Positions 1 to 64,000 of a DNA stretch of 64,000 nt are shown here, piece after piece. This DNA comes from an uncultured Aliarcobacter sp. (GTDB lineage: Bacteria; Campylobacterota; Campylobacteria; Campylobacterales; Arcobacteraceae): positions 224,001 through 288,000 of the forward strand of contig CAXXLV010000001.1 in assembly GCA_963664305.2 (NCBI GenBank), read 5' to 3'. Below the pieces are notes generated by a model. That model was not told where the DNA came from. It was given only the letters and a program-made list of their open reading frames with translations, and did not search any database. The first letter of the stretch is position 1; each line of letters opens with the position of its first letter. The position numbers and the translations under genes are program-made.

Positions 1-1
1 A

Positions 2-232
2 CCAACAATTGATTTAATTAAAGAGTACAAATCTATTTATTTAATTGCAACTGGTGGAGCAGCTTATTTAATTTCTCAATCAATTAAAGGTGCAAAAACT
101 TTAGCATTTGAAGAACTAGGTATGGAAGCAATTTATGAATTTGAAGTTGAAGATATGCCAGTTACTGTTGCAGTTGATACAGAAGGAAATTCTATTCATA
201 CAACAGGTCCAGCTAAATGGAGAACTATCTAA
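2..232 (+). CDS. Class I (Fe-S) fumarate hydratase, C-terminal part (5' truncated by window edge)
   Basis: Manual translation of frame 2: PTIDLIKEYKSIYLIATGGAAYLISQSIKGAKTLAFEELGMEAIYEFEVEDMPVTVAVDTEGNSIHTTGPAKWRTI*. GGAA and ELGMEAI..FEVEDMP match the class I fumarase C-terminal domain. Stop TAA at 230-232. Confidence 0.9.
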   Translation, partial: PTIDLIKEYKSIYLIATGGAAYLISQSIKGAKTLAFEELGMEAIYEFEVEDMPVTVAVDTEGNSIHTTGPAKWRTI

Positions 233-238
233 TCTAGT

Positions 239-262
239 TTACAAAGGGGATACCCTTTGTAA
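239..262 (+). terminator. Stem-loop after the fumarase gene (probable intrinsic terminator)
   Basis: TTACAAAGGG-gata-CCCTTTGTAA, a perfect 10-bp stem 7 nt after the stop codon. The U-tract is weak. Confidence 0.65.
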
Positions 263-371
263 CACTTTCCTAAAATAATCCTTATATCAACAAACTATAT
301 TTCTTTTTTGACTTTTTCAAGACTAACTTTATGCTATTGTTCCAACCAAAGAAAATATTATAGGAAATAAT

Positions 372-1211
372 ATGAATTTATTAGAAGATTTAAAAGACTA
401 TTTAGGCTTTGCTGTAGCAGGTAATTTTGCAAATCACTTAGGTGAAGCAGGAGAAGCTGATGAATTTTCTGTAATAAAAACAAAAGAAAAAGATGCACCA
501 AAGGGGATGTTCCCTTTTTATATAAAAGGACATAATAGTTTTTTAGGAACTTATCCAATTTGTGATGAAATTATCTTAACTCATGGTAGAGAAAATGATA
601 ATTTACAAGTTGAAGCTGAAGTTGCATTAATCTGCGATTTTATTTATGAAAATGATAAAGTTATTGATATAGTACCAAAATATTTTTCAGCATTTAATGA
701 CTGTTCAATTAGAATTCAAGATGGAAATAAACTTAGTACTAAAAAGAATTGGGGAACGAATACAAAAGGAATTTCTCAAGATATTATCGAAATTGATAAT
801 TTCTCACCAAAAGGTGTTTTAAGTAAATATCATATTTCATCATTTATAAAAAGAGATGGTATTGTTTATGATTATGGAACTACAAGTGCCGTAAAATCAT
901 ATAGCTACTTCTTTGAACAATTAAAAGATTGGATGATTGATATTTTAAATACTCAAGAAGATTGTGGACCACTTGAAGAATTAACACAATTCTTAAAAGT
1001 TGCAGCTAAAGATTCAAAAGGTATTTTAATAGCAGCAGGTGCAACAGCATATACAGAGTTTGGAAAACATAACTTTCTAAAAAAAGGTGATGAGATTTTT
1101 GTTTATGTTTATAATGCACACGCACATAGTTTTAACGATATTATGAATGATATGTGTGGAATGGATACTTATTTAGGTCAGTGTTCAAAACTTCATCAAA
1201 TAGTTCAATAA
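372..1211 (+). CDS. DUF5718-family protein, probably fumarylacetoacetate-hydrolase (FAH)-like fold
   Basis: 279-aa ORF with AGGA RBS. Motifs AGNFA.HL, QVEAEVAL, FNDCSIR and KKNWG resemble FAH-superfamily metal-binding motifs. Confidence 0.6.
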   Translation: MNLLEDLKDYLGFAVAGNFANHLGEAGEADEFSVIKTKEKDAPKGMFPFYIKGHNSFLGTYPICDEIILTHGRENDNLQVEAEVALICDFIYENDKVIDIVPKYFSAFNDCSIRIQDGNKLSTKKNWGTNTKGISQDIIEIDNFSPKGVLSKYHISSFIKRDGIVYDYGTTSAVKSYSYFFEQLKDWMIDILNTQEDCGPLEELTQFLKVAAKDSKGILIAAGATAYTEFGKHNFLKKGDEIFVYVYNAHAHSFNDIMNDMCGMDTYLGQCSKLHQIVQ

Positions 1212-1223
1212 AAGATAGATTTT

Positions 1224-4145
1224 CTATCTTTTATTAAGTTTAGACTCAATATATAAAACATCATTTAAACTATCAAATACTTTTATAGTTCCCTCTTCTA
1301 TTTCACTTGCTGTTTTTCTTAGGTGTTGATTTTCTATTTTATTTGCATTACTAGTTACATACTCTTGAACTTTTTTATGTACATTTTCATGATTTTGTTT
1401 TAAAGTATTCCACTCTTTCATTTTCGTAAATTCTTCATTTTGTACTTCACAAGAACTAATCCATTTCCCTAAATTACAAGATTTACAATCAACTACTGTA
1501 CAATCTTCATAACTATCTAATGTTTTAAAATAACCCTTTTTAAAATTTATGTGGTCATTTTTATATTTTGATATCTCTTTCATCAAATTAATATTTTCAA
1601 CCATTTCATAATATTTTTCATCAATTTTTGATAGAGATGTAATCTCTAGTAATCTGCTTGAAAGTTTTGAAACTTCACTTGATAATAAATCAATATTTGA
1701 AGCTGTCATTGCATTTTTTTGTGTTGCACTATCTAATCTTGAAATAGTGTCATTTATTTGAATAATTCCTGTTTCTTGCTCTTTACTAAATTGAGTTACA
1801 CTATCTATAATCTCTTTTGTTTGAGAGATTTTTGAACTAAGATTTTCATAACCTTTTATCATATCATCAGCAATAACTTTTCCTTCATTTGATTTTAAAC
1901 TTGCACTTTCAACCAAATTTTTAATCTCTCTTGCTGCATCTGCACTTCTACTTGCTAAGTTTCTAACTTCTGCTGCAACAACAGCAAAACCTTTTCCAGC
2001 TTCACCAGCAGTTGCTGCTTCTACTGCTGCATTTAAAGATAAAATATTTGTTTGGAAAGCAATTTGGTCAATTACAGTTATAGCTTCATTGATTGCTTTA
2101 ACTTTTTCATTTATCTCATCCATTGATAAAGAAGTCTTTTTAGCTGCTTTACTTCCATGTGTAGAAGCATCATTTAATTCATCTGCAATTTGTAACATTT
2201 GATTCATATTTTCATTATTATTTTTAATATTTGCCGTAATTTGTTCAAGTGCAGCTGAACTTTGTTCTAGAGAACTTGCTTGTTCTGTTGATGAAACTGC
2301 TAATTCAGTTGATGAATTTGCTAAAACTTTTGTATTTTTTTCTAAATCATTACCAGCATTTGTTATCATTGCAATTAATTCTGAAGATGATTGACCAAGA
2401 AGAACAGTAGAAGAACAAAGTGTTCCAAAATCTCCGTACATTCCTCTTGTATGAACTTCATCTAATCTAAATTTATAATTTCCTTGAGAATAGTTATTTA
2501 ACAATAAATTTAAACTATCAATTTTTAGTTTAGTTCTATTTATCATTTTATTTATAATTTCAACTAAAGAGGCTAACTCTTTAGATGAAGCTTTTGTTTT
2601 GATAGAATATTCAAAGAAACCATTATTTACTTTTTCCATAATATCAGTAATTTCAATAACAACTTTTTTATCATTTTCCATTATTTGTTCAATTTTTTCA
2701 ACTTGAATGTTCATATTTTGAGTCATTAAAGCAAACTCATCTTTTCCTTCAATTTGATTTAATCTAATTTCATCTTTTTCTCTCATAGAATAAGAGAAGA
2801 ATTCATTTAAATTATCTTGGAATTTTTTAATAGAATTTGAAATTTTATTTGTCATTAATGTAATTACAATAAATAATATTACAAACATAACTACTAATAC
2901 CAATAAGAATAAAATCACTTGATTATCTAATGTTGAAACATTTGATTTAATATCAGTTATCATATCATCAACAATTTGATTTTTTATTTTTTCCAAAGAA
3001 TCTAATCTTTTTGAAGATGATTCTTCCCATTTTAAACTATCTGAACCATAAATATTTTTTGATAAAGTTTCAATTGCTCTTAAAGTTTTTGTATCCATCT
3101 CTTTTGTTTCATTTAATCCACTGTTATCATATGCTTTTGCCATATATGCATCAATAGTTGATTCAATTACATTTAATAACTCTATCTCTTCTTTTGAAAC
3201 ACCTTCTAATCTTTTATATTCTTTTAGTGCTCTTGAAATTTTTGTATGACTTTTTTGAATTTTATTTAAAAGATTTTCATCTTGATTTATCACAAAATCT
3301 TTATAAAAATGAATTAATCCGCCAAATCCAAATGCTTCTTTAATTGAAGATAATAAAACATCTTTTTCTACTTTTGATATTAAAATAGCTCTAAATTTAT
3401 CAACTTCTTTAAAACTCTCTGTTTGAGCTTCGTTTTTTAATAACTCAAGTTCTGCTGCTGTAAGATTTTTTATTAAAACTTCAATATATGCGTTTTGAGA
3501 TGCAACAAAAGATATAAAATCATTATAATTACTATTTGAAATAGAACCTTGTTCAAAAATATTTTTTACAATATTTTTTTCACTGTAAGATTTTTCAATA
3601 ACATTTACTAAAGATACATAAGCTTGAGAAGATTTTGATAACTCTTTACTATTTGAATAAATAAGTAAATCATCAAAAAATGAGATTAAATTTGAACAAT
3701 TTTTATCATAATAACTAACTAACTCACTTATACTGATTTTTAAATCTATTGTTTTTTTTCTATTTTCAGCTAATGCTTCTAAATCTTTTTTATATAGATT
3801 TATTTTTTCTAAAAGATTATTATCATCTTTTATTAATTTAAAACTTTCTACAAAAGTATTTAGTAATTGTAGATTTTCATCACTATTTTTAATTTGAGTT
3901 AATAACTCATCTTTTTTATTTTTACCATAACTATTCAAATACAATATTGATAGTTCTCTTTCTTTTTGAAAACTAGTTAGTAAAGTAGAGATTTTAACAG
4001 TAAACTCTATATAACTAGAAGTTCTCGCCATATTTCTCTCTTTCTCAATTTTTGTTGAGATTAGAATAGAAGATAAAATAAATATTGTAATTAAAGGTAA
4101 AAGCAATATTAATAATATCTTATTTTTTAGTTTTAGATTATTCAT
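1224..4145 (-). CDS. Methyl-accepting chemotaxis protein with periplasmic NIT-like (nitrate/nitrite) sensor and C-terminal CZB zinc-binding domain
   Basis: Two TM segments; NIT-like [11 protein letters not shown] hairpin [40 protein letters not shown] ligands KNDH, CNLGKW, HENVH. Confidence 0.9.
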
Positions 4146-4217
4146 TTTTTCTCCAAAAAATTATCTTCTTGGAAATATATTCTTTATTATTTAAATAAAA
4201 GGTTATGTGAATGAAGC

Positions 4218-4236
4218 TTGTAATCAAGCTGTAATC
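4218..4236. promoter_or_regulatory. Direct repeat with 11-bp period (OmpR/PhoB-family-like binding site) between the divergent MCP and mscL genes
   Basis: TGTAATC at 4219-4225 and 4230-4236 (tTGTAATCaagcTGTAATC). Confidence 0.4.
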
Positions 4237-4345
4237 TTTAAATTATTTTGAATTATTTTTTAAAATATTAATTACATTTTGTATTATTTTATTATCAATA
4301 AAGTTCTTTTTATTATAATTTTAAAAAATATAAAAGGATTTAGAA

Positions 4346-4777
4346 ATGCTAAAAGAATTTAGAGATTTTCTTATAAAAGGAAATGTTGTTGATATGGCTG
4401 TAGGATTTATTTTTGGAGCTGCATTCGCAACACTTATAAAATCACTTGTTACAAATGTAATTATGCCTCCAATTGGATTGCTACTTGGAAGAGTTGATTT
4501 TTCACAATTATTCATTTCTTTAGATGGTATTTCGTATGCAACACTTGCCGATTTAGAAAAGGTAGGAGCACCAGCTATTAAAATTGGAGTATTTTTAAAT
4601 GATACAATTTCATTTGTGATTTTAGGTTTTGTGATGTTTATGTTTATAAAATCATATAATAAATTAAAAAAAGAAGAAGTAAAACCAGCACCTACAACAA
4701 AAGTTTGTAGTGACTGTGCTATGGAAATTCCAGTTGCAGCAAAAAAATGTGGACACTGCGGTAATACAGCAGTATAA
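4346..4777 (+). CDS. mscL: Large-conductance mechanosensitive channel with C-terminal CxxC...CxxC tail
   Basis: MLKEFRDFLIKGNVVDMAVGFIFGAAF is the MscL N-terminal/TM1 signature. The tail is TTKVCSDC...KKCGHC. Confidence 0.95.
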   Translation: MLKEFRDFLIKGNVVDMAVGFIFGAAFATLIKSLVTNVIMPPIGLLLGRVDFSQLFISLDGISYATLADLEKVGAPAIKIGVFLNDTISFVILGFVMFMFIKSYNKLKKEEVKPAPTTKVCSDCAMEIPVAAKKCGHCGNTAV

Positions 4778-4785
4778 AAACTAAA

Positions 4786-4811
4786 AATTAAAAGGCATTT
4801 GCCTTTTAATT
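4786..4811. terminator. Bidirectional intrinsic terminator between convergent mscL and flavin reductase genes
   Basis: AATTAAAAGGC-attt-GCCTTTTAATT inverted repeat with A/T tracts on both sides. Confidence 0.8.
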
Positions 4812-5373
4812 ATAAATCTACTAAAGCCTTAAATGTTACTCCACATCTTCCAATGTTTTCAACATTTATATGATTTCTTTCATTAATTCTATCATCTTCA
4901 ATAAATTGATATTTTAATTCTAAAACAACAGGTGTAGTATCTCCTGGAATTTTATAAGTATCATAATATTCACAAAATAATGCACTTTGAGAAGAAGCAA
5001 TCATGGGAGGGAAACCTTCCATTACATTTTTTACTTCAATTTCAAATTTCTCAATTTCACTAACTTCTTTTCCAAGAGGTGTTGCACATTTTTGTACATA
5101 TTCAACATTCTCTTTATTTGCAAAACAAATAGTTGCTTTTTTTGTTTTCAAAATATTTGCTAAACTATCTTTTGGACTTCCATCATCTTTTTTCCCAATT
5201 GCCACAATCAATAGAGCAGGATTTGAAGAAATAGGAATAAAATATGAAAATGGTGCTGCATTTAATACACCTTCATCTTCTGTAACAATCCAAGCTATTG
5301 GTCTTGGAATTACTGTTCCTGACATTATTTTGTATCTATTTAAGTCATCAATATCTTTATAATCTAAAATCAT
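4810..5373 (-). CDS. Flavin reductase-like protein (DIM6/NTAB family)
   Basis: YKIMSGTVIPRPIAWIVT, NAAPFSYF and KDSLANI motifs. Confidence 0.9.
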   Translation of the reverse strand: MILDYKDIDDLNRYKIMSGTVIPRPIAWIVTEDEGVLNAAPFSYFIPISSNPALLIVAIGKKDDGSPKDSLANILKTKKATICFANKENVEYVQKCATPLGKEVSEIEKFEIEVKNVMEGFPPMIASSQSALFCEYYDTYKIPGDTTPVVLELKYQFIEDDRINERNHINVENIGRCGVTFKALVDL

Positions 5374-5383
5374 CTGTTCCCTT

Positions 5384-5608
5384 TTATATTTTAAATTCTT
5401 GTTCTACATTTTTTGCTATTAACTCACCTTTTAAAGTTAAAAATGAATCGCTAACAAACTCTTCAGTTTTTAGTTTTTTCAATAATTTTTTACCCTCTTT
5501 TAAAGTGAATAATCCTGTATTTTCTAATTTTAAAACTATATCGTTCAAAGATTCATTTGACTCTTTTTTTAAAATTGCTAGTAGTAAAATTTTTTCATTT
5601 ATATCCAT
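5384..5608 (-). CDS. Small hypothetical protein, possible winged-helix fold
   Basis: 74 aa, overlaps the upstream MFS stop. Helix pattern plus LTLKGE wing-end motif typical of wHTH domains. Confidence 0.6.
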   Translation of the reverse strand: MDINEKILLLAILKKESNESLNDIVLKLENTGLFTLKEGKKLLKKLKTEEFVSDSFLTLKGELIAKNVEQEFKI

Positions 5609-6780
5609 TTTAAAATCCTTGTGTAATAAAAAGCAAAGGCTAAAAAACCAATTCCTAAAAGTATAGTAATTATATCAGTAGAAATTAAACTTGCCATTAA
5701 TCCAATAAACAAAGTTGTAACGACACATGAGAGCATAAAAATCATATCATTATATGAAATCACCCTTCCTATATATTTTTCATCACAATTATTTTGTAAT
5801 AAAGCATAAGTAAATGACCATAAAGTCGTAGTACTAAGCCCAACAATAAATAAAGAGATTAATGAAATATAAAAATTACTTTGTGTTAAACTCCATAAAA
5901 TTATTGATAATCCTTGAAAAACTAATAAATAGTGTAAGTTCTCTTTTGTAACATATTTTGAAATAAACATTGGGCCAAACATAAGTGCAACTGCTCTTAC
6001 TGCATTTGAAAGTCCAATTGCAAGTGGAACAGAAATAATATATTTATACTCATTTTTTGCCAAAATAGTTATCAATGCGTCAAAAGATGTAAGTCCAACA
6101 CTTGAATGTAAAAATATCAAATGAAGTATTAATTTATTGTTTTTTATATAAATAAATCCATCTTTTATTAGTTGAAATATTTTATCTGTTGTTTGGCTAG
6201 CTTTTACAACAAAATCTATTCTAATAAAAACAAATAATGCTATTGCAAAAATTACAGCATCTATAATAAAAGCTGTTTTATGTCCAAAAGAGTTTACAAC
6301 AAATCCACTAACAGCCATTCCAACAGCATAAGTAAATGACCAAATGATTGAATGTATTTCATTTGCCATTTGAAGTGGTTTTCCATTTAAAAGTTTTGCT
6401 AAAAGTGACATCTCTGTTGAAAAAAACATAGAAGCTGCACTCATTCTAATAAATATCAAAATCATCAAAAACCAAATTTGTTCTTTATTATCAATAGTTA
6501 AAAATAAAATTGTCATCAATAACTCTGTTGATAATAAGAAAATCATTAAAGGTTTGATTTTTACCCTATCAATAATTGCCCCAGAAATTGGAGCAATTAA
6601 TATTGCAGGAATAAAATGCATTGCAGTTACTACTGAAATTGCCATTTCAGTTGAGCCAAAATCAACAAGCATTGTATATATTGCTACGTTTGAAAACCAA
6701 GCACCAAAATATGCTATAAATTGAACTAAAGATAAATCTCTTATTATCTTATGTTCACGAAATAATTTACGATAATTCAA
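5599..6780 (-). CDS. MFS transporter (H+ antiporter-like)
   Basis: 393 aa, about 12 hydrophobic segments, MFS motif A-like SGAIIDRVKIK and IGRV motif. Confidence 0.9.
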   Translation of the reverse strand: MNYRKLFREHKIIRDLSLVQFIAYFGAWFSNVAIYTMLVDFGSTEMAISVVTAMHFIPAILIAPISGAIIDRVKIKPLMIFLLSTELLMTILFLTIDNKEQIWFLMILIFIRMSAASMFFSTEMSLLAKLLNGKPLQMANEIHSIIWSFTYAVGMAVSGFVVNSFGHKTAFIIDAVIFAIALFVFIRIDFVVKASQTTDKIFQLIKDGFIYIKNNKLILHLIFLHSSVGLTSFDALITILAKNEYKYIISVPLAIGLSNAVRAVALMFGPMFISKYVTKENLHYLLVFQGLSIILWSLTQSNFYISLISLFIVGLSTTTLWSFTYALLQNNCDEKYIGRVISYNDMIFMLSCVVTTLFIGLMASLISTDIITILLGIGFLAFAFYYTRILKWI

Positions 6781-8473
6781 TTTCTACTAAGACCTCTTGA
6801 TACATTGCAGAAAATGAACTTTCATCTTCATTTGCAGGTGTTAAATAGTTAGCATTTTTATTTCCTGCAAAAAAGAATGCACAATTTTCTTTTATATCAT
6901 CATCTATTTTTACTATAAATTTTGCACTTCCATATTTTGATGAAATATTTACAATATCACCATCTTTAAACTTTGTAGAAGAATTTAAATAAACAAAATC
7001 ATCTTTTGAGAATTGAGAATTTAATGAATTTTTATTTTTTGCAGTAATAAAATAGAAGTTATTTTGCGTTTTTTCTTTATAAAGTGGTTCAACATCTAAT
7101 TCGTCTAAAAATTCAAATGTTTCAAACTCTTCTAATTTTGGTTTATGATTTTCAAAATAAGAGATTATTTCATCTTCACTTTGAAGTTTTTCAAAACTAA
7201 ATTTTTCTAATAAAAAGTTTGTTAATTCATATTCGCTAATACTATCTTGTGTTTTTTCTTTTACAATTTGAGAAATAGATTTTAATTCATGTCCATAAGA
7301 TAATCTAACATCTCTTTTACTTAAAAATGAAGTTGAAGGAATAATTAAATTTGCATATTCACAAGTCTCATTTAAAGTTGTTCCAAAATATACCACAAAA
7401 CTATTTTGTAAACCTTCTATCACTTTTTTTGTATTTGGATGTGAAACAACTGGATTTGCACCTTGAATAAATACTAAATCAAAAGAAGAAAAATCAACTT
7501 TAGGAATTGAAACTTTTTTATTATTTCCTTTTATTTCAAAAGGTTTTTTATATCCAAAAGCAGAATCACTTAAATACCAAACTCCTCCTGCATCTTTTTT
7601 ATGATATCCCATAAAAGCTGCAAAAGAATCAATACATCTTGTGATTTGAGCTCCTTCAAAATATTTTTGAACTCCAAGCCCTACCATTATTGCAACAGTT
7701 TTATTCTCTATTAAATCAAAAAAGTCATTAACTTGTGAAAGAGGGATTCCAGTTGTTGCTTCATAAGAAACAACTGGTCTTCCCCTTGAAATATCAAAAA
7801 AATCATCTGCATTGTTTCCAAATTCTTCAATAAACTCTTTATCTTCTAAATCTTGCATATGAGCAAATCTTGTAAGTAATAAAGCTAATTCATAATCTGT
7901 TTTTGGATTTATTTGCATATGAATTTTTGATTTCTTTGCTATATCTGTAGAAACTGGGTCAATTGTTACAAAAGTTTTATCTTTTACTAAATTATACATA
8001 TGAGATGAAGTAACACTAAAATTTCTTCCCCAAACAACTATTACATCAGCATTGATAAGTTTTTCTAAAGGAGGATTTATAACATTTGTACGCCCTGCTT
8101 CAATTCCAGCACCACCTCCACCATCACATAAACTACCTCTTGTTAAAGTTGAACCATATAAAGTAAAAAAGTTTTTAGTTACACTTTGCATAACTCCAAT
8201 ATTTCCACTTCCCTTATAAAAAAGTGTTTTTATTGGTGTTGTTTGTTTTAATTTATCAACTAAAATATTTAAAGATTTATCCAATGAAATCTCTTCACCT
8301 TGATAAATTGCTTTTTCTAAATTTTTTTCTTTTAATAAATTTGCAAAATTAACACATAACTTTCCATTTGTAGTTTTATGTTCTTTTGAGCCTTTTATAT
8401 TATCTTCAATTATTTGTCCTTGACATGCATCGTAACAGTCAAGTGGACATGCTACTTTATTATTTGAATTCAA
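6767..8473 (-). CDS. Molybdopterin-dependent oxidoreductase (DMSO-reductase superfamily, uncharacterised YoaE/YyaE-like subgroup)
   Basis: N-terminal CPLDCYDAC...GKLC Fe-S motif; GSLCDGGG putative Mo ligand; VVWGRN, GANPVVSHPN, ETCEYANLIIP, SLNSQF. Confidence 0.85.
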   Translation of the reverse strand: MNSNNKVACPLDCYDACQGQIIEDNIKGSKEHKTTNGKLCVNFANLLKEKNLEKAIYQGEEISLDKSLNILVDKLKQTTPIKTLFYKGSGNIGVMQSVTKNFFTLYGSTLTRGSLCDGGGGAGIEAGRTNVINPPLEKLINADVIVVWGRNFSVTSSHMYNLVKDKTFVTIDPVSTDIAKKSKIHMQINPKTDYELALLLTRFAHMQDLEDKEFIEEFGNNADDFFDISRGRPVVSYEATTGIPLSQVNDFFDLIENKTVAIMVGLGVQKYFEGAQITRCIDSFAAFMGYHKKDAGGVWYLSDSAFGYKKPFEIKGNNKKVSIPKVDFSSFDLVFIQGANPVVSHPNTKKVIEGLQNSFVVYFGTTLNETCEYANLIIPSTSFLSKRDVRLSYGHELKSISQIVKEKTQDSISEYELTNFLLEKFSFEKLQSEDEIISYFENHKPKLEEFETFEFLDELDVEPLYKEKTQNNFYFITAKNKNSLNSQFSKDDFVYLNSSTKFKDGDIVNISSKYGSAKFIVKIDDDIKENCAFFFAGNKNANYLTPANEDESSFSAMYQEVLVEIELS

Positions 8474-9167
8474 TTTTTACCAACCTTGAAAATTGTTGAG
8501 CATTTGTTACAATCAATTCAACTTTATATGCTGAAATATTTGTACTATCTGCTACATCATAAATTTTTGATATTTTTATATCACTTTTAATTCCATCTAA
8601 ATATATCTCTTTATTTTTTATCTCTTCAATTTGTGCAATAGGAACAAAAATTTCTAATTTTCCTTTTGATAAATCTTTTGCTTCATAAAGTAAAGTTCCA
8701 GGAGTTACATAATCTCCCTCTTTTACAGCTATATTAAAAACATAATTTGATTTTTCAACCAATTTTTTATTAGAAATCGTATCTTTTAAAGTTTCTATTT
8801 TTATTAGCATATCTGCTTTTGAACTTTCAAGATTTATCACTTTTAATTTTTGTGTATCTTTTTCAAAAGCTGATTTTGATGTTACTTGATTTAATCTATC
8901 ATAATTATTTTGTTCGATTTTTAACATCTCATCAATAAATCTTAATTTATTTTTTGATTGTTCCAACTCTACTTTATCAACATTTGAATCCAATTCTACA
9001 ATAGTTGTATTATTTGCTTGTAAACCTTCTATTTTAGAATTTGAGAAAACAACCTTTCCTGCAGTTGCAGCTTTTACTTGATAACTCTCTATTGGTTCTA
9101 ATTTTGCATAATATTCATTTGCAAAAATAGATGTAATCATAATCATTGATAATAAAAAAACTTTCAT
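8460..9167 (-). CDS. HlyD-like periplasmic adaptor (membrane fusion) protein
   Basis: Signal peptide; lipoyl half-motifs VKAATAGKVV and VKEGDYVTPG flanking a coiled-coil hairpin. Confidence 0.75.
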   Translation of the reverse strand: MKVFLLSMIMITSIFANEYYAKLEPIESYQVKAATAGKVVFSNSKIEGLQANNTTIVELDSNVDKVELEQSKNKLRFIDEMLKIEQNNYDRLNQVTSKSAFEKDTQKLKVINLESSKADMLIKIETLKDTISNKKLVEKSNYVFNIAVKEGDYVTPGTLLYEAKDLSKGKLEIFVPIAQIEEIKNKEIYLDGIKSDIKISKIYDVADSTNISAYKVELIVTNAQQFSRLVKIEFK

Positions 9168-9175
9168 ATTTTTCC

Positions 9176-10624
9176 TTATAATTTTAATTGTTTCAAAATA
9201 TTAATAATCTCTTTTTTTAATATTTTGGAATCTTCTTCTTTTTCCAATCTAAAAATCAATTCATCTAATCTGGAGTCAATTTTTAAATATATTGCTAAAA
9301 TTTTGATTAATTCATTTTTGCTTTTTGATTCTTTTACTTTTTTTAATAAAGGATAAGATTCATCTTTATTTTTTCTTTTTGAAGTTATAACATAAAAATA
9401 TAAACTTACTGTTAATAATGAAAAAATAACACCCAAAACAAAATATAATATTTTATCTTCAAGGGAAGTTTTTTCAATTATTTTTACAACTTCCTTTGTT
9501 TCAGTGTTTTTATCTGCTTTTTCTAAAAAACTCTCTTTTACTTTCTCTTCTTCGACTTCAATTTTATAACTTTTAGTTGTCTTAGTTACAACTTTTTCTC
9601 CATTTTTATCAAAATATTCAAAAGTTATACTTGGAATTTCAAAAGATTTATTAGAAACTATAGAAAATGTTTTTTCATAAGTTCCCTCATACTTATCATC
9701 TGAAATATATGTTTTTATTTCTGGTTTATTTTCATAAATTGTTACATCAGATAAAGGAAGTTTAATATCTGAAATGTCATCAAAATTCCCACTTCCTGTT
9801 ATTTTTAATTTATAAGAAACTGCTTCCCCTGATTTGATTTTTTCTTTATCAATTGTTGACTCAATTTCAAAGTCACCTATAATTTTTATATTTTGGGGTA
9901 ACTCTTTTATTTTAAGATTTAGTTCATTTGAATATATATTTATATCTTTTGTTGCAGAAAAATATGATTTGAAACTTTCATCAATCACTTGAGCTTGAAA
10001 TAAAATTGGATTTATAAATAAATTTCCACTTTTTAAAGGTGTCAATAAAAATTTTAATTCTATAACATCAAAATCATTCTCTTCATATTTTTTTGAATCA
10101 TCAATTTGTTTATACCAAAAACCATCAAAATTTGGTTTACTTAAAGATAATCCAACTATTTTTGCATCTTTTTTATGTTTAAAAATAATTTTTAAAATAA
10201 AATTTTCACCAACATAAAACTCATTTTTATCAGTTTTAATACTCAAATCAAAAATATCAGATTTTGTTTTTGAAGCTTTTTCTATAATTATATTTTTTTC
10301 TTTAGTTTTAACTTTTTTCCCATCAACTTCAAATTCTAAAGATGGAAAAATAAAATCTTTTGTTGGAAATAAAGAGTATCTTTTTTTTATAACTTTTGAA
10401 ACTTTTCCATTAATTATATTTGTAGAAACTGAACTAGAAATCTCTTGTACAAGATTACCATCAATTGAAGATAAATCAGGAAATTTTATCTCTTCTGCTG
10501 AAATTTCAATAGTAAAAACTAAAGGTTCACCCAAAGTAACTTTTTCATTTACATATAAATTTACACTAGCAAAAAGTGATATTACAAAAAACTGAAATAA
10601 AAAAAATATTTTAATAAGTTTCAT
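9176..10624 (-). CDS. BatD-family protein
   Basis: Signal peptide; three Ig-like repeats (VTLGEP, FYVGENF, IKSGEAVSYKLKITGSGN); STNIING motif; C-terminal TM helix. Confidence 0.8.
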   Translation of the reverse strand: MKLIKIFFLFQFFVISLFASVNLYVNEKVTLGEPLVFTIEISAEEIKFPDLSSIDGNLVQEISSSVSTNIINGKVSKVIKKRYSLFPTKDFIFPSLEFEVDGKKVKTKEKNIIIEKASKTKSDIFDLSIKTDKNEFYVGENFILKIIFKHKKDAKIVGLSLSKPNFDGFWYKQIDDSKKYEENDFDVIELKFLLTPLKSGNLFINPILFQAQVIDESFKSYFSATKDINIYSNELNLKIKELPQNIKIIGDFEIESTIDKEKIKSGEAVSYKLKITGSGNFDDISDIKLPLSDVTIYENKPEIKTYISDDKYEGTYEKTFSIVSNKSFEIPSITFEYFDKNGEKVVTKTTKSYKIEVEEEKVKESFLEKADKNTETKEVVKIIEKTSLEDKILYFVLGVIFSLLTVSLYFYVITSKRKNKDESYPLLKKVKESKSKNELIKILAIYLKIDSRLDELIFRLEKEEDSKILKKEIINILKQLKL

Positions 10625-10626
10625 TT

Positions 10627-12738
10627 TTAAAACTCTAAAGTTCCCTCTATCGCAAAATTTGCTTTTGAATCAAGTTCAGCATGAGATAACACAGAAACTT
10701 GTAAACCAAATTTTTCATAAATTTCAGAAATTCTTTTTCTAAGAACAGGATCAACAACCATACAAACTTTTGAGAAACCTTTTGCTTCCACTGTATCTAA
10801 AAGTTGTTTTGTTTTTGTAACTAAATTATTAATCTCAGCAATTGAAAGCATCAGTTGTGAAACTCCATGATGGTCTTGAAGTTTACCAATAAATTGTTGT
10901 TCTAGCTCAGGTTTTATTGTAACAATATGTAAAACATTATCTGTGTCTTTAAATTTTTGAGTAATCAATCTATAAAGTTTTGCTCTTACATGCTCTAATA
11001 ATATCTCAGGAACTTTTGTAAACTCTGCAATATCTGCTACAGCTTCAATTATTGTTAACATATCAACAATAGGTATTTTTTCATGTAATAAATCTTTACA
11101 AACTTTTAATAATGCTCCATATGAAGTAACTTTCATTGCCTCATCTATAACTATTGGGAAATCTTTTTTCAATCTATCAACAATATCAACAATGTCCTGT
11201 CTTGTTATAATATCTTCTGCATGTCTTTTTATAATTTCAGAAATATGTGTTGAAATAATAGTAGGAGCATCAACAACAGTAAATCCTTTCATCAATGCTT
11301 CTTCTTTTAAATCTGGTGTAATCCAAGTTGCATCAAGGTTAAATACAGGCTCTTTTACTTTTAAACCTGCAAGTTTTTCATTTCCTAAACCGCCCATCGC
11401 AAGAAACTTATCAACTTCAATTCTTCCTTTTGCTAATGGGATTCTTTTTAAATATAGTTGATACTCATTTGGCCCTAAATTTGCATCATCTGAAATTCTA
11501 ATTTGTGGAATAACAAAACCTAATTCACTTGCAATTGTTTTTCTAATTGCTTTTATTTTATCCAACAACTCAGAATTTCCTTGAACTAATTGTAATAATC
11601 TAATTCCAAGTTTTAACTCTAAAACTTCTAGTTTCATAATATTTTCAATAGTTTGATTTTCATCAGGAACAGCAGCACTTTTTTTCTTCTCTTTTAATGA
11701 AGAAACATTCTCATCAATTTTTGCTTTTACAGCTTGTGGTTTAAATAATCTAGTAATTGCATTATCTTGTTTATTTTCAATCATTGTTATTACATATCCA
11801 ATGAATACCATCATTAAACCCATTACCATTAAAATTCCAGCAGGGAATCCTGGTACAAAACCAAATAAAATCATACCTAAACCAACAAGAATTAAAGACT
11901 TACTATCTTTAATAAGTTGATTAACAGATTGACTTGCGAATTTATCTTCATCCATATTAGAACGAGTAATTATAATAGCAGTTGCAGTTGATAAAATTAA
12001 GGCTGGGATTTGAGCAACTAATCCATCACCAATAGTTAAAATTGTATAAATTTCACCTGATTGAGCAACACTCATATCATGCTGGAAAAGTCCAATTAAA
12101 AGACCTCCAATAAGATTTACCATTGTAATTATGATACCAGCAACAGCATCACCTTTTACGAACTTAGAAGATCCATCCATTGCCCCATAGAAATTTGCTT
12201 CAGAAATAAGCATTTTTCTTCTTTCTTGAGCCTCTTTATCATCAATAAATCCAGCATTTAAATCTGCATCAATTGCCATTTGTTTACCAGGCATAGAGTC
12301 AAGTGTAAATCTCGCTGTTACTTCAGCAACCCTTGTTGCACCTTTTGTCACAACCATAAAATTTATTAATACTAAAATGATAAATACGATTACTCCAATA
12401 ACCATATTTCCACCAACTACGAACTCTCCAAAGGCAGCAATAATTGAACTAACTGCATCTGGACCATTATGTCCTTCACTTAAAATAGACCTAGTTGTTG
12501 CAATATTTAAAGATAACCTAAATAAAGCCAAAATAAGAATAAGTGTTGGAAAGGTTGTTAAATCCGATGGTTTTTGTATATATAAAGAAATTAATAAAAT
12601 TAATAAAGACAAAGATAAAGATATTACCAAAAAGAAATCTAAGATTCCTTTTGGTAAAGGCACAATTATAATTGCAAGAATAGAGATAAAAAGAGCAACG
12701 ACAATTAAGTCTTTAGAAAATATCTTTTTTATGTTCAT
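10627..12738 (-). CDS. flhA: Flagellar export gate protein FlhA
   Basis: FHIPEP motifs RVAEVTARFTLDSMPGKQMAIDADLNAG and FYGAMDGSSKFVKGDA. Confidence 0.98.
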   Translation of the reverse strand: MNIKKIFSKDLIVVALFISILAIIIVPLPKGILDFFLVISLSLSLLILLISLYIQKPSDLTTFPTLILILALFRLSLNIATTRSILSEGHNGPDAVSSIIAAFGEFVVGGNMVIGVIVFIILVLINFMVVTKGATRVAEVTARFTLDSMPGKQMAIDADLNAGFIDDKEAQERRKMLISEANFYGAMDGSSKFVKGDAVAGIIITMVNLIGGLLIGLFQHDMSVAQSGEIYTILTIGDGLVAQIPALILSTATAIIITRSNMDEDKFASQSVNQLIKDSKSLILVGLGMILFGFVPGFPAGILMVMGLMMVFIGYVITMIENKQDNAITRLFKPQAVKAKIDENVSSLKEKKKSAAVPDENQTIENIMKLEVLELKLGIRLLQLVQGNSELLDKIKAIRKTIASELGFVIPQIRISDDANLGPNEYQLYLKRIPLAKGRIEVDKFLAMGGLGNEKLAGLKVKEPVFNLDATWITPDLKEEALMKGFTVVDAPTIISTHISEIIKRHAEDIITRQDIVDIVDRLKKDFPIVIDEAMKVTSYGALLKVCKDLLHEKIPIVDMLTIIEAVADIAEFTKVPEILLEHVRAKLYRLITQKFKDTDNVLHIVTIKPELEQQFIGKLQDHHGVSQLMLSIAEINNLVTKTKQLLDTVEAKGFSKVCMVVDPVLRKRISEIYEKFGLQVSVLSHAELDSKANFAIEGTLEF

Positions 12739-12755
12739 ATATTAATTTTTATTAG

Positions 12756-13889
12756 TTAATTCATAAAATTAACTAATGACAGTTGATTTGTTTTACTTAT
12801 TGTTGAATAAAGTGCTGTATAAGTTAATTCTAATGCTTTTGCTTGAAGAGCAACTTCAGTTAAATTAGAAGAACTTAAATCCTGTGACACTATTTTATAT
12901 TGAGTCAATTTAGAACCAATACCTTCTAAAGATGTTTCAAATATTTTATTTCTACTTCCTAATTCAGCATGGGCAATATTAACTCCATCATATGCTTTTT
13001 TTAATTCATCCAAACCTTTGCCTATTAAATCTTTTGACTGTGCAGTTGTAATAGGATTACCACTTGAATCAACTTTATTTAAACTATTTACTACATTATC
13101 AATTAAATCAAAAATATTTGTTTTTGCTTCAAATTTAGTACCATCTGCTGTAAAGACTGGAGTTGAATAAGTATTATTTACAGCATCAAAAGTTACAGCC
13201 ATAGTATCAGTAGTAACATTTCCATCTGGATCATATTTTGTTAAAGTATCATTTGTTGGAGTATTTAGTTTCCACTCATTTCCATCTTGATCAATGATTC
13301 TGTCAGTTGCACTAAATGTTAAAGATTCACCTTTATATGCAGTTGCAGAAGAATACATCATCATATCAAAACCATTTACACCTCTTTCTCGATAAGAACC
13401 TTCTTCAACAGCTATACTTCTTAATTTATTATCACCAACATAAGTTACCTTACCATTCGCATCTTTTTCAAAAGGCTTAATTGAAGAATCTGAACCTGTA
13501 AAAACATATTCACCTTCAACTTGTGTATTTGCTAAATCATAAAGATTTTCTTTCATCCCTGCAATGTTTATAGCAATTGATTTTAAACCATCTTCGCCTG
13601 TAGTATCAGTATTTGCTTTTATTAACTCAGAATTTATATATTCTAAAATTTTTTTAATTTCAGCCATACTAGAATCTGCTGTATTATTTTGAATAACAGT
13701 TCTTTCTATTTGAGTTTCAATTCCTTCATAAGTTCTAATCTTATCATCAACTGAAATAATTCTTGAATATAAAATAGAATCATCACTTCCATTTTCAAGC
13801 TGTTTTCCACCATACTGATAATTAAGTTTTCGTTGTAAGGTATCTAGATTATCTAATCTGTACATCATTTGTTCTGTTTGATTAATCAT
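12756..13889 (-). CDS. flgL: Flagellar hook-associated protein FlgL
   Basis: Flagellin-N-like region (LANTQVEGEYVFTGS, YVGD) and C-terminal YTALYSTISKTNQLSLVNFM. Confidence 0.85.
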   Translation of the reverse strand: MINQTEQMMYRLDNLDTLQRKLNYQYGGKQLENGSDDSILYSRIISVDDKIRTYEGIETQIERTVIQNNTADSSMAEIKKILEYINSELIKANTDTTGEDGLKSIAINIAGMKENLYDLANTQVEGEYVFTGSDSSIKPFEKDANGKVTYVGDNKLRSIAVEEGSYRERGVNGFDMMMYSSATAYKGESLTFSATDRIIDQDGNEWKLNTPTNDTLTKYDPDGNVTTDTMAVTFDAVNNTYSTPVFTADGTKFEAKTNIFDLIDNVVNSLNKVDSSGNPITTAQSKDLIGKGLDELKKAYDGVNIAHAELGSRNKIFETSLEGIGSKLTQYKIVSQDLSSSNLTEVALQAKALELTYTALYSTISKTNQLSLVNFMN

Positions 13890-15190
13890 TGTAAAACCTT
13901 TCTAAAATTTGCAATAGTATTATCAAAAGACATAGTTTCTTGAGTATCTTGTGTCAAGAATTCTCTTATTTTTTCTTTTTTACCCATTGCGTTATCAAGT
14001 TCAGGGTCCATACCTGTTTTGTATGCACCAACTCTTACTAAAACTTCATTCTCTTTTATTAGTGATAATACTCTTTTTAACTTTAAAAAATCATTATAAT
14101 GTTCTTTTGTAACAACCTTATCCATTACCCTTGAAGCGGATTTTAGAAGATTTATAGGTGGATAAAATCCTTGTTCAGTTAATTCTCTTGTTAATACAAT
14201 ATGTCCATCTAAAATTGACCTACTTTGATCAGCAATTGGATCATTCATATCATCACCATCAACTAAAACAGTAAAAAAAGCAGTAATTGAACCTTTTTGA
14301 TTATTTCCTGCTCGTTCCATTAATTGAGGTAATAAAGAGAATACAGAAGGTGGATAACCACGACTAACAGGTGGTTCTCCTGTACTTAAACCTATTTCTC
14401 TTTGTGCCATTGCAAACCTTGTCACTGAGTCCATCATAAGTAAAACATCATGCCCTTTATCTCTAAAAAACTCTGCAATTGCCATTGCTGTAAATGCACC
14501 ATATTTTCTCATTAAAGCAGATTCATCTGATGTTGCAGTTACTATAACTGTATTTTCAAGATTATTATTTAAATTATAATGAATAAATTCAGGAATTTCA
14601 CGTCCCCTCTCTCCAATTAATGCAACAACTTTTATCTGAGCTTCACAACCTTTTACAATCATTCCCATTAAAGTTGATTTTCCAACTCCAGAACCTGCAA
14701 AAATACCTACTTTTTGACCTTTTCCACAAGTAAGCATAGAATCAATTGCTTTTACACCCGTTCCAAATCTTTTATCAATAATTCCTCTTTCAAGTGCTGG
14801 CATTGAAAGTTTATTTATTGCAGCATTTTCTTCTAAATTTCTTATTTTCCCTTTATTATCTATTGGTTCACCTAAAGCATTTACAACTCTTCCTAATAAA
14901 CCATACCCACATTTAACATTAAGTCCATCTTTTTGTAAATATACTTTATCATGAATTCGAAAACCTTCAATAAAAGAGAAAGGAACAATAGTAAAATTTG
15001 TATCGTTAATTGAAGCTACCATTCCCAAAACTGTGTATAAATGCTGAACTGATTCTATTTTTACAATATCTCCAACAGCAACTTCAAGACCTGTTGCAGT
15101 TAATGTTGTAGTTGAAATATTTGTGATTCTTCCAAATGCGATAGATAAGTTTGTTGGATCAATTTTATTTAATATATCATCTATATTCAT
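13886..15190 (-). CDS. fliI: Flagellar export ATPase FliI
   Basis: Walker A FAGSGVGKS; LIGERGRE; MDSVTRFAMAQREIGL. Confidence 0.97.
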   Translation of the reverse strand: MNIDDILNKIDPTNLSIAFGRITNISTTTLTATGLEVAVGDIVKIESVQHLYTVLGMVASINDTNFTIVPFSFIEGFRIHDKVYLQKDGLNVKCGYGLLGRVVNALGEPIDNKGKIRNLEENAAINKLSMPALERGIIDKRFGTGVKAIDSMLTCGKGQKVGIFAGSGVGKSTLMGMIVKGCEAQIKVVALIGERGREIPEFIHYNLNNNLENTVIVTATSDESALMRKYGAFTAMAIAEFFRDKGHDVLLMMDSVTRFAMAQREIGLSTGEPPVSRGYPPSVFSLLPQLMERAGNNQKGSITAFFTVLVDGDDMNDPIADQSRSILDGHIVLTRELTEQGFYPPINLLKSASRVMDKVVTKEHYNDFLKLKRVLSLIKENEVLVRVGAYKTGMDPELDNAMGKKEKIREFLTQDTQETMSFDNTIANFRKVLQ

Positions 15191-17184
15191 TACATCTCAT
15201 CACACATTTTTTTATAAAGACTATCTGATGTATCTTTAACTTCTTTACATTTTAATATATATTCATCTTTTTTTGTTTTATTCCCTAAATTATCATATAA
15301 ATTTAAAACATCATAATAAATTTTAACCTCATCATTTGGTTTAATTTTTCTTGTATTTTCTAATGCTTCAAGAAGATAATCAACAGATTTTTGATAGTTA
15401 TTATTATCTTTTTCAATTCTAGATAATTCGTTTTCAACAAAAGGTGAATATATATAAGCTTTAAAATCTTTTTGTTTATTATATAACTTTTTAATCACTT
15501 CATTTGCTTGTTTTTTATCTTCATTCTTCATTAAATACAAATAATAATCATGATAAAAATCAATAATTACAGGATTTGATTCATTTAACTTTATAAAATT
15601 TGGATATAAAGATGCATAAATAAAGAATTTTTCCATGAAATTTGGATTATCTTTTATTTTATTAATTTGATATCTATAAATAAACTCATTCGCTAAAACA
15701 TTTTTATCATCAACCATTTCAACCTTTGATGAAAAATCAAAGGCATCATCAATTAAACCTAAAGAAAATGCCATTCTTTCAAGATATAAATATATATTTG
15801 CATCCCTTGTTTTATTAAACGTCTCTTTTATTTGATGATAAGCTCTTTCATAAGGAGCTTCTACTAGACATTCAAAGAAGTTATATTTAACACTTTCATC
15901 TTCGATTAATTTTTCCAAAGTTTCACTTCTCGAAGTTCTTAAAATATCATTTAATTCTGAACATTTACCTTGTGATAAATAATCCTTAATTAAATCCATA
16001 TTAACTTCATCAAATATGTCATCTATACTGTCATAACCAAATCTTTTTACTATTTCATTTGATACTTTTCTATATACTTTTTCTGTTTTTAAAACTTGTT
16101 CAAATTTTCTATCATTTTTATCATTCATCAACTCTTGTAACAAGGCTTTTTGTTGCATTGCTTCTATGTCTTGATATTTTGTTGCAACTGCACTTGGAGT
16201 TAAAAATCCTTGTCTCATTAATATCTCATCTATAAACATTTTTGAGTTTTTAGCATGGATTCCTTGAGGATAATCATTAATAACATCTTTATATAAGTCT
16301 TTTGCTTTTTCCAAATAATAATTTGTTTTATCATACATTAACATATATGTATTTGCTAATTTATATTTAAAATCTTCAATTGCATCATCTTTTGTTGTTC
16401 TTTTTAATAATTCAGTTAAAATTTCTGCTGCATGTTCTGGCATTCCAGCTTTTATTAAACGATTAACTTTTTTATTTGCAAGATAAGAATCATTTGCATA
16501 AAACTCTATATTATTTTTTAGAACTTGTGTAATTAGCTCATTTGCTTTATCAAATTTTTCATCTAAAATATAAACATCAAATAATTCATCAGCTACTAAA
16601 GTCGCTACTTCTTTATTATTTGTAACAGTTAAAATTTCATAAAGATACTTAATTGCTTTTGTATAATCTTTTTGATATTTATAAACTTTTGCAAGAGAAA
16701 TTTTTCCATAGGTTTTTGTTAATTCATCATCAAAATTATCAATTATTACTTGAGCAAAATATTTTGCATCATCCATTTTATTTACTTCTAGTTTTAGTTC
16801 TACTAATAACATATAAGCTTTTGATAAATCATTTTGATTAATTAATGAAGAGTTTATTGCATTTTCAAGTTCTGTTGAGGCTTCTAAAATCAACCTTTTT
16901 GATTGTTTTTTTAAAGCTAATTCTGCATATAAAATCATAATATCAGAAGTTAAAACTTTTACTTTATTTTTTTCTTTAAAATCTTTTATTTGAGAATATG
17001 CTTCATCTATCTTATCATCTCTTGCTAATAACCTAGCATTTTGGATTATATCAAAACCATCAGTAATAGATTGTTTTCTCTCTTCAGAAATCTGTTCCCC
17101 TGATGAATCAATAAAGCTATAGTAAAAATCTTTTTTTGCGTATAAAATATTTACTAATAAAAAAATTGTTAATATTAATTTCAA
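15190..17184 (-). CDS. pflA: Periplasmic TPR protein, PflA (paralysed flagellum A)-like motor scaffold
   Basis: TTG start, signal peptide, all-helical TPR pattern (e.g. KDVINDYPQG), located between flhB and fliI. The name is inferred from context and remembered family features. Confidence 0.55.
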   Translation of the reverse strand: MKLILTIFLLVNILYAKKDFYYSFIDSSGEQISEERKQSITDGFDIIQNARLLARDDKIDEAYSQIKDFKEKNKVKVLTSDIMILYAELALKKQSKRLILEASTELENAINSSLINQNDLSKAYMLLVELKLEVNKMDDAKYFAQVIIDNFDDELTKTYGKISLAKVYKYQKDYTKAIKYLYEILTVTNNKEVATLVADELFDVYILDEKFDKANELITQVLKNNIEFYANDSYLANKKVNRLIKAGMPEHAAEILTELLKRTTKDDAIEDFKYKLANTYMLMYDKTNYYLEKAKDLYKDVINDYPQGIHAKNSKMFIDEILMRQGFLTPSAVATKYQDIEAMQQKALLQELMNDKNDRKFEQVLKTEKVYRKVSNEIVKRFGYDSIDDIFDEVNMDLIKDYLSQGKCSELNDILRTSRSETLEKLIEDESVKYNFFECLVEAPYERAYHQIKETFNKTRDANIYLYLERMAFSLGLIDDAFDFSSKVEMVDDKNVLANEFIYRYQINKIKDNPNFMEKFFIYASLYPNFIKLNESNPVIIDFYHDYYLYLMKNEDKKQANEVIKKLYNKQKDFKAYIYSPFVENELSRIEKDNNNYQKSVDYLLEALENTRKIKPNDEVKIYYDVLNLYDNLGNKTKKDEYILKCKEVKDTSDSLYKKMCDEM

Positions 17185-17187
17185 TTT

Positions 17188-18237
17188 TTACCTTTTTCTT
17201 TTTAATTCATAAATATAAGAGAAAATTTCTGCCATAGCCTTATAAAAACTACTTGGTATCTCTTTATCAACTTCTATTTGTTCATACAAAGATCTTGCAA
17301 GTGCTGGATTTTCTATTATTGGAATCTTATTTTCTTTTGCTATATCTCTTATTTTTAAAGCAATAAAATCTATTCCTTTTCCAACAACTACAGGAGCTGA
17401 ATTAACTTTATTATCATATTTTAAAGCTATTGCATAATGAGTTGGATTTGTTATTACAACGTCTGCATTTGGTACATTACTCATCATTCTTTTTTGTGCC
17501 ATTTGCATCTGAATTCTTCTAATTCTACCTTTTACTTGAGGATCTCCCTCCATATTTTTAAATTCATCTTTAATCTCTTGTTTACTCATTCTTAAAGATT
17601 TCATATAGTAGTATTTAGAAAAATAAAAATCAATTATAGCAAAAATAACCAGAATAAAAAGAATTGCAAAAATAAAATATATTGTTAACTGTAACATCGT
17701 ATTTATTGTTGCGTTTGTTTCCTGACTCATCATCATCAAAAATTGTTTGTTAGTTAATAAAAAAATTACAAACATTACAATCATAATAATAGTCAATTTT
17801 AAAGTTAATTTTAATGCTTCAATAAGTTTTTTAAAACTAAAAATATTTTTTATCCCTTTTATTGGATCCAACTTCTGTAAATCAAATTTTAAAGGAATAA
17901 CAACAAACCCAAATTGCATCCAATTAGTTACTAATGCTAAAACTAAAATTAATATAAATAATGGTGCTAAAGCTTTTAATAAAGTAATCGTTACAGTATA
18001 AGTTATAGAAAAAAGAATTGGACCATCTAATTCTTGACCTATAAAACCATATGAATACATCATAAGTTTTTTTATTTCAATTAATGAAAAAGAGGAAAAA
18101 AACAATAAATAAACAGATCCAAAAAGTAATATTGTAGCACCTGTTACTTCCATTGATTTATGGATGTTTCCCTCATTCTTTGCATCTTCTAGTTTTTTGG
18201 ATGTGGGTTCTTCTGTTTTTTCTTCTTCGTCAGCCAT
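17188..18237 (-). CDS. flhB: Flagellar export protein FlhB
   Basis: EKTEEPT N-terminus, EGDPQVK, and the NPTH autocleavage motif. Confidence 0.98.
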   Translation of the reverse strand: MADEEEKTEEPTSKKLEDAKNEGNIHKSMEVTGATILLFGSVYLLFFSSFSLIEIKKLMMYSYGFIGQELDGPILFSITYTVTITLLKALAPLFILILVLALVTNWMQFGFVVIPLKFDLQKLDPIKGIKNIFSFKKLIEALKLTLKLTIIMIVMFVIFLLTNKQFLMMMSQETNATINTMLQLTIYFIFAILFILVIFAIIDFYFSKYYYMKSLRMSKQEIKDEFKNMEGDPQVKGRIRRIQMQMAQKRMMSNVPNADVVITNPTHYAIALKYDNKVNSAPVVVGKGIDFIALKIRDIAKENKIPIIENPALARSLYEQIEVDKEIPSSFYKAMAEIFSYIYELKRKR

Positions 18238-18252
18238 AATTTATTCCTTAAA

Positions 18253-19002
18253 CTACTGCAATTTATCTATAAAATATTGTGTAAATGCTTCAGAAAAAAC
18301 TTCCATTCCAAGAATTAGAAAAATAAAAATAAATGCAAATTTCAATTGAAAAGTAACAACAAATGGAGAAAAAGAAGGCATTGATTTAGTTCCATATCCA
18401 TAATAAACATCCATAATAAATCCAATAAAAAATAGTGGTAAAGCAAATGCAAATGCAAATGCAAACATTCTTTTCACTTCATCAATAGCAAGTTGAATTC
18501 CATTATAAGAAAATATATCAAAAGTTCCCAGATGAATCATAGTAAAACTTTTTACTAAAATAACTAATGTCATTTCATACATTCCTGTTTGAAAAAAAAG
18601 CATTAATGCAATCCAAAAAAGTAATTTAGCAACTAATCCCTCTTGAGAACCAGTTGTTGGGTCAAACATTGCAGCCATTGATAATGCAGTAGAATATTCT
18701 ACAAACTCTCCAATAATTCTAACTGCTGAAAAAATAATATTTATAAACATTGAAGCAACTAAACCCAAAGTTAATTCAGAAATTAAACTTATAATAAAAT
18801 TATCTGCTGTGATATTTGTGGCAACATTTATTAGAGGGAAAATAAATACTGTTATATAAAAAGCAAAGGCTACCCTGATTGTAGGATTAATTGAAGCATG
18901 ACCAAAAACTGGCATGAAAGCTACAAAGGCAAGAATTCGAGCAAATAGAAGAAGAAATTGAAACAGAACCTCTTCATTTAATAATGATAAAAAAGCTTCC
19001 AT
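18253..19002 (-). CDS. fliR: Flagellar export protein FliR
   Basis: Hydrophobic 249 aa; FARILAFVAFMPVFG and MFDP motifs; adjacent to flhB. Confidence 0.93.
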   Translation of the reverse strand: MEAFLSLLNEEVLFQFLLLFARILAFVAFMPVFGHASINPTIRVAFAFYITVFIFPLINVATNITADNFIISLISELTLGLVASMFINIIFSAVRIIGEFVEYSTALSMAAMFDPTTGSQEGLVAKLLFWIALMLFFQTGMYEMTLVILVKSFTMIHLGTFDIFSYNGIQLAIDEVKRMFAFAFAFALPLFFIGFIMDVYYGYGTKSMPSFSPFVVTFQLKFAFIFIFLILGMEVFSEAFTQYFIDKLQ

Positions 19003-21017
19003 TACATATAATCTATATTTTCTTCTCTATTTTTATTCTCTTCTTTTAATTGTAATACATTTTGTGTATCCATTTGTCTTTCAAATCTTCTCTCTTGATT
19101 AGATTGACTATTTTGATTATTTGAAGATTGACTATCACTTTGAGTAGAAGAACTAAAATCTAAATTAAACTCCGTATAATCATTAAATGTTTTATTTAAA
19201 GAATTTCTTAAAACATTTTGATTGTCTACAAATGTATCTAACGTTGTAGGATTTGAAATGCTCATACTAATTGATAATCCATTATTTCTATCATTTTTCA
19301 TTAAAATTGCAATATTTCCTAAATCTACTGGATTTAAGTTAATTCTAAAAACTGTAACTGGAGGTTTATAATTTTCATACATTTGTCTTGCAATATCAGA
19401 CATCATTGTTGACATTTGTTGTTTTGCACCTATAATTTTCGACTGGATATTATATGACAATGGAGAATTAACGTTAACTGCTACATCATCTGAAACATTT
19501 AAAGTATTATCTAGTAACGCTGCACTTGCATCTACCGATTTTGTAATTAAATTTTTAATATCAACTGTTCTAATATTTTTTTCATTTAATAAAGAATCTA
19601 AAATATTTTTTTTATCTAAAGTATCTAAATCTTCTTTTTTAACTATTCCCAAAGTTTCTTTTTGGATATTTTGTTCTATATCCAAATCTTCTAATCCTAA
19701 ATCTAAAATATTTGCACTTTTTTCAATATCTTTTAAAGAAGCACCATCTTTCAATAAACTAATTGCTTCACCTTTATTAAATAAAACTTGATTATTTAAT
19801 AAATTTTTCTGTTCACTCAAATAAATATTTGAAATTAACTCTTTCGAATTTACTTCACCTTTTAATAAAACTATTTCTGTTTCATCTGAAGTTTTTAAAT
19901 TTGCTTTTTCCATATTTTTTTGAATTAATATATCCATTAAACTTTTTTTCTCTTCAGGTTTATTCTCTGGATCTATTATATTTTTTGATACAGTTTGATT
20001 TTGAGTATTTTCAATTTCTAATAAACCGCTATCATCTACAATATTTTGTGCTTCAGTATTAGTAATTTTTGTTTCATTTTCTAATAATATATTATTATCA
20101 ACTATTTTATTTATAATTGATTCATCTAATAAAGTTGAAGTTTCTTCTATTTTGTTCTCATCAACTTTAGTTTCTGATTTGTTATTTACTATATTTTCAA
20201 CTAATATTTCTTCTTTTATATTATTTTCTAACTTCGTAACTTCAAATTTATTTTCTTTATCTTCAGTGTTGTTTTTTTCTAATTTATTTTCTTTATTTGT
20301 TACATTATCTAAAACTAACTCTAAATCTTTTTTTGTATTAGTTTTTGATTCTTCCACAATTACATCATTTTCTGGCATTGTTATTTGAAGATTTTCTTTA
20401 ATTTCTGGTTCAGTTGTAAGTTCTTCAACAATTGAATTATTTTGTAAATTTGTTTGCTCTTCTACTTTTGTTTCAATATCTGTATTAATTGGCTTATCAT
20501 CTTTAACGGGTATTTCTAATTCCGTTTCTGTACTAAGTAATGGTTCTTTTTGATTATTTACTATTTCTTCAGATAACTCATTTTTAACAAGTAATGAATT
20601 TTTAACATCTTCATTTTTTGAATTATCAATATTTTCTAAATTTGAAGTTTCTATTTTTGAAGGAGTTTCTTGTAAAATATTCTTTAATGTTGATTTTGTT
20701 CCATCTTCACTTAATTCATTTTTTGCTTCAATTATTAATCTATCTAACAATGAATTTGAGCTTGTAGAACTTGTTTTTACTTCTGCTTCTACTTTAGTAG
20801 TTTCAGTTTTTACTTCTTTTAATAAATTTGTTTCTTTATTTAATTCAGGTTTATTTGACTCAACTTTATGTTGAATGTTTTCATCTTTACTAAAACTTTC
20901 TTTCAATAAAGAATCAAATAATGATGGCTGTTCTTTTACACTATCTTTTTCAGCCGTAGAAGAAACATCAGGAGTAGAAGTTTTTGTTTTTATTAAAATA
21001 TCAGTAACATTTGCCAT
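19002..21017 (-). CDS. fliK: Flagellar hook-length control protein FliK
   Basis: Long acidic low-complexity region, then a T3S4 domain (FRINLNPVDLGNIAI) and a Q/S-rich tail. Confidence 0.85.
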   Translation of the reverse strand: MANVTDILIKTKTSTPDVSSTAEKDSVKEQPSLFDSLLKESFSKDENIQHKVESNKPELNKETNLLKEVKTETTKVEAEVKTSSTSSNSLLDRLIIEAKNELSEDGTKSTLKNILQETPSKIETSNLENIDNSKNEDVKNSLLVKNELSEEIVNNQKEPLLSTETELEIPVKDDKPINTDIETKVEEQTNLQNNSIVEELTTEPEIKENLQITMPENDVIVEESKTNTKKDLELVLDNVTNKENKLEKNNTEDKENKFEVTKLENNIKEEILVENIVNNKSETKVDENKIEETSTLLDESIINKIVDNNILLENETKITNTEAQNIVDDSGLLEIENTQNQTVSKNIIDPENKPEEKKSLMDILIQKNMEKANLKTSDETEIVLLKGEVNSKELISNIYLSEQKNLLNNQVLFNKGEAISLLKDGASLKDIEKSANILDLGLEDLDIEQNIQKETLGIVKKEDLDTLDKKNILDSLLNEKNIRTVDIKNLITKSVDASAALLDNTLNVSDDVAVNVNSPLSYNIQSKIIGAKQQMSTMMSDIARQMYENYKPPVTVFRINLNPVDLGNIAILMKNDRNNGLSISMSISNPTTLDTFVDNQNVLRNSLNKTFNDYTEFNLDFSSSTQSDSQSSNNQNSQSNQERRFERQMDTQNVLQLKEENKNREENIDYM

Positions 21018-21023
21018 AATTTT

Positions 21024-21488
21024 TTACACAGTTAATATATCTAAAGTTTTAGAATCTATATTTTTATGAGTATTAAATGAAGAAACATTCGCTTCATATG
21101 ATCTCATTGCCTCAATTAAATCAACCATTTCTATAACTGGATTTATATCTGGATAAGCTACATATCCTTGTTCGTTAGCATCTGGATGATTTGGCTCATA
21201 TTTCATTACAGGTTTTGCATCAGATTGAAGTATCGATTTAACACCAACACCTCTTAAAGAAACATCAGAGCTTGCATTATTTGTCGTTTCTACATCATTT
21301 GAATTTGTTTTTTTATTAGTATTTGAAATCAAAACATCTTCAAAAACAACTTGTTGCTTTTTATATGGTCCACCTTCAGCAGTATGAGTTGTTTTTGCAT
21401 TTGCAATATTTGCACTTACAACATTGATTCTTGTTCTTTGTGCACTCATTCCAGATGAGGCAACATTATAACCATCAAAAAAACCCAT
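21024..21488 (-). CDS. flgC: Basal body rod protein FlgC
   Basis: SSGMSAQRTRINVVSANIAN; YEPNHPDA; EMVDLIEAMRSYEAN. Confidence 0.97.
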   Translation of the reverse strand: MGFFDGYNVASSGMSAQRTRINVVSANIANAKTTHTAEGGPYKKQQVVFEDVLISNTNKKTNSNDVETTNNASSDVSLRGVGVKSILQSDAKPVMKYEPNHPDANEQGYVAYPDINPVIEMVDLIEAMRSYEANVSSFNTHKNIDSKTLDILTV

Positions 21489-21500
21489 GACTACTCCTTA

Positions 21501-21800
21501 TTAAACTTGCATTCTCATTATCTCTTTATATGCACTAATAGCTTTATTATTAACTTCTAATGCTAATTTCATAGATAATTCTGCTTCTTCTATTCTTTGA
21601 ACTGCTTCTTGTAAATTTGTTACTTTACCAGTAGCTATTCCTTCCATTGCATCATAACCTTTTACTTGTTGGTTATTTACATCAGAGATAGCATCATTTA
21701 GCATACTTTGAAATGATTTATCTTCATTACTATTCTCTACATTATTACTATTATTCATTCCTAATACATTTAAAGAATTAGCAATTGATGAAATATTCAA
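21501..21800 (-). CDS. fliE: Hook-basal body protein FliE
   Basis: C-terminal AELSMKLALEVNNKAISAYKEIMRMQV. Confidence 0.95.
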   Translation of the reverse strand: MNISSIANSLNVLGMNNSNNVENSNEDKSFQSMLNDAISDVNNQQVKGYDAMEGIATGKVTNLQEAVQRIEEAELSMKLALEVNNKAISAYKEIMRMQV

Positions 21801-21810
21801 AATTTACTCC

Positions 21811-22146
21811 TTATTTTGCTTTTGTCAAGTTTTTTTCATTTGTATCTATGATATCTTTCACAGATAATTCATCTAACATAACTTGTATTTTTTCTTTGTT
21901 ATATTTAAAATCAAATTCATTTCTTTTATTTTCAAGACTAAACAAACTTATAATTAATGAAAGCATCATATTACTTATGCCTTTTAAAATTATCGTTACT
22001 AAAATTATACCTAATAACATCTCTGTTGGAGTAAATAATTCTGCATTAATTGTAAAAAATATTAAAGTTGCAAAAAAACCAGTAGCTATATAAAGTCTAA
22101 AGATGCCACTATTTATTACTGTTTGAGAGAATCGTTCTATTATCAT
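21811..22146 (-). CDS. flgV: Two-TM small membrane protein, FlgV-like
   Basis: 111 aa with two TM helices (YIATGFFATLIFF, PTEMLLGIILVTII) and a charged tail. It lies directly downstream of flhF-flhG, where flgV sits in Campylobacter/Helicobacter. Confidence 0.55.
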   Translation of the reverse strand: MIIERFSQTVINSGIFRLYIATGFFATLIFFTINAELFTPTEMLLGIILVTIILKGISNMMLSLIISLFSLENKRNEFDFKYNKEKIQVMLDELSVKDIIDTNEKNLTKAK

Positions 22147-22186
22147 ATAATATCTTTAACAATAAAAATAAAAATTATTGAAGCTA

Positions 22187-22195
22187 AATTTAGCA
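22187..22195 (-). promoter_or_regulatory. Extended -10 sigma70-type promoter upstream of the flgV-like gene
   Basis: Minus strand TGcTAAATT about 40 nt upstream of the ATG. Confidence 0.4.
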
Positions 22196-22209
22196 CTTAG
22201 AACAAACCT

Positions 22210-23028
22210 TTAATGAATATTTTGTAATATTTTATCGATAATTATATGCAACTGCCTAGTCGTTTCATCTGTTGAAAACTCATTAACAAACAACTTTCTT
22301 AAACGTCCAGTTGTTGAAATATTTGCTGAAGTTGAAACGTTTCCTATATATTCTACCATAAAATCTTCTCTTAAACTATTTTTTTTTCCTAAATTTACTA
22401 AAGAATTGGCAATAGTTTCTCCAATTTGATGAGTTCTTGTGTGATTAAAACATAACATTAATTTATTTTTATCTAAAGATAACATTTTCATTAAAGAATA
22501 AACATCTGTTAAAGCACTTGGGTCAGTTGTTGTAATTGCTAAAATATTATCAGATACTGATAAAAATTCTCTAACATAATCATTTAATCCAGCACCCGTA
22601 TCTATTAATAAAATGTCATACCTATTAAGTGCTAATATATCTTTAACTATTCTTGAGAATAAAAAACTATTTTTATTAGAAGTATATTGATATCCACTTT
22701 TTCCAGCTATTAGTGAAACATTTTCATAAATTGTTTTAGTAATTACTTCATCTAAAGTTTTAATACCATTTATATATTCAAAAAGTGTATTTTGAGGTTT
22801 TAAATCAAATAATACTTGCATATTTGCAAGACCAATATCTGCATCTAAGACTGCAACATTAAATCCTCTACGAGCAAGTAAAAAAGCCATATTTGCTGTT
22901 ATTGTTGATTTTCCAACTCCACCTTTTCCTGAAGTAATTGTTAAAAGTTTTGTTTTAGAGTAGTTTTTTTTTACCCCACTTGTAAGTTTTACTAATTTAC
23001 TAGCTTGAGAAGATATAGTATCAAACAC
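22210..23028 (-). CDS. flhG: MinD-like ATPase FlhG/FleN
   Basis: GTG start; TSGKGGVGKS; DADIGLAN; DTGAG; downstream of flhF. Confidence 0.95.
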   Translation of the reverse strand: MFDTISSQASKLVKLTSGVKKNYSKTKLLTITSGKGGVGKSTITANMAFLLARRGFNVAVLDADIGLANMQVLFDLKPQNTLFEYINGIKTLDEVITKTIYENVSLIAGKSGYQYTSNKNSFLFSRIVKDILALNRYDILLIDTGAGLNDYVREFLSVSDNILAITTTDPSALTDVYSLMKMLSLDKNKLMLCFNHTRTHQIGETIANSLVNLGKKNSLREDFMVEYIGNVSTSANISTTGRLRKLFVNEFSTDETTRQLHIIIDKILQNIH

Positions 23029-23030
23029 TA

Positions 23031-24182
23031 TTATCTCCTAATACATTGATTATTCATAAAACAATCAATTAAAAAAGAAGAATCTGAAACAATTAAATCA
23101 TCAGGAACATTTTGACCAATTGAAAAATATGTAATTGATTTTTTTGTTTTATGTGCAAAAGATATCAAGTTTCCAAAACTTTTTGTTTCATCTAATTTTG
23201 TAAATGTTAAATAATCAATTGATAATCTTGAATAATTTTTATAAATCTCAAGTAAATCACTATGTTTAACATTTGCAGGAAGAACTAATATTTTTTCTAT
23301 TGGTAACTCTTCTACTCTTTTTTGATATTCATTTATTAGTTCAATTTTATCAATATCATATTGACTAGATCCTGCTGTATCAATAAAAATATAATTACAA
23401 TCTTTTAATCTTAAAAGTGCTTCAGATAAACCTTCAGGTTTTTTTACTATTTCTAAAGGTAATCTCATAATATTTGTATATGCTTGTAACTGCTCAATTG
23501 CTCCAACTCTAAAAGAGTCTAAAGTTACAATCCCTACTTTATAATTTTGTCCTAATTTATAAGCATATCTTGCTGCAAGTTTTGAGATAGTTGTTGTTTT
23601 TCCAACACCAGTTGGTCCAACCATCATTATGATTTTTCTTTGATGTTTTCTTAAAGGAACTTCATGTTTTATTGGAATTACTCTTCTTAGAATTAATTTA
23701 AAAAAATCATTAACTTTTTTTGGATTAGACTTTAATGCAATTGGAAGTTGTTTTATAGTCTTCTTCATAATTGTATAAGTCATTTCTTGATCAAATTCAT
23801 TTTGCTCAAATATATTATACATTGATGCAAATTCAGGAGGAATTGTTAAATCATAAAGTTGACTTTTTGGATTCCAAATTGATTTTTGAACTTGTTCTAA
23901 AACACTTTGCATTTTTAAAATTTCTTCTTTGAAATCATATACTTGTGTTTTAATTGGTTGGGAATTTTCAGATGCTTTACTAATTGCTGATTTTGTATAG
24001 ATTAAATTCTTTTTTTTATCTTCATCTTCAATAGCAACAACAACTTCATACATATCTTTCGATGTACCTTTTGCATTTGCTATTTTTTTTGTTGATATTA
24101 CAATTGCATCTTCTCCACACTCTTCTTGAGCTAATCTTAGAGCAATTGTAGGTGTTTCTCCTAAAAAAGAGAGCATATTCAT
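23031..24182 (-). CDS. flhF: SRP-family GTPase FlhF
   Basis: GPTGVGKTTT, DSFRVGA, DTAG, TKLDE, GQNVPDDL. Confidence 0.97.
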   Translation of the reverse strand: MNMLSFLGETPTIALRLAQEECGEDAIVISTKKIANAKGTSKDMYEVVVAIEDEDKKKNLIYTKSAISKASENSQPIKTQVYDFKEEILKMQSVLEQVQKSIWNPKSQLYDLTIPPEFASMYNIFEQNEFDQEMTYTIMKKTIKQLPIALKSNPKKVNDFFKLILRRVIPIKHEVPLRKHQRKIIMMVGPTGVGKTTTISKLAARYAYKLGQNYKVGIVTLDSFRVGAIEQLQAYTNIMRLPLEIVKKPEGLSEALLRLKDCNYIFIDTAGSSQYDIDKIELINEYQKRVEELPIEKILVLPANVKHSDLLEIYKNYSRLSIDYLTFTKLDETKSFGNLISFAHKTKKSITYFSIGQNVPDDLIVSDSSFLIDCFMNNQCIRR

Positions 24183-24574
24183 TTTAATCTTCCATCTTTA
24201 TAAATTTGTTCGATTGTCCCATCTATATTTTTTATACGAATAAATTCGTTATTTTCATAAATGATTTTACCTTTTTTTTCTATTTTAACTCCACCAAAAT
24301 CAAATACAACAGACTCATTTTCATATTTTTTAACATCTTTTGTACAAATAATTGTATTTTGATTTATATAGTGTGTTGTTATGTAATCTCCATTTTGTAA
24401 TTCTGATAATTTTAATGGAATACAATATTTATTTACTTCAGAAACATTTTGTAATTTAACTTTACTACTATCTAATTTTTCTTCATAATTTATTGCTTGT
24501 GTTGATACTAATACACTTACAGCAAATAAATTAACACTTAATAAAAAAGATAGAAAACTAAGCTTTAATATCAA
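24179..24574 (-). CDS. flgA: FlgA-like P-ring chaperone (SAF domain), short form
   Basis: Probable TTG start at 24574 after GGAGGA; signal peptide; SAF-like segment, then VKIEKKGKI...IRIKN resembling the FlgA C-terminus. Confidence 0.6.
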   Translation of the reverse strand: MILKLSFLSFLLSVNLFAVSVLVSTQAINYEEKLDSSKVKLQNVSEVNKYCIPLKLSELQNGDYITTHYINQNTIICTKDVKKYENESVVFDFGGVKIEKKGKIIYENNEFIRIKNIDGTIEQIYKDGRLK

Positions 24575-24935
24575 AAATTCTTCCTCCATTAGCTGCACTA
24601 ATTTCTGAAACTAATTCTTTATACATTTGTTGGACTGGTAAAACAATAGAGGCTAATTTTTTATTTAATTCATAAAGTTCTTTTAGTTGAATTTCAAGAG
24701 AATCAACGCTACTTCTATAAATATTCACATCTACTCCTTCTTGAATTTTTTTCACTAATTCTTGATTTAATAAAGCTTTTAGATTTGTAATCTCATCAAT
24801 TAATACATGTTTTCTATCATTTCTTTTTAATAATTCTTCATGTTTTGCAGCTTTAATATCTGATATATCTTGATTTATTGATTCTTTTAATTCATTTACT
24901 AATGAAGACATTTTATTTACTATATTTTCAACCAT
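24558..24935 (-). CDS. flgN: FlgN-like flagellar export chaperone
   Basis: Helical 125 aa; DISDIKAAKHEEL and LKELYELNKKLA; follows flgJ. Confidence 0.7.
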   Translation of the reverse strand: MVENIVNKMSSLVNELKESINQDISDIKAAKHEELLKRNDRKHVLIDEITNLKALLNQELVKKIQEGVDVNIYRSSVDSLEIQLKELYELNKKLASIVLPVQQMYKELVSEISAANGGRIFDIKA

Positions 24936-24947
24936 GAATGAACCTTT

Positions 24948-25247
24948 TTATTTATTATTTTTACTTAAAAAATCAAATAACATATCACTTATTCCTAATG
25001 TCCCACTTGAACCATCAGCTACAGATTGAATATACATACTCTTGATAATATCTGAACCTGGACTTTCACCTGCAATATTTGTAGAACGTAATGAAACATC
25101 TAATATTTGATTTAAGAAAAATGATTCAAAATCATTACTAACTTTTCTTAATGTTTCTTCATCATTAATATTTTCAGATTTTATATTATCAAACTTTTTT
25201 GTTTGTAAAACATCACTATTGATTAAGTTATTGCTATTTATTTCCAT
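24948..25247 (-). CDS. flgJ: Single-domain rod-capping protein FlgJ (no muramidase)
   Basis: LRKVSNDFESFF, DIIKSMY, GISDML rod-binding motifs. Confidence 0.85.
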   Translation of the reverse strand: MEINSNNLINSDVLQTKKFDNIKSENINDEETLRKVSNDFESFFLNQILDVSLRSTNIAGESPGSDIIKSMYIQSVADGSSGTLGISDMLFDFLSKNNK

Positions 25248-26026
25248 TATTCCAACCTATCAAAGAAATTTTCTTCACTTAATATATCTTGTTGATTATC
25301 CTGAGAAAAGAATCTCATTTCAACTCTTCTATTATCAGCTGCAACATCACTTTTTGGATGATAAGAACCATATGCTGAAACTTTTAAAGTTGCTGGATCT
25401 ATCTTATTTTTTATTAATTCTTTTACAACAGAAATTGATCTTAATGCAGAAATATCCCATGCATCTCTTGGTATTTTATCACTAATTACTCTATTTGTAT
25501 CAGTATGACCAATTATTTCTATATTAAATGTTTGAGGCATCGTTCTAATAACCCTTGCAATTTTTGAAATAAAGATTTTTGCACTTTGGTTTGTTAATTC
25601 ATATTGACCATCTTCAAACATAATTGTTGAAGGAATATCCAATGTAAATTCGTTTTTACCTTTTTCTATACTAATTTCTTGAGATTCAATATTTTGATTT
25701 GAATTTAATTCCTCAACCATTTGAGAAACTTCTTGAACACTATTATCAAATGAACTCTCACTTGATTCATTATTATTTTGTGACTCTGAATTTGTACTAT
25801 CTTTTGTAGAATACGAATCACTTTGTGTTTCAACATCTGTTGAAGCATCAATAAATCCCATTGCCTTCTTCATAATATCGAAATATTCTTCAACTTTCTT
25901 TTTATCCATTACTGCCATAGAAAGTAAAAGAATAAAAAAAGTTAGTAACAAAGACATTAAATCCCCAAATTGAACTAACCATCCAGGTAAACATTTTGGG
26001 CATTCAGGACATTTGTTTTTAGCCAT
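25247..26026 (-). CDS. motB: Stator B subunit (MotB/PomB-type)
   Basis: WLVQFGDLMSLLLTFFILL TM with the essential Asp22; OmpA-like domain IIGHTD, WDISALR, NRRVE. Confidence 0.95.
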   Translation of the reverse strand: MAKNKCPECPKCLPGWLVQFGDLMSLLLTFFILLLSMAVMDKKKVEEYFDIMKKAMGFIDASTDVETQSDSYSTKDSTNSESQNNNESSESSFDNSVQEVSQMVEELNSNQNIESQEISIEKGKNEFTLDIPSTIMFEDGQYELTNQSAKIFISKIARVIRTMPQTFNIEIIGHTDTNRVISDKIPRDAWDISALRSISVVKELIKNKIDPATLKVSAYGSYHPKSDVAADNRRVEMRFFSQDNQQDILSEENFFDRLE

Positions 26027-26035
26027 AATTATACT

Positions 26036-26791
26036 TTATTCTATAACTTCAGTTAAAATTGCATTTAATTGCATTTTTATATTACCAATTGATTCTTCTG
26101 CTGCAATCATTGCTGCACCATGAATTATAACTTCACAAGCTGTAACTTCAACACTATGTTTTTGAGACAACTTATTTTCCATAATTCCAGCAAATAATGT
26201 ACCTAATAATGCTCCATACATTGTTGTAAGTAAGGCAACTGCCATTGCAGGTCCAACAGAAGCTGGGTCAGATAAGTTAGCAAGCATTGCTACAAGACCA
26301 ACAAGAGTTCCAATCATTCCCATAGCTCCAGCTGTTCCACCAATATTTCCAAAAATACTAATCATTACAGAATGTCTTTTTTCCATATGTTCTAATTTTA
26401 ATTCCATTAAAGGTTGTAATACATCTGGTTTAGTTCCATCAACTAATAATTGAAAAGCTTCTTTAAAAAAAGGATTTGTTTCTTGTAATACTTTTTGTTC
26501 AATTTGCATTACACCATGTTTTTTTATTTCTGTTGCATAAAATACAATTTTTTCTACTAATTCTGGTAAAGGCTCTACTTTTACTCCATTCATAGCAATT
26601 TTCATTGCAGGTACAATTCTTTTTAAATCTTTTCCTTCAAACTGTCCAGCAGTAACTGCAATAGTTCCACCAAAAACAATTACAACAGATGGAATATCAA
26701 TATATGGACCAAAACCAACTCCACCTAAAATAATTGCAAGTGCAACTAACGCCCATCCTGCTCCTAAACCACCAACTGTACTCTTATCCAT
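26036..26791 (-). CDS. motA: Stator A subunit (MotA/PomA-type)
   Basis: IVFGGT, QLLVDG, GMIGTLVGLVAML, GPAMAVALLTTMYG. Confidence 0.95.
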   Translation of the reverse strand: MDKSTVGGLGAGWALVALAIILGGVGFGPYIDIPSVVIVFGGTIAVTAGQFEGKDLKRIVPAMKIAMNGVKVEPLPELVEKIVFYATEIKKHGVMQIEQKVLQETNPFFKEAFQLLVDGTKPDVLQPLMELKLEHMEKRHSVMISIFGNIGGTAGAMGMIGTLVGLVAMLANLSDPASVGPAMAVALLTTMYGALLGTLFAGIMENKLSQKHSVEVTACEVIIHGAAMIAAEESIGNIKMQLNAILTEVIE

Positions 26792-26794
26792 AAA

Positions 26795-27667
26795 TTACAA
26801 TCCTATTTGATTTAATCTTAATTCTTCATTTCCAATTTTTTTAATTTTTAAGCCAAATTTACCTTCAACGATTACAGCTTCACCTTCTCCAATTTTTACA
26901 CCATTTACCAAAATTTCTAAGGGTTCATTTACCATTTGTTCTAATTCTATGATTTCACCAACATCCCATCTTAGAATATCTTTTAATAAAACAACTTTTG
27001 TTCCTAATCTAACACTTAACTTTAATTTTACGTTATAAAGAAGTTCAAGATTTTTTGGAACTTGCATTGACGATACTGAAGCACTACTTACATGCGTAGG
27101 AGAAGATACTACTTGTGCAGGTTTAACTTCAGTTTCAGTAGAGGTAACTACTCCTGTAATAGAAGAAAAAAATGGCAAAATAAATTCATCAAAAGAGATT
27201 ATTATTGGTAATTTCTCATTCTCAAGAGAAATTATAAATTCAAAACAATTGTTTTTTGAAGATAAAATTGAACCTTCAACAATTGAAGCACTTTTTATTT
27301 CTGATTTCAATGAACCAACATCAGGAAGACCTTGAGCATTTACAGCTGTACAAAAACTACCACAAATATTTGAAACAATTTCATTAACAGCATCTGTTAT
27401 TTCATCATCAATGTGCTCTTTCAAATCTCCCATACCACCAAGCATTAAATACTCAAATTTAGTTGCTGTAAGTGTTGGTATATAAAATAATACTTGAGAA
27501 GAAACACCTTTTAAATCAAATTTTACATTACACTCAACCAATTGCGTAGAATCAAAATTCTCATTTACAAGTTTTGAAACTGAATCTACTTGAGAGTTTT
27601 TTGATAATAACTGCTCTAATGTATTTGAAAGTTCATCTTTAAAGATGTTTGATAAATCTGATGCCAA
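26795..27667 (-). CDS. fliY: C-ring protein FliY (CheC-like plus SpoA domain)
   Basis: 290 aa; CheC-like NEIVSN motif; C-terminal SpoA domain (LSVRLG...GEAVIVEGKFGLKI). Confidence 0.85.
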   Translation of the reverse strand: MASDLSNIFKDELSNTLEQLLSKNSQVDSVSKLVNENFDSTQLVECNVKFDLKGVSSQVLFYIPTLTATKFEYLMLGGMGDLKEHIDDEITDAVNEIVSNICGSFCTAVNAQGLPDVGSLKSEIKSASIVEGSILSSKNNCFEFIISLENEKLPIIISFDEFILPFFSSITGVVTSTETEVKPAQVVSSPTHVSSASVSSMQVPKNLELLYNVKLKLSVRLGTKVVLLKDILRWDVGEIIELEQMVNEPLEILVNGVKIGEGEAVIVEGKFGLKIKKIGNEELRLNQIGL

Positions 27668-27676
27668 TTAACTACC

Positions 27677-27991
27677 TTATTCTTTACTGTTTTGTTCTAA
27701 TTCTTGTAAAATATATGCTTTTACTTTCATCATATCCTCAGTTGGATATTTATATTCAGCATCTCCTCGAGTAACTTTCACAAAAAAATCTTTTGAATTT
27801 TTGTTATAACCAAATCTCACATTATCTAGTATAACTTCATTTTTTTCAGCTATATTTTGGTTTCCGATTGATTTTTTATATTCATCATCTTGAATTACTT
27901 TGTTTTTGTCGTTAACTTCGCTAACTTTCTGAACTTTTTCACTATTATTTAATTTTGCATTGTCAATTTCAGCTATTCTTCCAATTTCCAT
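27677..27991 (-). CDS. flaG: FlaG-like flagellar protein
   Basis: NVRFGYN...FFVKV...YPTEDMMKV matches the FlaG C-terminal pattern. Confidence 0.65.
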   Translation of the reverse strand: MEIGRIAEIDNAKLNNSEKVQKVSEVNDKNKVIQDDEYKKSIGNQNIAEKNEVILDNVRFGYNKNSKDFFVKVTRGDAEYKYPTEDMMKVKAYILQELEQNSKE

Positions 27992-28022
27992 GAGGTTCTC
28001 CTAAAAATAACAAATATTAATT

Positions 28023-28031
28023 ATTATAGCA
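28023..28031 (-). promoter_or_regulatory. Extended -10 sigma70 promoter for flaG-fliY-motAB
   Basis: Minus strand TGcTATAAT about 30 nt upstream of the flaG ATG, with AGGAG RBS. Confidence 0.65.
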
Positions 28032-28067
28032 GAAAAAAATTAAATTATTTAAGATTTTTTGGTCAAA

Positions 28068-30065
28068 CTATAGAGATTCTAGGTACTCATCAAATCCAAC
28101 AAGTTTAAAATCTATTAAAGAATCTAAATAAGGTTGAGTTAAAAATTGTTTTGCACTTGATATTTTAAGTTCTTGTATTAACTGTATTGCAGTTAAGAAA
28201 TCTGCATCAGGATCATTTAAAATAGCTTTTATTAATGAAATTTGAATTGAAGCATCATTATATCTTCCTGCTTCTAAAAGTGCTGCAACAATCAAATACA
28301 TTGTATATTTATCTTCTAATTTATATTCACTTTGTAAATATTCCAATGTTTTTATAGTTTCGTCAGGAAGATTGAAATGTAAATCTCTCAATGCTTTTGT
28401 TCTAAGATAAGAAGGAGTATTTTTACCTGTTATTTTTAAATCTGCTTTAGTAAATATTCCCAATGCTTTTAATATATCAATATAATATCTAGTAATAATC
28501 AATGGTCCATCTAAAAAATTGTTATTTAAAGTTAAAGGAATTGAATCTTGTAATCTTGAATGATAAACATAATCACTCTCTTTTTCTCTTCTTTGTACAA
28601 GTCTAATTAAAAATGTTAAAGGATCTTTTATATATTCATCCAATAACGGCTGATTTAATAAAGGTTGATTTTCATTCATTGCCTTTAAAAATTCCAATGA
28701 TTTATAAAAAATTGTATTCTCATAGTTTAATGGTTGATCAGCGAAAGTAAATTGTGGATTTAAAAATAATCTATAAATCTCTTTTCCAAAATAATTATAC
28801 AAACCATTACTAGTTTTAATAGTTGTTTCAATATATTCTTTATCTTTAATTTTTACATTTATTCTATTTGCTGATATTAAAAACATTGTAGAATAAAGTT
28901 TATTTCCTGGATTTAATTTATAGGCTTTTTCAAAATATTTAAAGGCATTGTGAAAATCATTTATCTGAGCACAAGAAAGTGCTAAATTATAATAAATATA
29001 TGATTTTGTATCTTTTGTTAACATTTTTTTTAATTCAGAAACTCTAATAATTGGGTCTTCTTTAACTATCTTTAAAAATTTTGAATTATAATCAACCATC
29101 TCTTCTAAATTTAGAATACTCTCTTTTTGACTATATATAAATCCTTTTACTGTATCATAAATAATTTCTTGAGAATCTGAAAAAATAAAAGGAGCAAAAT
29201 AAAAAATAAAATCAATCTTTCTTGATTCATCAAATTTTAAAACAGAATCAAAATACTGCTTTGAAGTAAATTTATTTTTATTGAAATAAATTTCTAGAGG
29301 TAATTCTATATTAGCTTTAAATGTACTTCTTCTTTCATTTATTAACTCTAATGTTTCTTTTAATTTATCTAATTGATTTAATTTTAAATCTGTAAAACTT
29401 AAAATCCATAAAATTTTATCTAATGTATTTGGATTAACATTTTGTTCTTTTGCTTTTCGTAATAATAATGAAGCTTTTTCATAATCTTTTAGTTTTATAT
29501 AAACAAGTGCTTTTTTTAAATCCATTGTATAATCCATTGAATTTAAAACTTCTAGCGCATTTTCATACTCTTTTAAAATTATATATGTATCAGCCAACAT
29601 TCTTTTAGTATGTTCAGAAAGGTTTTTATATTTTTTAGAAACTTTTACAATAGTATCAAGATACTTATTGTCTTTTGAAATTTGATATAAATAATAACAA
29701 GCTGACATATAAGAAAAAGTATCAGCTTTTACATTATTTTCATTTTCATATATCTTATTTAAATAAACAATTGCATTATCAATTGATCCCAATTTATAAT
29801 ATGCTATTCCCATGTTTAAAAAAGATGGTATTTGAAGTATTTTAGAAGTTTTTTTAAATAATTCTATAGCCTCTTCATACTCATTTTTACTTAAATGTAA
29901 AACTGCTTTATTAAAATCAACTTGTAATGCTAAATTTTCTTGTGATTTTTCTAATTTCTCAAATTGAAAAATTATTTCTGGCTGAGATTCGATTAAATCA
30001 TTAGCATTCAAAATAGAATTAAAAATATAAATAGTAAAAAATGTTTTGAACAATAATTTTATCAA
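28068..30065 (-). CDS. pflB: Periplasmic TPR protein, PflB-like
   Basis: TTG start, signal-peptide-like N-terminus, TPR motifs FLNMGIAYYKLG and YYNLALSCAQINDFHNAFKYFEKAYKLNPGN resembling remembered PflB repeats; flagellar context. Confidence 0.6.
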   Translation of the reverse strand: MIKLLFKTFFTIYIFNSILNANDLIESQPEIIFQFEKLEKSQENLALQVDFNKAVLHLSKNEYEEAIELFKKTSKILQIPSFLNMGIAYYKLGSIDNAIVYLNKIYENENNVKADTFSYMSACYYLYQISKDNKYLDTIVKVSKKYKNLSEHTKRMLADTYIILKEYENALEVLNSMDYTMDLKKALVYIKLKDYEKASLLLRKAKEQNVNPNTLDKILWILSFTDLKLNQLDKLKETLELINERRSTFKANIELPLEIYFNKNKFTSKQYFDSVLKFDESRKIDFIFYFAPFIFSDSQEIIYDTVKGFIYSQKESILNLEEMVDYNSKFLKIVKEDPIIRVSELKKMLTKDTKSYIYYNLALSCAQINDFHNAFKYFEKAYKLNPGNKLYSTMFLISANRINVKIKDKEYIETTIKTSNGLYNYFGKEIYRLFLNPQFTFADQPLNYENTIFYKSLEFLKAMNENQPLLNQPLLDEYIKDPLTFLIRLVQRREKESDYVYHSRLQDSIPLTLNNNFLDGPLIITRYYIDILKALGIFTKADLKITGKNTPSYLRTKALRDLHFNLPDETIKTLEYLQSEYKLEDKYTMYLIVAALLEAGRYNDASIQISLIKAILNDPDADFLTAIQLIQELKISSAKQFLTQPYLDSLIDFKLVGFDEYLESL

Positions 30066-30074
30066 AATATTAGC

Positions 30075-30404
30075 CTAAACCATTGCATTAACTTGAGCAT
30101 ATAATTCTTCATTTCTTTTTTCTAAATCATCAACTCTATTTTTTAAATTCATATTTTCTAATCTTAATTCTTGTAAATCGTCTCTTGCAACTTGGAGATT
30201 ACCTTGATTATTTTTTAATGTATTTGCACTAATCTTAACTTGTTTTTCATATCTTTCAATAAGGCTCTCTAATTTAGCCATATCTTCTTCTATGATATTT
30301 TTTTCTTCATTTAATTTTCTATATAAAGATTTGTACACATTAGCACTTGAAAAGAAATATAATAATAATACGCCAAGTACTGCAATTAATAAAAAATTTT
30401 CCAA
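30075..30404 (-). CDS. Hypothetical protein, N-terminal TM helix plus coiled coil
   Basis: TTG start with AGGA RBS; hydrophobic N-terminus; heptad-rich remainder. Confidence 0.75.
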   Translation of the reverse strand: MENFLLIAVLGVLLLYFFSSANVYKSLYRKLNEEKNIIEEDMAKLESLIERYEKQVKISANTLKNNQGNLQVARDDLQELRLENMNLKNRVDDLEKRNEELYAQVNAMV

Positions 30405-30420
30405 AATTATCCTACCAAAT

Positions 30421-30449
30421 TAAATAGAGTAAATTAATTACTCTATTTA
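30421..30449 (-). terminator. Stem-loop immediately 3' of flgE (terminator or mRNA-stabilising hairpin)
   Basis: TAAATAGAGTAA-attaa-TTACTCTATTTA, a perfect 12-bp stem. Confidence 0.65.
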
Positions 30450-30454
30450 TAAAA

Positions 30455-32581
30455 TTATCTTTTTAAGTTTATTAATGTATTTAATAAATCGTCAGATGTT
30501 GTAATTGATTTAGCATTAGCTTCAAATGCTCTTTGGAATACCATAAGATTAACTAAACTTTCACTTAAATCAGCTGTACTTAATTCTAATGTTTTTCCCA
30601 TAACAGAAGCTGTTTTATTATTATTTAAATTGTAAACAGGATCTCCTGATTCATTTGTTTTTGCTAATAAGTTATTCCCAACTGGATTTAATCCTCTATT
30701 ATTATTAAATACTGCAATTGCAATTTGTCCAATTGCGAACTCTGCACCATCTTGTTTCATTGTGATTAAACCTGTACTATCAACTGAGAATTCTCCAAAT
30801 GCTGAATCTGAGATTCCTAATGTATCAAGTCTTAATTGTAAGCTTCCTTTTGATGATGTTTGATCAACTTTATTTACTATTTCAATAAACTCAGCTCCAG
30901 CACCTTTTCTTCCTGAATAATTTGCATTTACATCTATTGGAGTTAAATTCCCAACTATTCCAGCTGCTGTTCCAGTATTATCATCTGAAACTTTTAACGT
31001 ACCTGTAAATTCAACATCATAATTTTCATCTAATGTTTGAATTACTAAATTACCATTTACATTTCTTGCTTCAACATATTTTGATAAATCTGGATTAGCA
31101 TTTATTTGAGAAACAAAATCATCAACAGTAGATGCATTATCAATTACCATTTCAACAACTTGAGGCGGTGTTGCACCATCATTTGGAACAGGAATATTTT
31201 GTCCTAATTCTTTATCAAAAATTGTTATTGCATAAGTAAAGTCTCTTTGTGTTCCATCTAATATTTGAGTTGGAGTATACACATCTTGTTGTTTACCAGT
31301 TATCAATTTTGATAAAGCGTCTCTTGATGTTTCTAATCCAGCAATTCCAGAACCTTTTTCAGCTGAAGTGGTTGTTTGGTAATTTCCTTGAATAGTTACA
31401 CCACTAGCTACTTCACCTACTTCAGAAATTTTAAATTCTTCACCAGGTATTAATGATTTTATTTGAATAATACCTTTTAACATATCTCCTGAATTTGTTG
31501 ATGCAGTATAACTTTCACCTGTATTAAATACATCTGCTCTTCCTGAATCAATTGCCATTGTAGCAACTAATCCAGGTATTTGAGATATTTGATCTGCTAA
31601 AGCTTTATAAGTCGCTATCTTCCCTGCAGCTTTATCATATGCAGCAATTGCAGCTTCATATGCTGGTGTTGTAGGAGATGGAGCCGGTACTAATGTTGAA
31701 GGGTCTGTTAATCCCTCAGCTGTTCTATCTGCTACACTTAAAGAATCCCATAAATCTTGTCTAAATGATTGAGTTGATGAAGTAACTAAGAAATTTTGTG
31801 AATATTTATTTCCATCGATATATACATAAATTTGATGCCCATCACTACCTATTATTGAATCTGATCCAGATTTAAAATTAATTTGAGATGTTTGAGCAAT
31901 AGATGTTGCAGATAAAGCATCTGGTTCATCTTTTAATTTTTGTAACCAAGAAGTATAATCTTTAATTGCTTCTTCAATATCTGATACTTTTGCTGATTTA
32001 GTTTTTGCACCATCACCACTAAATACAGTCGTTGAATCAGATTTTGCCGTTAAACTATAATCAGTTGACTTTGCTGTAACTGTTTCTACATAAGTACTAT
32101 GTCTAATTACTTTTGAACTTAGTAATTTTGTATAATCTGAAGTGAATACACTTGTATTTGGATTTGTACTAGTTACATCTTTTTGACTATCAATTGGACT
32201 CATCATCCAACCTTGAACTTCATTACCACCAGCATCTTGAAGGGTTCCATTGTCACCCATTCTAAAGTTTCCTGCTCGTGTATAATAAGTCTCAGCTGTA
32301 CCTATAGTATTTTTATTAATAACACTAAAAAATCCATCACCATCTAATGCCATATCATAATTTACACCAGTTAATTTAGTACCACCCTGAGTGTATAGCT
32401 TTTCAGAATCAAGTATTAATGATCCTTTTCCTATTCTATCTTGATACATTTGATCCGCAAAAGAAATTCTTGAAGCTTTATATCCAATTGTATTTACGTT
32501 TGCAATATTATTAGATTCATTATCTAATGCTTTTTGTTGTGAGGCTAATCCTGAGATCCCTGTCCAAAGTGCACCTATCAT
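30455..32581 (-). CDS. flgE: Flagellar hook protein FlgE (long paralogue)
   Basis: SNNIANVNTIGYK, YTRAGNF, LELSTADLSESLVNLMVFQRAFEANAKSITTSD. Confidence 0.92.
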   Translation of the reverse strand: MIGALWTGISGLASQQKALDNESNNIANVNTIGYKASRISFADQMYQDRIGKGSLILDSEKLYTQGGTKLTGVNYDMALDGDGFFSVINKNTIGTAETYYTRAGNFRMGDNGTLQDAGGNEVQGWMMSPIDSQKDVTSTNPNTSVFTSDYTKLLSSKVIRHSTYVETVTAKSTDYSLTAKSDSTTVFSGDGAKTKSAKVSDIEEAIKDYTSWLQKLKDEPDALSATSIAQTSQINFKSGSDSIIGSDGHQIYVYIDGNKYSQNFLVTSSTQSFRQDLWDSLSVADRTAEGLTDPSTLVPAPSPTTPAYEAAIAAYDKAAGKIATYKALADQISQIPGLVATMAIDSGRADVFNTGESYTASTNSGDMLKGIIQIKSLIPGEEFKISEVGEVASGVTIQGNYQTTTSAEKGSGIAGLETSRDALSKLITGKQQDVYTPTQILDGTQRDFTYAITIFDKELGQNIPVPNDGATPPQVVEMVIDNASTVDDFVSQINANPDLSKYVEARNVNGNLVIQTLDENYDVEFTGTLKVSDDNTGTAAGIVGNLTPIDVNANYSGRKGAGAEFIEIVNKVDQTSSKGSLQLRLDTLGISDSAFGEFSVDSTGLITMKQDGAEFAIGQIAIAVFNNNRGLNPVGNNLLAKTNESGDPVYNLNNNKTASVMGKTLELSTADLSESLVNLMVFQRAFEANAKSITTSDDLLNTLINLKR

Positions 32582-32626
32582 GATATATCCTTTATATTAA
32601 GGTTTAATGAACTTTATATATGTTCA

Positions 32627-32658
32627 TATATTAATACTTTAATTAAAGTACTAATATA
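32627..32658 (-). terminator. Stem-loop between the two flgE paralogues
   Basis: On the mRNA strand UAUAUUAGUACUUU-AAUU-AAAGUAUUAAUAUA, a 14-bp stem with one G-U pair. Confidence 0.55.
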
Positions 32659-32664
32659 AAAACA

Positions 32665-34134
32665 CTATCTTATCATATCTATAGCAGTTTTTATAAACTC
32701 ATCTGAAGTAGTAATAGATTTTGAATTTGCTTCAAATGCTTTTTGATAAATTAATAATGTACTTAAAGTATTTCCGAAATTAATATTAGCATTTTCTAAA
32801 GAATTTGAAACTAGTGTATTCATTTTATCAGCATTATATGGTGTTCCTGATTCTTTAGTTTCTCTAAAATAATTTCCACCCTCTGCGTCTAATCCTTGCA
32901 CATTTTTAAAGTTTGCTGTTGATATTTTTCCTACTAAAAAATCATTATCACCTTCAGAAACGTAAACAAATCCATCATTTGAAATTGAAACCTCACCTTT
33001 TGCATCAGGTACTAATCCTAAAGAATTTAATCTAAGATTTATTTCACTATTACCAATCACTGCATTATTACCATATGCCAAAATATTTGTTATTTCCAAA
33101 AATTTTCCATCAGCTTTTTCAATAGCATTTTTTAATGCATTTCTAGATGTCTCCACCATAGCTAAACCTGAACCTAAAGTTGGATTTTGTAATTTAGATA
33201 CAGGTGCATATTCACTATTTACATTTGCATCAATAAGTGTAAACTCTTTTCCTGCAACTAATCCTTCAATAGTCAATATTCCTGTGTTTGTATCTACACT
33301 TGATTTAAATCCCTGACTATTTGAAATTCTGTCTGATAAATTTTTTAATGTTGTTTCTATATTTGTATCAAAATTTTCTCTTATTACACTATTATTAATT
33401 TTCACAGATATATAATCATTTTCATTTGTTAATTGACTTAACAATGAAGAAAAATCAACTTGCGAAATCTGAGGTAAAGAAGGCACTGATACTGCATCAG
33501 GGTTAGATTGGAAAAGTTTTAATTTTTCTATATAATCACTTCGTAATAATTCAGCATCGTTTATTTTTGAACTTGCGGTTTTGTAATTATTACCTTTTTG
33601 TGCATCTAAATCATCTATTGCTGATGAATAAAAATCTGTTGATTTTGCATTTACATTATATACTGTAATATCATTACTAATATCTAAAGAAGTGATATTT
33701 CTTGAAAATTCATTTGAAAAACTACTATCTGCAGCATTTGTTGAAACAACTGTTCTATTTTGAGGTAATAGTCCTAATACCTTCAAATTATTTTGTGATT
33801 CTAAAATTCCATCTTCTGCTTGTTGAAAATTACCTGCTCTTGTATAAAATGTTTCACCTGTCATTCTATCAGTTAAAATAAAAAAACCGTCCCCCTCTAT
33901 TGCAACATCCAAATTCACATTTGTTTGTTTAACATATCCTTGAGTAAATTGTTTATCTATACTTTGAGTTCCAACACCTTTTCCATATCTTGATTTGTAC
34001 ATTAAATCTTCAAATGTTATATCATCAAGTTTATGTCCAACAGTATTTGAATTTGAAGCATTATTTGATTCAACAGAAATCGCTTTGTCGAAGGTAGATA
34101 TACCTGTCATTCCATTCCATAATGCTCCAATCAT
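32665..34134 (-). CDS. flgE: Second hook-family protein (FlgE paralogue, short)
   Basis: SNNASNSNTVGHK, YTRAGNF, YQKAFEANSKSITTSDE; downstream of flgD. Confidence 0.85.
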   Translation of the reverse strand: MIGALWNGMTGISTFDKAISVESNNASNSNTVGHKLDDITFEDLMYKSRYGKGVGTQSIDKQFTQGYVKQTNVNLDVAIEGDGFFILTDRMTGETFYTRAGNFQQAEDGILESQNNLKVLGLLPQNRTVVSTNAADSSFSNEFSRNITSLDISNDITVYNVNAKSTDFYSSAIDDLDAQKGNNYKTASSKINDAELLRSDYIEKLKLFQSNPDAVSVPSLPQISQVDFSSLLSQLTNENDYISVKINNSVIRENFDTNIETTLKNLSDRISNSQGFKSSVDTNTGILTIEGLVAGKEFTLIDANVNSEYAPVSKLQNPTLGSGLAMVETSRNALKNAIEKADGKFLEITNILAYGNNAVIGNSEINLRLNSLGLVPDAKGEVSISNDGFVYVSEGDNDFLVGKISTANFKNVQGLDAEGGNYFRETKESGTPYNADKMNTLVSNSLENANINFGNTLSTLLIYQKAFEANSKSITTSDEFIKTAIDMIR

Positions 34135-34143
34135 TCTTTTTCC

Positions 34144-34824
34144 TTAAAAGATTTTTGTTATTGATGAAAATGGTAAGCTAGTTAGCTGATCAGAATAAAC
34201 TGCAGTTGATACTCCTGCTAATACATAATTATGATCAGTAATCGATTCATTATTTTCATCTAAAATTGTTAATTTACCATCACTTACTAATGGTGTACCT
34301 GGAGAAGTTAATACAATTTTTTTACCTGTTTTATTACCATTTTCATCTAATATTTCACCATTAACATTATAATTAACAGTTGTATTTTTTGTTGAATCAG
34401 TTGGATCTTGTAATATAACTTTATCTTCAAGATATAAAATTTGTTGTGCTTTTACTTGAATTTCCCCATCAACATTCTCTATTGATCTAACAGTATATGC
34501 CTTTGTTATACCATCTTCTCCAACATTACCATCTTCAACATTTTTTCCAATAATACCTGTTGCATTAGATAATGCAGTTTGTGAATAAGCTGTTTGCATT
34601 GCTTGCATCGCTTTAATCATTTCTTGATTTGTATTTATTGTAGACATTTGCATCTGAGTTGATAACATCTGTGCAGAATCCATAGGTTTTGTTGGATCTT
34701 GCAATTTTAACTCTTGAATCATTAATTTTAAGAAGTCATTACTTGTCAACTGATCATTACTAATTGCAGTTGTATATGAATTGCCATCAACTCCAACATT
34801 TGAACTTACTGAAACCTCTGCCAT
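34144..34824 (-). CDS. flgD: Hook capping protein FlgD
   Basis: FLKLMIQELKLQDPTKPMD motif. Confidence 0.93.
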   Translation of the reverse strand: MAEVSVSSNVGVDGNSYTTAISNDQLTSNDFLKLMIQELKLQDPTKPMDSAQMLSTQMQMSTINTNQEMIKAMQAMQTAYSQTALSNATGIIGKNVEDGNVGEDGITKAYTVRSIENVDGEIQVKAQQILYLEDKVILQDPTDSTKNTTVNYNVNGEILDENGNKTGKKIVLTSPGTPLVSDGKLTILDENNESITDHNYVLAGVSTAVYSDQLTSLPFSSITKIF

Positions 34825-34833
34825 TTTATTCTC

Positions 34834-35121
34834 CTAAATCATATGTTCTTCAAAGAAGTACCTAACTACATTATCAGAATCCATTGAATCTTGAACTCTC
34901 ACAGCCAATTTATCATCAATTACAATGATATCACCTGTACCAATAATTCTTGAATTGACATATATCTCTCCACCTGAACCAGCTGGCTTATGTAAAGAAA
35001 TAATATCTCCATCTCCCAATCTAAGAAACTCGGAAATACTAATATTTGTATTACCTAGCATTACATCAACAACTATTTCGGTATCTACTAATAAATCGTA
35101 TTCTCTTTCACTAATTTCCAT
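34834..35121 (-). CDS. fliN: C-ring switch protein FliN
   Basis: 95-aa SpoA domain (LHKPAGS..EIYVNSRIIGTGDIIVIDDKLAVRV). Confidence 0.88.
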   Translation of the reverse strand: MEISEREYDLLVDTEIVVDVMLGNTNISISEFLRLGDGDIISLHKPAGSGGEIYVNSRIIGTGDIIVIDDKLAVRVQDSMDSDNVVRYFFEEHMI

Positions 35122-35151
35122 ATTAAATACTTTGTCAAATTATTTTACTAA

Positions 35152-35160
35152 ATTATATCA
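35152..35160 (-). promoter_or_regulatory. Extended -10 sigma70 promoter for fliN-flgD-flgE
   Basis: Minus strand TGaTATAAT about 30 nt upstream of the fliN ATG. Confidence 0.6.
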
Positions 35161-35198
35161 TAAGTTTAAGAATTTATAGCCTATAAGATTATTTATAG

Positions 35199-35858
35199 CT
35201 ATATTACTAAATCTAATGATTCTAACATAGAAGCAACTTTTGCTTCTATATTTCCATCAAAATTACCTAAATCACTAGCTATTACAACTCCACCAGCTAC
35301 AACATTTGGATCTTGATGAAGTTCAATAAAAGCTTCCAAATTTAGTTGAGATTTCAAAATTGCATAATCTTTAGGATTTAAATGTATCTGTACTTTTGAT
35401 GCTGTTTTTATTTTTTCAAGAACATGAGAAATCGTTTGTTTTGCAATTTTTGCAGAATTTTCTCCAACTTCAATATTAATAATCTTTTGAGCAATTGCAA
35501 TTGAAGTTTTTAATAATTTAGTTTCCATTTGAAAAGTTGCTTGTTCAAAAAATGCTGCATAATGTTTCAAATCTTTTATTGCTTGAACAACTTGTGCATC
35601 TACATCTTTTCCTTTTATTCCATCATTTTCAATATTAGTCACTTTTTGAGAAATTTCATTTAATTTTTGACTTAAATTTCTTACTTCTATCAATAAAGGA
35701 TCAACTTTTCCATTAATTTCTCTATCATCTAAAATTGCATTTGAATTAGATACAGTATTTGTTTCAACTGGACTATTTATAAAACTACCTAATTCATATT
35801 TTTGAACTTCGTCATTTTTGCTTATAATTTTAGCACTTGAATATACATTATCTGCCAT
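35199..35858 (-). CDS. fliH: Flagellar assembly protein FliH
   Basis: IHLNPKDY, GGVVIASDLGNFDGNI; follows fliG. Confidence 0.9.
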   Translation of the reverse strand: MADNVYSSAKIISKNDEVQKYELGSFINSPVETNTVSNSNAILDDREINGKVDPLLIEVRNLSQKLNEISQKVTNIENDGIKGKDVDAQVVQAIKDLKHYAAFFEQATFQMETKLLKTSIAIAQKIINIEVGENSAKIAKQTISHVLEKIKTASKVQIHLNPKDYAILKSQLNLEAFIELHQDPNVVAGGVVIASDLGNFDGNIEAKVASMLESLDLVI

Positions 35859-36865
35859 TAGTTATTCTCTCTATCAATTAATCCATCTTCTATAAGCTTT
35901 TGAGCAACATCAAGCATTTTTCTTTGTGCAGCTTCTATATCTTTAATTTTAACTTTTGTAGTCATTTCAAACTCTTCTTTAAATCTATCTCTAGCTCTTT
36001 GTGACATTGAATTTGTTACTTTTTCCATAGCATCTTCAGTTGCATTTTTCATCGCAATTACAACATCATTTGTTTCAACATTTTGCAAAATTTTCATAAT
36101 ATGTTCTGTTTCTAAATTTAATAAATCTTCAAATACAAACATATTTTCTTTTATTTTTGTTGCTAATGAAGTATCAATACCATTGATATTTTTTAAAATA
36201 TCTTGTGCTTTTGGACCTAATTTATTTAACATATCTGCAACAACTTTTACTCCACCAACATCAACAATAGATGATAGTAAAGATTCTAGTTTTTTCTCTA
36301 AAACTACAGAAATAGTTCTTACAACATCAGGAGAAACATCTTTGATTGTTGCAATCTGAATTGTAACTTTAACTCTTATCTCTTCATCTAATTGCATTAA
36401 AACCTCTGCAGATTTTGCAGGATCCATATGAGATAAAATAACAGCAATTGTATGTGGTGATTCATCTTTAATGAAATCACTTAACTGTTTTGGATTAATT
36501 CCATCAAGATACGAAAATGCTTGCGAAGCAAGTTTCATTTTTGAAAGTTTTGCTAAAACTTCATCAGCTTCTGCTTTTCCTAATGATTTATATAAAATAT
36601 CTCTTGCAAAATCATATCCACCAGAACTAATAAAACCTTTTGTTCTTACATATAAATGGAACTCTTCAAGTATTGCTAAAGATACTTCTTTATTAATCGA
36701 TGATATTTGAGTAATTGCAGTAGAAATATTTTCTACCATATCTTTTTCTAAATGCTGAAAAATTTTAACTGTAGAATCTTCACCTATTAAAACGAAAAAT
36801 CTAGCTACTTTTTCTAGCATTGACATTCCTTTTAGAATGTCATGTTCATTTCTACTTTCTGCCAT
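35858..36865 (-). CDS. fliG: Motor switch protein FliG
   Basis: ESPHTIAVILS, GGVKVVADMLN, MFVFEDL, MSQRA. Confidence 0.97.
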   Translation of the reverse strand: MAESRNEHDILKGMSMLEKVARFFVLIGEDSTVKIFQHLEKDMVENISTAITQISSINKEVSLAILEEFHLYVRTKGFISSGGYDFARDILYKSLGKAEADEVLAKLSKMKLASQAFSYLDGINPKQLSDFIKDESPHTIAVILSHMDPAKSAEVLMQLDEEIRVKVTIQIATIKDVSPDVVRTISVVLEKKLESLLSSIVDVGGVKVVADMLNKLGPKAQDILKNINGIDTSLATKIKENMFVFEDLLNLETEHIMKILQNVETNDVVIAMKNATEDAMEKVTNSMSQRARDRFKEEFEMTTKVKIKDIEAAQRKMLDVAQKLIEDGLIDRENN

Positions 36866-36876
36866 TTATTAGCCTT

Positions 36877-38595
36877 TTATTTGAAATTACTATTTCCTTC
36901 ATTTAATAATAATTCTATCATTCTAGCAATTTCTGCTGGATTATTATTTATGTCTTTGTCTAATTCTTCTATAAATACTTCATATTTTGCAGCAGATTCT
37001 TCATCAAGTCCTTCAATATTATTTAATATTTGACTTTTAACTTTTGATTTTAATCTACCTTGTGCTGTACTTGCATCAAATTCATTTTCATAATCTGTTA
37101 ACATGTCACTAACTAGATTTTCATCATTACCATCAACTTTTTGTTTAGTTCCATCACCTAATATAACAATTTCATTTGAAGCAATGAATTTTTTATAAAA
37201 CACAAAAAGTAATATAGCAGCAATTATATATTGAATATATTCACTAAAATCTTTTAAAAGAGATCTTACCATTGTTACAGTATCAACAGAATCTTCTGTA
37301 ACAACTACAGCATTTCCATTTGCATCAACAGTTTGAGTAATTTGATCTAAAGGTTTAACACCAATAAATTTAAAATCTTTAACTGTAACTTTATCTCCTC
37401 TTGCTTTATCATAACCAATTGTATCTTGAACAATTGACTCTAATGAAGTTATAAATTCATCTTTATTAGGAACATCTTTTAAAACTGAAGAATCAAAAGT
37501 TACAGCAGCGGTTATTCTTTTAATATTCATATAATTATTATCTTTTTGACTAATTACTTTCTTAGATATTTCATAATTTGTAACAGTATTTGTACCTTCA
37601 CTATTTGAAGCAATGTTTGAATTTCCTGTAGCTGTTGATGGAGTTTGAATATTATTATCAACACCGGCAACTCCACCGTTAGTAGAAGGCATACCTTGTG
37701 AATTTGAAGTATTTTCAATAACCTGTTGAGAACGAATACTTCCTTCTGGATTATAAATTTCCTCTTCAATATCTTTTTTAATAAAATCTAAAGACATTGT
37801 AACTTTTGCAACAACTCTACCCACTCCAACAAATGGTTCTAAAAGAGCTACAATTTTTTTAGAGTATTCATCTTCTAAATCAGTTTTATATTTATTTTGT
37901 GTAGTTGATTTTTGGTTATTAATATCATCAGCTGACATTTCTAATAAACTTCCATCTTGATCAATAAGTTGGATATTTTCTTCTTTTAGATTAGGAACTG
38001 CAGAAGCTATAAAATTCTTTATCCCGTCAATTTGTTTTTGAGTTAAAAAAACACCTGGCTTCAAAGATAACATTGCAGAAGCTGTTGTATCAGATTTTTT
38101 TTCAGTAAAAATTGTATCTTTTGGAATTGCAACTTTTACACTTGCTCTTAAAACACCACTTAAAGATTCTAAAGAACGAGATAATTCACCTTCTAAAGCT
38201 CTTAAATATTTAACGTTATTTTCAAAATTTGTAGTACCTAAAGAAGATTTCTCAAAAATCTCCCATCCTACATGTTTACTAGTTGCAGCTTCACTTGTTA
38301 CTAACTTTATTTTAGCAATATTAATAAACTCTTTTGATGTTTTTAATGTAAGATTATTTCCTGAACCAACAACAGAAAATTGAATCCCAGAAGCTTCAAG
38401 CTCATCACTAGCAAGCATTACTTGTGATTTAGTTAAATTTGAAGCAATTGTGTAATTTAGTTTCTTATCTTCTGCTTTGATACTTGAATAAATTAATAAA
38501 CCAACTAATAGTATAAATAGTAAAGAAAATCCCCCTATTATTACTGCTCTTTGAGCTGTGTTTAAATTATTTATAAACTTTAAAAGTTGATCCAT
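36877..38595 (-). CDS. fliF: MS-ring protein FliF
   Basis: GWEIFE, RALEGELSRS, ASAVPNL, RGDKVTV; two TM helices. Confidence 0.97.
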   Translation of the reverse strand: MDQLLKFINNLNTAQRAVIIGGFSLLFILLVGLLIYSSIKAEDKKLNYTIASNLTKSQVMLASDELEASGIQFSVVGSGNNLTLKTSKEFINIAKIKLVTSEAATSKHVGWEIFEKSSLGTTNFENNVKYLRALEGELSRSLESLSGVLRASVKVAIPKDTIFTEKKSDTTASAMLSLKPGVFLTQKQIDGIKNFIASAVPNLKEENIQLIDQDGSLLEMSADDINNQKSTTQNKYKTDLEDEYSKKIVALLEPFVGVGRVVAKVTMSLDFIKKDIEEEIYNPEGSIRSQQVIENTSNSQGMPSTNGGVAGVDNNIQTPSTATGNSNIASNSEGTNTVTNYEISKKVISQKDNNYMNIKRITAAVTFDSSVLKDVPNKDEFITSLESIVQDTIGYDKARGDKVTVKDFKFIGVKPLDQITQTVDANGNAVVVTEDSVDTVTMVRSLLKDFSEYIQYIIAAILLFVFYKKFIASNEIVILGDGTKQKVDGNDENLVSDMLTDYENEFDASTAQGRLKSKVKSQILNNIEGLDEESAAKYEVFIEELDKDINNNPAEIARMIELLLNEGNSNFK

Positions 38596-38611
38596 AAAAT
38601 GATTATCCTAA

Positions 38612-39019
38612 TTAATTTTTTGCAGAAGATTCAATTACTGATCTAAATAATCTAGAATCTTTTTTTATAGACGATTGTATTGCATCGAAAATAATTTTAT
38701 TTTTTGATTGTTCACTCATTTGACTATCTAAATTTACATTATTACCATCATTTTGTTCTTCTAAACCTTGAACTTGAACTAATCTTGGATTTGAAATATT
38801 TGATAAAGAATTTATATTAGAAAGATGTTTTGAATCTGTTTGTTTTAATTGTAAAGTATTATTTAGAGCTGAATTTTTAAGTTCATCTTCAAAAACTAAA
38901 TCTTGTGTTTTGTAATTCGGTGTGTTTATGTTTGCAATATTGCTTGATATAACTTTTTGTCTTTCACCTCTAAAATTTAATTGTTGAAAAAGTGTACTAG
39001 TTACGCTACTTGCTTCCAT
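38612..39019 (-). CDS. flgB: Rod protein FlgB
   Basis: RQKVISSNIANINTPNYK; NDGNNVNLD. Confidence 0.95.
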   Translation of the reverse strand: MEASSVTSTLFQQLNFRGERQKVISSNIANINTPNYKTQDLVFEDELKNSALNNTLQLKQTDSKHLSNINSLSNISNPRLVQVQGLEEQNDGNNVNLDSQMSEQSKNKIIFDAIQSSIKKDSRLFRSVIESSAKN

Positions 39020-39738
39020 TATTTAGTATTACTCCCAATTTTCTCAATTAATCCTGCATTAAGTTCATCTATTGATTTAACTGCTCTTTGTGATTGATCA
39101 AATCTTCTATGAGCATCGATTAATTCAACCATTGCAGTAACTGAATTTACATTAGATTTTTCAACAGCACCTTGAACAATCATATTATCATTATTTCCAA
39201 ATATTTCCATTTCATTCTGATTTTTTACAGAATAAGTATTATCACCTATCTTTTCAAGATTTGTATAAGGAATTTTAACTACTCCAATTTGTGATTCAAA
39301 ACCATTTTCAACAACTATTGGTTCATTATCTGAATTTAATACATTATTACCATTTGAATCAACTAAAAAATTATCTAAATTTTTAAATGCCCCATCTCTT
39401 GTGTATACAATATCTCCATTTTGATTTTGTATTTTAAAAAATGTATCAGGAGCATTCATTGCAAAATCTAAATTATTTCCAGTCATTACAACTGGACCAC
39501 TTTCAGGATTAATATATTTTGAATCAATTTTTGGAATATTATTTGTAACGATATTATTAATAGTAGGTGCTTTATTTTCAGACTGCATTCTTTCTAAATA
39601 ATAATTAAAAGTAGTTTCGGTTGTTCCCTCTTGTTTAAATCCAAAAGTATTAACATTTGCTAAATTATTACTAATTTGATCCAATCGATTAATTTGATTA
39701 ACCATTGATGCGGCAAGAGGATAAACACCTTGATTCAT
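39019..39738 (-). CDS. flgF: Rod protein FlgF (FlgG-like)
   Basis: SNNLANVNTFGFK, YTRDGAF, EKSNVNSVTAMVELI. Confidence 0.85.
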   Translation of the reverse strand: MNQGVYPLAASMVNQINRLDQISNNLANVNTFGFKQEGTTETTFNYYLERMQSENKAPTINNIVTNNIPKIDSKYINPESGPVVMTGNNLDFAMNAPDTFFKIQNQNGDIVYTRDGAFKNLDNFLVDSNGNNVLNSDNEPIVVENGFESQIGVVKIPYTNLEKIGDNTYSVKNQNEMEIFGNNDNMIVQGAVEKSNVNSVTAMVELIDAHRRFDQSQRAVKSIDELNAGLIEKIGSNTK

Positions 39739-39755
39739 TACTACTCCTTTAAAAT

Positions 39756-40715
39756 CTATTTATTATTTGAAAATTCAGCTATTAATTTATCTAAATCATC
39801 ACCAATTAAATCATCAGTATTATCACCATGTATATGTTTTGCAACAGCGATATCTTTAGAATTCCCATCATCTTCAAATAAATTATTTAAATATAATGAA
39901 AGTTTTCTTATAACAGCCATTACTCTTTCTATTTTTTGTCTATTAATGTCATTAAATTGCATTAATTCCATTGCTTGGAAAATTTGGTTATCTTCATCAT
40001 TTAAAAGATTTTTTACACTTTTTAAAGATTCATTTGTTGTTTTTGCATTATTTAGATGTTCATCAAAAACTTTTATATTTGGAAATTTATTAGATAACGA
40101 ATTTAATAAATTCATTTGAGAATTAACAAAACTCTCATAATCTTTAAAAACTTTTCTAATTTCATTATTGTTATCCAATGTAAAACTTAAAACATCAAAT
40201 ATTTGAGAAACTTTTTCCTCTGAATCATTTGCAACTTGTGTTAACTGATTAACAACTTTTGTATCTTTTTCTGCAGGTAAAGGAAATACACCTTCGTTTA
40301 TTTTACTTGAAGTCCAATCTTTCACAATATCATCTTCACTTCGTTCTAGCCGTTTTTCTGGATAATCGTTTTTTACTTCTTCAACTTTTATTTCTGGTAT
40401 ATCTAAAGTAACTTCTTCCTCAACTGGTTCAGATGAAGATTCAATATCTTTGAGTAAATCCTCAATTTCGCTGTTTTTAATAAATGCATCATTTTCAGAA
40501 TTGCTCTTAATATCATTTACAGAGACAACAGTATCATCTATATCTTCAGATTTATCATCTATCTCTTCTTTTATATCTTCAGTTTGAGACAATAATTCTT
40601 CTATTTCTTTTGTATTTACTTTTGCAGGTTGAGAGACTTCTTCAGGTTCATTTTCATCATCAACGATATCCAAACCATTCATCAAAGCTTCAATCTCTTC
40701 TTGACTCATACTCAT
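39756..40715 (-). CDS. cheZ: CheZ phosphatase (Campylobacterota type)
   Basis: MQFNDINRQKIERV carries the catalytic DxxxQ; C-terminal DDLDKLIAEF amphipathic helix; next to cheY. Confidence 0.85.
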   Translation of the reverse strand: MSMSQEEIEALMNGLDIVDDENEPEEVSQPAKVNTKEIEELLSQTEDIKEEIDDKSEDIDDTVVSVNDIKSNSENDAFIKNSEIEDLLKDIESSSEPVEEEVTLDIPEIKVEEVKNDYPEKRLERSEDDIVKDWTSSKINEGVFPLPAEKDTKVVNQLTQVANDSEEKVSQIFDVLSFTLDNNNEIRKVFKDYESFVNSQMNLLNSLSNKFPNIKVFDEHLNNAKTTNESLKSVKNLLNDEDNQIFQAMELMQFNDINRQKIERVMAVIRKLSLYLNNLFEDDGNSKDIAVAKHIHGDNTDDLIGDDLDKLIAEFSNNK

Positions 40716-40729
40716 GATAAGACCTTATG

Positions 40730-41101
40730 TTATTTTTTTAATACCCCATCAAGTTTTTCTTTCAAAACTTCTGCATTAAATGGTTTAACTATATAATTAT
40801 TAACTCCTGCTTTTAATGCAGTAATTACTTCACCTTTTCCACCTTCTGTTGTAATCATAATGATTGGAGTTTTTTGATGAGTCCCCTCAGATCTAACTTT
40901 TTTAACAAGTTCTAAGCCATTCATATTTGGCATATTCCAATCTGTCAAGATAACATCATAATGAGCTTCACAAAGAAGTTTCCAAGCTTTAACCCCATCT
41001 TCAGCTTCATCAAAATTTTCTTTCGAAAAGCCTAATTGCATAACAACATTTCCAATAATTCTTCTCATTGTTGAGCTATCATCAACTATTAGAATTTTCA
41101 T
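40730..41101 (-). CDS. cheY: Chemotaxis response regulator CheY
   Basis: Single receiver domain: VDDSSTMRRI, TDWNMPNMNG, TTEG, YIVKPF. Confidence 0.95.
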   Translation of the reverse strand: MKILIVDDSSTMRRIIGNVVMQLGFSKENFDEAEDGVKAWKLLCEAHYDVILTDWNMPNMNGLELVKKVRSEGTHQKTPIIMITTEGGKGEVITALKAGVNNYIVKPFNAEVLKEKLDGVLKK

Positions 41102-41145
41102 TAACTATCCCTTGTAATTTAATTAAATATTTTCAGTAAATATGC

Positions 41146-41151
41146 ATTATA
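41146..41151 (-). promoter_or_regulatory. -10 box for the cheY-led operon
   Basis: Minus-strand TATAAT 45 nt upstream of cheY; AT-rich context lowers specificity. Confidence 0.45.
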
Positions 41152-41230
41152 TATTATTTGTTTTAAATTTACACTTAATATTTATAAAAAATAATTTAAG
41201 TGATTTATCAAATTTTAATTATTCTTAAAA

Positions 41231-41236
41231 TATAAT
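41231..41236 (+). promoter_or_regulatory. -10 box for the flgG operon
   Basis: TATAAT 30 nt upstream of the flgG ATG with AAGGA RBS; flanked by a 9-bp inverted repeat (41220-41228 / 41236-41244). Confidence 0.5.
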
Positions 41237-41265
41237 TAAGAATATGTAAAAATAAAGGATTTTCT

Positions 41266-42054
41266 ATGATTAGAGGACTTTACACTGCTGCAACTGGAAT
41301 GAATTCTATGCAACATCAAATTGATGTTACTTCAAATAATATCGCAAACGTTAATACAACTGCTTTTAAACAAGATAGAGCGGAATTTCAAGATTTAATG
41401 TATGAAACATTAAATTATACAGCTGGAAGAACAACTCAAACAACATTAAATCCTACAGGTATAGATGTTGGATTAGGGGTAAGAATATCAAATATCCAAA
41501 AAAATTTCACTGAAGGTGATTTAAAAACAACATCTAATACTTTTGACTTAGCAATTGAAGGAAAAGGATTTTTCCAAATTACACTACCAAGTGGTGAAAC
41601 AGCTTATACTAGAAATGGTAATTTCAAGTTGAATGCTGATGGTTCTATTGTGAATGGGAATGGATATCTATTATCTCCTGAAATTACTGTCCCTGATAAT
41701 GTAACTGACGTAACTATAGGTAAAGATGGAACTGTAACTGCAACAGATGCACAAACAGGTGATACTGTTGATTTAGGACAAATTACTCTTGCAGATTTTA
41801 TTAATCCAGCAGGATTAATTCCTCTTGGAGAATCTTTGTATATGCAAAGTGATGCTTCTGGTGATGTACTAGAAGGTAATCCTACAACTGACCAATTTGG
41901 AAGTGTACAACAAGGTATGATTGAGCTTTCAAATGTAAAATTAGTTAATGAAATGGTTGATTTAATTACAGCACAACGTGCTTATGAAGCGAACTCTAAA
42001 GCAATTACTACAGCTGATAGTATGCTTGATACGGTGAATAGATTAAAAAATTAA
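41266..42054 (+). CDS. flgG: Distal rod protein FlgG
   Basis: SNNIANVNT, AEFQDLMY, ELSNVKLVNEMVDLITAQRAYEANSK. Confidence 0.97.
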   Translation: MIRGLYTAATGMNSMQHQIDVTSNNIANVNTTAFKQDRAEFQDLMYETLNYTAGRTTQTTLNPTGIDVGLGVRISNIQKNFTEGDLKTTSNTFDLAIEGKGFFQITLPSGETAYTRNGNFKLNADGSIVNGNGYLLSPEITVPDNVTDVTIGKDGTVTATDAQTGDTVDLGQITLADFINPAGLIPLGESLYMQSDASGDVLEGNPTTDQFGSVQQGMIELSNVKLVNEMVDLITAQRAYEANSKAITTADSMLDTVNRLKN

Positions 42055-42077
42055 TTTAACTAGTTGATTTTATAAAA

Positions 42078-42461
42078 ATGAATTTAGACGAATTAAAACA
42101 AATTAGAAAAAGAAATTTTTTAGCTCATAAAAAGAAAAAAAAAGAGTATTACTTAAAAAGTAAAATTGCAAAAAAAGAAATTGATTATGAAGCTGAACTT
42201 AGTAGTGAAAATTTTTTTTCCAAAATAAAAACTATTGCCCATGAACAAAAAGTTTATATGGATAATAGAAAAGATGCGATAATATCGAAAATAAATGATT
42301 ATAAAAATACTAAAAAAGAGTATTATGAACAAAATAAAGAAAAAAGATTAGAATATAATAAAGAGTATAGGGAAAAAAAGAAAGAAGAACTTAAAGCATA
42401 TAGAAAAGAGTATTATAAAAAATTAAAAGAAAAACAACTTAATAATTGTGAAGAAGAGTAA
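42078..42461 (+). CDS. Hypothetical highly basic K/E/Y-rich protein
   Basis: 127-aa ORF tightly between flgG and the next gene; repeated KKEYY/KEYR motifs. Confidence 0.7.
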   Translation: MNLDELKQIRKRNFLAHKKKKKEYYLKSKIAKKEIDYEAELSSENFFSKIKTIAHEQKVYMDNRKDAIISKINDYKNTKKEYYEQNKEKRLEYNKEYREKKKEELKAYRKEYYKKLKEKQLNNCEEE

Positions 42462-42463
42462 AT

Positions 42464-43462
42464 ATGGCAGAAGATACAAAAGTAATAGAAGATGAAGGTT
42501 CAATTATAGTAGAAAATGGTTCTTTAAAAAAAGATAGCTCTGGAGAAATAAATATTCCCCTACAAGAAAATGATAATTCAGACATTAAAGAAATTCAAGA
42601 AGAATTTGTAAAAAAGCCTAAAAATAATCCTCTAAAAAAAGTTTTAATAGGAGTTATTCTTTTACTTGTTTTATTTATAATTATTGGTGCTGTCCTTTAT
42701 TTCTTAGGTTTCTTTAAACCAGAAGAAAAAGAGATTGTTCAAGAACAAACTCCTGTAGCTGTTGTTCAAGAAATGCCTAAAGAGGAATATAAATTTGATA
42801 TCAAAGATATAAACTCAAAAAAATTAAATGAAGAATTATCTTTTCTAACAAATAAAAATCTTAATCAAGAAAAAAATGAAGAGGCTGAAAGAATTGCCAA
42901 TGAAAAGAAACTAATAGAAGAAGAAAAGAAAAAAGAAGAAGAAGCTTTAAAAGCCCAAGAAAATACACTTGAAAAAGAAAGAATAGCATTAGAAGAGAAA
43001 AAAATAGCATTAGAAAAAGAAAAAGCTGAATTAGAAGCTTTAAGAGAAGAAGCTTTAAAAATTAAAGAAGAACTTGTTAATAAACAAAGTCAAAATGAAA
43101 ATAATATTGAACAAGAACAAGCTTCTAATGATAATGTGGAAGTAAAACAAAATGATACGGAAGAAATGATTTCAAGTTCTAAAAAGAATATAAATTTGTC
43201 AGAAGATGGTTTTTTAAAGTTTATCAATGTAGCTAAAATAAAAGGTCCTTTATATAAAAAATATTTAGATAAAGTTACTTCAATTAATCCAAATATACTT
43301 TTATGTAGAGATGATAAAAATAGAATAGAAATCTATTACGGACCATTCAAAGATGAAAATGAAAGAAGAGAACTTCTTGATAAATTATTATCAAATAAAT
43401 TTGACCAAGCTTATGAACTTGAATTTACAAAAGATGAATTTAATAGAAGATGTAATTATTAA
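42464..43462 (+). CDS. Bitopic membrane protein: acidic N-terminus, TM, coiled coil, SPOR-like C-terminal domain
   Basis: TM VLIGVILLLVLFIIIGAVLYFLGFF; E/K coiled coil; IEIYYGPFKDENERRELLDKL resembles the SPOR GPF motif. Confidence 0.7.
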   Translation: MAEDTKVIEDEGSIIVENGSLKKDSSGEINIPLQENDNSDIKEIQEEFVKKPKNNPLKKVLIGVILLLVLFIIIGAVLYFLGFFKPEEKEIVQEQTPVAVVQEMPKEEYKFDIKDINSKKLNEELSFLTNKNLNQEKNEEAERIANEKKLIEEEKKKEEEALKAQENTLEKERIALEEKKIALEKEKAELEALREEALKIKEELVNKQSQNENNIEQEQASNDNVEVKQNDTEEMISSSKKNINLSEDGFLKFINVAKIKGPLYKKYLDKVTSINPNILLCRDDKNRIEIYYGPFKDENERRELLDKLLSNKFDQAYELEFTKDEFNRRCNY

Positions 43463-43464
43463 AA

Positions 43465-43998
43465 TTAAGAATTTTCTAGAATATCAAAAGAGTTAATTAC
43501 ATTAATTCTTTTATTTTCAATATCTACATTTAGAACAAATTTATCAAAAATATGAGGTATTAAAAAAACTTTTGGATAACCTTTATTTACAAGTTCAATA
43601 TCAGTTGTAATTTCTAAATAGTCATTTAATGGATATCTTTGTAATTCTTTTACTTTACCTAATTTTAAATCATTTTCAAACACTTCACATGAAATTAAAT
43701 CAAACCAAAAAAATTCATTTTTGCCTAATTTACAACTTTCTTTTGTTTGTTCAATTGTTGAATATAACTCTTGATTTGTAAGTTTTTTTGCAGTATCAAC
43801 ATCTTCATAATTCTCAAATTTAACCAATTCTCTTGAAGAGTTGTATTCTAAAACTTTTAGTTGAAGATTTCGATTTGTAGTAAAAACAGCGCCTTTTTTA
43901 AATTGCTCTGGAAAATCAGAGTCTATAAAAAGTCTTAAATGACCTTGTAGACCTACTGCTTTCCCAAGTTTTGCAACATATACATTACTATTATTCAT
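43465..43998 (-). CDS. rimM: 16S rRNA processing protein RimM
   Basis: VAKLGKAVGLQG, EFFWFDLI, FLIP. Confidence 0.95.
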   Translation of the reverse strand: MNNSNVYVAKLGKAVGLQGHLRLFIDSDFPEQFKKGAVFTTNRNLQLKVLEYNSSRELVKFENYEDVDTAKKLTNQELYSTIEQTKESCKLGKNEFFWFDLISCEVFENDLKLGKVKELQRYPLNDYLEITTDIELVNKGYPKVFLIPHIFDKFVLNVDIENKRINVINSFDILENS

Positions 43999-44002
43999 AG
44001 AT

Positions 44003-44242
44003 TTATTTTACTACAACTTGTATTTTATATGAAACACCATCTTTTGCTTTACAACCATTTGCCATAGTTTTTAAAGCATTAATCATATTCCCATTTTTAC
44101 CAATAAGTTTTCCAATATCAACACTATTTACACTTATTGTTATTTCAGCAAAATTATCATCAATTAACTCTTTAGTTACAGTAACATCTTCTGGTACTCC
44201 AACAATCAGTTTTGCATAATTTTCTATGAATTTAGTAATCAT
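44003..44242 (-). CDS. khpA: KH-domain RNA-binding protein KhpA
   Basis: DIGKLIGKNG KH motif; between rpsP and rimM. Confidence 0.9.
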   Translation of the reverse strand: MITKFIENYAKLIVGVPEDVTVTKELIDDNFAEITISVNSVDIGKLIGKNGNMINALKTMANGCKAKDGVSYKIQVVVK

Positions 44243-44260
44243 TTTATTTTTCTAATCTAA

Positions 44261-44488
44261 TTATTTTGAAGCTAATTTTTTAACTTTTTCAGATGGTTTA
44301 GCACCAACACTTAACCAATAGTTATATCTTTCTTCATCAATTTTTAAAACTTTTGGCTCAACTACTGGGTTGAAATAACCAATTGATTCAATCCATCCTG
44401 AATCTCTTCTTTTTCTTGAATCTGTTACAACGATTCTATAAAATGGTTTTTTGTTTCTTCCCATTCTTGTTAATCTAATTACTGTCAT
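44261..44488 (-). CDS. rpsP: 30S ribosomal protein S16
   Basis: [25 protein letters not shown]; true start at 44488 after AAGGAAAG (the ORF track start is 21 codons too early). Confidence 0.98.
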
Positions 44489-44510
44489 GTTTTCTTTCCT
44501 TTTTTGAATT

Positions 44511-44558
44511 ATAGTATTGAATTCTAAACTCTTTTTGAGTTTACAGCTCAATACTATT
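44511..44558 (-). promoter_or_regulatory. Long inverted repeat between ffh and rpsP, overlapping a -10 box (44508-44513)
   Basis: ATAGTATTGA-attc-TAAACTC-ttttt-GAGTTTA-cagc-TCAATACTAT (10-bp plus 7-bp stems). Confidence 0.6.
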
Positions 44559-44567
44559 TATATTTAT

Positions 44568-45920
44568 TTATCTTGGAATTTTTGGCATTCCACCAGGTCC
44601 CATTTGAGACAACATATTTTGTAAACCTTTCATACCACCTTTAGTAGAAAGTTGTTTAGCCATTTTTGAAGCATTTTTAAATTGCTTCAAAATTTTATTT
44701 ATTTGAACTTCTGATAAACCAGAACCTTTTGCAATTCTTTTCTTTCTACTTGCATTCATAAGTTCAGGGTCTTCTCTCTCTTTTAATGTCATAGAGCTAA
44801 TTAGAGCTTTAATTCTTTTAATTTCAGCAGAGTTCTCAAAATCCATATCTTTTAAAGGTCCAGCCATTTGTGAAAGACCTGGAATCATTCCAATAATAGA
44901 TTTCATAGAACCTAATTTACTCATCATTGAAAGTTGTTCTAAAAAGTCATTGAAATTGAATTGACCTTTTTTAATTTTTTTACTTACTTCTTTTGCTTTT
45001 TTCTCATCTATAATTGCAGAAGTTTTTTCAGCAAGTCCTTCAATATCTCCAAGACCTAAAAGTCTTGAAACAATTCTATCAGGAATAAAAACTTCAAGGT
45101 CTGGCATTTTTTCACCAATACCGATAAATCTTAATGGAACTTCAACTTGGTGAGCAATTGATAAAGCAACTCCACCTTTTGTATCACCATCATATTTTGA
45201 TAAAATAACTCCATCAATTCCAATTTTTTCTTTAAAAGTTGTTGCTGTTTTTGTAGCATCATGTCCTGTTAAAGAATCAGCTACATAAAAAATTTCATTT
45301 GGTTTAACTGCATCTTTTATATTTTTTAATTGAAGCATTAATTCTTCATCAATTGCAAGTCGCCCAGCTGTATCTACTAAAAGTACATCATAATGTTCTT
45401 TTGTAGCTTTCTCTTTTGCTGCAAGTGCAATTTTAATTGGATCTTTTTCAACATCATCAAAATATATATCAACATCAATTTGTGCTGCTATTTGTTTTAA
45501 TTGCTCAACGGCAGCAAGTCTTTGTAAATCACAAGCAGCTACTAAAACTTTTTTCTTTCTTGTTTTTAAATAGTTTGCTAATTTACCTGTTGTTGTAGTT
45601 TTACCTGAACCTTGAAGTCCTGTCATTAAAACTATTGTTGGTGGAGTAGAAGAAAAAACAAAACCTTGATTTCCAGATGTCGTTAATAAATTTGTTAATT
45701 CACTTTTTAAAGCTCTTAAAAAAGAATCTTGTCCAATTCCTGCATTTTTTGTTTGTAATTCAATTGCACTTATAAGTTCTTTTGTAGTTTTATGATGAAC
45801 ATCTGCTTTTAATAAAGCTTTTTTTAATTCAGTTGTAGCTTTAGTTAACGCTGCAACATCATCTTGATGTCTTATTTTATTTACTGCATTTCTTATCGAG
45901 CCTGTTATTGAATCAAACAA
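44568..45920 (-). CDS. ffh: Signal recognition particle protein Ffh
   Basis: GLQGSGKTTT, DTAGR, SKYDGD, M domain RKKRIAKGSG; probable TTG start at 45920 after GGAG. Confidence 0.97.
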   Translation of the reverse strand: MFDSITGSIRNAVNKIRHQDDVAALTKATTELKKALLKADVHHKTTKELISAIELQTKNAGIGQDSFLRALKSELTNLLTTSGNQGFVFSSTPPTIVLMTGLQGSGKTTTTGKLANYLKTRKKKVLVAACDLQRLAAVEQLKQIAAQIDVDIYFDDVEKDPIKIALAAKEKATKEHYDVLLVDTAGRLAIDEELMLQLKNIKDAVKPNEIFYVADSLTGHDATKTATTFKEKIGIDGVILSKYDGDTKGGVALSIAHQVEVPLRFIGIGEKMPDLEVFIPDRIVSRLLGLGDIEGLAEKTSAIIDEKKAKEVSKKIKKGQFNFNDFLEQLSMMSKLGSMKSIIGMIPGLSQMAGPLKDMDFENSAEIKRIKALISSMTLKEREDPELMNASRKKRIAKGSGLSEVQINKILKQFKNASKMAKQLSTKGGMKGLQNMLSQMGPGGMPKIPR

Positions 45921-46074
45921 AATATATCTCCACATTTATATTTAAAGTTTGGGATTTTACTAAGTTTTTACTTTAAGTTAGTTTAAACTTTTTGTCTATT
46001 TAAGTTTTTTTTTAGTTTTTATTTTTAACAAAATCCCATAATTTGGGAATTTGTATTTTTAGATAGCTTAATTT

Positions 46075-46830
46075 TTAATTAAAATCATACACTCTGAACT
46101 CTTTTGGTTCATTTGCCTCAAATGTATAATCAAAAATTTTTGTTATTTTAGAATGAAGTAAAACCCTATTTACATTAGAACTTACTCTTCCATAAATTGC
46201 ATCACCAATAATTGGTAATCCAACAGAATTAAGATGAACTCTAATTTGATGCGTTCTTCCTGATTCAATTACAATTTTTATTTTAGATTTATTACCTTCA
46301 ACTAAAAGTGGATAAACTGTACTTTTTGCAGGTTTACCTCTTTTTGCATCTATTTTAGATTTAGCCATTCCTCTATCTTTTGTTGTCAAAATTGGTTTAT
46401 CAATCTCAATTTCATCAACAACTTTTCCTTCAACAATAGCAACATATTCTTTGTAAACTCTATTTGCTTGAAACTCTTTGATTGCTTTTTTCTGAAATTC
46501 TTCATTTTTTGCAAACATCATAACACCACTTGTTTCTTTATCAAGTCTGTTTAATAAAATTGCATTTTCAAATTTTTTAGCAACGTCATCTGCAGTTAAA
46601 AATGCAGGTTTATCTACAACTAAAATATCTTTATCTTCAAAAATTACTTTAATTTTATTTATCTCTTTTACTGTAAATTTTGTATCAGTTCTAATTTCTC
46701 CACGAGCAATTAAAACTTTTTTATCTCCAACTTTTACAACACCTCTATCAATTAATTCTTTTGCTTTAGAATTTGATATTTTTTCTTGCTGAGCTAATAA
46801 TTTATACGCTTTATCATATGTTACAGCCAT
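46075..46830 (-). CDS. RluA-family RNA pseudouridine synthase with S4-like N-terminus
   Basis: VDKPA, NRLDKETSG, GRTHQIRVHL, PIIGDAIYG. Confidence 0.93.
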   Translation of the reverse strand: MAVTYDKAYKLLAQQEKISNSKAKELIDRGVVKVGDKKVLIARGEIRTDTKFTVKEINKIKVIFEDKDILVVDKPAFLTADDVAKKFENAILLNRLDKETSGVMMFAKNEEFQKKAIKEFQANRVYKEYVAIVEGKVVDEIEIDKPILTTKDRGMAKSKIDAKRGKPAKSTVYPLLVEGNKSKIKIVIESGRTHQIRVHLNSVGLPIIGDAIYGRVSSNVNRVLLHSKITKIFDYTFEANEPKEFRVYDFN

Positions 46831-47969
46831 TTATCTATCTCCTTTATTATAGGTTCAATCGAACCTGCTTTTGTTAAAATTGGTTTTTCTAAATCTCCAA
46901 TTTTCCCTAAATAATCACCTATTTCATCATTATCTATTAAATAATAGTTTTTAATACAATCAAAAAGAGATTTTTGATTAAATATATTTTTTCCACTAAT
47001 AATTTTACAACCAAAAAATGCAGGTTCTATTGGATTATGTCCACCAATTTTTTCAAATGCTCCACCCAATACGACAACATCACTTATTGCATAAATATCA
47101 TTTAAAATACCCATTTTATCAACTAATATTATATCAGATTCAAAATCTTCTTTTTCACTAAATTTATGATAAGAAAGGTTTTTCTCTTTTACAAATTCAC
47201 TTAATAGTAAATCTACTTTAGCAAATCGTTCTGGATGTCGTGGAACAATTACTAATTTCCCAAACTCTTTTTTATATGATTTGATAATCAATTCTTCTTC
47301 ATTTTCATGAGTACTTGCAGCCGTTATCAAAATGCCACTTGGCTTTTTCAAATCTATCTTTTTTTGTGGTAATTGTGCTAATTTAATATTTCCAATTACT
47401 TCAATATTTTTAGCACCCAACTCTTCTAATCTAATTCTATCAATTTCACTTTGTGCAAAAACTTTATCAATATTTTCAAATATTTTTTTATAAAAAAAAC
47501 TAAATCTTTTATAAGAATTATATGATTTATCTGAGATTCTTGCATTTATTAAAAAAGTTTTTGCACCTTTATTTTTTGCAATTAAAAAAAGCATATACCA
47601 AAGTTCAGCTTCCATTACAACTAAAACTTTTTGTCTATTTATCCAAAAAGGTAAAAAAATTTCAAAGGGAAGATATCTTACGTTTGATGTAATTGATTTA
47701 GCTTCTTCAAATCCTGTATTTGTAATAACAGAAATATTAGCTTGCTCTTTATACTTTTCAATCAAAGGTTTAATAGCTTTAGTTTCACCCATTGAACATG
47801 AGTGAAACCAAACTCCATTCTCTTTAAATCTTGAATTATCTTTTAAAAAGAACTTTGCTGGAATTGCTTTTTTATATTTAGAATTTTGTGATTTAAATAT
47901 TAAATAAGGAATTGCAAGTATATAAATAACACTTAAAATTAAGTAATAAAATATACTAAAAAGGCTCAA
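46821..47969 (-). CDS. waaA: Kdo transferase
   Basis: WFHSCSMGE, EAELW, NARIS, ASTH, VPRHPERF, GGHNPIEP. Confidence 0.95.
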   Translation of the reverse strand: MSLFSIFYYLILSVIYILAIPYLIFKSQNSKYKKAIPAKFFLKDNSRFKENGVWFHSCSMGETKAIKPLIEKYKEQANISVITNTGFEEAKSITSNVRYLPFEIFLPFWINRQKVLVVMEAELWYMLFLIAKNKGAKTFLINARISDKSYNSYKRFSFFYKKIFENIDKVFAQSEIDRIRLEELGAKNIEVIGNIKLAQLPQKKIDLKKPSGILITAASTHENEEELIIKSYKKEFGKLVIVPRHPERFAKVDLLLSEFVKEKNLSYHKFSEKEDFESDIILVDKMGILNDIYAISDVVVLGGAFEKIGGHNPIEPAFFGCKIISGKNIFNQKSLFDCIKNYYLIDNDEIGDYLGKIGDLEKPILTKAGSIEPIIKEIDKWL

Positions 47970-47970
47970 A

Positions 47971-48690
47971 TTAAGCCTCTAGTTCTTCAGCTTCTTTATA
48001 AAGAATTCTTCCACAATGTGGACAATTTATAATCTCTTCTGATTTAATTACTTCTGCATATGTTTTATCATTAATTTTCATAAAACAACCATAACAAGCT
48101 TGTTTTTTTACAGGTACAACAGCTGAATCTTTAGCCCATCTTTTAATTTTTTCATAGAAAGTTAAAATTTTATTATCAAATTTTTCTAATAATTCACTTC
48201 TTTCTTGATATACAACATTTCTTTCTTTATTGATTTCTTCAATTGTATTATCTACTGCAACTTGAATCTCTTTTATATCTTCTTCTTCAGTTGCTAATTT
48301 TTCTTGTAACTCTTTTAAAGTTGCTTCTTTATTTTTTGCAAGATTATCTAATCTATCAATCTCTTCATTTGCAAATGCAATTTGTTCTTTTGCTATTTCT
48401 TCTTCTAATTGTAGAGCTTTTAACTCTTTCTCATTATGAACATCTTTATTTTTTTTAGCAATATTTTCTAACTTAGTTTTTAATTCTGCTAAATGAATGT
48501 TGTTTTTTGTTCTTTTTGATTTAACATCATCAACTTCTAAATAAATTGAGTTAATTGATGCTTTGATTGTTGCTGCCGTTTCAACAAATGTTGCTAACTT
48601 AGCTTTTTCATTTTCAATTTTTGGCTCAAACATACTAATTGCTGTATCAAATTTTGATAATTTGATTAAATCCTGTAAATACTTATTCAA
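47971..48690 (-). CDS. Coiled-coil plus C4 zinc-ribbon protein (DUF164; H. pylori HP0958/FlgZ homologue)
   Basis: Long coiled coil, then CYGCFM...CPHCGRILY; conserved waaA/Nif3/glyQ synteny. Confidence 0.88.
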   Translation of the reverse strand: MNKYLQDLIKLSKFDTAISMFEPKIENEKAKLATFVETAATIKASINSIYLEVDDVKSKRTKNNIHLAELKTKLENIAKKNKDVHNEKELKALQLEEEIAKEQIAFANEEIDRLDNLAKNKEATLKELQEKLATEEEDIKEIQVAVDNTIEEINKERNVVYQERSELLEKFDNKILTFYEKIKRWAKDSAVVPVKKQACYGCFMKINDKTYAEVIKSEEIINCPHCGRILYKEAEELEA

Positions 48691-49438
48691 CCGTTTCTCC
48701 TTCTATAAAAAACTCAAATGGATTTTTTGAAGCTGTTATTATAGCTTTTAATTTATTTTTTTTCAAATATTCTTCTAAAAGTCCCTCTAATAAGGTACTA
48801 AAATATCTTTCACTCTCATAGTGTCTTATGTCAATAAGTGATAATCCTCTAGCTTTTGCTTCCATTGCATCATGATATTTTATATCACCTGTAAGAAAAC
48901 AATCTGCATGAACATAATCAATTAATGACATACCTGAACCTGTAACTATTGCAATTGTTTTTATAAAATCATTACACTTTACAGCGTTTATTGTTTTTAA
49001 ACCTAATTTTTTTGATACATATTTTATTAACTCATCAAAATTCATGTTTACATCACATGTAGAAACAAACTCTAATGATTTTTTTATTTTAAAGCCTAAA
49101 ATCTCTTCTACTACATATCTATTTAAATGTGTTTTATCGATGTTTGTATGCATAGAAATCAATGCCACATCTTTTTTTATTAGCTCTTTTAAGATTTTTG
49201 TACTATATGTATCAAAATTTACTCTTTTAATTCCAGAAAAAATCAAAGGATGATGAGTAATAACCAAAGATTTTTCTTTTATATTAGATACTAATTCTTC
49301 ATCCAAATCTATACTAATATAAATATTTTCAATTTCATCATTTTTTGAACCTACAAGTAAACCTGAGTTATCCCATTTTTCTTGTAGTTCAAAAGGAGAA
49401 ATTTCATTTAAAACATCATATATTTCTTGAAGTTTCAA
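48683..49438 (-). CDS. Nif3-like dinuclear metal centre protein
   Basis: WDNSGLLVG, ITHHPLIF, HTNID, TGDIKYH, HYESE. Confidence 0.93.
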   Translation of the reverse strand: MKLQEIYDVLNEISPFELQEKWDNSGLLVGSKNDEIENIYISIDLDEELVSNIKEKSLVITHHPLIFSGIKRVNFDTYSTKILKELIKKDVALISMHTNIDKTHLNRYVVEEILGFKIKKSLEFVSTCDVNMNFDELIKYVSKKLGLKTINAVKCNDFIKTIAIVTGSGMSLIDYVHADCFLTGDIKYHDAMEAKARGLSLIDIRHYESERYFSTLLEGLLEEYLKKNKLKAIITASKNPFEFFIEGETVE

Positions 49439-49440
49439 AT

Positions 49441-50322
49441 TTATTTTCCTATTCTTTTAAGTCTTTCAGGTTCTTGTTCTTTATATAAAACTGCACAACC
49501 TTGAGCTAATTCTCTTACTTTTAAAATATAATTTTGTCTTTCAGTTACTGAAATAGCTTTTCTAGCATCTAGTGTATTAAATGCATGAGAAGCAATCATA
49601 CATTGATCATATGCAGGAAGTGGTAATCCAGCTTCTAGACAAGCTTTACACTCATTAAATGCATCATCAAAATGTCTAAATAACATCTCTGTATTTGCAA
49701 CTTCAAAATTATATTTTGAAAACTCATACTCACCCTCTTTATGAACATCAGCATAAGTTGTTTTTCCAAATTCATTTTCGTTCCATACTATATCAAATAC
49801 AGAATCAACACCTTGTAAATACATTGCAAGTCTTTCTGTTCCATATGTAATTTCAACTGCAACAGGATCACATGCAAGTCCTCCAACTTGTTGGAAATAT
49901 GTAAATTGAGTAACTTCCATACCATCAAGCCAAACTTCCCAACCAAGTCCCCAAGCTCCAAGTGTAGGAGATTCCCAGTTATCTTCAACAAATCTAATAT
50001 CATGTCTTGAAACATCTAAACCTAAAAATTCCAAAGACTGTAAATATAAATCTTGAATATTATCTGGACTTGGTTTTATTAAAACTTGAAATTGATAATA
50101 AGCACCTAATCTATTTGGATTTTCTCCATATCTTCCATCAGTTGGTCTTCTACTTGGTGCTACATATGCAGTACTCCAAGGTGTTGAATCTAAACTTCTT
50201 AAAAGTGTAGCTGGATGAAAAGTTCCAGCTCCCGCAGGAATATCATAAGGCTGAACAATATTACAACCTTGTTTTGCCCAAAACTCTTGTAATTTTAATA
50301 GCATTTGTGAAAATGTAATCAT
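49441..50322 (-). CDS. glyQ: Glycine-tRNA ligase alpha subunit
   Basis: [37 protein letters not shown]. Confidence 0.98.
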
Positions 50323-50553
50323 CTATTTAATTCCTAACTCTTTATTTATTTTATTTTTGTCAAAACCACAAATCCATCTATTTCCTATCAAAATTACGGG
50401 AGCACCAGAACAATGTTTTTGACAATTTTTTAATGCTTGTTTATTTTTAGATAAATCTATAAGGTTATATTTTAGTTTTTTGCTTTTGAAATAAAATTTT
50501 GCTTCTTCGCACCATTTACAGTTTGGTACAGTAAATAGTGCGATTGGCTTCAT
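50323..50553 (-). CDS. Glutaredoxin/NrdH-like protein
   Basis: FTVPNCKWC CxxC motif; APVILIG cis-Pro motif; GFD. Confidence 0.85.
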   Translation of the reverse strand: MKPIALFTVPNCKWCEEAKFYFKSKKLKYNLIDLSKNKQALKNCQKHCSGAPVILIGNRWICGFDKNKINKELGIK

Positions 50554-51047
50554 TATAAAATTACTTCAACGTCTTTAGAATCACTTTCAACTTTTTTTGC
50601 TTGAACGATTCTATCTTCTTTTAATTTTGTAGATAATTCTTTATCTGTAATAGCTAAAATTTGCATAGCTAAATATGCTGCATTAACTGCACCACTTCTT
50701 CCTAATGCAACAGTACCAACTGGCATACCTGCTGGCATTTGAACAGTAGAAAGCATAGCATCCATACCATCCATTGCTCCACCTTTCATAGGAACTCCAA
50801 TAACTGGTTTAGTTGTACTTGCTGCAACTGCACCAGCTAAGTGTGCTGCCATTCCTGCAGCTGCAATAAATGCTACTGCGCCTTTTTCTTCAGCTTCTTT
50901 AATATAATTTTTTGTTCTTTCTGGACTTCTGTGAGCTGAAGAAACTACTAACTCATACTTTACATTAAATTTTTCAAATGTATCAGCACAATGTTTCATA
51001 ATTTCATAATCTGATTTACTACCCATTAATATTGATATAAAATTCAT
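50553..51047 (-). CDS. purE: N5-CAIR mutase PurE
   Basis: MGSKSD, SAHRSP, AGMAAHL, VQMPAG. Confidence 0.97.
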   Translation of the reverse strand: MNFISILMGSKSDYEIMKHCADTFEKFNVKYELVVSSAHRSPERTKNYIKEAEEKGAVAFIAAAGMAAHLAGAVAASTTKPVIGVPMKGGAMDGMDAMLSTVQMPAGMPVGTVALGRSGAVNAAYLAMQILAITDKELSTKLKEDRIVQAKKVESDSKDVEVIL

Positions 51048-51081
51048 TATTTTTTCCTTTTTATTTTTTTAAAAGTGCAAG

Positions 51082-51090
51082 ATTATATCA
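51082..51090 (-). promoter_or_regulatory. Extended -10 promoter for purE-grx-glyQ
   Basis: Minus strand TGaTATAAT overlapping the upstream stop codon. Confidence 0.55.
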
Positions 51091-52347
51091 AAAATTTTCT
51101 AATAGTTTTATAATCCTATCTATTTTTAGTTTTCGCCATGACTCTGATTTATAAATTGTAAGTTTTTCATTTTCGTAAATAAATTTTGATAAGTTTTTTG
51201 TTTTGTCTTTTACAAATATTGGTTTAACATATTTATAATACTTTATCTTTCTTTCAAAATCTTTATCGGTAAAAAATGCAACTGTAGGAATCATAAAAGC
51301 ATCACTTATATGATAAGTTGAAGTATCAGTTGTAATAACTTTATCCATATTTGAAACTATATAAATAAAATCATTTATAGTTTTTGATTCTTTTGATAAA
51401 TCTATATAATTATCTTCTTTTATTTTAGAATCTATTTGTAAAGTTGTAATTATCATATAATCATCAGCTTTTGCTAATAATTCTTTTAATAAATCTATTG
51501 CAGTAGCTTGAGGAATTGATTTATTTATATTTGCAGAATAAGGATGAAAAAGTAGTAGTTTTCCTTTTCTTTTTGCTTCATCAAGTTTTTGAATTAATGT
51601 ATCTTGAGGTTTATAATTGATTAAATCTAATACATTATATTTATCTTCTTCATTAATTTTTTTATAATTAATTCCAAATTTATATAGCCATGCATCAACA
51701 TTATTTAATTCTTCTAATAATTTATCCATATGCATACTATTATCAATAAAATAATCATATTCACAAAGTTTTTTTGATGTTATACTTAAAGGGAAAATAT
51801 TACTAATATATTTTTGAGTTTTATAAATATCTCTATCTCTTGTATAATAACTGTTATTTGAAGCATTTATATAAATATCAAATTTAATATTTTTATATAA
51901 CTCTTTTAATTTATTATACAAAATTCGTAATGCAGTACAAGATGAAATTATCTCACTAATTGTAGTACCAATTCCACCAATTAAAGCGATAGAAATTTCA
52001 TCTTTTTGAATATTTTTTAATTGCGTAAAAATATCAGTTTCTTCAAAATCAAAAAAATCTATATTTTTTTGTTCTTCTCTTTTTTTAGCTTCATCAGTAT
52101 TTGGAATTCCTAATTCAATTGGGAAATTTGGAAGATTTCTAATATTTTTTTCATTAAGATTCTTTGCAAAATATTTTGTTTTATCTACCCTTGAAAAAAT
52201 CTCTTTTATATCAACAAAATCATCATATGTTGTAATATAAACTGTTTCATTTTCAAGTTCTGATGGAGTTTTTAGTTTATAATAATAAACCATTGTTCCA
52301 TCAGTTGTTTTTATATTAATATTCTGAGTAACCCTAAAAAAAATCAT
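51088..52347 (-). CDS. Glycosyltransferase family 9-like protein with N-terminal extension
   Basis: GGIG, LFHPYSA..NKSIP, VITTDTSTYHISDAFMIPTV resemble GT9 (heptosyltransferase-like) motifs. Confidence 0.65.
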   Translation of the reverse strand: MIFFRVTQNINIKTTDGTMVYYYKLKTPSELENETVYITTYDDFVDIKEIFSRVDKTKYFAKNLNEKNIRNLPNFPIELGIPNTDEAKKREEQKNIDFFDFEETDIFTQLKNIQKDEISIALIGGIGTTISEIISSCTALRILYNKLKELYKNIKFDIYINASNNSYYTRDRDIYKTQKYISNIFPLSITSKKLCEYDYFIDNSMHMDKLLEELNNVDAWLYKFGINYKKINEEDKYNVLDLINYKPQDTLIQKLDEAKRKGKLLLFHPYSANINKSIPQATAIDLLKELLAKADDYMIITTLQIDSKIKEDNYIDLSKESKTINDFIYIVSNMDKVITTDTSTYHISDAFMIPTVAFFTDKDFERKIKYYKYVKPIFVKDKTKNLSKFIYENEKLTIYKSESWRKLKIDRIIKLLENF

Positions 52348-52360
52348 TTCTTTTAAAAGC

Positions 52361-53650
52361 TTATTCTACAATATTATCTTCAACGTTCTCAATTCTAAAC
52401 ATTGTTAAATAAGGAAGTTTTCCAGGAAGTTTTATTTTATTTACATTACCACTATGAACAGATTCTAACTCTTTATTTGTTTCTGTTAAAATTTTTTTGA
52501 AATTAATATAATACATTCCATCTTTTTTGAAGATTTTACCAATTTCATTTTCACATTCAACTAACTCTTCACCCATTGGAGTAAAGATTTCAATATCTTC
52601 ATTTGGATAAACTTTATATTTACATAAGAAATGTTCTTCATCTTCAGTTACAAGTCCTGTTACTTCATAAGAACCTTTACTTAATGCATAATCATGATTT
52701 TGAGAATCTGTTTTCTCAAATGGTCTATGAATTAAATAAGCATCAGTAAACCCTCTATTTTTTGTAGTGTGTAACTCTTTTTGATATTTTTCTGGTTCAA
52801 ATTTACCTTCATAATAATCATCAATTGCTTCTCTATAAGCTTTTGCAGTTACTGCTGCATAATATGGAGATTTAGTTCTTCCTTCAATTTTTAAACTATC
52901 AACTGCCCCACTATCTAAAATTTCTTTTATGTGAGAAGCTAAATTCATATCTTTAGAGTTAAAAATATATGTTCCAACACCTGGTTCTTCTTCTAATCTA
53001 AATAATGTATTGTGATCTTCATTTGCTGCATATAATGTATATTGGAATCTACAATCATTTGCACAACTTCCTCTATTTGGAACTCTACCCATTTGAACTG
53101 CACTTACTAAACATCTTCCACTATATGCAAAACACATAGAACCATGAACAAAAATCTCAATTTCCATATCTGGTAAATGTTTTTTAATTTCAATAACATC
53201 TTTTAATGAAATTTCTCTAGCAACTACAATTCTTTTTACGCCCATATCCCAATAAACTTGTGCATCAAGATAATTTAAAACATTTGCTTGTGTTGATAAA
53301 TGAATATCAATCTCAGGTGCGATTTCTCTACATAATTTTACAACACCTGGAGCTGCAACGATAAATCCATCTGGTTTTAATGCAGCCATTGTAGCTATGT
53401 GTTTTTTTAATAAATCAATCTGAGAATTGAATGGAAATCCATTGATTGTTGCATATACTTTTTTTCCTCTAGCATGTGCGTAATCTATTCCCTCTTTAAA
53501 TGTTTCAAATGTGAACTCTTTTCCAGCTCTAATTCTTAAACTAAAGTGACTTACTCCTGCATAAACGGCATCAGCGCCATATTTGATAGCAATTTTTAAT
53601 TTTTCTAAATTTCCAGCAGGTGAAAGTAACTCTACTTTTTCATTATTCAT
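52361..53650 (-). CDS. Peptidase U32 family protein (TrhP-like tRNA hydroxylation)
   Basis: ELLSPAG, GADAVYAG, HLSTQAN, FVHGSMCFAYSGRCLVS, NRGSCANDCR, LKIEGR. Confidence 0.92.
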   Translation of the reverse strand: MNNEKVELLSPAGNLEKLKIAIKYGADAVYAGVSHFSLRIRAGKEFTFETFKEGIDYAHARGKKVYATINGFPFNSQIDLLKKHIATMAALKPDGFIVAAPGVVKLCREIAPEIDIHLSTQANVLNYLDAQVYWDMGVKRIVVAREISLKDVIEIKKHLPDMEIEIFVHGSMCFAYSGRCLVSAVQMGRVPNRGSCANDCRFQYTLYAANEDHNTLFRLEEEPGVGTYIFNSKDMNLASHIKEILDSGAVDSLKIEGRTKSPYYAAVTAKAYREAIDDYYEGKFEPEKYQKELHTTKNRGFTDAYLIHRPFEKTDSQNHDYALSKGSYEVTGLVTEDEEHFLCKYKVYPNEDIEIFTPMGEELVECENEIGKIFKKDGMYYINFKKILTETNKELESVHSGNVNKIKLPGKLPYLTMFRIENVEDNIVE

Positions 53651-53779
53651 AAAATTCCTTTTAATATTCTAATAATATTTTCTTTTTAAAATACAATATT
53701 ATACCTATTTTTAAATAAATATAAATATAAGACTTAATCTATCTGATTTTGTTATGATTTTTGAAGTGTTTGAGAAAGC

Positions 53780-56659
53780 TTAAAAGCTTTCCCATTCGTC
53801 ATCATCTTTTGTTGATGAAGTAATATGTGCAGTATTTTTAGTTTCAATAGTATGTTTAACTTTTGGAGTTTCTATTTTAACTTGTGTTTCTTTTTTTTCT
53901 ACTTTTTCAATTACTTTTGTATCCATTACATTATCTCTTTTTATTTGATCTAAAGATTTAAATACATCCAATGTAGCTTTATCTAATTTTTGAGATAAAG
54001 TATTTAAAACATCTTTATCAGAGTTTGGTTTACAATCTTCATTTACATAATCTTGAACACTATTATGAACAAGGTCATGATTTGTTTTTAAACTTTTCCA
54101 GTTTTCAGTTTTTGTAAATGCTTTGCCACTATTTTCTTGCTCTAACATCCATTTTCCTAAATCACACTCTGATGATTTTGTTACACTCCATGTAACTTTA
54201 GAACTACCAACTTTATCAAAATTTGTTAATTTAAATCTAATATGATCATTTTTTAATTTAGAGATTTTAAATACTAAATCAATATCTTCAATCTCTTTTT
54301 TACTCATTTCTTTAAATTTAGCTCTATCTGCAATTTTTAGTAAATTTTCTGATAAGCTTGCTACTTCATTAGCTAAACCACTAATTATTGTCGCAGAATT
54401 TGCATTTACTTGAGTTGCTTGGTCTAAAGTATTTATCGTATCATTGATTTGAACAATACCTTTTTCTTCTTCTTTACTTCCTTGAGAAACATCTTCTATT
54501 AATGTAATTGTTTCATTAATTTTTGAATTAAGTGTAGAATAACCACCAATCATCTCATTAGCAATTGATTTTCCTTCATTTGCTTTTGCTGTTGCTATTT
54601 GAACAATATTTTTTATCTCTTTTGCAGCTTCAGCACTTCTACTTGCTAGATTTCTTACTTCTTGAGCAACAACAGCAAATCCTTTTCCAGCTTCTCCTGC
54701 AGTTGCAGCTTCAACAGCCGCATTTAAAGAAAGGATATTTGTTTGGAACGCTATTTGGTCAATAACTGTAATAGCATCATTGATTGATTTTACTTGTTCA
54801 TCAATATCATCCATTGCTCTATTTGTTTTAGAAGCTAATACTTCACCCTCTTTTGAAGACAGTTGTAATTCAGCTGCTAAATTTGACATTTGATGTACTT
54901 TTTGTACACTTGATTTTACAATTGATGTAATTTCTTCAACAGCAGCTGCAGTTTCTTCTAATGAAGCTGCTTGTTCATTTGCAGAAGCTGAAAGTTTATT
55001 TGCGGCATTTGATAAAACATTTGTATCTTCATTTAATTTTCTTCCACTTGTTACAATCATAGATAAGAATTCTGATACAGTAACTCCAATTAACTGTGTA
55101 CTTGCAGCTAATGAAGAAATAATACCATTTACTTTAGTTGTATCAATTTTTGAATCACCTATAGAGAAATTTGAATTTCCATATTCAATTAAAATATTAT
55201 TTAAACCTACAAGATTTTCATTTGTTCTATCAATCATAGAATTAATTGAATCTCTTAATTTTTGAATTTGAGGATTTGAAGATGTCTTTTCTATTTTATA
55301 TACATAGAATCCATTTATTACTTTTTCAATAACTTCATCAACATTCTCAATTACTTTTGCATCTTCTTCATATCCAGCTTTTAATTTTCCTATATAACCA
55401 TTAAAGCTATCAACTAATTGTCCAATTTCATCATTTGATTTCTTTTCAATATGGTCTGCATTTGTATTTCCTTCTGAAATATTTACTACAGCTTCATTTA
55501 AATTTTCTAAAGGTTTAATTATTGTTTGTTTGATGAAATAATTATAAATTAAATATATGATAATAATAGCAATTAAAGAGAAAATACTCATACTTACAAT
55601 AATATTATTTATTTGTGTATTTGTATTTTTTTCCATTAATGCAACTTCATTTTCTATGTCATCAACATATGCGCCAGTTCCAATAATCCAATCCCAAGGC
55701 TCAAATCTTTGTACATAAGAGAATTTTTCTTTTGGATCATTCTTTTTCTCTGGCTTATCCCACCAATATTTTACTAAACCACCAGCTTTATTTTCATTTG
55801 AAACTTTTGCCATCTCAACGAAAAGTTTTTTACCTTTTGCATCTGCACTATTTGATAAATCTTGTCCATTTAAAGCAGGTTTAATTGGATGCATAATCAT
55901 CTTTGGTTTTGAATCGTTAATCCAAAAATAATCATTATTTGCATATCTCATTTCAGAAAGTGTTTTTAATGCTTCATCTTGCATTTTAGTAGTTACATCA
56001 TCAACATATTCACCTGTTCCAATTACCCAATTATATGGTTTAAAAAGTTTTACAAATGAAACTTTAGGTTGAGGAGTATTAAATCCTGGCTTTGGCCAAA
56101 CATAATCAACAAAACCTTCTCCATTTTTCTTTGCAACATCTGCAAATTCAAAAAAGATTCTTTTACCTGCTTCATCTTTATAATCAGCCATATTTTTACC
56201 ATTTAATGCTGGCTTAATAGGGTGTGTTACAATAACAGCATCAGTATCATTTACCCAAAAATATCCTGTTTTTCCATATCTAGTTGCATCAATTATATTT
56301 TTTAATCTATACTTTAATGCTTCTTCAGATAATGAACCTTTTAATTTATCATACTCTGATTCTAAAATTGAAAAAAGAAAATTTGTTTGTGTTTTTAAAT
56401 CTTCTTGAACTTCAACTTTAATCTTATCAATTGCAGTTCTACCATAGTAGGCTTCCACTGTTTTGATAGCTAAAGAAACATAATTTTTTAATTCTGCTTC
56501 TTTTTTAACATATGCTTCTTCTTTAAATTTTTCAATGTTTTCTTTCGAAAACTTTTTAATAGAATATATTGAATCAATAGTAATTGCTACTGAAATAACT
56601 ATTATTGAAATTAAAGAAAGGATTAAAATTTTACCTTTTATAGACATGTTAGAAAACAT
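53780..56659 (-). CDS. Methyl-accepting chemotaxis protein with double Cache_2-type sensor, HAMP, CZB domain and C-terminal EWESF pentapeptide
   Basis: Two YFW(V/I)ND...HPIKP...W(V/I)IGTG.YVDD modules; NDEIGQL HAMP; MCP hairpin; KNDH/CDLGKW/HDLVH; ends DDDEWESF. Confidence 0.93.
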
Positions 56660-56687
56660 TCAACTCTCCATAGTTTTTATTGTATAT

Positions 56688-56717
56688 ATAATATCTATTG
56701 TAGTGCTAATTTGTCAA
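56688..56717 (-). promoter_or_regulatory. Sigma70 promoter for the Cache MCP
   Basis: Minus strand TTGACA (56712-56717), 18-nt spacer, TATTAT (56688-56693). Confidence 0.55.
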
Positions 56718-56724
56718 GTTTTTG

Positions 56725-58254
56725 TTAATTTAATAAGTTTTTTGCAAAATCAATTGCTTCAGAAGTTACATTCTCACCACTTATCATTCTTGCGATTTCA
56801 TTTATTCTTTCTTTATTATTTAATAATTTTACAGTTGATATTCCATTATGTTTATCTACCAAAAAATGTTGATTTGCACTTGAAGTTAATTGAGGCTGAT
56901 GAGAAATTGCAAAAATTTGGTAAGATTTACTTAATCTCGTAAGTACTTTTGATATTGCATCACTCTCTTTTCCACTTAAATTTGCATCAATTTCATCTAA
57001 AAATAATATTCCATTATCAACAATATCAAATTCGCTCATTGATGTAAGAAGAGCTAATCTTAATCTATTATATTCTCCTGAACTGATTGTTTCTAAAGAG
57101 ACTCCATTTAATTCAAAAAAAACTTCATCAATTCCTGTAAAATCAAGATTTTTATTTTTTAATATAATTTTTGCATTACTTAAATACAAAAATTTTAAAT
57201 ATTCATTTATTTTTTCTTCTAAAATTAAAACAGAATCTTTTCTATATTTTGAAATTAAAGATGCCAATTTATCTATTTCATTGTTTAATTCTTCATATTT
57301 TTTTTCTAGTTTTTCTTTTTGAAAGAAAATATTCTCATAAGATTCTAATTCAACTTTTTTTTCTTCTTTATATTTTAAACACTCTTCTATTGAACCAAAT
57401 CTTTTTTGTAAAGATGATAGCTTTTCAATTCTATCCAAAACTTTTTCGATATTTGTATCTTCTAATTCATGTAATGTATCAGAAAACTTTTCAAATATAT
57501 TATTTAATTCATTCATAGCTTCATCAAAAAAATTAGAATCAACTTCCATCAATTCTAAAGCATTTATAACACTATGATTAAATTCAAATATTGGTGATGC
57601 TTTTTTAATCGCAACTTCAATTTTTTCTTTTTTTGCCAATTTCTTTTTTAACGAATTTAACTCTTCATATTCATCAACTGATGGATTAATTTGTTCAATT
57701 TTATCAATCTCAAATTTTGCAAATTCTTTTAAATCTTCAAGTTTTTTTTCATCTTCTTTTATTTTATCTAACTCTTTTTTTGTCTTTTGTAACTCTTTAT
57801 ATAAACTATCAAAATTATCTTTTATCTCTTTAAACTCTTTAGTACTTTTTAGAGTTAATTTATCTAAAAAATCTATCAATTTTGGACTATCAAATTCTGA
57901 TGTATCTTTTAAATTTAAATGTTTTATTAATCTTGTAGAAAAATCAGAAAGATTCTTTTTTGAAATTGTTTGATTATTTAAAAAATATCTTACTTTATCT
58001 TTTTTAATACTTTTTATTACAATTTCATCATCAACTGAAATATCAAAAGTTTCATCACAAATATTTGTTTCACTTAAAATAACTTCACCAATATTTGCTT
58101 TTACTTCTGATAATGCAAATAGTGATAAAATTGATTGCATTAAAATAGATTTACCAGCACCACTTGGTCCTGTAAAAATATTTAAACCTTTATCAAACTC
58201 TAAATCAACTTCATCAAAAGACAAACACTCTTTTAAATAAACTCTAGTAATCAA
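56725..58254 (-). CDS. recN: DNA repair protein RecN
   Basis: TGPSGAGKS, ISSGE, LFLDEIDANLSG, ISHQPQL, EIARMISG; follows NAD kinase. Confidence 0.93.
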   Translation of the reverse strand: MITRVYLKECLSFDEVDLEFDKGLNIFTGPSGAGKSILMQSILSLFALSEVKANIGEVILSETNICDETFDISVDDEIVIKSIKKDKVRYFLNNQTISKKNLSDFSTRLIKHLNLKDTSEFDSPKLIDFLDKLTLKSTKEFKEIKDNFDSLYKELQKTKKELDKIKEDEKKLEDLKEFAKFEIDKIEQINPSVDEYEELNSLKKKLAKKEKIEVAIKKASPIFEFNHSVINALELMEVDSNFFDEAMNELNNIFEKFSDTLHELEDTNIEKVLDRIEKLSSLQKRFGSIEECLKYKEEKKVELESYENIFFQKEKLEKKYEELNNEIDKLASLISKYRKDSVLILEEKINEYLKFLYLSNAKIILKNKNLDFTGIDEVFFELNGVSLETISSGEYNRLRLALLTSMSEFDIVDNGILFLDEIDANLSGKESDAISKVLTRLSKSYQIFAISHQPQLTSSANQHFLVDKHNGISTVKLLNNKERINEIARMISGENVTSEAIDFAKNLLN

Positions 58255-58257
58255 TTT

Positions 58258-59124
58258 TTAATTTCCCCATCTTAATTTCTCATTTAAAACTTCAAAATAA
58301 TTTCTTTGAATTCGATGTAACATTTTTGCTTTTTTATTTGCTATATTTATTTTAATTGATTGATTTTGTTCTATTTCATAAATATCTTGTCCATCAACAA
58401 TCACAACAGCACCTTGATTGTCCATAATTTTAAACTCTATTTCAAAATATGCAGGCATTACAAGAGGTCTTTGAGTTAGCGAATGAGGAGCAATAGGTGT
58501 AATAATAAATGCCTCTGTTAAAGGATAAACCAAAGGTCCTCCAACAGATAAATTATATGCCGTTGAACCAGTTGGTGTTGAAATAATTACACCATCGCCA
58601 TAATATGTATTAAAAGATTTTCCATCTATTTTACCTTTGATTTTTATCATTGATGAAATAGATTTTCTTGAAATTACAATATCATTAAAAGCAACAAATT
58701 TGTTTAAATTTACGCTTCCTTCAACCATCATTCTATTATCAATTTTATATATATTATTTTTTAAATCTTTAATAAATTCTGGTAATTGCTCCATTGAAAT
58801 ATCTGTTAAAAATCCTAATGTACCAAGATTTATTCCTAAAACTGGTTTATCATATTTAAATGATTTTCTAACTACTGAAAGTAAAGTTCCATCTCCACCA
58901 ACAGAGATTAGAAAATCTACTTTATTACATAATTCTTCTAATGAATAACCTTCTAATCCAATCATTGCAGCAGAATTATTTTCAAGTAAAATTTCTATAT
59001 TTGAATCTTCAAATAATTTTTTTATTTCATAAAAAGTATTTTTTAATTCAGGACTTGATGGCCTTAGAATAACACCTGCAGTTTTAATAGTTGGCAATAG
59101 TTCATGATTATTTTCTATTCTCAA
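58258..59124 (-). CDS. nadK: NAD kinase
   Basis: GGDGT, GTLGFL, DGVIISTPTGSTAYNLSVGGP. Confidence 0.95.
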   Translation of the reverse strand: MRIENNHELLPTIKTAGVILRPSSPELKNTFYEIKKLFEDSNIEILLENNSAAMIGLEGYSLEELCNKVDFLISVGGDGTLLSVVRKSFKYDKPVLGINLGTLGFLTDISMEQLPEFIKDLKNNIYKIDNRMMVEGSVNLNKFVAFNDIVISRKSISSMIKIKGKIDGKSFNTYYGDGVIISTPTGSTAYNLSVGGPLVYPLTEAFIITPIAPHSLTQRPLVMPAYFEIEFKIMDNQGAVVIVDGQDIYEIEQNQSIKINIANKKAKMLHRIQRNYFEVLNEKLRWGN

Positions 59125-59210
59125 GTTTTATCCATTTTTTAAATTTATTTAAAATATTTTGATTTATTCTATCTAATTAATATATAAAATAATTTAAATA
59201 AATTTAATTC

Positions 59211-59246
59211 AAAAAAAAAGGGATATGCAAATGCACATCCCTTTTT
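59211..59246 (-). terminator. Intrinsic terminator after fusA
   Basis: mRNA AAAAAGGGAUGUGCA-UU-UGCAUAUCCC-UUUUUUUUU. Confidence 0.9.
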
Positions 59247-59266
59247 AATTTTAAGAAAAGTTAAAA

Positions 59267-61372
59267 TTAACCATTTCTCTTTTTCATAATTTCTTCTGAA
59301 ACATTTTTTGGAACTTCAGAATAGTTATCAAAAATCATTGAGTATGTAGCTCTACCTTGAGACATAGATCTTAAGTCTGTAGAGTATCCGAACATTTCTG
59401 ATAATGGAATCATTGCAGTAACTAATTTGATACCAGCTCTGTCATCCATAGATTGAACTTGTCCTCTTCTTTTATTACAATCCCCAATAACATCTCCCAT
59501 ATAATCTTCAGGAGTTTCAATTTCAACTTTCATGATTGGCTCAAGAATAACTGCACCAGCAGCTGCACTTCTACAAGCTTGTTTGAATCCCATTGAAGCA
59601 GCTAATTTAAATGCCATCTCAGATGAGTCAACGTCGTGGTAAGAACCGTCATAAACAGTAACTTCGATATCAACCATTGGATATCCAGCTAAAATACCAC
59701 CTTGCATTGCTTCCGCACAACCTTTTTCAACTGCAGGAATATATTCTTTTGGAATTACCCCACCTTTAATATCATTGTTGAATTTAAAGTTTTCTTCGCT
59801 TCCAACTAATGGTTTAATTTCTAAGAATACGTGACCGTATTGACCTTTACCACCAGATTGTTTTGCATATTTATATTCTTGTTTAACAGCATTTCTGATA
59901 GTTTCTCTATAAGCAACTTGTGGTGCTCCAACTTCAGCTTCTACTTTAAACTCTCTTTTCATCCTGTCAACAATAATTTCTAAGTGTAATTCACCCATTC
60001 CAGAAATAATTGTTTGACCAGTTTCTTCATCAGTATTTACTCTGAATGAAGGATCTTCTTCAGCTAATTTTCCTAAAGCAATACCCATTTTCTCTTGGTC
60101 AGCTTTTGTTTTTGGCTCAACTGCAACAGAGATAACTGGTTCTGGGAATTCCATTCTTTCTAAGATAACAGGATCTTTTTCAGAAGCTAATGTATCTCCA
60201 GTAATTGTATATTTTAATCCAACAACAGCTCCAATTTCTCCAGCATAAAGCTCTTTAATCTCTTCTCTGTTATTAGCATGCATTTTAAGTAATCTTCCGA
60301 TTCTTTCTTTTTTCATTTTTGTTGAATTTAATACATATGTTCCAGATTCTAAGATTCCTCTATAAACCCTTGCAAATGTTAATTGTCCAACGAATGGGTC
60401 AGTCATAATTTTAAATGCTAATGCTGCAACTTCACCATTATCACTTGAAGGAACGATAACTGCTTCACCATCTTGAGTTTCACCATTAATATCAGCAACT
60501 TCTGTTGGAGCTGGTAAATACATAGCAACTGCATCTAGTAAAGTTTGAACCCCTTTATTTTTGAAAGCTGTTCCACAAGTCATTGGAGTAATTTCCATTG
60601 CTAAACATCTTTTTTTAAGTCCTGCAACGATTTCTTCTTCAGTTAATTCAATACCTTCTAAGTATTTTTCCATTAATTCTTCAGAAGATTCAGCAGCAGC
60701 TTCAACCATTTTTTCTCTATATTCATTAGCTTGATCAACTAAATCAGCTGGAATTTCTTCAACATGGTAGTTTGAACCCATTGCCGCATCATCATCCCAA
60801 ACGATTGCTTTCATTTGAACTAAATCTACAATACCTTTGTAGTTTTCTTCTGCACCAATTGGAATTTGAATTGGAACTGGATTTGCTTTTAATCTTTCAG
60901 AAACTTGTCTTTCAACGCTAAAGAAATCTGCACCAGTTCTATCCATTTTATTAACGAATATCATTCTTGGTACTCTATATTTATTAGCTTGTCTCCAAAC
61001 TGTTTCAGATTGTGGTTGAACCCCACCAACAGAACAGAATACTGCAACAGCACCATCAAGAACCCTCATAGATCTCTCAACTTCAATTGTAAAGTCAACG
61101 TGACCCGGAGTGTCAATGATGTTTATTTGTAATTGTTCTTTAGTTTTTGGGTGTGTCCAATGACAAGTTGTAGCAGCAGAAGTAATTGTAATACCTCTTT
61201 CTTGCTCTTGCTCCATCCAGTCCATTGTTGCAGCACCTTCGTGAACCTCACCAATTTTGTGTGAAACACCTGTATAGAATAAAATTCTTTCAGTAGTTGT
61301 TGTTTTTCCTGCATCAATGTGAGCAGCAATACCGATATTTCTAACTCTGTTAAGTGGTGTTTTTCTTGCCAT
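59267..61372 (-). CDS. fusA: Elongation factor G
   Basis: [23 protein letters not shown]. Confidence 0.99.
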
Positions 61373-61381
61373 ATTATAATC

Positions 61382-61861
<480 letters not shown>

Positions 61862-61865
61862 CTAC

Positions 61866-62249
61866 TTATTTTTTACCGGCTTTTGGTCTTTTAGTACCAT
61901 ATTTAGATCTTGCAACAGTTCTGTTTGCAACACCAGCAGTATCTAACGCACCTCTAACGATGTGGTATTTAACCCCAGGTAAATCCTTAACTCTTCCCCC
62001 TCTTACTAACACAATTGAGTGTTCTTGTAAGTTGTGACCTTCTCCACCGATATATGAAATAACTTCAAATCCTGTTGTTAATCTAACTTTTGCAACTTTT
62101 CTTAAAGCCGAGTTAGGTTTTTTAGGTGTAGTTGTATATACTCTTGTACATACTCCTCTTCTTTGTGGACACTCTTTAAGTGCTGGTGATTTAGATTTTT
62201 TAATCACCTTTTTTCGCTCATTTCTTACAAGCTGATTGATTGTAGGCAT
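61866..62249 (-). CDS. rpsL: 30S ribosomal protein S12
   Basis: [28 protein letters not shown]. Confidence 0.99.
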
Positions 62250-62384
62250 TTCTTTCCTTTATATAAATTGGTTTGAGTAATTATAAGCTTTACTCAAGCT
62301 TCTCGTGCAAATCAACATTAAGTTGAAACGATACTCCGATTCTAGGAAACTTGGTAGAGTTTTCTAAAAAAGTTCAGGATTATA
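62250..62384 (-). promoter_or_regulatory. rpsL promoter (-10 TATAAT at 62379-62384) and structured 5' leader of about 120 nt
   Basis: TTTTAAG-TATAAT on the minus strand, followed by three stem-loops before the AAAGGAAAG RBS. Confidence 0.6.
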
Positions 62385-62489
62385 CTTAAAATAATATTAA
62401 AAATATCTTATGCTAAATTATTTGTTATATTAAGTTTGAAGTTATCTTTTTTTACTAAAATTCGAAAAAATAAAAAAGGTAAAAAATAT

Positions 62490-63641
62490 ATGACTAAACA
62501 ATTATTCCCTTTAGCGTTGGGAGGTTTAGCAATAGGAACTACTGAATTTATAATTATGGGATTACTTCCTGATGTTGCAAATTCAATAGATGTTTCTATT
62601 CCTGTTGCTGGACACCTCATCTCTGCTTATGCATTTGGAGTTGTTATTGGAGCTCCAACATTAGTTGCACTTAGTGCAAAATTTCCTCCAAAATATATAC
62701 TAATTACATTAATGATTTTATTTACAATATTCAACGCTTTCTCAATTATTGCACCTGATTACAATACACTTTTAATATCACGATTTTTTGCAGGCCTTCC
62801 CCATGGAGCATTTTTTGGAGTTGGAACTGTAGTTGCAACAAAATTAGCTCAAAAAGGCAAAGAAGCACAAGCTATTTCATCCATGTTTACAGGACTTACT
62901 ATTGCAATTTTACTTATGGTTCCATTTGTTACTTTTATTGGGCATAGTCTTCATTGGAGATATGCTTTTGCAATAGTTTCATTACTTGGATTATTAACAA
63001 TTTTATCTTTATATCTTTGGTTGCCAAAATTAAAACCTTTAAAAACTGTAACTTTCAAAGAAGAGTTAGAATTTTTCAAAACAATTAAAGCTTGGCATAT
63101 TTTAACTATTGTTGCGATTGGTTTTGGAGGACTGTTTACTTGGTTTAGTTATATTGCTCCTCTTTTAATTCATGTATCACAATTTGATGCTTCAAGTGTT
63201 TCATATTTAATGATTGTTGCTGGTGCTGGTATGGTTGTTGGTAATATTTTAGGTGGTTATTTAGCTGATAAAAAAGACCCTGCAATCGCAACTATAATGC
63301 TTTTATCATTTATGGTTATTTCACTTATTTTAGTATTCTTTTTTTCAGAGAATAAAATCATTTCTGTTCTTCTTACTTTTATTTGTGGAGCTTTAGCTAT
63401 GTCAATTGGTACACCAATTAATATGGTAATGTTAAAAAGTGCAAAACACTCAGAAATGTTAGCTGCTGCATTTATGCAAGCTGCATTTAATGTTGCAAAT
63501 TCGTTGGGAGCATTTTTTGGAGGAATACCTCTATTTTTTGGTTTGTCTTATAATTATCCTTCACTTGTAGGTGCAATTATGGCTGGAACTGGTGCTTTAT
63601 TATGTGTAATGTTTTATAAAAAATATCAACAAAGTTTTTAA
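62490..63641 (+). CDS. MFS transporter, AraJ/DHA1-like
   Basis: LALGGLAIGTTEFIIMGLLP, AGHLISAYAFG, GLPHGAFFG, AAFNVAN; start at ATG 62490 after AAGG. Confidence 0.9.
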   Translation: MTKQLFPLALGGLAIGTTEFIIMGLLPDVANSIDVSIPVAGHLISAYAFGVVIGAPTLVALSAKFPPKYILITLMILFTIFNAFSIIAPDYNTLLISRFFAGLPHGAFFGVGTVVATKLAQKGKEAQAISSMFTGLTIAILLMVPFVTFIGHSLHWRYAFAIVSLLGLLTILSLYLWLPKLKPLKTVTFKEELEFFKTIKAWHILTIVAIGFGGLFTWFSYIAPLLIHVSQFDASSVSYLMIVAGAGMVVGNILGGYLADKKDPAIATIMLLSFMVISLILVFFFSENKIISVLLTFICGALAMSIGTPINMVMLKSAKHSEMLAAAFMQAAFNVANSLGAFFGGIPLFFGLSYNYPSLVGAIMAGTGALLCVMFYKKYQQSF

Positions 63642-63642
63642 A

Positions 63643-63999
63643 TCATCTATATGATGATTTTGAACTTTTTATTTTTACGTTATAAAAACCATTATTAGCT
63701 AAAAATATTCTTATTTCTTGGTCTATAAACTTATTTTTTGGTCCTTTTATTATCTCTAATATTGGTTCATTTTCTTCATTAAAGTTATCAAATTTTAGTT
63801 CAAAATATGGTATCAAATTTCCACAAACTGCACGAAATAGCATCGTTGAAATATTCTTTTTAAAAATAAATCTTTTAGTTTCTTTATCTTCAATAATTAA
63901 AGGTGTATGAATAAGTCTAATTTCTTGTTCTTCCATAAAAAGTTCATTTTTTGATTTAGCTGATAAATAATTTATTTCATTTATAATATTTTCACAAAA
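63643..63999 (-). CDS. DUF2971-like protein, C-terminal part (5' end beyond the window)
   Basis: The frame is open to the edge: ...AKSKNELFMEEQEIRLI...LIPYFEL...ILEIIKGPK...FLANNGF..VKIKSSKSSYR, matching the remembered DUF2971 C-terminal pattern. Confidence 0.65.
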   Translation of the reverse strand, partial: FCENIINEINYLSAKSKNELFMEEQEIRLIHTPLIIEDKETKRFIFKKNISTMLFRAVCGNLIPYFELKFDNFNEENEPILEIIKGPKNKFIDQEIRIFLANNGFYNVKIKSSKSSYR

Positions 64000-64000
64000 C

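Follow-up and report, generated by a model that had tools for sequence, protein, structure and literature searches.

A PomAB-like stator in an Arcobacteraceae flagellar gene cluster and a Campylobacter jejuni-type stator in the same genome

Introduction

Which ion drives a Campylobacterota flagellar motor whose cluster encodes a stator resembling Vibrio PomAB, and how did such a stator come to lie among the genes of a Campylobacter-type motor? Motor papers on this phylum, in their accessible parts, treat the stators as proton-driven and do not separate two types (for example, PMC5758724 and PMC9321776). A preliminary description of the DNA analysed here, a 64,000-nucleotide stretch from an uncultured Aliarcobacter sp. 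(the window), had proposed a sodium-driven stator held by a PflA/PflB-type scaffold and regarded this as an unusual hybrid. Below, type 1 denotes the PomAB-like stator of the cluster kind and type 2 the C. jejuni-type MotAB.

Results

The stator genes motA1 and motB1 belong to a large flagellar cluster, in which fliY precedes them and a flgJ-like gene follows. The window features used here are as follows:

15190..17184, minus strand: pflA candidate, TPR scaffold protein of 664 aa, between fliI and flhB
24948..25247, minus strand: flgJ-like rod-binding gene, downstream neighbour of motB1
25247..26026, minus strand: motB1, type-1 B subunit, 259 aa
26036..26791, minus strand: motA1, type-1 (PomA/MotP-like) stator A subunit, 251 aa
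26795..27667, minus strand: fliY, upstream neighbour of motA1
28068..30065, minus strand: pflB, TPR scaffold protein, matching C. jejuni PflB (9leq_B, residues 50-635, E 1e-9)
35858..36865, minus strand: fliG, the rotor protein on which a stator acts (TIGR00207, above cut-off)

Genes for the scaffold named in the preliminary description are thus present in the window. pflB was recognized by sequence and occupies the slot of PflB in Table S8 of Mo 2022 (PMC9321776). The pflA candidate gave no PflA match by sequence search; it has the slot and length of PflA in the same table, and the best-ranked Foldseek match for its low-confidence model (pLDDT 59) is 9hmf_K, from the C. jejuni scaffold (E 1.5e-9, TM 0.22). 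Together with two FlgO matches in the source genome (G000), the set typical of an Arcobacter-type motor (PflA, PflB and FlgO) is found, PflA by position and low-confidence fold. A search of G000 for MotY_N (PF18393) gave no match, yet control genomes gave none either. A promoter scan stayed at chance level (21 sites against 27.8 expected). The window also holds a tandem pair of FlgE-like hook genes (30455-34134; products of 708 and 489 aa). Behind flhA, in the same orientation, come genes for BatD-like, RND adaptor-like, molybdopterin oxidoreductase and MFS proteins (5599-10624).

Database comparisons support a PomAB/MotPS-like assignment of the cluster stator. The top PDB match of MotA1 is Vibrio PomA (E 2e-38), C. 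jejuni MotA reaching only E 4e-14. MotA1 passes no NCBIfam cut-off; its best model is PomA (NF006527, 174 bits against a cut-off of 341), and this score and a clade separate from Vibrio PomA place it outside the PomA equivalog. It is likewise outside the C. jejuni type, scoring 98 bits on NF006284 (cut-off 380) and reading T/T/T/A at the four ion-path sites described below. MotB1, whose transmembrane helix is PomB-like and whose periplasmic OmpA-like domain is of the Campylobacterota type, has NF006285 as its best model (131 against a cut-off of 250). Identity to V. parahaemolyticus is 36% for MotA1 with PomA and 26% for MotB1 with PomB; the named genera with close homologues of the pair are Poseidonibacter, Arcobacter, Marinarcus and Aliarcobacter. 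With its end at 251 aa (window 26036-26100), MotA1 has no NP-R motif in the region of PomA R232, which other type-1 proteins retain, and R88 is a lysine in MotA1.

To read the ion path, we aligned both subunits to the annotated V. parahaemolyticus PomA/PomB pair (L194), which places these codons:

25928..25930, minus strand: L33 (PomB L35), 11 residues after D22
25961..25963, minus strand: D22, the ion-binding Asp (PomB D24)
25973..25975, minus strand: V18 (equivalent to PomB G20V)
26183..26185, minus strand: I203, in place of PomA P199
26222..26227, minus strand: T189 and T190 (PomA T185 and T186)
26306..26308, minus strand: T162 (PomA T158)
26327..26329, minus strand: G155, in place of PomA P151; Gly in 116/116 Campylobacterota type-1 loci

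The threonines T162, T189 and T190 lie in residues 156-170 (AMGMIGTLVGLVAML) and 175-193 (DPASVGPAMAVALLTTMYG) of MotA1, with A194 as the small residue at PomA 190. The alignment bears out the earlier equation of these threonines, and of the leucine at Asp22+11, with PomA T158/T185/T186 and PomB L35. In Vibrio numbering, MotA1 retains G154, M155, T158, L162, M165, L166, M179, A182, L183, T185, T186 and A190, and MotB1 retains D24, S27, L28, F32, L35 and S38; the departures are P151G, P199I and D148G in MotA1 and G20V and T21Q in MotB1. The triad, with Ala or Ser at 190, is kept in all 116 type-1 loci (some genomes being taken twice), and 59 of 59 type-2 loci read A/A/T/I at the same four sites, two of the three triad sites being Ala, so that the match is not due to chance. 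This split coincides with the Na+/H+ split in the accessible part of PMC10374538, according to which the three threonines constitute Na+ site 2 and H+ stators have two of them replaced by Ala, with Ile at 190.

The preliminary description had further held that H+-type stators lack the full threonine set. That is true of the type-2 loci but not of the H+-driven R. sphaeroides MotA, which has the triad (PMC11725901, as available). The three threonines are, moreover, the usual state in neighbouring representatives, occurring in 141, 133 and 139 of 142, respectively. Judged by these proteins, the triad is not diagnostic of Na+ coupling, and other positions have to be weighed. The cavity-I residues M165 and M179 of PomA and L35 of PomB, added to the ion path by PMC11725901, correspond to M169, M183 and L33. 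At the bottleneck formed by PomB S27, L28 and C31, MotB1 has S25, L26 and T29; C31T is reported to be neutral, and R. sphaeroides departs from Vibrio at these three positions (both PMC11725901), the Rhodobacter MotB that we compared reading T/N/A. The ligands of Na+ site 1 (PomA P151, PomB G20 and T21) are replaced by G155, V18 and Q19; two of the site-1 ligands are backbone ligands, and the accessible literature reports that PomB T21A retains motility. The cavity and the S/L/T states speak for Na+ use, and the triad in R. sphaeroides and neighbouring proteins, together with the altered site-1 ligands, G20V among them, speaks against it; Na+ use is hence likely.

These residues bear directly on the possibility that type 1 is a proton stator with ancestral threonines, like R. 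sphaeroides MotAB, the stators differing in load or torque. Pseudomonas MotAB and MotCD differ in just these respects. The R. sphaeroides precedent, the triad as the common state of the wider clade and the altered site-1 ligands all fit a proton stator, but the three B-subunit positions are Vibrio-like in type 1 and not in Rhodobacter MotB. We consider a proton-driven type 1 unlikely.

Position 20 of PomB raises a different alternative, a naturally promiscuous Na+/H+ stator corresponding to a natural PotB G20V form. Such a stator would run faster with Na+ and still run without it, and low-salt relatives could swim on type 1 alone. Valine occupies this site in 77/78 Arcobacteraceae loci. In the parts of PMC9683732 available to us, G20V in a PomA/PotB chimera gave Na+-free, phenamil-resistant rotation and was the sole site-20 variant to rotate without Na+, its speed still rising with Na+ or Li+. 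However, Val at this site is common, being found in 41/82 MotB sequences of the same study, and its effect in the Vibrio chimera may not be transferable; most other Campylobacterota type-1 loci (31/37) have Ala there. A promiscuous type 1, which overlaps with the explanation that we prefer, appears possible but rather doubtful.

Two further sets of residues depart from Vibrio. PomA P199 is replaced by I, V or L in 79/79 Arcobacteraceae loci and is Pro in 37/37 other type-1 loci. The phenamil-site residues are altered (equivalents of D148G, L17G, M19L and G20V), which makes insensitivity to phenamil unreliable as a refutation of Na+ coupling.

Co-occurrence with Na+ pumps gave no supporting pattern and was discarded as support: NqrB was found in 0/184 family genomes and MnhE in 25/184, with no match in G000. 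The lack of a detected Na+-NQR would suit both the proton-driven and the promiscuous alternative. In favour of Na+ use, OadB and NhaA each have two matches in G000 and CPA antiporters have five. Its oadB matches (C1:969729 and C2:575960) have identical scores, from a recent duplication or an assembly repeat.

Beyond the window, the source genome encodes a second stator, which the preliminary description had missed. An intact C. jejuni-type pair, motA2/motB2, lies outside the flagellar cluster (G000:C2:858502-860001), adjoining a response-regulator gene. With a score of 384.8 on NF006284, MotA2 exceeds the curated cut-off of 380; it reads A/A/T/I at the four ion-path sites and shares 24% identity with MotA1. 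MotB2 falls just short of the cut-off of NF006285, the best model of MotB1 (246.7 against 250). The pair carries the CPAGEKWAVPYAD motif as in 6ykm_F. The genome thus holds two intact stator pairs and one flagellar system, with one fliG-containing cluster in the window and one fliP match genome-wide, and wild-type swimming assays would be confounded by the second stator. In 22/30 Arcobacteraceae type-2 loci, a protein of ~135 aa with a CCLKK-like motif follows motB2 (L083-L108); it is absent there in G000 and is a possible stator accessory.

The orphan pair could be silent or non-flagellar in this genome, leaving one working stator, as its place outside the cluster and beside a response-regulator gene might suggest. 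Against this, neither reading frame is disrupted, and in 23 family genomes no stator other than its orthologue was found, fliG being kept in 3/3 of those checked. Table S8 of Mo 2022 (PMC9321776) also lists a single, orphan motAB for the motile A. butzleri. We therefore regard a silent motAB2 as quite improbable.

Of the 184 Arcobacteraceae genomes, 138 carry type 1 (125 of them without type 2), 36 carry type 2 (23 of them without type 1), 13 carry both and 23 carry neither; these counts are descriptive only, related genomes not being independent. Of 22 genera, 21 are represented among the type-1 genomes and 3 among those with type 2. Such a restricted type 2 argues against two proton stators that differ in load or torque; most other named Arcobacteraceae genera, those without type 2, are marine. 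In the source genus, the 44 genomes divide into 8 with type 1 only, 10 with both, 22 with type 2 only and 4 with neither. The 8 type-1-only genomes would suit a promiscuous stator, but the second stator kept elsewhere argues for conditions under which type 1 by itself is limiting. Both stators occur in the named A. caeni genome, and the A. butzleri, A. cryaerophilus and A. skirrowii proteins are type 2. A complete genome of the genus (G001) has neither a stator nor a fliG match and is likely non-flagellate.

Type 1 extends to 11 of the 14 Campylobacterota families sampled. The 377 genomes of other families comprise 158 with a type-1-like stator (79 in one genus), 157 with a weak type-2-like match only, 8 with an intermediate third kind and 54 with none, classes assigned from E-values with residues checked in 37 type-1 and 30 type-2 loci. 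Dual genomes also occur outside Arcobacteraceae, four of them in three families. Proteins from C. showae and C. rectus belong to type 1, and some of these carry the label pomA in IMG. The third kind occurs in family f8 (G196, G246 and G250), its score being intermediate to both queries. Records titled Helicobacter (L070, L076) carry an Arcobacteraceae-type motA1 (70-71% identity) and are probably mislabelled bins.

Gene order provides a view of the history of the two types. At 22 type-1 loci from 10 families outside Arcobacteraceae, fliP lies downstream in 20 and glmU upstream in 16, giving glmU-motAB-fliP as the conserved site; glmU or fliP neighbours type 2 in 0/60 loci. In 27 genomes picked as type-2-only, glmU faces fliP in 19, an estimated 94-399 nt apart with no motA between them, and the adjacency was not seen in the other 8. 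One of these genomes (G341) retains a type-1 motB C-terminal relic between glmU and fliP (L300:1178-1354), 57% identical to type-1 MotB of its genus against 32-34% for the best type-2 matches. In the source genus, fliY abuts flgJ in 5/5 type-2-only genomes examined (of 22). The locus tags in Table S8 of PMC9321776 agree with this gene order (13/15 Arcobacter rows). A further genome (G489, L154) has an empty glmU-fliP site and a type-1 pair elsewhere, by relocation or re-acquisition, so type 1 can also move. Because type-2-only genomes have such empty sites, type 1 is probably the ancestral Campylobacterota stator, repeatedly displaced by type 2; an ancestor with both types followed by differential loss fits as well.

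Trees, computed as quick searches with SH-aLRT support only, separate the two A subunits. Type-1 MotA forms a branch of its own (98) within the triad-bearing proteins, with Vibrio and Aeromonas PomA lying elsewhere, and in a wider MotA tree four representatives fall within this branch. MotA1 does not group with C. jejuni MotA, as the sodium-type proposal had predicted. Type-2 MotA, on a long branch (100), falls with MotA of Bacillus and MotC-like proteins of Pseudomonas; forcing both types of MotA together costs 29 log-likelihood units and is not rejected (p-AU 0.106). The periplasmic MotB domains of both types, by contrast, form one branch (49/50 rows, SH-aLRT 98, 61 outgroups), the L185 domain falling outside it. 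This pattern suggests that type 2 is a chimera in origin, and shared AT-rich composition or duplication could also be its source. The periplasmic domains of two type-2 MotBs (L177 and L171, from G387 and G341) cluster with those of type 1 (support 92), which may reflect another domain swap.

These data also bear on an import of Vibrio-like PomAB into a Campylobacter-type motor in the source lineage. The PomA matches in PDB and NCBIfam point that way, as do the two FlgO matches, FlgO being a Vibrio-like feature reported for Arcobacter (PMC5758724, as available). But the type-1 clade stands apart from Vibrio and Aeromonas PomA; MotA1 is closer to three of four other Campylobacterota type-1 proteins (41-45% identity; 37% to the fourth) than to Vibrio (36%); P151G is common across the phylum; and host-like GC3 of motA1/motB1 accompanies the Campylobacterota-type periplasmic domain. 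We consider such an import very improbable, and a recent one from Vibrio is ruled out by tree, GC3 and gene order. Of the hybrid originally proposed, the PomAB-like stator beside PflA/PflB stands, but its unusual character does not, given 11 of 14 families, a clade of its own and the conserved glmU-motAB-fliP site.

Discussion

Taken together, the residues make Na+ coupling of type 1, its promiscuous form included, likely. On balance, we favour a motor in which motA1/motB1 is Na+-driven or strongly stimulated by Na+ and motA2/motB2 is an exchangeable, proton-driven stator. Five MotA1 would surround two MotB1; Na+ would enter through the Vibrio-like hydrophobic cavity (M169, M183 and L33), bind T162/T189/T190 and pass to D22, and its passage would drive rotation of the MotA ring against FliG. 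The two stators would dock into a PflA/PflB/FliL ring by way of their related periplasmic MotB domains and be swapped with salinity, as happens in Shewanella. At low Na+, V18 may allow type 1 to conduct protons as well, and type 2 would have displaced the ancestral type 1 several times through a dual-stator state like that of the source genome.

More tentatively, and as a single joint reading, the ancestral Campylobacterota motor, a high-torque one, may have used a Na+-coupled stator still kept by most Arcobacteraceae and by C. showae, C. rectus and other host-associated species, the C. jejuni stator being a later chimera in which a foreign H+-type MotA and MotB helix were joined to the native scaffold-docking domain. 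Displacement would then have recurred through dual-stator intermediates, and the Arcobacteraceae version would turn without either conserved proline.

Type 1 resembles Vibrio PomA/PomB (PDB 8BRD, 8BRI and 8ZYV) in the threonine triad, A190, cavity I (M165/M179/L35), S27/L28 and the Asp; it differs in forming a separate clade, in its PflA/PflB scaffold and in that its Na+ coupling is putative. A predicted Na+-type and H+-type pair in one genome recalls Bacillus MotP/MotS and the sets of B. subtilis and Shewanella oneidensis, each with one stator of either type (PMC6686046, as available). MotB1 shares with MotS the Leu and Ser at D+11 and D+14 but has Val at the third MotS-type position (PomB E41). 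Unlike in those organisms, dual genomes are here a minority (13/184), flanked by genomes with type 1 only and genomes with type 2 only, and the periplasmic domain common to both B subunits is specific to the phylum. C. jejuni MotA/MotB (PDB 6YKM) matches the orphan pair in type and is related to the periplasmic part of MotB1; the cluster MotA1 differs in its low score on the C. jejuni-type model and its low identity to MotA2. R. sphaeroides MotAB shares the PomA-like, triad-bearing A subunit and differs in being H+-driven and at PomB S27/L28/C31, where type 1 is S/L/T.

The closest imaged motor, that of A. butzleri, likewise has PflA, PflB and FlgO, and shows a 16-fold ring without stator density, read as dynamic stators (PMC5758724, as available). 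Its MotA, however, is type 2 and encoded outside the cluster, so that this motor is likely derived and not the usual state of the family.

Two motAB copies were already tabulated in 2022 for A. ellisii and Arcobacter sp. L (Table S8 of PMC9321776, 13/15 Arcobacter rows) and are not discussed in the accessible main text of that paper. The literature within reach, subscription papers mostly lying beyond it, gave no account of stator ion types in Campylobacterota and no experiment on ion dependence, and the available text of PMC12505986, PMC6686046, PMC12222027, PMC7787011, PMC11725899, PMC11870540, PMC13277936, PMC3765806, PMC2628731 and PMC6677748 contained no description of the type-1/type-2 split; sequences of type 1 may nevertheless figure in alignments that supplement the PomAB structure papers or in figure supplements to Mo 2022.

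That two stators coexist in some genomes and that the presumed ancestral site stands empty in others is documented at the level of sequence. Should type 1 use Na+, the coupling ion would differ from the one assumed in roughly two fifths of the non-Arcobacter genomes sampled (158/377, half of them from one genus), oral campylobacters among them. The source genus holds all three states, type 1 only, both and type 2 only, and would offer a natural series for a change of coupling ion within one scaffold, with type 1 as a natural test of G20V and of two conserved MotA prolines.
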